From: the human T2T-CHM13v2.0 reference genome, Homo sapiens
Reading direction: 5' to 3' (one strand)
Assembly: GCF_009914755.1 (NCBI RefSeq)
Contig: NC_060936.1
DNA length: 64,000 nt
In this document: positions 1 through 64,000 of the stretch, one piece after another
Position numbering within the stretch: position 1 is the stretch's first letter
Layout of the letters: each line of letters starts with the position of its first letter
Position numbers and translations under genes: made by a program
Notes under the pieces: generated by a model
The model's input: the letters and a program-made list of their open reading frames with translations, nothing else
The model's database searches: none
What the model was told of the DNA's origin: nothing

Positions 1-185
1 AAGGCTCTCAAAAATCAGATAACTAAAAGGAGTCTTAGGTATAGTTGGCTTTTGTCACCTTTGATCCCTAATTTTGGTCTCCTAGTAAAGGACTTATCTG
101 AGGCATTTAAAATGTCAGAGTCAGAACCTTTATATTAGACAGTGGAATGCCAACAGTCATTCAATAACATTAAAGAAAAACTAAG
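1..185 (+). mobile_element. Degenerate class I ERV pol (RT) fragment
   Basis: Conceptual translation with a frameshift: LGIVGFCHL/IPNFGLLVKDLSEAF...*TVECQQSFNNIKEKL. Confidence 0.65.
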
Positions 186-195
186 GAAATTCTTT

Positions 196-679
196 ATGGG
201 CCCCCAAGATGTTTACCCTAAGATAGTTACGTTGAATTTCACCCTGACCATGTAAATTGATGGCTTATCTTCACAGGCATGGAACAAGAGACATAAGTCA
301 TCCCTCTTCTCACCTGAGACAAATGCATATCTGATTGCTCCCCCTGCCTGTTTATCTTATGTAAAAATGCAGGTTCATTGAACTAGATGAATGTTTAAGT
401 GACTGTTCCCCTACCCTCTTACATGTGAAGGCTAATCAAAGACTCAAAAGAATGCAACTGCTTGCCTCTTATCTACCCATACCCTTTTAAAAATGTATCT
501 TCCTCTTTCAATACCTGGCCTTTTCCCTTTAAATATTGGGATCCCAAGACCCTCTTTGGAAAAAGCATGAAACACAATGTTTCCTGTGGATCTACGTTCT
601 TTCCTGGACATGTCCTCAACCTCAGCAAATAAACCTAAAATGATCAGGACTCACCTTGGTCATTTTTCTTTAGTTTACA
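196..679 (+). mobile_element. ERV1 LTR (MER34/MER39-like)
   Basis: LTR-like body with AATAAA near the end and a terminal ...tttagtttaca; the subfamily is recalled. Confidence 0.5.
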
Positions 680-849
680 TTTCCTAAGCTACAGACCTGT
701 GCAGCACATGACTATACTGAATACTGTGGGCAACTTCAACATGATGGTATCTGTGTCTCCAAATGTCTCAACAAAGAAAAGGTACAGTAAACATATGGTT
801 TGAAAGATAAAAGTGGTATGCCTCTAAAGGGCACTAAAGGGCACTATAG

Positions 850-1785
850 CATTATAGTATTTATATGTCTTTGTCCAGGGTTCCTGGCTCATAACTTCTA
901 TGGCCCTCATTATAGTCTTGTTATAGTGCTGGGACACTTTAGGCTCAGAAAACAGACTCTCTCTGTCTCTGACTTTCTCCTGCCCTCCTTTCACCTGCCC
1001 AAGGCAGGACTCTGCACATCATAAGATCCTCATTCCAGAGAGGGTCCTGCCCATCCTTAGGAGGTGGGAATGCTGCACAGAGAGGCCAAGAATCTGGATA
1101 AGCCTTGGTGGGTTTTCCCATCTCAGACAACTAGTGTTAGATCATCCCTTCTGGTCCAGTTGTATTTGTACATGGTTGTCAATCATGTCTACCCAATGAT
1201 GTCTCCATTGAAGGCTCAAGAGGACAGGGCTCAGGGAGCTTCTGGAAAGCTGAACACGTGGAGGCTGACAAAACTCTTCCCTATGCCAGGAGGGTGGCCA
1301 CACCCCAACTCCACAGAAGCTCCTGGGTTAGGGACCCCTCCAGACTCACCCCATGTATCTCTTCATCTGGCTGTTTATTTGTATCATGTAAAATACCCTT
1401 TGTAATAAACCAGTAAACATAAGTGTTTCCCTGAGTTGTGTGAGCACTCTAGCAAATTAATCAAACACAAAGAAGAGGTCATAGGAACCCCAACTTGAAG
1501 CTGGTGGGTCAGATGTTCTACAGACCTGGACTTGCTATCTTGGGAAGGAGGGGACAGTCTTGGGAGAATGAGCCTACAACCTGTGGGATCTGATGCTATC
1601 TCCAGGTAGGCGGTGTCACAATTGAACTGGAGGACACCTAGCTGGTGTCCCCTCCAGAACTGCTTGTTTGCTTGGTGTGTGGGGAGAAATTCCCCTGTAT
1701 GTCGTCATAGAAGTCTTCCATGTTGATGGTTGCTGTGGTGTGAGAGCAGAAGAAAAACACATTGGAGGTGGTTTTTCCACACACA
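850..1785 (+). mobile_element. MER21-family LTR
   Basis: Characteristic MER21 sequence, flanked by ggcac repeats that may be the TSD. Confidence 0.6.
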
Positions 1786-2335
1786 GGCACTTACTATGAA
1801 TGGAGCTTGCAGGACTGGAAGTTGCTCTGGGTGAGTCAGGGAGTGTGTGTTGCGTGCAGGTGAAAGCCTAGGACATTACTGCACACTGTTGTGGACTTTA
1901 TAAACAGTGGACACTTAGGCTACACTAAATTTGTTAAAATATTGTTCTTTCTTCAGTAAATTAACCTTAGGTTTCTGTATCTCTTTCACTTTATAAACGT
2001 TTTAATTTTTTAAACTTTTTGACTCTTGTAATAACGCTTAATTTAAAACACAACTGTACAGCTTTTCTTTATAAGCTTTTTTCTATTTAAAAAAATTTCT
2101 TTTAAACTTTTCTGTTAAAAATTAAGACACAAACACACACATTAGCTCAGGCCTAAACAGGGTCAGGATCATCAATATCACTGTCTTCCACGTGTTGTCC
2201 CACTGGAAGGTCTTCAGGGGCAGTAACGCGTATGAAGCTGCCGCGTCTTATGGTAACAATGCTTCCTTCTGGGATATTTCCTGAAGGATCTTGGCTGAAT
2301 CTGCTTTTCAGTCAGCTTCGTTTTTGGAAAGCAGA

Positions 2336-2640
2336 GGCCGGGCATGGTGGCTCACACCTGTAATCCCCGTACTTTGGGAGGACAAGGTAGAAGGATCACA
2401 TATAGCCAGGAGTTCAAGACAAGTTTAGACAACAGAGCAAGAACCTGTCTCTACAAAAAGTAAAGATAAAAAAAATTAGTCGGGTGTGATAGTGTGCATC
2501 TGTTGTCCAGCTACTTGGGGGACTGAGGTGAGAGGATGGCATGAGCCCAGTTCAACACTTTAGTGAGCTATGATTATGCCGCTGCAGTCCAGCCTAGGCA
2601 ACAGAGCGAGACTCTGTCTCAAAAACAGAACAAAACTAGA
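2336..2640 (+). mobile_element. AluJ
   Basis: Diverged Alu dimer with an A-rich tail. Confidence 0.85.
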
Positions 2641-3629
2641 AAGAGTACACTCTAAAATAATAATAAAAGTATTGTAAACACATAAACCAGTAACAGTCAT
2701 TTATGATCATTATCAAGTATTGTGTACTGTATGTAACTCTCCAAGCTATACTCTTATACACTGGCAACTCAGGTTTGCTTATACCAGGACCACCACAAAC
2801 ATGTGAGTCATGCGTTGTGCTACCATGTTATGATAGTTACTATGCCACTAGGTCACAGAAATTGCTCAGCTCTGTTATAATCTATGGAACCACCTTCCTA
2901 TATGCAGTCTGTTGTTGGCTGAAATATCGTTATGCAGCCCGTGACTGTGCATTGGCATTTGTCCACTTGGTCTTCAGCCTAGCTTTGTACTTTGTCTTTG
3001 ACATTTTGGCTTCCACTGCAATTTACTTCAGGCTTGGACTCCTTGAGGATCTCTCCAAACCTGCCATGGTCTGTTTCTTGCCACCAGTCCCTAGCTGCAC
3101 ATTCTTAGGGCAGCTGCCCCAGCTTAGTCTGATTTATGGGGCCCCTTATCTCGTAACTTTTAGAATCTTGACCAAGTCAGGCTACCCGGCAGGAGGAAAT
3201 GTCAAAGGCAGAGGCAAAAGTGGCCCTCTCACTTTATCTGTATCTCCAGGGTCTTCCTTTGCATGGTCTCCTTTCCTTCCACCCTCAAGTCCATTCCTCT
3301 CCTGTTTCTCTCCGCCCCTCCAGGTTTCCTCCTTTAACCGCATCACCTAGAGTCATCTTCACCGTGCAAAGTGGTTTTGTTCAAACTAATGTATTAACAC
3401 TCAACTCAGTGCAGTTGCCCTTTGAATGATCACACCCAGGAGACTTTTTTCTAATTAGTGTTCACCTTGACTGTACTATATTTCAGTGTTGATCATTTTG
3501 TCCTTTGGCTCAGATAGCTGTAAACTGCCTTCTATTTCACTGATTCATCATTCTCTCATCTTCCTTTCCCATCTTCAAATGTGGATATTTCCTAAAGGTC
3601 ATTCTCTGTTCCTCATTTTTTTTCAAAAA

Positions 3630-5670
<2,041 letters not shown>

Positions 5671-6104
5671 CTTCCTTTTGGAAACTTTTCCTTTCAGTAA
5701 TCTTACTACCTCCACAGCTTTAGTTTAGATGTTTTTTGTTGTTGTTGTTGTTTCCCAGGGGTGATCAAATCCATATATCCAGCTTTTACCACCTTCCTGA
5801 GTTCTAGTCCCCCCATTTTCAAACACCACTGAAAATTTAGTTTGACTAAGTACATCAACCTATTATGTGAAGAAACACCATGTCCCACCCCCACTACGGT
5901 GTGGCTTAATGAGCTAAAGTAATATATCAAGATAGACATAATAATCCAAGAAACTGGGGTTCAGAGAAGTAAATATTATTAGGGTGCATCTTGCGCTGTT
6001 CCAGAGTGAGGCATATAGGGTTTTGGGGACAGAACAATCTAGTCTCTGATAATGTTTTCTCTTATAGCACAGGCACATTTCATGAGCCTTTCCCACTACC
6101 TAGG

Positions 6105-6320
6105 TGTTCCAGTTTGGATGTGGTTTGTTTGGCCTAAGTCTCATGTTGAAATCTGATTTCCAGTGTTGGAGGTGGCGTCTGGTGGGCAATGTTTGGACCA
6201 TGGGGGTACATCCCTCATGAAAGGCTTGCTGCCCTTATGGCAGAAGTGACTCAGTTCTCACTCTTAGTTCCCAAGAGAATTGCTTGTTGAAAACAAACTT
6301 GTACCTCCTACATGCTCTCC
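6105..6320 (+). mobile_element. MST (MaLR) LTR fragment
   Basis: gtttggatgtggtttg...tctcatgttgaaat...ggaggtgg. Confidence 0.6.
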
Positions 6321-6412
6321 TTCTAGAAGAGGATCTAAGGAAATTTATAATAAAAGCAGAGGAACGCTGAAACCAAACCCAATTCATATCAGTAATAGCT
6401 ACCATTTGTTAA

Positions 6413-6884
<472 letters not shown>

Positions 6885-7639
6885 AGGCAGTCAGACTTTA
6901 TTAGAACATGCACTTAAAATTAGCAAGAAGGAATGAGAACAACAACAACAAAATTAAAAAATGCTTGCCAAAGAAAACTAAAACAATGTGCAATATTTAG
7001 CCCTGAGATCACTAGCAGTGAAGGCAAAGAAGAATGCATAATGGGTTTCTACAGCTCTCACTGTCCGGTTATAGAAAATATTTCTACATTAGTACAAGCA
7101 CTTTTCTTCCTAAGCCCTGAGTTTTGAGAGTTTATCAAGAAGGCCTCTGAGTTCATTCAATTAATGGCATCATCTAAGGCTGTTTAATAACAAATGCAGA
7201 GGTAGTCCACATAAGGAACTTTTGCCTTTACCTTTGAGACAAAGCCCAGGGCCTCACGTTAGGAGTACAGCTCTCTAAATATAAGCCTCCAGGGCAGAAG
7301 CGAGGGGAGGATGGAGGGACACAATGCAGATTTACAGCCTGGTGGGTACGGCCTTTGTCCTCTCCATGTCTATTGTCACTCTTGAGGTCCAAGCCTCTAC
7401 TGCACTGCCTGGTTTACTGCACAACCCAACTTGGCTGCTTGCTTCTGGTCTCTCCCCACCAAACCATCCTTCACACTGCTTCCAGCTTAATATTTCCAAG
7501 ACACTGCATTTGCAAATCCACTCCTCTGTTTAAAAATGTTTCAGTGACTTGCAACTTGTCTACAGTGTGAAGTATAAATTTATTAGCTTGTTGTTTAAAG
7601 CCTTCTACAACCAGACCCCGACCGACCTTCACGTCCTAT

Positions 7640-9156
7640 TGAGAGGTGACAGCCTGCTGGCAGCCCTCGCAGCCCTGGCTCGCTCTTGGCGCCTCCTCGG
7701 CCTTGGCACCCACTCTGGCCGCGCTTGAGGAGCCCCTCAGCCCGCAGCTGCACTGTAGGAGCCCCTTTCTGGGCTGGCCAAGGCCGGAGCCAGCTCCCTC
7801 AGCTTGCAGGGAGGTGTGGAGGGAGAGGCGCAGGCGGGAACCGGGGCTGCGCTCGGCGCTTGCGGGCCAGCGCGAGTTCCCGGTGGGCGTGGGCTCGGCG
7901 GGCCCCGCAATCGGAGCAGCCGGCCCGCCAGCCCCGGGCAGTGAGGGGTTTAGTACCTGGGCCAGCAGCTGCCGTGCTCCATTTCTCGCCGGGCCTTAGC
8001 TGCCTCCCCGCGGGGCAGGGCTCGGGACCTGCAGCCCACCATGACTGAGCAGCCCGCCATGACTGAGCCGCCTGCCGGCGCCCCAGCCATGGGCTCCTAC
8101 GCGGCCGGAGCCTCCCCGACGAGCGCCGCCCCCTAATCCGCGGTGCCCAGTCCCATCAACCCCCAAAGGGCTGAGGAGTGCCGGTGCACAGCGCGGGATT
8201 GGCAGGCAGCTCCACCTGCTGCCCGCTGCCGCATCCACTTGGTGAAGCCAGCTGAGTTCCTAAGTCTAGTGGGGACTTGGAGAACCTTTATGTCTAGCTA
8301 AGGGATTGTAAATACACCAATGGGCACTCTGTATCTAGCTCAAGGTTTGCAAACACACCAATCAGCACCCTGTGTCTAGCTCAGGGTTTGTGAATGAACC
8401 AATCGGCACTGTGTATCTAGTTAATCTGGTGGGGACTTGGAGAACCTTTGTCTAGCTAAGGGATTGTGAATGCACCAATCGGCACTCTGTATCTAGCTCA
8501 AAGTTTGTAAATGCACCAATCAGCACTCTGTGTCTAGCTCACGGTTTGTAAATACACCAATCGACACTGTGTATCTCGCTAATCTAGTGGTGACCTGGAG
8601 AACTTTTGTGTCTAGCTCAGGGATTATAAACGCACCAATCAGCACCCTGTCAAAACGGCTCAATCAGCTCTCTGTAAAACAGACCAATCAGCTCTCTCTA
8701 AAATGGACCAATCAGCAGGATGTGGGTGGGGCCAGAGAAGAGAATAAACACAGGCTGCCCTAAGACAGCAGCAGTAACTCACTAGGATTTTCTTACCACA
8801 GTATGGAAGCTTTGTTCTTTTTGTTTTTTAGGTCTGCACTGCCTTTATGAGCTGTAACACTCACTGCAAATGTCTGCAGCTTCACTCCTGAAGCTAGTGA
8901 GATACACGAACCCACCGGGGTGAACTAGCAACTCCAGTACATGCCGTCTTAAAAGCTGTAACACTCAGGCGAAGGTCTGCAGCTTCACTCCTGAGCCAGC
9001 AAGACCACAAACCCACCAGAAGGAAAAAACTCCAAACCCATCGGAACATCTGAGGGAACAAACTCCAGACACACCGCCTTTAAAAACTAACACCGCGAGG
9101 GTCTGCAGCTTCAGTCTTGCGTTAGTGAGACCAAGAACCCATCAATTCTGGACACA
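7640..9156 (+). mobile_element. Full-length solo LTR12 (ERV9, LTR12C-like)
   Basis: Starts TGAGAGGTGACAGC and ends TCTGGACACA; 4-bp TSD CTAT; tandem CCAAT-containing U3 repeats at ~8300-8715. Confidence 0.93.
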
Positions 9157-9899
9157 CTATCAACTTTGTTTCTCCAAGGGTGCTTCTTAAACTGGATGAT
9201 GCACACCCTAGGAGTGTGTGTGTAGGATGGGGTTTGAAGCAGTAGGGTAAAAAACCTAGCATACATTCTATTCCAGAGGTGTCAATTTACCAGACAACAG
9301 TTATTTTAAAACTTTTTTATGCAAAAACATGTTATAGGGTGGAATGCAACATTTTTATGGGCCTGTGGGCCATTTGTATACATCTTTGGAGAAATGGCTA
9401 TTTAAGTACTCTGCCCATTAATTCTAAACTTAAAACTAAGACTTCAAAGTCCCTCTAAGGATTTTGCTGGGCCACATCCCAAGACCCTGAAGGGTATTAC
9501 TTACTCGCCCTCTCCAAACTGCCGAAGTCGGAAGCAGGTGACAAAAAAGCTGACCCTGGAATCACCTTTTGTAAATTTCCCACCTCCAAGCTTTTCGATA
9601 GTTTGTAACACTGGCTCCTCTCCCCAAAAGCCTTTCCTTCAAGTCCCAGCAACTCTCCCTGACCCTGCTGGGAAGGCGCACCAATTACCTGTCATTCCAG
9701 GAAAGCTCATAGCATAAGATGATCCCATTGGTCATCTCCCAGAACCAGACTTTCTGAAAAGTCCTCAAGGACCAGCTAGTCCAATCCCTCACTGAATAAA
9801 GGAGAAGCAAAGTCTAGGGAGGTGAGGTGATTCGTTGTCCTCCTAATTAGCAGGTGAGCTCCTGGCAGGGCTGGGGTTTCATCTTCTGGGCTCTCTGCA

Positions 9900-10760
9900 A
9901 GGTCGTGCCCGGCACGGGCCAGGAACAATTTCATAAACTCGTCATCTAGACGGCCTTTGACTGACACCATCTCTCCGTGTGGAGGAGCCGCTGGGGTGCA
10001 CGGGGCAGGTGTCGTCCGTTTCAAAGGTAAAATAACCCAGCTGCAGACCTCCAGAGGCCGACTAGAGCCGGGGTCAGAAAACAGGTTTTCCCTCTCGGGG
10101 ACAGCGCCCAGGGGACCGGCATTAGAACATCGGCTGATGTTTCATCTGGTCAGGGAACCATCCAGCGCTTAGTACACCTGGCGCTAATCGGCGGGGATTA
10201 ATCTCACACCCCGCAGCTGGCGGAAAGCAGCGGGAGGAGGCACCTAGCCCTGGGGTTGAGATCCCAGTTCCCGCGTGCGCAAACCACGCCCCTGTAGATT
10301 CTCGCTGCTGCGTGTTCGCGCGCGTCCCGGAGTGCGCATGCGCAGCGGCGGGGGTTGTTCCGGCTGCCTTTCACTGAGGGGACCCGCCAGTTTCTAACTC
10401 AGTGGCGTTTGCCCTGATTCCCGGGGCCTGGCTTTCAGCGTAGCAATTCTGCCGGCGAAGAAGGTGAGCGCAGTGCTGTGTGGCAGCAGAGCTCCTTAGG
10501 ACGAGGAGCAGCGGGACGAGGAAGGGCAGACTGGTGAAATCGCAAACTGGGCGTCTGTTCCGGCGCCGGACCCCTATTTGCAAAGGTGGGTGGCCCGTCC
10601 GGAGCGGGAAAACATTCCGGAAGTGGAGGGCCGGGCCAGCGTGATTGACAAGCGGGAACCCCTGTGTGGGGACGGGTAGGCCTAGGAAGGTTGTGCCTGC
10701 GGTGGAACTGGGCGGTGCGCAGAAGTGGGCATTAACAGCAGCCGCGTGTCTGGGTCTTAG
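9900..10760. promoter_or_regulatory. CpG-island promoter of DDX11, probably bidirectional with lncRNA DDX11-AS1/CONCR
   Basis: CpG-dense and TATA-less. Perfect NRF1 palindrome TGCGCATGCGCA at 10333-10344, E2F-like sites TTCCCGCG (~10268) and GCGGGAAA (~10604), and ETS CCGGAAGT (~10617). The antisense lncRNA is prior knowledge; its exons are not resolvable here. Confidence 0.8.
10350..10585 (+). other. DDX11: DDX11 non-coding exon 1 (5' UTR); TSS approximate
   Basis: Lies in the CpG island. Donor CAAAG|gtgggt at 10585, with an alternative strong donor GAAG|gtgagc at 10463. Confidence 0.6.
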
Positions 10761-13700
10761 ATTTGGCCCAGCTGTGTTGAGCTTTTCATGGATTATCTTA
10801 CGTAGATAAGACACTGCAACAGTGAGTGAGCGCTTGTAACCCACCTGTCTCTTACGGAAACTGAGCCCCAGCGATGCTAACTTTAGCAAGGATACAGCTG
10901 GGATCCTAAACTTGGCAATCAGAGCCCAGAGCCGATAAAGTTAGCTGCATGAGTCTAGCTTCCCCCAGGGCGGGAATCGAGGCGGAGCAGGGTACAGTAC
11001 GGAGGCCAGGAATGAGTGCACTTGACCAGATTGTTGACGGAAGTGTCATAAAAATGGACTTAAATGCTGATAAGCAGCTGTTTGGGTTCCACACAGGGTG
11101 CGAGCTCAGGATGCACGTTGGAGGGGACACAGGGCCAGAGCAAGGTGGGAATGCGGGTATTATGGGCCAGGCCATCCTCCAGCTGGTGGAGCACCGCAGT
11201 ACTGCAGTGTGTGGCCCTGGCTTAACAGCAGTGCGGAAAAGCTTTTTTCTTGGGGCTGTGGTGCTTTCCAGGTGTGTGAAGTTAAAACATTTTAGGGCCA
11301 TACGGTAGATAGTACCTGCCACATAGTTGTCTTGGTCAGCCCCGGCTGCCATGACAAAATACCATAAACTGGGTGGCTTAGACACAGAAATGTGTTTTCT
11401 CACAGTCCCAGAGGCTTGGGATGTCCAAGATCAATGTGGGGAGGACACAACTGAGCCCACAACAATAGTCTGTACTCAGTAATGAGTGATAATTGGGGAC
11501 TGAAGAAAATGAACACGTTAAGAACTAATATGTTCCTGAAGTGCTTTCACAACTCTAACCTCGTTTTATGAGCGTGAGCTTTGCTGTCCTGGTGTGTGCC
11601 TTGGCACTGGGAGGTGATGGTTGTCCTCCACACAGCCAACCTGAAGAGGGCTGAACAAGTCACTGCAAATGTTTTTAATAGGGCTTAGTGAATCCGTTAT
11701 ACTCAGATTTATCTAAACCTCTATGATTTAGCCTGTGCTGCTTCTGGAATAATGAGATCCATAATTACCACTGATGGGGAAGTGAAATAATACTTACGTT
11801 TCTTCTGTATTGTTTAGTGTTGTCATTCTAGAGTTTGGTAACCAAGTCTGTCTTTTTTATCCCACTTATCCTGGTGGGAGGAAAAGTGAGGAGATAGAAA
11901 GTTTCAGGTGGCTTGGGGGTCTGGCAGATGTGGTTCAAATCCTGAGTTCAAGCACTTGCTGAGTGACCTTGGGCAAGTCATATAAGTTTACTGAGTCTCA
12001 GTTTCTTTCTCTATAAAATAGAGCTTATAAAAATACCACACAGGGTTTTTGTGGGGTTATCTGAAAACGGTTTGAAACCATTAAAGAACTGGCCATTTAA
12101 CTAATAGGTATTCAAGTCATGGGACCTCCGTTACCCAGCCTCGGAAGAGAAACCTTCACTTACAGCCCCGATGTCTGGCTGGCTACTCATTCGTTCATCA
12201 GATTTTTGTTGAATGCCTATGAGGTGTCGAAGCACCTAGTTCTGAGTCCTGGAGCCAGAGAAGAGCAAGACAGACAAGGTTCCTCTATTTATGGAACGTA
12301 TATTCCAGTGAGGAAGAATAAATAGGTTCAGATGGTGCTAAGAGCTATGAATAAATTAAATACAGAGTAATGTGATTTTTTAAAAGTGACTTAGAGCAAG
12401 CTAGGGGGTGAGGAGTGGGGGTGGTGTTTGACCACTGTCCAGCGGCCAGACAGCCGGAGAGGCTTCTCTGAGGAGGTGAGCCAAAGCCTGGATATTGAGG
12501 AGGACTCCTTCTCCAGGCCAAGGGGAGCAGCAAGTGCAAGGCCCGAGCTGAGTAGATGAGGCTGGGAGCCTGACCAGTCTCAGGCTGACCAGTGCTCTGT
12601 CTTGAGAGGAGCTGCTGGTCAGCTTTTTGTCTTGGGATTCAGAACGAGGAGACATGAAGACTTTTTACTTGGCAGTGGGAGCTGAAGCTGAAAGGTCCAG
12701 GGGCTGATGAGGCCACGTGTAAGCGAAAGTTTGGGATAAGCAGAAACCGAGTGCGCTGAGGGAGTGAGATTGTGGCTGTATCCGGCACCTGGCTGAGCAG
12801 GAGAGTGAACCCCGTGGGTGTGTGTTTGCTGGTGACGTTCCTGGAGCTGTCTTGAAGTCCGAGCTGCCTTGCAGCTTGTAGTCTGCCTCTGTTTTTGGCT
12901 TTCCCAGATAGTTTCAATTCTTACTCTCAGTTTGTGAACCTCCCTTCAGTGAACCTCCCTTCACTTATGCTGGATATCTCTTGCAACCGGATGAGCTTCA
13001 CTAAAGCAGAGTCATTTGGACCTGGATTCGAATCCCTGGTTTTCCACTTTTTAGCTGTGACTTTGAGCAATTATTTAATTTCTGTAAGCATCAGTATCCA
13101 GTAGCTGTATCCTTATAGTGTTGTACAGATTAAATGAGATAATAAAAGCAAAAGACCACTGTAGAGTGTTTAACACATAGGAGGTACTCAAAAATTTGTT
13201 AGGTACCTTTCTTCCCCTTTCCTTCATGTGTTAAAGCTTTTTCAGTACATACCCCTCTCTCAGGATTGAATTGTAAATCATGTTTTTTGATTACCCTTCT
13301 TGTAATAATTCCTCTACCTCTGTAGTCATGTTTTTCTTTTTTCATTTTTTCTTGTCCCCAGAATGTCTAACAAAACAGCCAAATATACCTCTGTGAAGAC
13401 AGAGGGTAAAATAATGCTAGTTCTGTGAGTTCTCTCTTCTTGTGCAAATCCATAAACTGCCACCAATCTGTAGTCATTTTAATTGCCCCTAAACCGAAGA
13501 GCATCGTGGCAACTACCTTTCCCCTCGTAAATAGAGTGACACTATCACTAGTCTTATTGAGGCCAAAGTTATAAAGATGGGCTCTCGATCTACTAATATT
13601 AGTAAAATGGGTTTGGGACTTACTAACATTTGTGCTTAGAAGAGACAGACCTGGCAAAGAGCTTGGAGAAGTGAGTTCCAAAGAGAGAGGTGTGGGAACC

Positions 13701-14059
13701 AGGATGGAAGAGTCAGGCCTCCAGATAGCGTTTACTTCTCCTTTCTTCCTTGAATCACTGTCTCAGAGATAATTAGGTTCAGGAGAGGAGAAAAAAAAAG
13801 ATGACGTCAACGTGGAGCAGAGTTTTTCTTAGACCTTAGCCTAGCAAGGAAAGAGAAATGCCTGGTCTCAGTACTGGGAAGCTGTTCCAGCCAGAGCCCC
13901 GTGGCTGTGAAGAGAGCTCTCCTGTCTGGAACCAAACAGAAAGCTCATAGGTCTAGAGGCCAGAAAAGTTAGTAGGTGGTGGCTCTGTTCGGTGCTGGAA
14001 ATGGAGGCCAGGATGAACTAAGAAGCAAACTAAAGATACTTGTAAGATAAGGACGTGTA

Positions 14060-14381
<322 letters not shown>

Positions 14382-14812
14382 CTATCCAAACAACAAGCTG
14401 TGCTTATGGTCCTCTGCCTGTGCGTCATGATTTTCCAGGACTTCACAACGGGATAAAGTGAAGTAGCTTCGGCTTGTGAATGTGCATTGCAGAGACGTGG
14501 GAGAAGAAAGCTGCAAAAGTCATTATAAGCAACACCCTTGATCTTAGGGGTGCTGGTCTGTGAGAAGAGAGCTCTAAGCCTTTTGTAGAGGCATTAGAAA
14601 GGTATCGGAGCCACGGTGAAATGCAGGGGAGATTGGGTTTAGGGGCTTTCCTGGTCTGCATTCTGCTACAGCCGTTAAATGCCGCTAGATGGAGTGCGTG
14701 ATTCTGGTATGGCCTCACGTGGACCTGCTGCGAAGGATGGAGAGAACATGGTCTCTGCTTCCCAGAAAAAAGGAGAAATTTGGTAATAAGTGTGGAGACT
14801 GCTCTTAAATAA

Positions 14813-40300
<25,488 letters not shown>

Positions 40301-40330
<30 letters not shown>

Positions 40331-41290
40331 TGGGCAACCACACCACTGCCTGGCGCCGTGCCCTTCCTTTGTCCTGCCCGCTGGAGACAGTGTTTGTCGT
40401 GGGCGTGGTCTGCGGGGATCCTGTTACAAAGGTGAAACCCAGGAGGAGAGTGTGGAGTCCAGAGTGCTGCCAGGACCCAGGCACAGGCGTTAGCTCCCGT
40501 AGGAGAAAATGGGGGAATCCTGAATGAACAGTGGGTCCTGGCTGTCCTTGGGGCGTTCCAGGGCAGCTCCCCTCCTGGAATAGAATCTTTCTTTCCATCC
40601 TGCATGGCTGAGAGCCAGGCTTCCTTCCTGGTCTCCGCAGGAGGCTGTGGCAGCTGTGGCATCCACTGTGGCATCTCCGTCCTGCCCACCTTCTTAAGAG
40701 GCGAGATGGAGCAGGCCCATCTGCCTCTGCCCTTTCTAGCCAAGGTTATAGCTGCCCTGGACTGCTCACTCTCTGGTCTCAATTTAAAATGATCCATGGC
40801 CACAGGGCTCCTGCCCAGGGGCTTGTCACCTTCCCCTCCTCCTTCCTGAGTCACTCCTTCAGTAGAAGGCCCTGCTCCCTATCCTGTCCCACAGCCCTGC
40901 CTGGATTTGTATCCTTGGCTTCGTGCCAGTTCCTCCAAGTCTATGGCACCTCCCTCCCTCTCAACCACTTGAGCAAACTCCAAGACACCTTCTACCCCAA
41001 CACCAGCAATTATGCCAAGGGCCGTTAGGCTCTCAACATGACTATAGAGACCCCGTGTCATCACGGAGACCTTTGTTCCTGTGGGAAAATATCCCTCCCA
41101 CCTGCAACAGCTGCCCCTGCTGACTGCGCCTGTCTTCTCCCTCTGACCCCAGAGAAAGGGGCTGTGGTCAGCTGGGATCTTCTGCCACCATCAGGGACAA
41201 ACGGGGGCAGGAGGAAAGTCACTGATGCCCAGATGTTTGCATCCTGCACAGCTATAGGTCCTTAAATAAAAGTGTGCTGTTGGTTTCTGC
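40301..41290 (+). CDS. DDX11: DDX11 exon 27: FHREKSASS* (stop 40328-40330) plus 3' UTR; alternative-frame stop at 40527
   Basis: gcccag|TTTCAC acceptor; AATAAA at 41265-41270. The 3' end is approximate. Confidence 0.88.
41265..41270 (+). terminator. DDX11 polyadenylation signal
   Basis: AATAAA followed by a GT/T-rich downstream element. Confidence 0.8.
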
Positions 41291-41297
41291 TGAGTTT

Positions 41298-43320
41298 TTT
41301 ATTGATATGTGCTGCTGTTTTCTCTGGAAGCCTCTTTAGGGAATCGAGGAGCGCACTGGTGCAGGGGCTGGGTGGAGCCATCCTCCGATGGAGCACAGGC
41401 AGACGGAAGCCCCCACCCCAGCTGCGTGGCCTCAAGCCAGCCTCCCGCTCCCCGAAGGTGGTCTCCACACAGACCTGGGACAGTTTCATCCCCGCCCCTT
41501 CCAGGGCAGCAGGGCTGAGGATCCCATTCTGGCTGTGTCCACGTCCGGGCCATGGCTAGAGTCTGGGTTTAGGGGAGGAAGGCATGGCGGCGCCCGCTAG
41601 GATTTCCAGTTGTCCTCTTCTTCCTCTGCCTGTGGCTGCTGGGGGTTAGCAGAGACGGTTTGTTGTCTGACATACGGGCTCTCTCCTCCCGGCCCCTCAC
41701 CAGCCCCAGAGGTGAAAAGGCTGGAGGGGAAAGGGTGAGTGAGGGAGGTCTGTGGGGAGCACTGGTTTCCCCAGGCCCCAGAGACTTAAACACAGGAAGA
41801 AAAAGGCAAGAGAGAATTAACGATGCCACAGCCCATGGCAGACAGCGGCCCTGCCTCCTACCCTTGCGTCTCAGGACCAGCTTGTTGAAGAGATCCCACA
41901 TCAGTTCCCTGCCTTGGCTTACGGCTCTCACTGCAATAGGAAAGCCACGGAGTGGGGTGTGGGGTTCAGTCACATTTGACCCCCGGCTCCGTGTTCCTGT
42001 CCCCTGTAGTGTTTTTGTTATTAGACCCTTTTTTCTCCTTGGTTTAGGAATGGGGGCCCCAGGGCCACCCTTGTCCAGGCTCCCTCTACCGTAGAGGTGA
42101 GAATTCCAGGGAGCTACAATTTGAAAACCACTATTTTATGAGCCAAGTAGAACAAGAAATGACAACTATTAAAAAAAATAAGGGATTTCTGACCAGCTAA
42201 CAACCCCACAGAAAATCCGCCAGGGATCCAGAAATGAGACTGAGGTGGCCTCAGAGAGCTCCCTCCTGAAGGGGATGCTGCTGCTGTCGTCCTGCCCGGC
42301 GCCTTGGACTGCAGTGGCCGGGGCCTGGGGTGGGGATGAGGGTGCACTGACCAGCACCGCAGCAGCTGGGGGAGGTTGGGGTGCTGTTAACGTGCCATCT
42401 TATAGGTAGGAAGTGGAAATGGGAGAAAGTGTGGGGTGCCTAGGGAAGGAGGTGACTGAGCAGGGAGCCTGGCTGCCATCCTAACACCCAGCTCACTGGG
42501 CTTGAGCGACTTGAGCCTGGTGCCAGGGCAGAGTGGGTGATGCTGGGGCCCAGGCTGGCACCATACTTGAGGTCTGCCAGGCAGGTCAGGTAGGATGGCA
42601 CATCGACCTTGGGGGACTTGGCCCAGGTCTGGCATGTAGAAGTAGTTCTCTGGGACCCATGGGATTAGGTGGGGACATGTGAGAGGTGACAGGGACCTGC
42701 AGGAGCAGCTAGCGAGACCTCATGTGCACCCTGCACAGCTGTGGTGGCATAAGGGATTCAATAGAGCCTCTCCTAGAGAGGAGCCTGGCAGGGCCCCCAG
42801 CCCTTGCACCTGCCCCTCCCTCTCCACCTTCTGCTCCAGCTGCTCTCTCACTGATGGACAAGGGGCACTGAACAGTTTATCTGTCTCTACCCCCAGCATC
42901 ACATGGGTCTTTGTTACAGCACCAGCCAGTCCGTCTGGGAAGACAGACTTCTTGTATCTACAGGGGCGACGTGGAGGTCAGGCAAGCCGGCACCTGCTGT
43001 CCTGGGACCATGTTCCTGACCTACCTCTCCCATGTCATCAGGGACACTGCACTGAGGGGTCCCAGGCCACTGAGCCAAGCCACCCTGGTCACCTTCTGGC
43101 TCCCACCTCTGTGCTGCACCTGAGTGTGATGCCCTAGGACCCCATTAAGTCAGGCTGAGTCTTGCACCCACACCCTGCGACTCCATTTTCTGCTACACAG
43201 GATCTCTCTGATGTTGACGAGCAGCATGGAGACCTGGGGAGACCCCCCAAGCGCCTCCTCCATGTCATCCTTGGGCTCCAGCTTGGCGCTCACACACACA
43301 GGAAAGGACTTCAGCTTCTC
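41298..43320 (-). pseudogene. Unprocessed WASH/WASHC1 pseudogene remnant (3' exons), convergent with DDX11
   Basis: Six exon remnants on the - strand: 43199-43320 EKLKSFPVCVSAKLEPKDDMEEALGG; 42828-42957 [29 protein letters not shown]; ~42497-42656 VPENYFYMPDLGQVP; ~42266-42407 Pro-rich L*DGTLTAPQPPPAAAVLVSAP...QDDSSS; 41862-41930 RAVSQGRELMWDLFNKLVLRRK; 41597-41720 ...PQQPQAEEEEDNWKS*. Minus-strand AATAAA at 41298-41303. Contains stops and frameshifts. Confidence 0.85.
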
Positions 43321-43380
43321 CTGGGAGGGCTGGGTGGCTGAGGGGTGGTGGATTTCGGAGTTGGACTAGCAGCTGGCCTA

Positions 43381-43857
<477 letters not shown>

Positions 43858-44723
43858 TTATGCAGGCAGCTGATCCAGTGCTGTGTAACCTTGGGGGCCA
43901 CCAGATGCCAATCAATCAGTAGAATGGGAGAGAAGGATGGAGGAAGTGAGGACAAGGGGCAAGGAGGAAGGTCTGTCCACCTGTCTCTTCTGTGCAGGAG
44001 GTGTCCAAGCAGGAGGAGCACGTCACATCCCCACTGAAAAAGCCCACAGAAAATGAAAAGCCCACATGCTTGTCCATTGCTGCAGGATGGGGGCAAGTGG
44101 AGGGGGAGAGGTGTCGGCGCTCCCACCTTACTCCCAGTCATGGCTGACTCCTCCCTTTCCTTCGTTCTTGTTCCTAATCTGTCACCATGTCCTGTCGTTT
44201 TCTTTGTCTCACCCAACCCTCTCTGCCTGAAAATCCCCTGACGGCAGCCTCATCCCTGTCACCTCCTGACTGTAGTTGGTGACAGAAGAGGAGGCTGCAC
44301 TAGTGAAGGAGCAGGGACTCCAGGTCTGGCAACAACCAGGGATGGGGCCGGGTGGGGGTGACTTGGACCAGGAGAGGGGCCTGAGTCAGGCAGTCACATA
44401 CTTCATGCTGGGGTCCCCCAAGTGAAGCACATTTAGCAAGATCTGAAATACAGGGAAACAGTCTTGTTTCTTCAATAAATAAATTGCAAAGGAGAAACAA
44501 TTGATGAAAGGAGAAACCTATAGATCCAGAAATACTAACAGGCAAATCAAACAATCATAAGGAGAGACTTTATTTGGATTTTGATTCAAACAAACTAACA
44601 AAAAAATGAAATTACTGGAAATTTGGAGACAGTAGGGTAGTTGGTAGTATTAAAGAATAGTAGTGTGCGATGGTTGGTATGATAATGGTATTGCAATTTT
44701 GCTTTTTTTTTAAAAGAGTTCTT

Positions 44724-44843
44724 GGCTGGGCACAGTGGCTCATGCCTGTAATCCCAGCATTTTGGGATGCTAAGGCGGGAGGCTCATTTGAGGCCAGGAG
44801 TTCATGACCAGCTTAGCCAACATGGCAAAACCCCATTTCTACT

Positions 44844-44874
<31 letters not shown>

Positions 44875-45026
44875 AAATTAGCCTGATGTGGTGGCACACA
44901 CCTGTAATCCCAGCTACTCATGCAGCTGAAGTAGGAGAATCACTTGAACCCAGGAGGCGGACGTTGCAGTGAACTGAGATTCCGCCACTGCATTCCAGCA
45001 TGGATGACAGAGCAAGACTCTGTCTC

Positions 45027-45056
<30 letters not shown>
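44724..45056 (+). mobile_element. Alu with (TAAA)n tail
   Basis: Alu dimer; TSD-like agttctt. Confidence 0.88.
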
Positions 45057-45058
<2 letters not shown>

Positions 45059-45129
45059 TAAGTTCTTATCACTGGGTATGGTGTCTCATGCCTATAATCC
45101 CAGCACATTTGGGAAGCACAATTTGGGAA

Positions 45130-45376
45130 GAATTGAAGTCTTTATTAAGTATTTCTACCCATGGATCCATGTATTTCTTCATTGATTTAGGTCTTCTGTG
45201 ATTTTGTTTACAGCATTTTGTACATTTTCAGCATACAGATCTTATATAGACTTAATCATTTTTTCAGAGATAGTACAAATGCAATTATTTTAAAATGTTG
45301 ATTTTCTGTTAGTTATTGTTAGTATATACAAATGAAATTGAGTTTTGTATTTTGAACTTGTGCTACTTCTGGAATG

Positions 45377-45427
<51 letters not shown>

Positions 45428-46075
45428 AGTCCTTGGAATACACCATAACCAAGTGGGTTTTTCCTGGGAATGCAAGACTGCTTCAATACTTGAAGATCAG
45501 TCAATGTAATCTGCCATAGTAATAATCTAACAAGAAAATCAACATGATCACATCAATTGATATAGAAAAAAAATTTACAGAATTCAACATATTTTCCTAT
45601 TACAGATTTTCTGCAAACTAGGAATAGAAGCAAGCTTCTTAACCTGATGTATGGCACCTTCAAAAAGCCTACAGCAAACATCTTACTTAGTGATGAAAAC
45701 CTGATTGCCTTCCCCATAAGATTTGAGAACCAGGCAAGGATGTTTACTCTCATCATCACTCCTATCCAACATGGTACTGGAAGTCCTAGCCAATACAATA
45801 AGGGAAGAAAATGACACAAAATAAAGGTAGTAAGATTAGAAAGAAAGAAATTGTCTCTATTCACAAACAAGGTGATTTCTTTTCCTTTTTCTTCTTTTTT
45901 TTTTTTAAGAGACAGGGTCCTTCTCTGTCACCCAGGCTTAAGTGCGATCATGGCTCATTGTATCCTCAAACTCCTGGGCACACACAAACAGTCCTCCTGC
46001 CTCAGCCTCCCAAGTAGCTAGGACTACCGGTGCATGCTGCCAAGCCCAGATAATTTTTTTTATTTTTTGGAGACA
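45130..46075. mobile_element. Old L1 fragments in opposite orientations separated by (TG)n (45375-45424), followed by an Alu fragment
   Basis: L1 ORF2-like sense sequence from ~45445 (accaagtgggtttttcctgggaatgcaag...gtactggaagtcctagcc) and antisense L1 before the microsatellite. Confidence 0.6.
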
Positions 46076-46924
46076 CAGGTAGTCTCATTCTGGTTTCAGC
46101 TCTGGAAGGGGTGAAGAACAAGTCCCCAGAGCCCATCCTGTCCCTCGTGGATGACATACTGAGGGCTCAGGAAGACTCTCCCTCACAGCCTGCCCCAGTT
46201 TCCAGGCTGAGCCACCTGAGCAGCTGCTTCAGAAAGCCTCTTGTGCCATAGCCATGCTTAGGAAAAAGCATATCTTCCATTCAATTCACCAAGAAACACC
46301 AAGAAATAACTGGATACAAAGAATAAAAAATACTCTGCCACACTGGCAGGGCAGGAGGGTGAAAATTGTGCCCCCTCCAAAGGTAATGTCTATAAAAGGA
46401 TAACTAAGGCCAGCGCCAAAGTCCACCTACAGAAGGCGGGTCTGTCTCAACCCCAGCTGTCAGTCACTGTGAACTTTTAGAACTGGGGCTGAAGCTTCTT
46501 CCAGTTGCTTGCTCAGATGTCAGTGAGACCGCTCCACAACAGATAAGGGGAGCTGTGTGTCAGGGAAGTCCCAGCCACTAGCACAAGCTGCACTCCAGGC
46601 AGACGTTTCTGTTCTTGTGCAAAGAACAGCGCAATCCATTCAAGTTCACAGGGGCGGGTGGCACTTGAAAATGTCAGGGTCAACTTGCAGGGCAGAAGTT
46701 AGCAGGGAAGTAAGTCTTCCTGGGGGAGTGGGAGAGCCCAGCAGAGTTTAGGAGGAGGGAGGGGCAACATCGGGGCAATCCTCTGAGTCTCTCTTTCCTC
46801 CTCAGGAACTGTCCAGGAAGACCCTGCAGTCTCTCTGCAGGCTCATGGGAGCTCCCAGAACTGAGACAACACACAGATCCAGGCCTGCTTCGAAGTCAGT
46901 GGGATGCGGCCCTTGAAAGTCGAT

Positions 46925-47180
46925 GTATTGGGTTCCTAGGGCTCTTGTGAAAACATGCCACACCTGGCTGGTTTTAAACAACAGGAGTTTATTCTGTCAG
47001 TTGAGAAGGCTAGAAGTGCAAAATCAAGGTATTGACGGGATGAGTTCCAACTAGAGGCTGTGAGGCAGATCAACTCCATGGCTCTCTCCTGGCTTCTGCT
47101 GGTTTCTGGCAACCATTCACTTCCCATGCCTGGTAGACACATCACTCTAACCTCTGCCTCCCTTTTTCACGGGCACATTC

Positions 47181-47224
<44 letters not shown>

Positions 47225-47370
47225 ATGTGTGTGTTAAGGACAGCAATCATTAGACTAGGTGGGGCCCACTCTAATCCACTGTGAGCTTCTCTTACTTTGG
47301 TAACATATGCAAAGACCCAATTTCCAAACAAGGTCACATTCCATGTTCTGGGACTGTCTTCTGTGAGATG
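46925..47370. mobile_element. MLT1 LTR with internal (TG)n at 47183-47233
   Basis: tgtattgggttcctagggc...ggttttaaacaacaggagtttattc...aaagacccaatttccaaacaaggtcacattc. Confidence 0.6.
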
Positions 47371-49859
47371 TCTCCCCCAGGATCCTTCCAGGTGGAAGGA
47401 TGCCCTTTGACCTGCAAAGCCAGGCAGAAAACCAGGATCAGGGCAGGACAAGAGGATGCTAGCCTGTGATGGCTCCCACTCAGGTGGGATGTGAGAAGTG
47501 CCTGTGGCCTGGGACACACCAACTTGCTCCCAATACCTCATCTGAGATGGATTGCACAGTGTATGTCCAGGGCCCATCCCGGCACACTGTGCCTTTGCAA
47601 TGCTGTCTCTGCGCTTTGGAAATTGACTCAGCCCACTGCGTGGGGTGGTCTGAGGCGGGCCACAACCATTTCTTAACCATCCCTGAGTACCTGACCAGTA
47701 TCCCCCGGGGGTGACAACTGGCTACATCTGGAGCATGAGGAGCGTGTTTACCTGGTGAGTAAGGATGCAAGCATAGGACGTCCTGGCCGATCCTCTGCAC
47801 AAGCAATGCCTTTGCTCCAACGGGATGGGCAACGTTGGATTAGGCCTGAGGCAGATTTGATCTTGGAAGATACATTCAAGTCTACGTGTTTTGTGCGTTT
47901 ATTTTCGTTTCCTTGAATTAACATGGAGTCCATTTCAACTTTCACTTAGTCTCCTTCTTTCTCTTCCCCCACTTCTCTCTCTCTCTTTCTTTGTATATGG
48001 AAGAATTTAACTCTGTGTTCCATAATGTCTAAATACTCAAATTTAGAGTTGACAGCCATACAGCAAATTATTCAAGTTGCTGTCAAAAAAAAATCCCTGC
48101 GTTTTCTAGGATTAAAACTGTGAATAGAGTACTGGAAGAAAAAAAAGTCATAGACTCAGATGCAAAATGACAACATTTAATGGGATGATAAGGAAATAAG
48201 ACTTGTCAAGAAACCATAGCCCACTGCAGACTGTTCACGATGTCAGATGGTTCATGATTTTTTTCCAGGTTTGATACAGAAGAATCAGTTTGTTAAAAGA
48301 AATGCTTCTCCACCTGGGATTTAAAACATCATTTAAACAATAAACACATTTGTATGTATATATAAATAGATATTTAGAAATAAAAACATGCATATATAGG
48401 CACATAGACATGTATATACATATACACACATATGTACAAATATATATGCCTAAATTTTTACTGACCTGTCAACTTACAAAACAAAAATGAGAGATTTATA
48501 AAAGGTACATATATAGCTGTGAATTCTTTAAAGCTATTTTTAAAGAAATTAATATAATCTTAATGATTATCAGATTACTCATGCAGTACACAGCTACACA
48601 AGTCTAATGAAGTACCAGAGACTTTTCTTTCTTCAACTATTGTCCTATCTTATTCAGGTTTTCATTTTCTTACTAGATGTGTTTTCAATGGTTTATGACG
48701 TAATAAAATTTCTTTACTTCTTCCAGTAATTGCTTTGTCTCACTCGGAAACTGAACTACTGTTGATGTGGTAAAAAGCTAGGGCATATTCTTCTGAAAAA
48801 ATAAAGGGAACATGTATTTTTATTAAATAGATGATATAAGCACATTAGATCTAATCCTTCCAATAATTTTGAAATAGAGACAATTACTTTCCCATTTTAT
48901 ACATTATGCAGAAATATGCTAATAATATTTAAGACACTTGATGAAATATATTCTATTAGTAAATGATAGAGACAGAATTCAAACACTCCACAAACTTCAC
49001 ACAGCATTCAACAAGAAATAAATAGTACCAACCTTCCAGGGAACAGTTGTATGGTCTCTACAACATTTTAGTATATGTTTTAGAAATTAATCTATCAAAT
49101 TTTTAAGTTAACATTTCAGAATATTCCCCACTCCTCTTTTTAAGTCAAAGTCCACAGAAGTAGCTTGGAACAGTCAGTCTTAGCATGAACAACAATGACA
49201 ATAACAAAAAGACCTGGAAGCTTAGTGTGGCTTGTATTTCAAGTTCAAGTGGAGCCCTGTCAGGTTATATTGCAAGGATTCTGGTGTTGAAAAACTCTGG
49301 TAACTGGAAAATGGGTTCAGTCAGAAGACACATCATGGGATAAAGAAACCAGAACACAAAGTAATGCCATTTATTGTTTACTCTGTGAAGACAGAGGTTG
49401 ATTTTGGAAAGTTTAGTAGCTCAGGGAATGTTAGATATAAACACCACATTCAATAACCTTAGGGCATGGCTGTTGCTTGCCTACCTTTTTCGTACTAATC
49501 GTAGACCATGCCTGGGGCTGGCTGAATGTTGAACACAAGGTTGCTCTGCTCAGCAGAAAAAGTGAAACTGTCTGCTCGACCAAAAACCTATCATGACACA
49601 AATTATAATTACATTGTAGCAGGTCTGAGAAAAGATAATCACTGAGAAAATTATCCGCAGAAGTTTATGATCTACATAATTAAATAGATCTAGGGTATGA
49701 TTAACTTACATATTGGCAAAATAATGAGTTGTTAACCTTAAATCATATAAAATTTCAAGTTCCTTTGCTTACATTGAGGTGAGAGGAATTTAGCTGGAAG
49801 TCTCAGAGGAATGTAGGCATTTATGTGAGTGGTAACAATACACATAGAAAGGATGTCTC

Positions 49860-50580
49860 TAAAGCGCATGCCATAGTTTGGCATTTCCTCAGTAAAATAA
49901 AAATAGAACTACCCTATGATCCAGCAATCCCATTTCTGGGTATGCATCCAAAGAAAATGAGATGAATATTTTGAAGAGACAGCTGCAGTCCCATGCTAAT
50001 TCTTTCATTAATCACAATAGCCAACATAAGGAATCAACCTAAGCGTTCGAAACAGATGAATGGATAATGAAACTGAGGCATATACACATACAAATTATTC
50101 GGCCTTAAAAGAAGAAAGAATTTCTGCCATTTGTAACAACACTGAAGAACTTGGAGGACATTATGTGGAATGAAACAAACCAGATACACACAAAAAACAC
50201 TGCAGGATCTCACCTGTAAGTTAAATCTAAAGTTGAGTTCATAGATGCAGACAGTAGAATGGCAGTTATCAGGGATGGGAAAATGGGGAGATGCTGGTCA
50301 AAGGATAGAAAGCTTCAGCTGTGCAGGATGAATACATTCTACAAATCTCAGGTACAGCGGTGGCCTACAGTTAACAATGCTGTACTGTATATGTAATATT
50401 CCCTAAGGGAGTAGATCTTAAGTGCTTTGTCACAAAAAAAGAAGAGGTAACTGTGTGAAGAGAGGGATGTGTTAGCCAGCTAATTCACATATAGTCACGC
50501 TAGATGATAACAATCAGCTCACTATATATATCAAAACATCACACCACATACCTTCAATACACAATTGTAATTTCAAAAAA
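49860..50580 (+). mobile_element. L1M 3' end fragment
   Basis: atagaactaccctatgatccagcaatcccatttctggg...caacctaagcg...acagatgaatggata. Confidence 0.7.
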
Positions 50581-51926
50581 TTATGGCAAACTTTGTAAGA
50601 CTTTAGTCAAATTATAAAATAATTACATATCTACTCTGTGACCAGACTGTGTTTGATAGGGAGATGATGTTTCTAAAATGGAAAGCTATCTAGTCACATA
50701 GCCAGGGCATATATGAAATAGCCTTGGAACTAGCAAGGAGAAGATGATCAGTGGGATAAAACACTGGTAATCCTTAACGTCCCTTATTTTTTCCTTTTAC
50801 AAATCCTATCATACATATCTATAAGAAATTGAAGCATCCAATTATCCTTGGAAGGAAAAAAGAAAAACTTTAAAGAAAAAAAAATATGGCTAAACTTACA
50901 TTTTCCAAGTAGAAAAGAACATGGTCATTCTTGACTTCAGTCTTCATCACTTGGCCCTTGTTTTCAAGCTTTGAAGAAATTGTTAGGGAAGGATAGAGAA
51001 TAGATATTAGAACAAATGACAGCGCCACTGCAGAACTGAATGTCCACTCTTTTCTACGTCACGTTCTGTTTTATGGAACATTCCTTGGTGCCATGATGTT
51101 TTCATAAACACAGGTAGCAACTAAAGAAAAACATATGATGAACCATGGGAAATACTGACTGCTAATTGGTACAAATGAAGTACACCAGCTCTCCAGTGTT
51201 AGCGCAAAAATACAAAGGTGAATGTTGAAGAAGAATTCTATAGTTTTGTTTTGCTAAACTACGGCTAAACAAGTATTTATTTTATCTTTATACTCTATGT
51301 AGCTGTCTTTGTGATGAAAGATTAGGCTTCTATTATTTACCTCTTCAATGGATGACATGGTTGGAGTAAATCCTGATAGCATTTTTACATCTATAACCAC
51401 CATACTGGATTTATTGCGAATTCCAGTGTATCTGAAAATTTTAAGAAAACACTCGTTTAGATATCAATTTTAAAAAGTGACTTATCTCATAATGAGAGTG
51501 CCAGGTGGATAAATACTAATTGGCTAGAAATCTGGAGGACAGGTAAAAGCTGAAGAGAAAATATCGGAAGAAAGTCATTTTCAAGCATCTGTGAATAGGC
51601 ACAACCAGAATGATAATGAAAGAGATGATACATAGCAACAGAAATTGGAGCAAATAATGAATTATCTGGACATGAAATCTTCCCCAAACCCTGCTTTTAA
51701 GCTTACCTGCAGTCTCAAAGTTTGAACTGATAAACAGAGCTTCTAAATCTTTTACATATACTTAGGTTAGTGTTAGAGTTGCGTAACACTTAGAGGACAT
51801 CTTTGCTTAAAAGGTGGTATATGAGCATAATTATAGAGTAGATGTGTCCCCAGGAGAACTTCTAGCTCAGTTTCCTGCTTCTGGATAAGACTATTGGGGT
51901 ATGAAGTTAAGAGTTCCATAGTTCAT

Positions 51927-52250
51927 CAGGGCGTGGTTGCTCACACCTGTAATCCCAGCACTTCTGGAGGCCAAGGTGGGTGGATCACTTGAGGGTCAGA
52001 GTTCAAGACCAGCCTGGCCAATATGGCAAAACTCTGACTCTACTAAAAATAGAAAAATTAGCCAGATGTGGTGGTGCACGCCTCTAATCCCAGCTACTCA
52101 GGAGGCTGAGCCGTAAGAATCCTTTGAACCCAGGAGCTGGAAGTTGCAGTGAGCTGAGATTGTGCCACTGTGCCACTGTACTGCAGCCTGGGTGACAAAG
52201 TAAGACTCTGTCTCAAAAAAAAAAAAAAAAAAAAAAAACCAAAAAAGAAA
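51927..52250 (+). mobile_element. AluS
   Basis: Alu dimer with poly-A tail; TSD aagagttcc. Confidence 0.88.
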
Positions 52251-53920
52251 AAGAGTTCCCCAATTCATTGAGTTCTTAGCCCTGGAGCTCAAGCGATTTT
52301 TATTTAGAAATTCTAAAAAATATCTCCCAAACTAATTTTACTCAATGTTTTCCACATATTAACTAAGGCTAAAAGCCTTTAGCATCTATAAATCATGCTT
52401 GAATTCAAGAGGATCATTTCGTTTTTCTATTCTGAAAAGTAAAAATCTAAAATGTTACTCTTTACAGTTACAAAATAAACATTTGTGGGCTTGCTACTAT
52501 ATGACCATGCATGCTTGTCTTGAGAAAGAAATATAGAATCTCTGTTTTTCAAAACTAGGAGTACTTCCATACAACAGAATAAAAAGTATCATTGAAACAT
52601 CAGTGCAGTGAAAGCTTTCAAATCCTGCTCACATAGACTGCATGTTTTCTTGCCTCATTTTAGCTCTGATTTAGCTGAAGATGTACTAAATTGTGGTGTC
52701 CGGACAGACGGCTAAAAAGTGACTGTGCTGTAGAATTGTCACCACCAACATGAGAACTCATTACCATGATTTATATTTTGTTATTTCACTACTGTTTGAA
52801 CTTTTAAAATATTTTACCATCTTGTTCACGTGGGAGTTACTGTCAAAATATGACACTTACTTGAGGTTCACTGTGAGGTCAAAAACAGTCAAAGAGTAGT
52901 TCTTTACTATTTCCAAGGAAAGAGAAAATCCAGATGCCTTCTTAGGTAGGAGAACATTGTACTTAAGGGTGGCCTAGAAAGGATAGCAAATTATAAGAAA
53001 ACCCATCCTGTATTAAGAATTATACAGTCTGACTATAGTCAGTAGTAATGTGATTTTACATTTTAAAATAACTAAGAGTATACTTCGATCATTTGTAACA
53101 CAATGGATAAATGCTTGAGGTGATGCATACCCCACTTGCCCTGATGTGATTCTTACACATTGCATGCCTGTATCATGCACCCGGTAAATATTTACACCTA
53201 CTATGTACCCACAAAAATTAAAAATAAAACATTTTTAAAAAGAAAGAACCTATTGTTTATTTCTATTACTAATGCAGTTTACATCTTTATCATCAGGGAA
53301 TCAGGTTAAATTCTTTAGTTTTCAGAATAACGTAATTTAATGAAGATAGAATACTTTCTAATAGCAATATTCCTCAAACTTCTCTTAGACAGCTGAGTAG
53401 CTTTTCATAAAGTAACTTGCAATTTTGGCTATTGATCATGTAAATACACAAAACGGTCAAATAACACTTCACGTAGAACTGAACAGACAGTCTGACTCTT
53501 TTACTGGCAAACACTCATCACCCTCTTAGGCAGATTTCTGTAACCTGGATAAATGTACAACCGCGTCCTTCCACATCTACTGTGTATTGTCCAGGTGCCT
53601 GTGTTACTTCTGAACGTTGGACCAGTAGGCGGTTATGACCGTTAAACTGGATCTCACTGGATCCTTCACTGCTAAAGGTGACAGTGTTTTGATTCTTAGA
53701 GAAGAGCCCCTCTTCCCCGCCTGGCTCTTAGGATCCCCATTGCAGGGCGGGGAGGCACCCACCGCGAGGGGGAGACTGAGAGCCAGTCCCTCCCACCCCC
53801 GGCTCTTAGGACTCGCATCGCAAGCGGGGGAGGCACGCCACGCGAGGCGGGGACTGAGAGCCAGCCCCCCTTCCCCCCGGGCTTAGGACCCCCATCGCGG
53901 TTCCTAAGATCCTTAGGACC

Positions 53921-56900
53921 CACCTGGAGGACTGTGGGTATGGGGTGTCCAAGAAGAAAGCTCAGATCTGCCCACGGCAGGTACCTTACTTGGGATTTAC
54001 AATCGACAGGGGTCCGAACGCAGCCCGGGAAAAGAAAGAAAGCAGGTCATTTACAATCTACCGGAGCCAGCCCGTCTTCCCCTCGCTTGCTCTTAGGTCC
54101 CCCATCGCAGTGGGGGGAGGCACCCCTCGTGAGGCGGGAACTGAGAGCCAGCCCCACTTCCCCCCTGGCTCCTGGGACCCCCATCGCAGTGGAGGGAGGC
54201 ACTCCCCGCGAGGCGAGGACTGAGAACCAGCCCCTCTTCCCTCCCTGGTTCTTAGGACCCCCATCGCAGGGGCGGAGGCACCCGCAGCGAGGCGGGGACT
54301 GAGAGCCTGCCCCTCTTACCCCCCTGGCTCTTAGGACCCCCATCGCAGGAGTCGGAGGCACCCCCCGCGAGGCGGGGACTGAGAGAGAGCTCCTCTTCCC
54401 CCCCAGGATCTTAGGACCCCCATCGCGGGGGGGGAGGCACTCCCGCCAGGCGAGGACTGAGAGCCAGCCCCTTTTCATCCCCTGGCTCTTAGGACCCCCA
54501 TCGCAGGGGGGGAGGCACACACCGCAAGGCGGGAACTGAGAGCCAGCCCCACTTCCCCCCTGGCTCTTGGGACCCCCATCGCTGTGCGGGGAGGCACCCC
54601 CCGCGAAGCGGGGACTGAGAGCCTGCCTCTCTTCCCCCCCAGGCTCTTCGGACCCCCATCGCAGGCGGGGGAGGCACCCCCTGCGAGGCGGGGACTGAGA
54701 GCCAGCCGCTCACTCCCCCTGACTCTTAGGACCCCCATTGCAGGGGGGGGACGCACCCCGGAGAGGCGGGGACTGAGAGCCAGCCCCTCTTCCCCCCCAG
54801 GCTCTTGAGACCCCCATCGCAGGGGGGGGCAACCCCCGCGAGGCGGGGACTGAGAACCAGCCCCTCTTCCCCCCCCCCCCGCTCTTAGGTACCCCATCGC
54901 GGGGGGGGAAGCACCCCCCACGAGGCGGGGACTGAGAGCCAGCCCCTCTACCCCCCCATGGCTCTTAGGACCCCCAATGCAGGCGCGTGGCACCCCCCGC
55001 GAGGCGGGGACTGAGAGCCAGAACCTCTTCCCCCCCTGTGTCTTAGAACTTCCATCGCAGCGGGGGAGGCACTCCTCACGAGGCGGTGACTGAGAGCCAG
55101 ACCCTCCCACCCCCGGCTCTTAGGACCCACATCGTAGTGGCGGGAGGCACCACCCGAGAGACGGGGACTGAGAGCCAGCCCCTCTTCCCCCCCTGGCCCT
55201 TGGGACCCCGATCGCAAGGGGGGGAGGCACCCCCCGAGAGGCGGGGATCGAGAGCCTGCCCCTATTCCCCCCCTTGGCTCTTAGGACACCCATCTCATGG
55301 GTGGGAGGCACTTCCAGCGAGGCGGGCACTGAGAGCCCGCCCCTCTTCCCCCCCTGGCTCTTAGGATCCCCATCGCAAGGGGGGAAGACACCGCCCACGA
55401 GTCGGGGACTGAGAGCCAGCCCCTCTTCCCCCGCTGGCTTAGGACCCCCACCGCGGATTCTAAGATCCTTAGCACCCACCTGGAGGACTGTGGGTTTTAG
55501 GTGTCCAAGAAGAAAGCTCAGACCTGCCGACCGCAGGTACCTTACCTGGGATTTACTATCCGACAGGGGTCCGAACGCAGCTCGGGATCAGAAAAAAAGC
55601 AGGTCATTTGCAATCTACCAGAGCCAGCCCCTCTTCCCCCCCTTGCTCTTAGGACCCCCATCGCAGCGGGGCAGACACACACCGCGAGGCGGGAACTGAG
55701 AGCCAGCCCCTCCCACCTCTGGCTCTTAGGACTCACATTGCAAGTGGGGGAGGCATCCTCCGCGAGGCGCAGACTGAGAGCCAGCCCCTCTTCCCCCCCT
55801 GGCTCTAGGGACCCCCATCGCAGGGGGTGGAGGCACCCCACGCGATTCGGGGACTGAGAGCCAGCCCCTCTCCTCCCCCCTGCTCTTCGGACCCCCATCG
55901 CAGGGCGGGGAGGCACCCACCGCGAGGCGGGGACTGAGAGCCAGCCCCTCTACCCCCCGTGGCTCTTAGGAGCCCCATCGCAGGGTGGGAGGCCACCCGG
56001 CGAGGCGAGGATTGAGAGCCAGCCCGTCTTCCCCCCTTGGCTCTTAGGAGCCCCATCGCGGGTGGGGAAGGCACCCCCCGCGAGGCAGGGACTGAGAGCC
56101 AGCCTCTCTTCCTCCCGTGGCTCTTAGGACCCCCATCGCAGTGGGGGGAGGCACCCCCCGCGAGGCGGGGACTGAGAGCAAGCCCATTTCCCCCCCCCCG
56201 GCTCTTAGGACACCCAACGCAGAGAGGGGAGGCACCCCCTGCGAGGCAGGAACTGAGAGCCAGACCCACTTCCCCCCGGCTCTTGGGATCCCCATCGCGG
56301 GGAGGGGAGGCACCCCACACGAGGCGGGGACTGAGAGCCAGCCCCTCTTCCCCCCCTGGCTATTAGGACCCCCATCGCAGGGGGGAGAGGCACCCCCCGA
56401 GAGGCAGGGACGGAGAGCCTGCACCTCTTCCCCCACGGGCTCTTAGGACCCCCATCGCAGGCGCTTCGCACCCCACGCGAGGCGGGTACTGAGAGCCAGC
56501 TCCTCTTCCCCCCGTCTCTTAGGACTGCCATCGCAGAGGGGGAGGTAACCCCCGCCAGGCAGGGACTGACAGCCAGCCCCTCTTCACCTCTGGCTCTTAG
56601 GCCCCCATCGCAGAGTGGGGAGGCACCACATGCGAGGCGGGGACTGCGAGCCAGCCCCACTTCCCCCCTGGCTCTTGGGACCACCATCGCAGTGGGGGGA
56701 GGTACACCCCGCGAGGCGGGGACGGAGAGTCAGCCCCTCTTCCCCCACTGGCTCTTGGGACCCCCATCGCAAGGGGGAGAGGCACCCTCCGCGACGCGGG
56801 GACTGAGAGACAGCCCCTCTCCCCCCACCGGCTCTTCGGACCCCCATCGCAGTGGGGGGAGGCACCCCATGCGAGGCGGGGTCTGACAGCCAACCCCTCT

Positions 56901-59445
56901 TCCCCCTCTGGCTCTTACGACCCCCATCGCAAGGGGGGGAGGCACCCCCCGCGAGGCGGGGACTGAGAGCCAGCCCCTCTTCCCCCGCTGGCTTAGGACC
57001 CCCATCGCGGATCCTAAGATCCTTAGGACCCACCTGGAGGACTGTGGGTATTAGGTGCCCAAGAAGAAAGCTCAGATCTGCCGACGTTACTTTAGATTTA
57101 CTATCCGACAGGGGTCCGAACACAGCTCGGGATCAGAAAGAAAGCAGGTCATTTGCAATCTACCGGAGCCAGGCCCTCTTCCCCCACTAGCTCTTAGGTC
57201 ACCCATGGCGGGGGGGAAGCACCCCCCACGAGGCGGGGACTGAGAGCCAGCGCCTCTCCCCCCCGGGCTATTAGGACCCCCATCGCAGGAGGGGGAGACA
57301 CACCCCAGGAGGCCGGGACTGACAGCCAGCCCCTCTCCCCCCGCTGGCTATTAAGACACCCATCGCAGGGGGTGAGGCAACCCCTATGAGGCGGGGACTG
57401 AGAAGCAGCCCCTCTTTCAACCTTGCTCTTAGGACCCCCATCGCAGGGCGGGGAGGCATCCCCCACGAGGCGGGGACTGAGAGCCAGCCCCTCTTCCCCC
57501 CCATGGCTATTAGGACCCCGAATGCAGGCGCGTGGCACTCCCCGCGAGGCGGGGACTGAGAGCCAGCACCACTTCCCCCCCTGTGTCTTAGAACTGCCAT
57601 CGCAGCGGGGGAGGCACTCCTCACGAGGCGGGGACTGAGAGCCAACCCCTCCCACCCCCAGCTCTTAGGACCCCCATCGCAGTGGGGGGAAGCACCACCC
57701 GAGAGACGGGGACTAAGAGCCAGCCCCTCTTCTCCCGCTGTCCCTTAGGACCCCGATCGCAAGGTGGGAAGGCACCCCCGAGAGGCGGGGATCGAGAGCC
57801 TGCCCTTATTCCCCCCCCTTGGCTCTTTGGAACCCCATCGCAGGGGGGGGAGGCACCCCCCGCGAGTTGGGGACTGAGAGCCAGCCCCTCTTCCCCCCTG
57901 GCTCTTAGGACACCCATCGCAGGGGTGGGAGGCACTTCCATCGAGGCGGGGACTGAGAGCCAGCCCCTCTTCCCCCTCTGGCTCTTAGGATCCCCATCGC
58001 AAGGGGGGAAGACACCGACCGCCGAGTCGGGGACTGAGAGCCAGCCCCTCTTCCCCCCCAGGCTCTTCCGACCCCCATCGCAGGGGGGGGAGGCACCCCC
58101 TGCGAGGCGGGGACTGAGAGCCAGCCCCTCTTCCCCCCCAGGCTCTTGGGACCCCCATCGCAATTGGGGGAGGCATTCTCCGCGAGGCGCGGACTGAGAG
58201 CCAGCCCCTCTTCCCCCCCCTGGCTCTAGGAACCCCCATCGCAGGGGGTGGAGGCACCCCACGCGATTCGGGGACTGAGAGCCAGCCCCTCTCCCCCCAC
58301 CGGCTCTTCGGACCCCCATCGCAGGGGGGGGGAGGCACCCATCGCGAGGCGGGAACTGAGAGCCGGCCCCTCTACCCCCCGTGGCTCTTAGGAGCCCCAT
58401 CGCAGGGTTGGAGGCCACCCAGCGAGGCGAGGATTGAGAGCCAGCCCCTCTTCTCCCCTTGGCTCTTAGGAGCCCCATCGCGGGTGGGGGAGGCACCCCC
58501 CGCGAGGCAGGGACTGAGAGCCAGCCTCTCTTCCTCCCGTGGCTCTTAGGACCCCCATCGCAGTCGCTTCGCACCCCACGCGAGGCGGGTACTGAGAGCC
58601 AGCTCCTCTTACCCCCCGTCTCTTAGGACTGCCATCGCAGGGGGGGAGGTAACCCCCGCCAGGCAGGGACTGAGAGCCAGCCCCTCTTCACCTCTGGCTC
58701 TTAGGCCCCCATCGCAGGGGCGGGAGGCACCCCATGCGAGGTGGGGACTGAGAGCCAGCCCCACTTCCCCCCTGGCTCTTGGGACCACCATCGCAGTGGG
58801 GGGAGGTACACCCCGCGAGGCGGGGACGGAGAGTCAGCCCCTCTTCCCCCACTGGCTCTTGGGACCCCCATCGCAAGCGGGGGAGGCACCCTCCGCGACG
58901 CGGGGACTGAGAGCCAGCCCCTCTTCCCCCACTGACTCTAGGGACCCCCATCGCAGGGGGTGGAGGCACCCCACGCGACGCGGGGACTGAGAGCCAGCCC
59001 CTCTTCCCCCCCTGGCTCTGGGGACCCCCATCGCAGAGGGTGGAGGCACCCCACGAGATGCGGGGACTGAGTCTCAGCCCATCACCGCCCCCCCCCCGGC
59101 TCTTCGGACCCCCATCGGAGGGGGGGAGGCACCCCATGCGAGGCGGGGACTGAGAGCCAGCCCCTCTTCCCCCTCTGGCTCTTAGGACCCCCATCGCAAG
59201 GGGGGAGGCACTCCCCGCGAGGCGGGGACTGAGAGCCAGCCCCTCTTCCCCCGCTGGCTTAGGACCCCCATCGCGGATCCTAAGATCCTTAGGACCCACC
59301 TGGAGGACTGTGGGTATTAGGTGCCCAAGAAGAAAGCTCACATCTGCCGACCGCAGGTGCCTTACTTGGGATTTACTATCAGAAAGGGGTCCCAACGCAG
59401 CTCGAGATCAGAAAGAAAGCAGGTCATTTGCAATCTACCGGAGCC
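53921..59445 (+). mobile_element. Four short (~140-150 bp) copies of the same pol segment at 53921-54068, 55477-55625, 57031-57170 and 59297-59445
   Basis: Each runs cacctggaggactgtgg...aagaagaaagctcag...caatctaccggagcc and translates to KKKAQIC..QVPYLGFTI. Confidence 0.85.
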
Positions 59446-59904
59446 AGCCCCTCTTCCCCCGCTTGCTCTTAGGACCCCCATCGCAGCAGGGCAGACACAC
59501 ACCCCAAGGCGGGAACTGAGAGCCAGCCCCACTTCCCCCCTGGCTCTTGGGACCCCCATCGCTGTGTGGGGAGGCTCCCCCCGCGAAGCGGGGACTGAGA
59601 GCCTGCCCCTCTTCCCCCCCCCAGGCTCTTCGGACCCCCATCGCAGTGGGTTGGAGGCACCCCCTGAGAGGCGGGGACTGAGAGCCAGCGGCTCTTTCCC
59701 CCTGGCTCTTAGGACCCCCATTGCAGGGGGGGGGACGCACCCCCCGCGAGGCGGGGAGTGAGAGCCAGCCCCTCTTCCCCCCCAGGCTCTTCGGACCCCC
59801 ATCGCAGGGGGGGAGGCACCCCCCGCGAGGCGGGGACTGAGAGCCAGCCCCTCTTCCCCCCCCTGGCTAAGACCCCCATCGCGAATCCTAAGATCCTTAG
59901 GACC

Positions 59905-60507
59905 CACCTGGAGGACCCTGGGTATTAGGTGTCCAAGAAGAAAGCTCAGATCTGCCGACGGCAGGTACCTTACTTGGGATTTACTATACCACAAGGGTCC
60001 GAACGCAGCCCGGGATCAGGAAGAAAGCAGGTCGTTTGCAATCTACCGGAGCCTAAGGGCAGAAGGCAGGTGAGAGAATTCTTAGGAGCTGTGGGGTTTT
60101 GTAGACTGTGGATCCCAAACTTTGCAGTATTAGCCAAGCCTTTGTATGAGGTCACAAAGGGGGCGGGGACCGGGAAGCTTTGGAATGGGGATCCCAACAA
60201 CAGGAAGGCTTTCAGGAGTTAAAGGAAAAACTTCTGGCAGCCCCAGCCCTGGGGCTACCAGATCTGACAAAGCCTTTTCCATTGTATGCGTCAGAGAGGG
60301 AAAAGATGGGAGCTGGACTTTTATCCCAAACTGTGGGGACCTGGCTGAGGCCGGAGGCCTACGTCTCTAAACAACTAGACAGGGTTTCTACAGGATGGCC
60401 CCCCTGTTTGAGGGCCTTGGCAGCAACTACTCTGCTAGTACTAGAAGCAAATAAGCTGACTCTTGGGCAAAACCTGAACATAAAGGCCCCCCCAAACTGT
60501 GGTGACT
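59905..60507 (+). mobile_element. Class I (gammaretrovirus-like, HERV-E-like) pol fragment: RT C-terminus/connection domain
   Basis: Translates to SKKKAQICRRQVPYLGF...FLGAVGFCRLWIPNFAVLAKPLYE...[13 protein letters not shown]...KQLD...[11 protein letters not shown], with a frameshift. Confidence 0.85.
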
Positions 60508-60545
60508 GAGAGCCAGCCCCTCTTCCCCCCCTGGCTCTTAGGATC

Positions 60546-61160
60546 CGCAGTGGACTCACAGCCTGTTTACCATATTGTGAGTAATATCATCTCCCCCTCT
60601 GGAGACCTCTGGAGATTATGAACTGTTTCACAGACAGGTGTACACCCGTCTGTATTGGGAGTAATATCATCCTCTTCCTCCCTGAATATTAAGAACAGTA
60701 TCACAGGGGTGTTTCTACTCCCTGCGATATCGCGTGTCGCATCCTCCTCTCCCACGTTGCAATGAGAAACAATATCAGTGGTGGCATGTCCACCTTCTGT
60801 CATATTGAAAGTAATATCATTTTCTTCCCTCCAGGATCGTGGGAACAATATCCCAGGGGGGTTTCCACTTTCTGCCATATATGTAGTCACATCGCCCACT
60901 CCGCCTTGGAATATTATTAAGGACCATCTAACACGAGGGTGTATACGTCCTGCGATATTACGAGTAATATCAACTTCTTGGCCTCTGAATATGAGGAAGA
61001 ATATCACAGGGTGGGTGTACACCTCGTGCTCTATTATGCGGAGTCGTATCTGTCTATTATGGGGAGTAATATCATTCTCTCCCTTTCAGGATATTAATAA
61101 CAATTTCACAGGCTGGGTGAACACAGCCGGCGATGCTGAAATTATTATCATCCTCTCCCA
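60546..61160. repeat. SATR1/SATR2-type satellite block
   Basis: Diverged units containing gatattgggagtaatatcatcctct...gaatattaagaacagtatcacagggg. Confidence 0.75.
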
Positions 61161-61529
61161 CTCTTCCCCTCCTGGCTCTTAGGACACCCATCGCAGGGGG
61201 GGAGGCACCCCCCGCGAGGGGGGGACTGAGAGCCAGCCCCTCTTCCCCCCCTGGCCCTTGGGACCCCCATAGCGGGGGGGGAGGCACACCCCTCGAGGCG
61301 GGGACTGAGAGTCAGCCCCTCTACCCCCCCGGCTCTTGGGAACCCCATCGAAGTGTGGGGAGGCACCGCCCGCAAGGCGGGGACTGAGAGCCAGCCACTC
61401 TTCCCCCCCGGCTCTTGGGATCCCCACCGCAGGGGGGGTAGGCACCCCCCGCGAGGCAGGGACTGAGAGCCAGCCCCTCTTCCCCCCCTGGCTATTACCC
61501 CCATCGTGGATCCTAAGACCCTTAGGACC

Positions 61530-62132
61530 CAAGTGGAGGACTGTGGGTATTAGGTGTCCAAGAAGAAAGCTCAGATCTACCGATGGCAGGTACCTTACTT
61601 GGGATTTACTGTCCGACAGGGGTCCGAATGCAGCCCGGGATCACAAAGAAAGCAGGTCGTTTGCAATCTACCAGAGCCTAAGGGCAGAAGGCAGGTGAGA
61701 GAATTCTTAGGAGCTGTGGGGTTATGAAGACAGTGGATCCCAAACTTTCCAGTTATTAGCCAAGCCTTTGTATGAGGTCACAAAGGGGGCGGGGACTGGG
61801 AAGCTTTGGAATGGGGATCCCAACAACAGCAAGGTTTTCATGAGTTAAAGGAAAAACTTCTGGCAGCCCCAGCCCTGGGGCTACCCGATCTGACAAAACC
61901 TTTTCCATTGTATGTGTCAGAGAGAGAAAAGATGGCAGCTGGACTTTTAACCCAAACTGTGGGGCCCTGGCTGAGGCCGGAGGCCTACGTCTCTAAACAA
62001 CTAGACAGGGTTTTTAAAGGATGGCCCCCCTGTTTGAGGGCCTTGGCAGCATCTACCCTGCTAGTACTAGAAGCAAATAAGCTGACTGTTGGGCAAAACC
62101 TGAACATAAAGGCCACCCATGCTGTGGTGACT
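61530..62132 (+). mobile_element. Second copy of the long ERV pol fragment
   Basis: Near-identical to 59905-60507 ([31 protein letters not shown]...), with additional stops. Confidence 0.85.
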
Positions 62133-62169
62133 GAGAGCCAGCCCCTCTTCCCCCCCTGGCTCTTAGGAT

Positions 62170-62800
62170 CCGCGGTGGACTCACAGCCTGTTTACCATAT
62201 TGTGAGTAATATCATCTCCCCCTCTGGAGATTATGAACTGTTTCACAGACGGGTGTACAACCTTGGTGTACAGAGGGTGTACACCCGTCTGTATTGGGAG
62301 TAATATCATCCTCTTCCTCCCTGAATATTAAGAACAGTATCACAGGGGTGTTTCTACTCCCTGCGATATCGCGTGTCGCATCCTCCTCTCCCACGTTGCA
62401 ATGAGAAACAATATCAGTGGGGCCGTGTCCACCTTCTGTCATATTGAAAGTGATATCATTTTCTTCCCTCCAGGATCGTGGGAACAATATCCCATGGGGG
62501 TGTACCCTTTCTGCCATATATGTAGTCACATCACCCACTCCGCCTTGGAATATTATTAAGGACCATCTAACACGAGGGTGTATACGTCCTGTGATATTGG
62601 GAGTAATATCAACTTCTCGGCCTCTGAATATGAGGAAGAATATCACAGGGTGGGTGTATACCTCGTGCTCTATTATGCGGAGTCGTATCTGTCTATTATG
62701 GGGAGTAATATCATTCTCTCCCTTTCAGGATATTAATAACAATTTCACAGGCTGGGTGAACACAGCCGGCGATGCTGAAATTATTATCATCCTCTCCCCC
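62170..62800. repeat. SATR1/SATR2-type satellite block (duplicate of 60546-61160)
   Basis: Near-identical to the first block. Confidence 0.75.
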
Positions 62801-64000
62801 TCTTCCCCTCCTGGCTCTCAGTCCCCGCCTCACGGGTTATGTAGCGGGTTATGGCAAGAAGACAAACTGCAGTTTCCTGCACAGAACAGCACAAACAATG
62901 ATCCAAGCTCAGTTACAACACAATATTGGTCATCATTTGACCATGGACTTCAATATCAACCCTTAGAAACCTTCCTAAAACAGGTCAGCAAAACACCAAG
63001 AAGCAATATCCTGAATGATAGGAAAATATCCTTGCTTGTGCAAATTGTTTCCACTTAATTTTTTTCAACAAATGTTAATTATATTTTTACTTTCTAAAAA
63101 TTTTTAATAAAATATAGCCTACTTGGTTAAAAATGGTGTCAAAGCTTTTCTAAAAGTTAAGGCATTACATAATTCAGTGGCCCCTGTGGCTGCCATGGAT
63201 AATTCTTTTTTTTCTGTTCATCTTCAAAGAAGGGAATTCAGAATCAGGAAAAGATCTTTGGAAATTCATTAGCATATGGTTTTACTCCGAAACTAAGACC
63301 AAACACAAAGAGAAATGCAGATTTTTCTCATGGAAATAAAACTGCTTTTTTGCATTTTCAATTTGTTTCCAAGTAAGGAAAAACATGTCATTGTTTCTCA
63401 TACCCCCCATTTCTCCTGTTTTCCTTCTTTTCATTTGCTTTTCCCAGTGTATAGCCCACAGAACTAGAGCGAAAGCTTTCTTTTTGGCCCGTATATAATT
63501 TGAACAGAGTATCATCAGGTGTCTAATGTACCACCAAGAGTGGTGCTTACGACAAAAATGTCCTCTAGACATATTCTATGTTCGCTGTGTGAATGAAGAT
63601 ACAAATGGTCATAAATTCCTGGAACGGGAGACCTCATTTCATTCATTTCTATTTAGAGGCTTCCTAGTAGAGTGCCTCATACACAATAACTGGCCAATAA
63701 ATAATTGTTGAGGAAATAAAATAAGATTAATAAGATAATAAGAATCTTATTACCAAAGATTCTTCTTCTCAGAAAGGGTTTGTTGTGATAGCTTTACTAT
63801 TAATATCTCACTCGTCATAGAGTTACAGCTTCTGCATTAAACATATTGCTATTAATATCAGGCCTACATTAATCACCTGGTTGGAAGAAAAGCCTCCATG
63901 GGAATTCATCTGTTGGGCAAGCCACTGCACAATCTTACTAGCATAGGTGAGGTCAGGAATTTTCCGGGAAATGACAGCCAACAGCACATAGCAACTCTTC

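What the first reader, a model, noticed from the sequence alone, without database searches (positions are those of the whole stretch)
41298..43320. Fossil WASH gene tail-to-tail with DDX11, suggesting reciprocal subfunctionalisation with the subtelomeric DDX11L-WASH blocks
Seen: six - strand exon remnants keep WASHC1 peptide similarity, several intact AG/GT sites and compatible phases, including the C region (LMWDLFNKLVLRRK) and the acidic tail with tryptophan (EEEEDNWKS*). Known: human subtelomeres carry decayed DDX11L next to WASH copies in this same convergent layout. Inference: the ancestral DDX11-WASH pair was duplicated; this copy kept DDX11 and lost WASH, while the subtelomeric copies kept WASH and lost the DDX11 5' end. 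This remnant may be unannotated.
Basis: partly seen in the sequence, partly recalled or inferred. Interest (0 to 1): 0.72.

Follow-up and report, generated by a model that had tools for sequence, protein, structure and literature searches.

The report
Dead WASH gene copy behind DDX11
Just behind the human DDX11 helicase gene lies a broken copy of the actin-regulator gene WASH1, missing from the RefSeq gene table and about 80% identical to the working copy; it likely dates from a doubling of the two-gene pair in the monkey-ape ancestor, after which each copy likely kept a different gene, so it is an ordinary dead gene but a useful dated record.

Summary
Six minus-strand exon remnants (WASH1 coding exons 5-8, 10, 11), the 3' UTR and pieces of intron 2 run from 41298 to about 44431. 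With the DDX11 3' end they align collinearly to the subtelomeric DDX11L-WASH blocks at 73-88%. The remnant is dead: 8 of 11 splice sites survive, but it has frameshifts, a stop, and exons 2-4 and 9 are missing.

Non-coding divergence is 0.15 and dN/dS is 0.55 (WASH) and 0.66 (DDX11), which fits early reciprocal death. A recent back-copy from a subtelomere is excluded. Diagnostic residues and Alu calibration favour a stem-simian duplication, although the WASH tree test does not reject other placements.

This is reciprocal gene loss, not subfunctionalisation. The ancient adjacency and block duplication are already published (PMC10924726). This window is probably a young, clipped, 97% copy of the 12p13.31 locus.

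Not found in the papers I read: the remnant itself, a date younger than the published one, further WASH fossils on 12p, and one WASH intron split and swapped around a 214-kb block. Moderate interest.

The parts
41298..41596 (-). Former WASH1 3' UTR; its poly(A) hexamer AATAAA (41303-41298) faces the DDX11 hexamer (41265-41270, + strand) about 30 bp away
   Evidence: about 81% identity to chr20p at 41260-41330, no higher than background
41597..41720 (-). Remnant of last coding exon (exon 11, acidic tail with Trp, stop TAG); acceptor intact; net -10 nt
41862..41930 (-). Remnant of exon 10 (C region of the VCA module; region label recalled); both splice sites intact, no indels
42004..42014 (.). 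Junction of a 1.2-kb deletion that removed exon 9 (the WH2 exon; label recalled)
   Evidence: window 42004/42014 joins chr20 75947/77171; exon 9 at chr20 76629-76781
42266..42407 (-). Remnant of exon 8 (proline-rich); both splice sites lost, TAA stop, net -26 nt
42497..42656 (-). Remnant of exon 7; acceptor lost, six indels
42828..42957 (-). Remnant of exon 6; both splice sites intact, three deletions
43199..43320 (-). Remnant of exon 5; both splice sites intact, three indels
43375..43377 (.). Junction of a 4.4-kb deletion that removed exons 3 and 4
   Evidence: chr20 78645/83064; all 12 copies of the exon 3-4 region found are 97-100% subtelomeric-type
43377..44431 (-).
43534..43851 (-). Alu (Y/Sc-like by recalled diagnostic positions) inserted after the split; empty site in chr20p, present in both 12p13.31 copies
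44431..44720 (.). Junction that clips the remnant; DNA to the right is 100% identical over 292 bp to chr12:9,365,524-9,365,815
36608..41293 (+). DDX11 3' part whose counterpart is the subtelomeric DDX11L stub (36608-37296 and 38973-41293, 80-83% identity)

Best explanation
This is a dead, intron-retaining copy of WASH1 that lies tail-to-tail with DDX11 and aligns collinearly with the subtelomeric DDX11L-WASH blocks at about 80%; it likely arose when the whole ancestral DDX11-WASH1 pair was duplicated on the stem-simian branch, after which each copy likely lost the opposite gene. Step 1 (published): DDX11 and WASH1 are ancient convergent neighbours. Step 2 (inferred): a DNA-level duplication copied both genes to another place on 12p, roughly 45-60 Mya (ages recalled). 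Step 3 (decay shown, early timing inferred): the moved copy kept DDX11 while WASH decayed by point changes, frameshifts and exon-removing deletions; the parent copy beside IQSEC3 kept WASH1 and was cut in DDX11 at the point matching window 36608 (by an inversion, as published), leaving the DDX11L stub. Step 4 (identity shown, direction inferred and published as a hypothesis): in apes the DDX11-plus-remnant block was copied again, giving two copies at 12p13.31 and this clipped one at 12p11.21. The remnant likely has no function today; only its old 3' end doubles as the DNA just downstream of the DDX11 poly(A) site.
For: Collinear block from DDX11 across the intergenic stretch into WASH. K2P against chr20p: DDX11 introns 0.17, DDX11 3' UTR 0.15, WASH introns 0.15-0.22. 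Pooled non-coding non-CpG 0.151 (95% CI 0.132-0.174, n=4141), against 0.137 between 13 AluS-like and 0.277 between 7 AluJ-like copies (classes recalled). dN/dS 0.55 (CI 0.37-0.83, 235 codons) and 0.66 (CI 0.42-1.25, 151 codons), as expected when one side is neutral. The remnant shares simian residues absent in sifaka (148A, 155D, 292L, 433A, 459A) but keeps non-simian states (329Q, 334A, weakly 318A) and 294P. First-coding-exon fossils elsewhere on 12p show the same mix (30V simian, 33V ancestral). The best of six placements is stem simian. DDX11L shares simian residues, and a placement outside Euarchontoglires is rejected (p-AU 0.017). Synteny is published; mouse Ddx11 and Washc1 are listed in one chr17 QTL interval, order not given. 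The 12p13.31 copies are longer and 96-97% identical (hypothesis).
Against: The WASH placement test rejects none of six positions by AU (p 0.08-0.88), and the DDX11L test cannot separate four positions from 'sister to human' to 'below simians'. Diagnostic sites were picked by eye; 205V and 444M do not fit cleanly. No tarsier and only one partial strepsirrhine WASH model was available, and no strepsirrhine DDX11 was among the 120 listed. Fossil branches look longer than the live one in intron 2, which blurs the clock. No non-human DNA could be read, so synteny rests on print. No old 5' half of DDX11 was found (one search was swamped by Alu hits).
Confidence: 0.78

Rival explanations
1. The duplication is the older Euarchontoglires event proposed in PMC10924726; the two copies were kept alike by gene conversion until the simian stem, so my date is the end of conversion, not the duplication.
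For: Published suggestion. WASH AU test does not reject this placement (p 0.21). Mosaic identities among the 12p fossils show that exchange occurs here: 76-88% in some stretches and 94-95% in another.
Against: It needs tens of millions of years of complete conversion over more than 10 kb. DDX11L outside Euarchontoglires is rejected. Divergence lies far below the AluJ-like level.
Confidence: 0.12
2. The remnant is a recent back-copy of a human or ape subtelomeric DDX11L-WASH block onto the DDX11 3' end.
For: Same layout as the subtelomeric blocks; a tree with the remnant as sister to human WASH1 is not formally rejected (p-AU 0.19).
Against: Subtelomeric copies are 97-99% alike but only 73-88% like the remnant. 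The remnant keeps ancestral residues where human WASH1 is derived (294P, 324P) and intron DNA missing from the chr9, chr12 and chr2 copies. An old Alu sits inside it.
Confidence: 0.02
3. The remnant is kept by selection, as a DDX11 3'-end or termination element, an antisense RNA or a short peptide.
For: The WASH poly(A) hexamer is intact and forms the T-rich stretch just past the DDX11 end; the 700 bp nearest DDX11 has no large deletion; exon 10 has no indel.
Against: Identity at the poly(A) overlap is about 81%, the background level. Frameshifts, a stop, lost splice sites, no start exon and no promoter in the window. No transcript in the supplied table.
Confidence: 0.05
4. DDX11L arose in an ape ancestor when a rearranged piece of DDX11 moved next to an unrelated WASH gene (Costa 2009), and the WASH-like DNA here is incidental.
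For: Published model (PMC2705379).
Against: The WASH remnant continues the DDX11-DDX11L alignment without a break. DDX11 and DDX11L coding parts differ at 11% of sites, not the 'up to 98.5%' identity reported. DDX11L keeps ancestral 806P and 858I. Zebrafish has the same adjacency.
Confidence: 0.01

Closest known systems
Subtelomeric WASH1 family (LOC124908094 on 20p13, WASHC1, WASH2P-WASH9P) with DDX11L stubs; PMC10924726, PMC2151093, PMC2705379
   Same: Same exon-intron layout, same convergent DDX11 neighbour, same facing poly(A) signals.
   Different: Those copies are 97-99% alike, terminal or at the chr2 fusion site, and pair WASH with a dead DDX11 stub. This one is interstitial, about 20% diverged, lacks four coding exons and pairs dead WASH with live DDX11. 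It is not among the 13 WASH1 genes tabulated in PMC10924726.
Unprocessed (duplicated) pseudogene left by reciprocal gene loss in a duplicated block (class known from general knowledge)
   Same: Introns kept, DNA-level duplication with flanks, neutral decay, opposite gene kept in each copy.
   Different: Nothing of principle. Both genes are scorable in both copies, and the block was then re-copied several times.
DDX11/DDX12P/DDX12B-OVOS segmental duplication on 12p (PMC12874980, PMC7452896)
   Same: The window is one of its three copies, 96-98% identical.
   Different: The passages read do not mention WASH; the remnant rides in all three copies.
Duplications through circular DNA intermediates (PMC7450558)
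   Same: Two halves of one WASH intron bound a 214-kb block in the same orientation and swapped order.
   Different: No 90%-plus donor for the halves was found; the passages read name no chr12 case (its supplementary tables were not read).

Membership tests
WASH1 gene family (by descent) | WAHD domain sequence (PF11945) | tested here: met
   3 of 4 exon translations hit, E 1e-4 to 9e-3, below cut-off; tBLASTn E 1e-13
WASH1 gene family (by descent) | Shared exon-intron structure and intron homology | tested here: met
   six exons and introns collinear
WASH1 gene family (by descent) | C-terminal VCA module | tested here: inconclusive
   C and acidic exons present, exon 9 deleted
Functional WASH1 gene | Open frame, start exon, usable splice sites | tested here: not met
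   frameshifts, TAA, 3 of 11 splice sites lost, exons 2-4 and 9 absent
Recent subtelomeric DDX11L-WASH duplicon | At least 97% identity to the other copies, terminal position | tested here: not met
Unprocessed pseudogene | Introns and flanks retained, disabled frame | tested here: met
Unprocessed pseudogene | Neutral evolution on its own branch | tested here: inconclusive
   pairwise dN/dS 0.55 fits one neutral side; long protein branch, 0.32 substitutions per site against about 0.02 for the live tip (trees printed); no DNA outgroup to polarise
Unprocessed pseudogene | No protein product or functional transcript | not testable with these tools
   no expression data; no row in the supplied RefSeq table
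Subfunctionalisation (duplication-degeneration-complementation) | Both copies of one gene survive with divided functions | tested here: not met
   one copy of each gene is dead
Circular-intermediate duplication | Swapped block order, same orientation, clean breakpoint | tested here: met
   chr12:31,100,614 ends at chr20 88874 and chr12:30,886,910 starts at chr20 88877
Circular-intermediate duplication | Identified donor and internal closing junction | tested here: inconclusive
   no close twin of the halves found; block interior not read

The most novel reading that the evidence does not exclude
A stem-simian burst of DDX11-WASH1 duplications seeded an overlooked family of dead WASH copies along 12p (9.30, 9.39, 11.37, 30.89, 30.98 and 31.10 Mb) that mark the breakpoints through which the essential helicase DDX11 was relocated more than once. 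The 214-kb block that now holds the only working DDX11 begins and ends with the two halves of one WASH intron in swapped order, the footprint of insertion as a DNA circle opened inside a dead WASH gene.
Probability: 0.3. Interest if true: 0.6.

Novelty: new member of a known kind. Interest (0 to 1): 0.4.

Why it matters
It supplies the missing mirror half of the published DDX11-WASH1 story. It gives a sequence-based date that disagrees with both printed accounts (ape origin in 2009, Euarchontoglires in 2024). It is a natural outgroup for the WASH1 family, agreeing with the chr20p copy's ancestral intron state. It points to further WASH fossils and a permuted block around a disease gene (Warsaw breakage syndrome) whose paralogues already hamper diagnosis. 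It does not suggest a new function.

Tried and rejected
(1) The owl monkey's divergent second WASH protein (P0088/P0089) as orthologue of the remnant: rejected, it carries simian and New World derived states that the remnant lacks. (2) An old 5' half of DDX11 near FKBP4: none found with window 20250-23000 or 23000-29900; one search returned only Alu hits. (3) Conserved reading phase: 3 of 5 exons with indels are net in-frame, about what chance gives, and all shift internally. (4) Extra conservation at the poly(A) overlap: none. (5) The Pfam genome scan missed the window's own exons, so it undercounts fossils. (6) One search used the wrong DDX11 frame and was not used; repeated in frame. (7) The bacterial promoter scan is irrelevant to this genome. 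(8) PMC13122177 passages were irrelevant. (9) Weak 60-66% matches of window 3620-5585 to subtelomeric DNA were taken as old repeats and not followed.

Full report
Observation. A DNA search of the genome with 41300-43500 gave 30 scored matches: the window, two 96-97% copies at chr12:9.30 and 9.40 Mb, 72-84% matches in subtelomeric DDX11L-WASH blocks and the chr2 fusion site, and one 82% match at chr12:31.09 Mb. I mapped the ten coding exons of the chr20p copy, which PMC10924726 identifies as the working gene, and obtained a 469-codon frame with one terminal stop. Exons 5, 6, 7, 8, 10 and 11 have remnants in the window; 8 of 11 splice sites survive. tBLASTn scores reach 65 bits against at most 28.9 in 200 shuffles. 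Five of six exons carry indels and exon 8 has a TAA. Deletions removed exon 9 and exons 3-4. Intron 2 pieces continue to about 44431, where the remnant is cut by DNA identical over 292 bp to chr12:9,365,524-9,365,815. The 12p13.31 copies run on through intron 2 and intron 1; in the 9.30-Mb copy a deletion of about 0.3 kb removed the start exon.

One block, one age. Homology to the subtelomeres starts at 36608, inside a DDX11 intron, and runs without a break from 38973 through the facing poly(A) signals into WASH. K2P distances to chr20p are 0.12 for DDX11 coding, 0.15-0.17 for DDX11 non-coding, 0.18 for WASH coding and 0.15-0.22 for WASH non-coding sites. dN/dS is 0.55 for WASH and 0.66 for DDX11, the value expected if one member of each pair has been neutral for most of the time; the DDX11 interval includes 1. 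This supports reciprocal loss. It is not subfunctionalisation, since no gene's functions were divided.

Date. Pooled non-coding non-CpG distance is 0.151 (CI 0.132-0.174), near the spread among 13 AluS-like copies (0.137) and well under 7 AluJ-like copies (0.277). I grouped 25 of 31 Alus, dropping six near-duplicates from paralogous subtelomeres; subfamily calls and ages are recalled, and within-group distances include subfamily differences. A Y/Sc-like Alu entered the remnant after the split. I aligned 21 of the 120 WASH proteins listed, chosen for named mammals. The remnant shares five simian residues absent in sifaka, keeps non-simian states at 329 and 334 (318 weaker), and keeps ancestral 294 and 324; sites 205 and 444 conflict or are ambiguous. 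A placement test on 18 rows and 235 columns (second owl-monkey copies, mouse and wallaby left out; poorly predicted stretches masked) ranks stem simian first but rejects none of six positions by AU. For DDX11L, with 20 of the 120 proteins listed and no strepsirrhine among them, a position outside Euarchontoglires is rejected (p-AU 0.017) and four younger positions tie; codon 896 (TGG) is most simply derived from the non-simian arginine codon. The first-coding-exon fossils at 31.10 and 11.37 Mb share many derived changes, including a TGA, and show the same simian and ancestral mix. Together these favour the simian stem; I put that date at about 0.7.

Which copy moved. PMC10924726 (passages, parts 2-3 of 6, supplement searched) reports the FKBP4-DDX11-WASHC1-IQSEC3 order across tetrapods, the same convergent pair in zebrafish, a block duplication in the Euarchontoglires ancestor, and a primate inversion ending inside DDX11. 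So the 12pter WASH sits in the ancestral neighbourhood and the DDX11-bearing copy moved. PMC12874980 (passages) proposes that DDX11-OVOS2 at 12p11.21 is an African-ape duplicate of the 12p13.31 locus; the clipped, mosaic state of the window fits. DNA right of the remnant also has 72-83% matches at chr12:2.69-2.77 Mb, where I recall FKBP4 and the inversion edge to lie. PMC2705379 (parts 1-3 of 5) proposed an ape origin of DDX11L by movement of a DDX11 piece next to WASH; the remnant contradicts this.

Beyond the window. Further old WASH fragments (72-88% identity to chr20p) lie at chr12:11.37, 30.887-30.892 and 31.094-31.101 Mb. The last overlaps the pseudogene LOC107987168 named in the supplied table, whose description I could not see. 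The 31.10-Mb piece ends at chr20 position 88874 and the 30.887-Mb piece begins at 88877, in the same orientation and swapped order, 214 kb apart with the window between them. That is the pattern PMC7450558 (passages) attributes to circular intermediates. Against a simple reading, the 31.10-Mb piece is only 72-87% like the 9.30-Mb copy (94% in one stretch), no target-site duplication was seen, and DDX11 may have arrived inside the block later.

Print. Eight searches and the passages read in PMC2151093 (plus 12 supplements searched, no hits), the 2023 preprint (its supplements not seen), PMC7452896, PMC2323237, PMC9879139 and PMC12926204 showed no mention of a WASH remnant beside DDX11. A 2002 Genome Research paper I wanted was not held; other early subtelomere papers and GENCODE were not seen and may note it.

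Verdict. A real WASH pseudogene with no RefSeq row, of a known kind. The core scenario is published; the remnant, the younger date and the wider fossil set are modest additions. Interest 0.4.

Noticed in passing
G000:C12:30,886,910 and G000:C12:31,100,614 (L051, L052; outside the window): One WASH intron 1 sequence is split within 2 bases, and its halves bound a 214-kb block containing the window, in the same orientation and swapped order.
   Followed up: partly
L048 (C12:31,093,900-31,099,900) and L049 (C12:11,368,700-11,369,900): Two fossil WASH first coding exons, 88.5% alike, share a TGA and other changes; the first overlaps RefSeq LOC107987168.
   Followed up: partly
G000:C12:30,886,910-30,892,131: WASH intron 1 and upstream DNA (75-87% identity) overlaps the annotated 3' end of TSPAN11, starting about 45 bp after an AATAAA; the direction of copying is not known.
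   Followed up: partly
window 43377-43971: Intron DNA shared only with the chr20p and chr3 WASH copies among those found; the chr9, chr12 and chr2 copies lack it, which suggests a derived deletion.
   Followed up: partly
window 46100-49400: Low-copy sequence with matches at chr12:2.69-2.77, 9.33-9.45, 30.19, 30.70 and 30.93 Mb, suggesting a 12p-specific duplicon family.
   Followed up: no
window 7635-9160: A 1.5-kb dispersed repeat with many 78-85% copies genome-wide, mostly unmasked in the supplied file; family not identified.
   Followed up: no
proteins P0088, P0089: Owl monkey has a second, degenerate WASH copy of separate, New World origin.
   Followed up: partly
window 24905-25286: About 380 bp of DDX11 intron is absent from both 12p13.31 copies, probably the DDX11-specific intronic region used in PMC7452896.
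   Followed up: no

What the first reader, a model, noticed from the sequence alone, without database searches (positions are those of the whole stretch)
53712..62833. The GC-rich 79-bp unit looks like an AT-to-GC-shifted descendant of the neighbouring SATR satellite
Seen: the SATR-type unit (consensus-like gggagtaatatcatcctctcc..cctg(a/g)atatta(a/g)gaacaatatcacaggggtgt(a)cac..ctgcgatatt) aligns almost base for base with the GC unit gggactgagagccagcccctcttcc..cctggctcttaggacccccatcgcagggggggaggcacc..ccgcgaggcg. Nearly all differences are A/T in SATR versus G/C in the array unit, for example gatatt vs gctctt, aacaat vs accccc, atcac vs atcgc and gatatt vs gaggcg. The SATR blocks merge into GC units in register at ~61150 and ~62790. 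Inference: strongly directional weak-to-strong substitution, such as GC-biased gene conversion during array homogenisation, produced a CpG-rich satellite from an AT-rich one.
Basis: partly seen in the sequence, partly recalled or inferred. Interest (0 to 1): 0.75.

Follow-up and report, generated by a model that had tools for sequence, protein, structure and literature searches.

The report
GC-rich sister form of SATR satellite
The GC-rich 79-80 bp repeat is a true relative of the neighbouring SATR satellite that differs almost only by A/T-versus-G/C swaps, but the pair is already catalogued and the proposed cause, GC-biased gene conversion, shows no sign of acting today.

Summary
The GC unit consensus (80 bp, 75% GC) and a 75-bp SATR monomer consensus (51% GC) match at 55 of 74 aligned positions, z about 10.5 against shuffles. 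Of the 19 differences, 18 are A/T in SATR against G/C in the GC unit, none the reverse.

The block at 53697-62833 is one copy of a dispersed primate composite: a 586-bp SATR1 block, GC-rich arrays and a retroviral pol fragment. Papers describe it as "SATR-HERVE-SATR" and as "SATR1v (GC-rich)" beside a 589-bp SATR1 array, so the kinship is already recognised.

Direction is only partly resolved. Each unit is a roughly 60-bp palindrome. Using one arm as outgroup for the other gives 5 W>S changes on the GC lineage, 2 S>W and 1 S<>S on the SATR lineage, and 8 unpolarised. SATR monomers are about twice as diverged as GC monomers. Intermediate units survive at other loci.

Nothing indicates a GC-biased process now:
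- Both array types decay towards about 31-34% GC.
- Embedded pol spacers show no W>S excess.
- Monomers within a locus are no more alike than monomers from different loci.

A past W>S burst is likely. Gene conversion as its cause is inferred, not shown.

The parts
53697..53898 (+). Left edge of the composite: about 2.5 GC-rich 78-80 bp units abutting unique intron sequence
   Evidence: TRF 53723-53898; sequence read
53899..54063 (+). About 165-bp spacer, a short retroviral pol piece. Further copies lie at about 55455-55619, 57009-57165 and 59277-59445
   Evidence: BLAST of the 621-bp pol query, positions 3-171; gaps of 277-287 bp between unit anchors
54064..59882 (+). Four GC-rich 79-80 bp arrays (54064-55454, 55620-57008, 57166-59274, 59441-59882) separated by the pol spacers. 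About 70% GC, CpG o/e 0.38-0.48
   Evidence: monomers carry 15-19 of 19 GC-type diagnostic states
59883..60503 (+). 621-bp retroviral pol fragment (RT-RNase H connection region), broken by stop codons
   Evidence: Pfam RT_RNaseH_2, E 2.1e-12, for 60150-60506; ORF list; at least 45 genomic copies at 90-95%
60504..60574 (+). Half GC-type unit followed by a hybrid unit that leads into the SATR block
   Evidence: hybrid unit scored 5 GC and 11 SATR states (row WIN 7530-7607)
60575..61160 (+). 586-bp SATR1-type block of about 7.5 diverged subunits of about 75 bp, 44.7% GC
   Evidence: 40 candidates scored in the same genome, full-length copies at 84-93%; length matches the 'conserved 589-bp SATR1 array' of the macaque preprint
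61161..61493 (+). Short GC-rich array (4.2 units) joined in register to the SATR block
61510..62128 (+). Second copy of the long pol fragment (94% to the first)
   Evidence: place C12:30999510-31000128
62129..62199 (+). Second half GC unit plus hybrid unit
   Evidence: anchor at 62129
62200..62798 (+). Second SATR1-type block (92% to the first)
   Evidence: place C12:31000200-31000798
62799..62833 (+). Right edge: C-rich spacer, then a unit piece in inverted orientation, then unique sequence
   Evidence: tail and its reverse complement; arm alignment

Best explanation
The block at 53697-62833 is one copy of an old, dispersed primate composite satellite. It sits in an OVOS2P intron. It combines a fixed 586-bp SATR1 block, variable arrays of a GC-rich 79-80 bp unit, and pieces of a gammaretrovirus-like pol gene that became part of the repeat.

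Shown:
- The GC unit and the 75-bp SATR monomer are homologous along their whole length.
- Each is a roughly 60-bp imperfect palindrome plus a C-rich spacer of about 15 bp.
- They differ by 19 substitutions, 18 of them A/T in SATR against G/C in the GC unit.
- Units with mixed states exist at other loci.
- SATR arrays are the more diverged.
- Today both array types simply decay towards AT.

Inferred:
- The common ancestor was mostly SATR-like.
- The GC lineage then went through a short burst of weak-to-strong replacement. About 5 changes would be expected under a clock in that interval, of which about 1.3 would be W>S.
- The burst came before the GC arrays amplified and spread. By the macaque literature, that was before the human-macaque split.
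- The SATR lineage took a few ordinary G/C-to-A/T changes.

The most likely driver is GC-biased repair of heteroduplexes during recombination in an ancestral, recombination-active array. I put roughly even odds on that driver, given that the burst happened. That process stopped long ago at the human loci.
For: Homology. 55 of 74 positions match. The score is 156 against a shuffle maximum of 80, even when every rotation of the shuffled unit is allowed.

Direction of differences. The split is 18 W/S, 1 S/S, 0 S/W and 0 W/W.

Palindrome. MFE is -26.2 kcal/mol (z -2.6) for the GC unit and -15.4 (z -3.8) for SATR.

Arm-as-outgroup polarisation, interior columns only:
- 5 W>S on the GC lineage.
- 2 S>W and 1 S<>S on the SATR lineage.
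- 8 unpolarised.

Depth. Pairwise distance at non-diagnostic columns is 0.284 for SATR (242 monomers, 21 sources) and 0.152 for GC (333 monomers, 17 sources).

Intermediates. 35 of 666 monomers carry 4-13 GC states. Types Ia, Ib and Ic recur at 3, 2 and 8 loci.

Neutral expectations from the arrays' own decay:
- P(at least 18 of 19 W>S) is 3e-10 if SATR is ancestral.
- P(at least 18 of 19 S>W) is 4e-3 if GC is ancestral.
So neither direction fits drift alone.

Literature, passages read. In macaque, SATR1v averages 81% GC against 44% for SATR1. It lies beside a 589-bp SATR1 array, and SATR arrays are about 99-fold enriched in p-arm subtelomeres.
Against: - Under neutral decay alone, the reverse direction (GC ancestral) is about 10^7 times more likely than the forward one.
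- Three of the four CpGs of the GC unit correspond to TpG or CpA in SATR, which is the usual product of CpG decay (alignment).
- Polarisation assumes the two palindrome arms did not convert each other. Eight of 19 sites stay unpolarised.
- No outgroup species could be examined.
- There is no present W>S drive. The implied equilibrium is 0.31 GC in GC arrays and 0.34 in SATR arrays.
- Pol spacers inside arrays are 50.7% GC against 51.3% outside, with no W>S excess.
- Same-locus and different-locus distances are equal.
- Only 7 of the 18 W/S changes are transitions, against a background transition share of 0.56-0.72. GC-biased conversion does not explain that.
- Neither consensus holds the canonical human hotspot motif, which I recalled from memory.
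Confidence: 0.5

Rival explanations
1. The GC-rich unit is the ancestral form. The SATR monomer is its AT-decayed descendant, made by ordinary AT-biased mutation including CpG deamination, and it amplified early.
For: - The arrays' own decay is AT-biased: S>W per S site is about twice W>S per W site.
- An 18:0 split is far less surprising in this direction (P 4e-3 against 3e-10).
- Three of the four GC-unit CpGs sit opposite TpG or CpA in SATR.
- Two sites polarise this way by the palindrome arms.
Against: - P 4e-3 is still a poor fit. No W>S change and only one change that leaves composition unaltered occur among the 19.
- Five interior sites polarise the other way. One column has A in both SATR arms but C and G in the GC arms, which neither decay nor arm conversion produces simply.
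- SATR monomers have about twice the depth of GC monomers.
- This direction needs four separate places in the unit to converge on the same AT-rich hexamer, mostly by transversions (sequence; inference).
Confidence: 0.22
2. The shift was weak-to-strong on the GC lineage, but something other than meiotic GC-biased gene conversion drove it. Candidates are a local mutational bias towards A:T-to-C:G, selection on the palindrome or on protein binding, or GC-biased repair inside extruded hairpins.
For: - 11 of the 18 W/S changes are A:T-to-C:G transversions, against a background transition share of 0.56-0.72.
- Read in arm orientation, A-to-C dominates in both arms.
- Four of the five columns changed in both arms changed to the same base, which keeps the palindrome.
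- Embedded pol spacers are not shifted, so the force acted on the unit itself, or only before the spacers joined.
Against: - The arm co-variation is not significant. P is 0.19 for 4 of 5 taking the same base, and 0.12 for the overlap of changed columns among W sites.
- Units with unmatched arms exist in both combinations, 3 monomers each.
- No tool here tests binding or mutational signatures.
Confidence: 0.2
3. The likeness is an artefact. An unrelated GC-rich minisatellite happens to lie beside SATR, and low-complexity C and G runs align by chance.
For: Both units contain C-runs and G-runs that align easily. The reverse-complement control also scores fairly high (255).
Against: - z is about 10 against shuffles that keep composition, for the window block and for the consensuses.
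- The units are co-linear along their whole length, with the same palindrome and spacer plan.
- Graded intermediates exist.
- The high reverse-complement score is what a palindrome should give.
Confidence: 0.02

Closest known systems
SATR1 and its GC-rich variant 'SATR1v' (T2T-CHM13 repeat annotation, Hoyt et al., bioRxiv 10.1101/2021.07.12.451456; rhesus T2T preprint 10.1101/2025.08.04.668424)
   Same: The architecture matches: a variable-length GC-rich array next to a conserved SATR1 block of about 589 bp (586 bp here). At other human loci it continues with about 540 bp of AT-rich DNA and inverted SATR units. The composition contrast is similar.
   Different: I could not match the units to the Dfam or Repbase models, so identity with SATR1v is inferred from architecture. 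In the passages I read, neither paper reports the W/S substitution asymmetry, the intermediates or a direction of change. Human array GC is about 70%, against 81% reported for macaque.
'SES' (SATR-HERVE-SATR) flank of the Xiao and DA core duplicons (PMC2700803; PMC5088589)
   Same: SATR satellite joined to an endogenous-retrovirus fragment, dispersed to 3p, 4p, 8p, 11q, 12p, 13q and 14q. Searches find the same chromosomes (compare).
   Different: This locus is not in the loci table I saw in PMC2700803, which lists '12p-8'. Here the pol piece is itself tandemly repeated as a spacer inside the GC arrays. The HERV-E assignment comes from the papers; I tested only the RT-RNase H domain.
GC enrichment of multicopy or highly recombining DNA by GC-biased gene conversion, for example a gene moved into the mouse pseudoautosomal region, and GC-biased arm-to-arm conversion in Y-chromosome palindromes (both recalled, no paper read here)
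   Same: One-sided weak-to-strong substitution far above the neutral expectation, in a repeated and palindromic sequence.
   Different: Here the episode is ancient and over. Embedded non-satellite sequence is unaffected, and the changes are rich in transversions.

Membership tests
SATR1 satellite (Repbase/Dfam) | Significant match to the curated SATR1 consensus or model | not testable with these tools
No Dfam, Repbase or RepeatMasker is on hand.
SATR1 satellite (Repbase/Dfam) | Conserved block of about 589 bp made of monomers of about 75 bp, dispersed at many loci | tested here: met
   A 586-bp block with full-length copies at 84-93% on chr2, 3, 4, 7, 9, 11, 12, 13, 14 and 22 (only 40 of 502 candidates scored). 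TRF periods of 75-76 bp in pure arrays. The block length comes from the macaque preprint.
SATR1v (GC-rich SATR1 variant) | GC-rich, variable-length tandem array directly beside the SATR1 block | tested here: met
   Arrays of 2.3-26.5 units, about 70% GC, joined in register to the block.
SATR1v (GC-rich SATR1 variant) | Match to the curated SATR1v model | not testable with these tools
   The model is not available. The supplements of the two papers could not be read (bioRxiv supplements are closed).
SES / Xiao-type composite | SATR arrays flanking a HERV-E internal fragment | tested here: inconclusive
   A retroviral RT-RNase H fragment is present between SATR and GC units, with copies at the published kinds of loci. 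The HERV-E family assignment and the OR7E core were not tested.
Sequence shaped by GC-biased gene conversion | Excess of W>S over S>W substitutions on the polarised lineage | tested here: met
   5 of 5 polarised GC-lineage changes are W>S. The overall split is 18:0. Polarisation rests on the palindrome arms, not on an outgroup species.
Sequence shaped by GC-biased gene conversion | The same bias in neighbouring or embedded sequence that shares the recombination environment | tested here: not met
   27 array-embedded pol copies against 13 non-array copies gave 16.5 against 18.6 sites per pair, and GC 0.507 against 0.513. One genomic copy was counted twice through overlapping loci.
Sequence shaped by GC-biased gene conversion | Ongoing W>S-biased variation, or a high equilibrium GC | tested here: not met
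   Implied GC* is 0.31 for 358 GC-type monomers and 0.34 for 242 SATR-type monomers.
Sequence shaped by GC-biased gene conversion | Location in a region of high meiotic recombination | not testable with these tools
   No recombination map is available. The canonical hotspot motif (recalled) is absent from both consensuses.
CpG island | GC above 50% and CpG observed/expected above 0.6 | tested here: not met
   GC is 0.70-0.72 but CpG o/e is 0.35-0.48 in the five arrays measured. The thresholds are recalled.

The most novel reading that the evidence does not exclude
A GC-rich satellite family was made from an AT-richer palindromic satellite in one short burst of weak-to-strong replacement. GC-biased mismatch repair would have acted on the palindrome, either between array copies or between the two arms of an extruded hairpin, so that both arms changed together. 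The step-by-step intermediates (Ia, Ib, Ic) are still preserved at other human loci. If so, this is a rare case where biased conversion can be watched creating a new satellite family.
Probability: 0.25. Interest if true: 0.65.

Novelty: new member of a known kind. Interest (0 to 1): 0.42.

Why it matters
Satellites usually turn over by amplification of chance variants. Here, two catalogued satellites differ almost purely in base composition, and transitional forms still survive.

If outgroup genomes confirm the weak-to-strong direction, this becomes a clean natural example of a compositional drive remaking a repeat family. It could also help explain why the GC-rich form has expanded in macaque subtelomeres.

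Practically, these arrays lie in duplication-rich regions tied to 8p23.1 and related rearrangements. GC-rich tandem arrays of this kind are also among the regions that lose long-read coverage. Knowing that the two repeat types are one family with graded forms helps annotation.

As it stands, the kinship is already implied by the name 'SATR1 variant', and the cause is unproven.

Tried and rejected
- A single MAFFT alignment of all 666 monomers misaligned the unit end and gave 21 false 'diagnostic' columns. I replaced it with a custom alignment of each monomer to the paired consensus columns.
- Covariation between palindrome arms is suggestive but not significant (P 0.19 and 0.12), so I make no structural-selection claim.
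- The hotspot-motif scan was negative: no match in either consensus, and 2 overlapping chance hits in the region.
- I built no monomer tree and tried no non-reversible rooting. About 80 columns with strongly non-stationary composition cannot place a root (treekit text read).
- The first of the two pol reading frames sent to Pfam had no match.
- Two papers are not held (PMC3092482; PMC9301658), and the macaque preprint has no readable supplements. I therefore could not see the curated SATR1v consensus or the original SES description, and those files may settle the membership question.
- Two searches found no paper linking SATR1 to biased gene conversion: 0 papers, and none of the 15 titles listed out of 21 hits concerns SATR.
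Full report
**What is there.** TRF finds six arrays of a 79-80 bp unit between 53723 and 61493, with 79-84% matches between neighbouring copies. These stretches are 65-73% GC in 200-bp windows. The arrays are separated by pieces of about 165 bp. Twice, a longer stretch follows.

Each longer stretch holds, in order:
- a 621-bp fragment (59883-60503; 61510-62128);
- half a GC unit;
- a block of about 586 bp at 45% GC (60575-61160; 62200-62798);
- after the first block only, a short GC array.

The 621-bp fragment carries an RT-RNase H connection domain (Pfam RT_RNaseH_2, E 2.1e-12) broken by stops. The 165-bp spacers are its first 170 bases. The whole block runs from about 53697 to 62833 inside an OVOS2P intron, according to the hub's table.

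**The observation.** From 61 window monomers (61 of 71 anchor hits had a neighbour 70-90 bp away) I obtained an 80-bp consensus. It is 75% GC, has 4 CpG, and the monomers are 89% identical to it on average. A multimer of it aligns to SATR block 60546-61145 at 329 of 500 columns, with z 10.2 and 7.3 against two kinds of shuffle. The alignment is unit by unit and in register. The 171 mismatches in that block are 132 W(SATR)/S(GC), 5 S/W, 26 S/S and 8 W/W. The second block gives 130, 7, 22 and 7.

The window's SATR blocks are very degenerate, so I sought cleaner SATR monomers elsewhere in the same genome. Long arrays with a 75-76 bp period lie at chr2:193.08 Mb, chr22:36.15 Mb, chr9:77.04 Mb and chr13:53.53 Mb, with neighbour matches of only 63-80%.

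Ninety-two monomers from these four loci give a 75-bp consensus of 51% GC with 1 CpG. They were cut at a conserved anchor, so well-kept units are favoured.

Consensus against consensus, 55 of 74 aligned positions are identical. The 19 mismatches are 18 W(SATR)/S(GC) and 1 S/S, with no S/W and no W/W. Seven are transitions and twelve are transversions. The score is 156, against a maximum of 80 in 300 shuffles where every rotation was allowed.

Three details need correcting:
- The junction at about 61150 is in register, and the switch lies inside the shared C-rich spacer.
- At about 62790 only part of a unit follows. Bases 62800-62833 are the inverted form of the unit's other arm.
- The arrays are CpG-dense but CpG-depleted for their composition (o/e 0.35-0.48).

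**What it belongs to.** The 586-bp block has full-length copies at 84-93% identity on at least ten chromosomes (40 of 502 candidates scored, so the counts are lower bounds). The GC unit forms arrays at many of the same places (40 of 121 scored). So does the pol fragment (40 of 282 scored).

Passages I read in four papers describe the same arrangement:
- PMC2700803 and PMC5088589 describe 'SES', meaning SATR-HERVE-SATR, flanking the Xiao and DA core duplicons.
- The T2T repeat preprint lists a curated variant of SATR1.
- The rhesus T2T preprint cites that work for 'SATR1v'. [quoted passage not shown] SATR1 array'. SATR1v averages 81% GC and SATR1 44%, and SATR arrays are about 99-fold enriched in p-arm subtelomeres.

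My maps of 26 fetched loci show that same core at several human loci. It reads: GC-like units, the block, SATR units, about 540 bp of AT-rich DNA, then inverted SATR units.

The kinship of the two units is therefore already implied by the curated name. I could not match the sequences to the library itself.

**Anatomy of the unit.** Folding shows that each unit is one long imperfect palindrome of about 60 bp followed by a pyrimidine-rich spacer of about 15 bp. MFE is -26.2 kcal/mol (z -2.6) for the GC unit and -15.4 (z -3.8) for SATR. The two arms can be aligned to each other and across types.

**Intermediates.** I cut 666 monomers from 26 loci and the window at an anchor shared by both types. 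Each was scored on the 19 diagnostic sites. The distribution is bimodal:
- 248 monomers carry 0-3 GC-type states;
- 383 carry 14-19;
- 35 carry 4-13.

The middle ones are not random mosaics. Three recurrent types (Ia, Ib, Ic; 7, 3 and 9 monomers at 3, 2 and 8 loci) form a graded series between SATR and GC. They sit mostly in the short arrays beside the SATR1 block in the older architecture, while the full GC type fills the pol-containing arrays. Units whose two outer arms are of different type occur in both combinations, 3 monomers each.

**Direction.** No outgroup species is available here, so I used three indirect lines.

(a) Palindrome arms as mutual outgroups. I counted only interior columns, because the ends are affected by G-run length. 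The result is:
- 5 changes on the GC lineage, all W>S;
- 3 changes on the SATR lineage: 2 S>W, one of them CpG to CpA, and 1 S<>S;
- 4 columns where both arms changed alike (8 changes), which cannot be polarised.

With the W>S share seen in array decay (0.337), five of five has P of 0.337^5, about 0.004.

(b) Depth. Pairwise distance at non-diagnostic columns is 0.284 among 242 SATR-type monomers and 0.152 among 333 GC-type monomers. Intermediates are at about 0.15 (13 monomers from two loci that overlap others were dropped). Under a rough clock, the interval between the two amplifications allows about 4.9 changes, 1.3 of them W>S.

(c) The SATR unit carries the same AT-rich hexamer four times in alternating orientation. 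The GC unit has four different GC-rich strings there. Divergence from one shared motif is simpler than fourfold convergence, though this is inference.

Against this:
- Under neutral decay alone, the reverse direction is far more likely (P 4e-3 against 3e-10).
- Three of the GC unit's four CpGs face TpG or CpA in SATR.

I conclude that a mostly SATR-like ancestor is the better reading, at about 70%.

**Mechanism.** Neither direction fits drift, so a directional force acted. GC-biased gene conversion is the known force that yields only W>S. The macaque data, with a higher-GC and hugely expanded form in subtelomeres, fit it.

The tests I could run on the human copies are all negative for a current or recent bias:
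- Deviations from consensus are AT-biased to the same degree in both types. S>W per S site is 0.076 and 0.164, W>S per W site is 0.034 and 0.084, and the implied equilibrium GC is 0.31 and 0.34.
- 27 pol copies embedded in GC arrays, compared with 13 copies outside arrays, show 16.5 sites where the embedded copy is S and 18.6 where it is W. GC is 0.507 against 0.513 (copies of at least 560 bp out of 67 BLAST rows, one duplicate locus dropped, one genomic copy counted twice).
- Monomers from the same locus are no closer than monomers from different loci (0.152 against 0.152 for GC, 0.278 against 0.284 for SATR). So there is no sign of local homogenisation.

Two features remain unexplained by conversion:
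- The changes are transversion-rich: 7 transitions of 18, against a background share of 0.56-0.72.
- In arm orientation, A-to-C dominates in both arms.

Arm co-variation is suggestive but not significant. The picture is a past burst whose cause is inferred.

**Novelty.** The elements and their juxtaposition are catalogued. Two searches found no paper that links SATR1 with biased gene conversion: 0 hits, and nothing on SATR among the 15 titles listed from 21 hits. In the passages I read, neither T2T paper reports the substitution asymmetry or the intermediates. Their supplements were not readable, and they may bear on this.

I rate this as a further example of a known kind of process acting on a known satellite. 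It is of moderate interest, and it would rise if outgroup genomes confirm the direction.

Noticed in passing
window 53924-53988, 55546-55580, 59908-60052, 61599-61677 (minus strand); 60835-61010, 62474-62649 (plus strand): Annotated exons of OVOS2P fall inside the repeated retroviral pol pieces. Exons of the predicted lncRNA LOC124902912 fall inside the pol pieces and the two SATR1 blocks. These 'exons' are therefore repeat-derived and occur in near-identical tandem copies.
   Followed up: partly
window 62799-62833: The composite ends with a unit fragment in inverted orientation, the reverse complement of the unit's other palindrome arm. This suggests a strand switch at the palindrome when the block was formed or truncated.
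   Followed up: partly
L026 / L002 (G000:C12:9383000-9392999): A paralogous copy lies 21.6 Mb away on the same chromosome arm. It has the same order (GC arrays with 165-bp pol spacers, long pol, SATR1 block) at 93-95% identity, so the composite predates that duplication.
   Followed up: partly
window 61030-61073 and 62669-62712; also L009 4796-4839, L010 6547-6590, L011 3390-3433 and 7669-7712: A 23-bp tandem duplication (1.9 copies) lies inside one SATR1-block subunit and is conserved across loci. It explains the over-long subunit in the block.
   Followed up: no
all GC-type and SATR-type monomers: Mean pairwise distance between monomers of one locus equals that between loci. This is unusual for satellites thought to evolve in concert, and suggests the arrays were copied as blocks from an already diverse array.
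   Followed up: partly
ten-arm alignment: Read in arm orientation, most weak-to-strong changes are A-to-C in both arms, which means opposite strands of the duplex. The bias follows the palindrome's symmetry, not one DNA strand.
   Followed up: no
L009-L012, L019, L020, L024, L025, L027, L028: A gap of about 525-566 bp at 15-25% GC recurs between the forward SATR units after the block and a set of inverted SATR units. It probably corresponds to the 'AT-rich uncharacterized repeat' of the macaque core unit.
   Followed up: no

What the first reader, a model, noticed from the sequence alone, without database searches (positions are those of the whole stretch)
53545..62876. A 9.1-kb composite array splits one ovostatin coding exon, and precise removal restores the frame
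Seen: on the - strand, the acceptor tgcag opens ETAVCLLAITRYIT at 62876-62834, and the array then begins. Coding resumes at 53711 with (Q)GLFSKNQNTVTFSSEGSSEIQFNGHNRLLVQRSEVTQAPGQYTVDVEGRGCTFIQ|gt. Joining 62834 to 53711 gives a 210-nt in-frame exon collinear with A2M DTVVALHALSKY...GCVYLQ. There is no target-site duplication, and the left junction shares agcccct with the repeat unit. Inference: this was a non-retrotranspositional, microhomology-mediated insertion of satellite/ERV DNA that probably disabled the gene or became a new intron, then expanded in place.
Basis: partly seen in the sequence, partly recalled or inferred. Interest (0 to 1): 0.8.

Follow-up and report, generated by a model that had tools for sequence, protein, structure and literature searches.

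The report
Satellite/ERV array splitting an ovostatin exon
A 9.1-kb block of known primate satellite and retrovirus-derived repeats landed inside one coding exon of the human ovostatin pseudogene OVOS2P, a tidy but ordinary example of how repeat DNA helps kill a gene.

Summary
On the minus strand, 62876-62834 and 53711-53545 are the two halves of one ovostatin exon. The 9,122 bases between them are tandem repeats.

- **One ancestral exon.** It is a single 70-codon exon in 49 of 71 ovostatin proteins from orangutan, siamang, monkeys, lemur and other mammals. It is also contiguous in four human paralogues (A2M, A2ML1, PZP and a fourth).
- **Who carries the junction.** Only gorilla, bonobo and human models, plus two unnamed ORFs, have junction-derived residues.
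- **What the array is.** It has three parts: a 79-80-bp GC-rich satellite, a ~600-bp satellite block, and a gammaretroviral RT fragment. This matches the published "SATR-HERV-E-SATR" flank of Xiao/DA core duplicons, found at many loci.
- **How it arrived.** There are no LTR ends and no target duplication. Ancestral MKLT is replaced, and the last 22 bases are an inverted partial unit. This points to DNA-level capture, not retrotransposition.
- **In-place growth.** A truncated-pol junction unique to the OVOS arrays occurs four times here.
- **Later duplication.** The copy at 12p13.31 has its breakpoint inside the array.

Two details fail. Removing the array gives ITQGL, not the ancestral MKLT. 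Microhomology cannot be shown without ancestral DNA. This is a new instance of a known kind, of moderate-low interest.

The parts
62834..62876 (-). Exon half A (ETAVCLLAITRYIT + 1 nt). The ancestral part probably ends at about 62839-62838 (TAC AT); the last bases may already be repeat-derived.
   Evidence: orthologue alignment; single copy in the genome.
53545..53711 (-). Exon half B ((Q)GLFSKNQNTVTF...GRGCTFIQ, donor gt at 53544-53543). The ancestral part probably starts at about 53704 (C TTC TCT AAG).
53712..62833 (+). Composite repeat array of 9,122 bp, 62.8% G+C. Units lie on the + strand, antisense to OVOS2P.
54064..59274 (+). Three long runs of the 79-80-bp GC-rich satellite (54064-55454, 55620-57008, 57166-59274). 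Shorter runs lie at 53712-53898, 59441-59882 and 61161-61506.
   Evidence: TRF; BLAST map; the unit folds as an 11-bp-stem hairpin.
55457..55625 (+). One of four ~165-bp truncated pol stubs fused directly to the satellite (53902-54068, 55457-55625, 57011-57170, 59277-59445). The junction is specific to the OVOS arrays.
59883..60495 (+). Full ~610-bp gammaretroviral RT (connection/RNase H-like) fragment, unit e. The second copy is at 61510-62118 (unit f). Both carry stops and frameshifts.
   Evidence: frames; PF17919, 2.1e-12; MLV-type RT 4mh8, 4.4e-35.
60540..61150 (+). AT-richer satellite block (44.8% G+C, internally repetitive, "aatatca" motif), unit e. The second copy is at 62165-62789.
62812..62833 (+). 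Terminal inverted partial 79-bp unit.
   Evidence: 0 same-strand and 64 opposite-strand matches with 3 or fewer mismatches inside the array; 0 of 200 shuffles reach the count. One search gives the context ATAACCC|GTGAGG.
53712..53713 (-). Other gene models use CAG at about 53722-53720 instead.
   Evidence: models P0001, P0003, P0005.
53924..61677 (-). Span holding four RefSeq OVOS2P exons made from antisense pol fragments (53924-53988, 55546-55580, 59908-60052, 61599-61677).
   Evidence: Supplied annotation; all AG/GT, 324 nt, 6 in-frame stops in 108 codons.
61161..61260 (.). Approximate breakpoint of the segmental duplication shared with 12p13.31. Homology runs from window 45119 to about 61247.

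Best explanation
An ancestral 70-codon ovostatin exon was broken by the DNA-level insertion of a piece of a dispersed composite tandem repeat. The exon encodes the end of the thioester domain and the start of the next domain. The repeat consists of a 79-80-bp GC-rich satellite, a ~600-bp AT-richer satellite block and a ~610-bp gammaretroviral RT fragment. The literature describes this element as the "SATR-HERV-E-SATR" flank of Xiao/DA core duplicons.

- **When (inferred).** The event happened in the lineage leading to gorilla, bonobo and human.
- **How (inferred).** It was a break-repair or template-switch capture, not an integrase or reverse-transcription event. About three codons' worth of target sequence was lost. 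One end carries a fold-back copy of a partial unit, formed at the unit's own hairpin.
- **What followed (shown).** The array was remodelled in place. A deletion fused pol base ~169 to the satellite, and that variant was amplified. A 1.6-kb unit is present twice. Copy numbers differ between the paralogues.
- **Later duplication (shown).** A segmental duplication took DDX11 plus the 3' end of the gene to 12p13.31. The flanks differ by 1.63%, and the breakpoint lies inside the array.
- **Effect on transcripts (shown from the annotation).** The human reference transcript skips both exon halves and includes four stop-laden exons made from antisense pol fragments. The insertion is therefore one of the lesions of this pseudogene.
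For: **Exon split and flanks.**

**One ancestral exon.**
- 49 of 71 homologues are contiguous. These include orangutan P0009, siamang P0013, Rhinopithecus P0022, tamarin P0018, lemur, horse, camel, cat, pig, cow and elephant.
- 8 of 71 carry junction residues (gorilla x4, human, bonobo, two unnamed). The other 14 are fragments or alternative models.
- Unspliced genomic ORFs P0014 and P0023 read through the whole exon together with its intron flanks.
- Four human paralogue exons are contiguous.

**Composite repeat identity.**
- TRF.
- RT fragment: PF17919 at 2.1e-12 and MLV-type RT at 4.4e-35.
- The same pol-satellite-satellite order occurs at chr3:8.67 Mb. The same parts occur at chr9:77 Mb and chr13:79.9 Mb.
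- Genome-wide hits fall on published Xiao/DA loci: 3p-8, 4p-9, 7p, 8p-7, 11q-67, 11q-71, 12p-8 and 13q (against Table 1 and the Fig. 2 legend of PMC2700803, and passages of PMC5088589).

**Not retrotransposition.**
- The ends lie in satellite units, with no LTR and no duplicated target.
- MKLT is replaced by IT...(Q)GL.
- The terminal 22 nt are inverted: 0 same-strand against 64 opposite-strand matches.
- The unit forms an 11-bp-stem hairpin at -8.1 kcal/mol, z = -2.66.

**In-place change.**
- The stub junction is full-length only at 4 OVOS2P and 2 12p13.31 places.

**Duplication.**
- 139 mismatches in 8,515 aligned unique bases, 1.63%.
- Homology ends inside the array.
- The right flank is single copy.

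**Transcript effect.**
Against: - No non-human genomic DNA could be read here. The empty site is shown at protein level and by paralogue exons, not nucleotide by nucleotide. The size of the target loss and any microhomology are therefore inferred.
- The orangutan protein with the intact exon may come from OVOS1 rather than from a strict orthologue of OVOS2P. Passages of PMC12874980 call OVOS2P a great-ape duplication. This leaves the upper age bound soft.
- No donor locus was found. The nearest non-OVOS copies are 92-94% identical.
- The array units of the two paralogues differ by 3.8%, against 1.63% in the flanks. Array-based dating is therefore unreliable.
- The fold-back mechanism rests on a single junction.
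- The whole-genome searches scored only 40 of 266 to 620 candidates.
- The gene has other lesions. There are stops in several upstream exons, and the paper reports a missing 5' end. It is not shown that this insertion was the first disabling hit.
Confidence: 0.75

Rival explanations
1. The array now works as a genuine new spliceosomal intron. Its GT (62833-62832) and AG (53713-53712) are spliced in African apes, giving an in-frame ovostatin message with ITQGL in place of MKLT.
For: The join is canonical GT...AG and in frame. The donor context CCC|GTGAGG is good. The NCBI gorilla model P0004 uses exactly this join.
Against: The acceptor context is purine-rich with no pyrimidine tract. In the supplied annotation the human RefSeq transcript skips both halves and uses array exons with 6 stops. 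Seven of the eight junction-bearing models use another acceptor and lack half A. The gorilla model may be driven by protein homology. Passages of PMC12874980 report no plausible full-length protein model in African apes.
Confidence: 0.1
2. The element arrived as a composite LTR-retrotransposon-like unit of the Xiao type, or as a HERV-E provirus, by integration. It was later reduced to its internal repeats.
For: The repeat family is the flank of Xiao/DA elements. Li et al. discuss a transposon-like spread for these, with 4-9-bp target duplications (PMC2700803, passages). An RT fragment is present.
Against: There is no LTR at either end, no target duplication and loss of target residues. The three repeat parts account for almost the whole array, leaving no OR7E core or other provirus parts. 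One end is an inverted partial satellite unit. The OVOS loci are not among the loci in Table 1 of that paper.
Confidence: 0.05
3. Only a very small seed entered the exon, for example one or two 79-bp units or one 1.6-kb unit. Nearly all of the 9.1 kb arose later by local tandem expansion and by exchange with other arrays.
For: The stub variant is amplified locally. Copy numbers differ between the paralogues: 4 against 2 stubs and 2 against 1 full units. Stub similarities do not follow position, e.g. s2-o1 differ by 8 and s1-o1 by 16.
Against: Units e and f differ by 4.35%, more than unit e differs from the 12p13.31 unit (3.8%). Both therefore probably predate the duplication. The order of parts matches the canonical order at chr3, so at least one whole unit came in together.
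Confidence: 0.1

Closest known systems
"SES" (SATR-HERV-E-SATR) flanking element of the Xiao/DA interchromosomal core duplicons (Li et al. 2009, PMC2700803; Mohajeri et al. 2016, PMC5088589; passages read)
   Same: The same three building blocks occur in the same order. They are 87-94% identical to copies at published Xiao/DA loci. As in those papers, the array sits at a segmental-duplication breakpoint. The timing is compatible with the 14-7 Myr DA burst reported.
   Different: It stands alone inside an exon, with no OR7E core and no second flank. It has no 4-9-bp target duplication. The OVOS sites are not in the published locus table. The family names SATR1/SATR2/HERV-E come from the papers. 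No repeat library was available to confirm which satellite is which.
Exon disruption by mobile or repeat DNA leading to a transcribed pseudogene, with exonisation of the inserted element
   Same: A coding exon is split. The transcript skips the halves and recruits antisense ERV pieces that have good AG/GT sites.
   Different: The insert is a satellite/ERV-fragment composite that entered without retrotransposition hallmarks. It is not an Alu, L1, SVA or intact ERV.
Templated or captured insertions at double-strand breaks, and replication template switching (fold-back priming, MMBIR-type events; named from general knowledge)
   Same: There is no target duplication and a small target loss. An inverted partial copy is joined at a short palindrome.
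   Different: The mechanism is inferred from one ancient junction. Microhomology with the target could not be tested.
Human ovostatin pseudogenes OVOS1P/OVOS1BP/OVOS2P as described by HGNC (PMC12874980, passages read)
   Same: The locus and pseudogene status are the same. The paper also notes a "complex rearrangement" with DDX11 duplication in African apes and a coding gene in orangutan.
   Different: The passages read do not mention this exon, the array, or the duplication breakpoint within it.

Membership tests
Alpha-2-macroglobulin family (ovostatin) coding exon | The two halves align contiguously to one exon of orthologues and paralogues | tested here: met
   49 of 71 homologues are contiguous. 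The A2M, A2ML1, PZP and 9.21-Mb paralogue exons are uninterrupted in the genome. Half B aligns to solved A2M chains at residues 1252-1299.
Alpha-2-macroglobulin family (ovostatin) coding exon | Neighbouring exons continue the same reading frame | tested here: met
   The upstream exon ends ...GGFSSNQ and the downstream exon begins ATLKYN, as in orthologues.
Xiao/DA flank "SES" (SATR-HERV-E-SATR) | Composite of two satellites with a gammaretroviral internal fragment | tested here: met
Xiao/DA flank "SES" (SATR-HERV-E-SATR) | The same composite is present at the published Xiao/DA loci | tested here: met
   Hits at chr3:8.67, chr4:9.47-9.76, chr7:6.97, chr8:7.3-7.7 and 11.7-12.9, chr11:67.7 and 71.5, chr12:8.43, and chr13:40.6, 44.6 and 63 Mb. 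Compared with Table 1.
Xiao/DA flank "SES" (SATR-HERV-E-SATR) | Flanks an OR7E-containing core as one of two direct repeats | tested here: not met
   The three repeat parts account for almost all of the 9.1 kb, leaving no room for a core or a second flank.
Xiao/DA flank "SES" (SATR-HERV-E-SATR) | Target-site duplication of 4-9 bp | tested here: not met
   The flanks ...AGAGAAG| and |GGTTATGTAG share nothing. Target residues are lost instead.
Xiao/DA flank "SES" (SATR-HERV-E-SATR) | Classified as SATR1/SATR2 and HERV-E by a repeat library | not testable with these tools
   No Dfam/Repbase library is on hand. The AT-richer block has 44.8% G+C, close to the 44% given for SATR1 in macaque (10.1101/2025.08.04.668424, passages). 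This is suggestive only.
LTR-retrotransposon or provirus integration | LTRs at both ends with a short target duplication | tested here: not met
   Both ends are satellite units and one end is inverted.
Newly gained spliceosomal intron | GT...AG boundaries that keep the frame | tested here: met
Newly gained spliceosomal intron | Transcripts that splice it out | not testable with these tools
   No RNA data are available. The human RefSeq transcript in the supplied annotation does not use it. One gorilla model does (P0004).

The most novel reading that the evidence does not exclude
The array is a true, recently gained intron. A satellite/ERV insertion in the African-ape ancestor supplied its own donor, GTGAGG, inside the folded-back partial unit where the canonical unit reads GCGAGG. 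It also supplied an AG, so that at least some transcripts in apes splice out all 9.1 kb and keep the ovostatin frame. This would be a dated, mechanism-resolved intron gain in a mammal.
Probability: 0.1. Interest if true: 0.65.

Novelty: new member of a known kind. Interest (0 to 1): 0.35.

Why it matters
- **A lesion for a pseudogene.** It gives a concrete, datable lesion for a gene family member that is coding in orangutan, monkeys and most mammals but dead in African apes.
- **A readable insertion site.** For the SATR/HERV-E composite repeat, it is a case where the pre-insertion state and one full junction pair can both be read. These repeats mark the breakpoints of the 8p23.1 and related duplications, and their mode of spread is unsettled. 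A site with no target duplication, a small target loss and a fold-back end argues for break-repair capture.
- **From insertion to duplication breakpoint.** The same array later served as a segmental-duplication breakpoint. This links insertion, local expansion and further rearrangement at one locus.
- **Overall.** None of this changes a general picture. It is a clean example rather than a new principle.

Tried and rejected
- **OVOS2 with tandem repeats.** A paper search found nothing relevant in its listing.
- **Second copy of half A.** I looked for a second copy of half A and the upstream exons, expecting a full OVOS1 paralogue. None is in this assembly. The UniProt OVOS1 sequence maps mostly onto the OVOS2P exons (run with a stricter first look).
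- **Donor locus.** I looked for one and found nothing above 94% identity outside the OVOS sites.
- **Other junctions.** I inspected the ends of the chr13:79.93 Mb and chr9:77.06 Mb arrays for comparable junctions. Their flanks are other repeats and gave no clear reading.
- **Naming the satellites.** Assigning SATR1 or SATR2 to each satellite was not possible without a repeat library.
- **Empty-site nucleotides.** Reconstruction at nucleotide level was not possible. No primate genome other than this assembly can be read with these tools, and the intact genomic ORFs (P0014, P0023) are available only as protein.
- **Assembly artefact.** Rejected. The left junction is present in two paralogues and in independent gorilla and bonobo models and unnamed ORFs.


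Full report
**What is there**

The window is human chr12p11.21, and the finding lies in the transcribed pseudogene OVOS2P on the minus strand. Reading that strand, an acceptor tgcag is followed by GAA ACT..., encoding ETAVCLLAITRYIT (62876-62834). The sequence then turns into repeat. About 9.1 kb further on, the repeat gives way to ...GGG CTC TTC TCT AAG..., encoding (Q)GLFSKNQNTVTF...GRGCTFIQ. This ends with a gt donor after 53545.

The annotated exon upstream ends ...KIVQWLAQQMNSHGGFSSNQ. The exon downstream begins ATLKYN. The coordinates and sequence in the finding are correct.

**Was it one exon?**

Yes. A search with half B returned 71 ovostatin-type proteins. They fall into three groups.

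| Group | Count | Members |
|---|---|---|
| Two halves contiguous, ...TQ(D/E)TAVCLLAITRYMKLTFSKNQNTVTF... | 49 of 71 | orangutan P0009, siamang P0013, Rhinopithecus P0022, tamarin P0018, a lemur, horses, camels, cats, bears, pig, cattle, guinea pig, elephant |
| Residues encoded by the array-exon junction (EEGLFSK or IT-QGLFSK) | 8 of 71 | four gorilla models, human OVOS1, one bonobo model, two unnamed ORFs |
| Fragments, or models that read into the upstream intron | 14 of 71 | various |

- Two unnamed genomic ORFs, P0014 and P0023, read through the whole exon together with translated intron sequence on both sides. In those genomes the exon is physically uninterrupted.
- Within the human genome, the homologous exons of A2M, A2ML1, PZP and a fourth paralogue are each uninterrupted from acceptor to ...LQ|gt.
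- Half B aligns to solved A2M structures at residues 1252-1299.
- The orangutan exon is 70 codons.

**What the join really gives**

It is not the ancestral sequence. Orthologues have Y-MKLT-FSK and the join gives Y-ITQGL-FSK, one codon more.

The total equals 210 nt only because OVOS2P also lacks a codon further on. It reads EIQFN, where the 12p13.31 copy and all orthologues read EIFQVN.

Comparing the human flanks with the orthologous residues suggests where shared sequence ends.
- On one side it ends at about TAC AT.
- On the other side it resumes at about C TTC TCT.
- If so, roughly nine target bases were lost. The bases ACCC next to half A may belong to the repeat.

An alternative is a separate 6-nt deletion with an insertion between the T and F codons. 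I cannot exclude this, because no non-human DNA could be read here.

**What the array is**

Tandem Repeats Finder reports six runs of a 79-80-bp unit, about 70% G+C. Between the runs lie two other components.
- **An RT fragment.** It is about 610 bp and its translation is a gammaretrovirus-type reverse-transcriptase connection domain. It matches PF17919 at 2.1e-12 and MLV-type RT chain 4mh8 at 4.4e-35. It carries stops and frameshifts.
- **A second satellite block.** It is about 610 bp, AT-richer (44.8% G+C) and internally repetitive.

The order pol, short 79-bp piece, AT-richer block, 79-bp run, pol repeats with a period of about 1.6 kb. The same order is found at chr3:8.67 Mb. The same parts occur at chr9:77 Mb and chr13:79.9 Mb.

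Whole-genome searches place the family at chr2, 3, 4, 7, 8, 9, 11, 12p (8.43 Mb) and 13. These positions match the published Xiao/DA core-duplicon loci. The conserved flank of those elements is described as "SATR-HERVE-SATR" (PMC2700803, Fig. 2 legend and Table 1, passages; PMC5088589, passages).

The two OVOS sites are not in that table. I take the family names from those papers. I could not check which satellite is SATR1 or SATR2.

**How it got there**

- Neither end has an LTR or a poly-A tail, and the flanks share no duplicated bases.
- The left end (low coordinates) starts inside a 79-bp unit.
- At the right end, the last 22 bases (62812-62833) are a partial unit in the opposite orientation. 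They have no same-strand match in the array. They have 64 opposite-strand matches with three or fewer mismatches. None of 200 shuffles of the 15-base core reaches its count.
- The switch of orientation falls exactly at the unit's own inverted repeat. As single-stranded DNA this repeat folds into an 11-bp-stem hairpin (-8.1 kcal/mol, z = -2.66).

I read this as a fold-back, or template switch, at a broken repeat end that was then joined to a broken exon. That makes it break-repair capture rather than integration. This step is inferred from one junction.

**Change in place**

Four times in the array the pol fragment stops after about 165 bases and runs straight into the 79-bp satellite. The two sequences share GAGCC at that point.

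A 121-base probe across this junction matches full-length at only six places in the genome. Four are here and two are in the 12p13.31 copy. Every other scored hit matches only the pol side or only the satellite side (40 of 266 candidates were scored). This is a local deletion variant that was then amplified locally.

The two full 1.6-kb units here differ by 4.35%. Unit e differs from the single unit at 12p13.31 by 3.8%, and unit f differs from it by 5.2%. Both units therefore probably predate the duplication.

Stub similarities do not follow position. This suggests unequal exchange.

**The paralogue and dating**

Window 45119 to about 61247 is collinear with chr12:9,376,666-9,391,415, and the left junction is identical there. 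That copy lies next to the DDX11 duplicate. It probably corresponds to the OVOS1BP of PMC12874980 (passages).

- The unique flanks differ at 139 of 8,515 aligned bases, 1.63%.
- Beyond the array there is no homology at all.
- Half A and the upstream exons are single copy in this assembly.
- The duplication breakpoint therefore lies inside the array, in the 79-bp run after unit e.

The insertion predates that duplication. It is shared by gorilla, bonobo and human models. The upper bound depends on whether the intact orangutan gene is a strict orthologue, and this is uncertain. PMC12874980 calls OVOS2P a great-ape duplication and says orangutan keeps a coding OVOS1.

**Effect on the gene**

In the supplied annotation the human reference transcript uses neither half of the old exon. 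It uses four exons inside the array instead. All four lie in antisense pol fragments and have AG/GT sites. Two of the four acceptors (61677 and 60052) have a clear pyrimidine tract. Together they add 324 nt with six in-frame stops.

The AG of that join sits in a purine-rich context, so I give the "new intron" reading about 10%.

The gene has further lesions. There are stops in several upstream exons, and the paper reports a missing 5' end. It is not shown that this insertion was the first hit.

**Verdict**

The insert belongs to a described repeat family that is already known to sit at duplication breakpoints, and the gene is already classed as a pseudogene. In the listing and the passages read, I found no mention of this exon being split by the array. 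It is a new, well-resolved instance of a known kind.

Noticed in passing
window about 61161-61260; G000 chr12:9,391,326-9,391,415: The segmental duplication shared with 12p13.31 (DDX11/DDX12P plus the 3' end of ovostatin) ends inside the 79-bp satellite run after unit e. Beyond it the two loci are unrelated. Half A and all upstream ovostatin exons are single copy in this assembly.
   Followed up: partly
G000 chr12:9,391,416-9,392,000 (L026:5416-6000): Directly after the 12p13.31 array come about 123 bases of a highly dispersed repeat end. Low-copy sequence follows, with a 99% identical inverted copy at chr12:9,305,100 and an 88% copy at chr12:30,889,787, near TSPAN11. This points to a layered rearrangement.
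   Followed up: partly
window 44001-44431: This stretch downstream of DDX11 has a 97.7% identical inverted copy at chr12:9,397,306-9,397,736, about 6 kb beyond the 12p13.31 array.
   Followed up: no
window about 53640-53655 (minus strand): OVOS2P reads S-E-I-Q-F-N where the 12p13.31 copy and all orthologues read S-E-I-F-Q-V-N. This is a one-codon loss inside half B.
   Followed up: partly
P0002 residues 51-95; window 53712-53900 read on the minus strand: The translated 79-bp satellite matches Pfam DUF4575 (PF15143) at 1.7e-09, above its cut-off. That family may be built at least partly from ORFs through this repeat.
   Followed up: no
window 53924-53988, 55546-55580, 59908-60052, 61599-61677 (minus); LOC124902912 exons 59335-63201 (plus): The antisense pol fragments repeatedly supply the same donor sites (gtaaggta or gtgggtcc). 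The two full fragments share one acceptor (cacctgccttctgcccttag), and the two stubs use different ones. All four are used in the RefSeq OVOS2P transcript. An annotated lncRNA is spliced from the same repeats on the other strand.
   Followed up: partly
P0005 (UniProt OVOS1_HUMAN) against G000: Residues about 84-1038 find their best matches in the OVOS2P exons at 12p11.21, at 83-97% identity and several with in-frame stops. Only residues 1036-1185 map to 12p13.31 (run with a stricter first look). In this assembly the deposited OVOS1 protein behaves like a chimera or comes from a haplotype not represented here.
   Followed up: no
window 59883-61160 against G000 chr12:9,390,029-9,391,325: The non-tandem part of the array differs by 3.8% between the paralogues (2.4% outside CpG). 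The unique flanks differ by 1.63% (1.15% outside CpG). The repeat therefore diverges about twice as fast, or exchanges with other copies.
   Followed up: no
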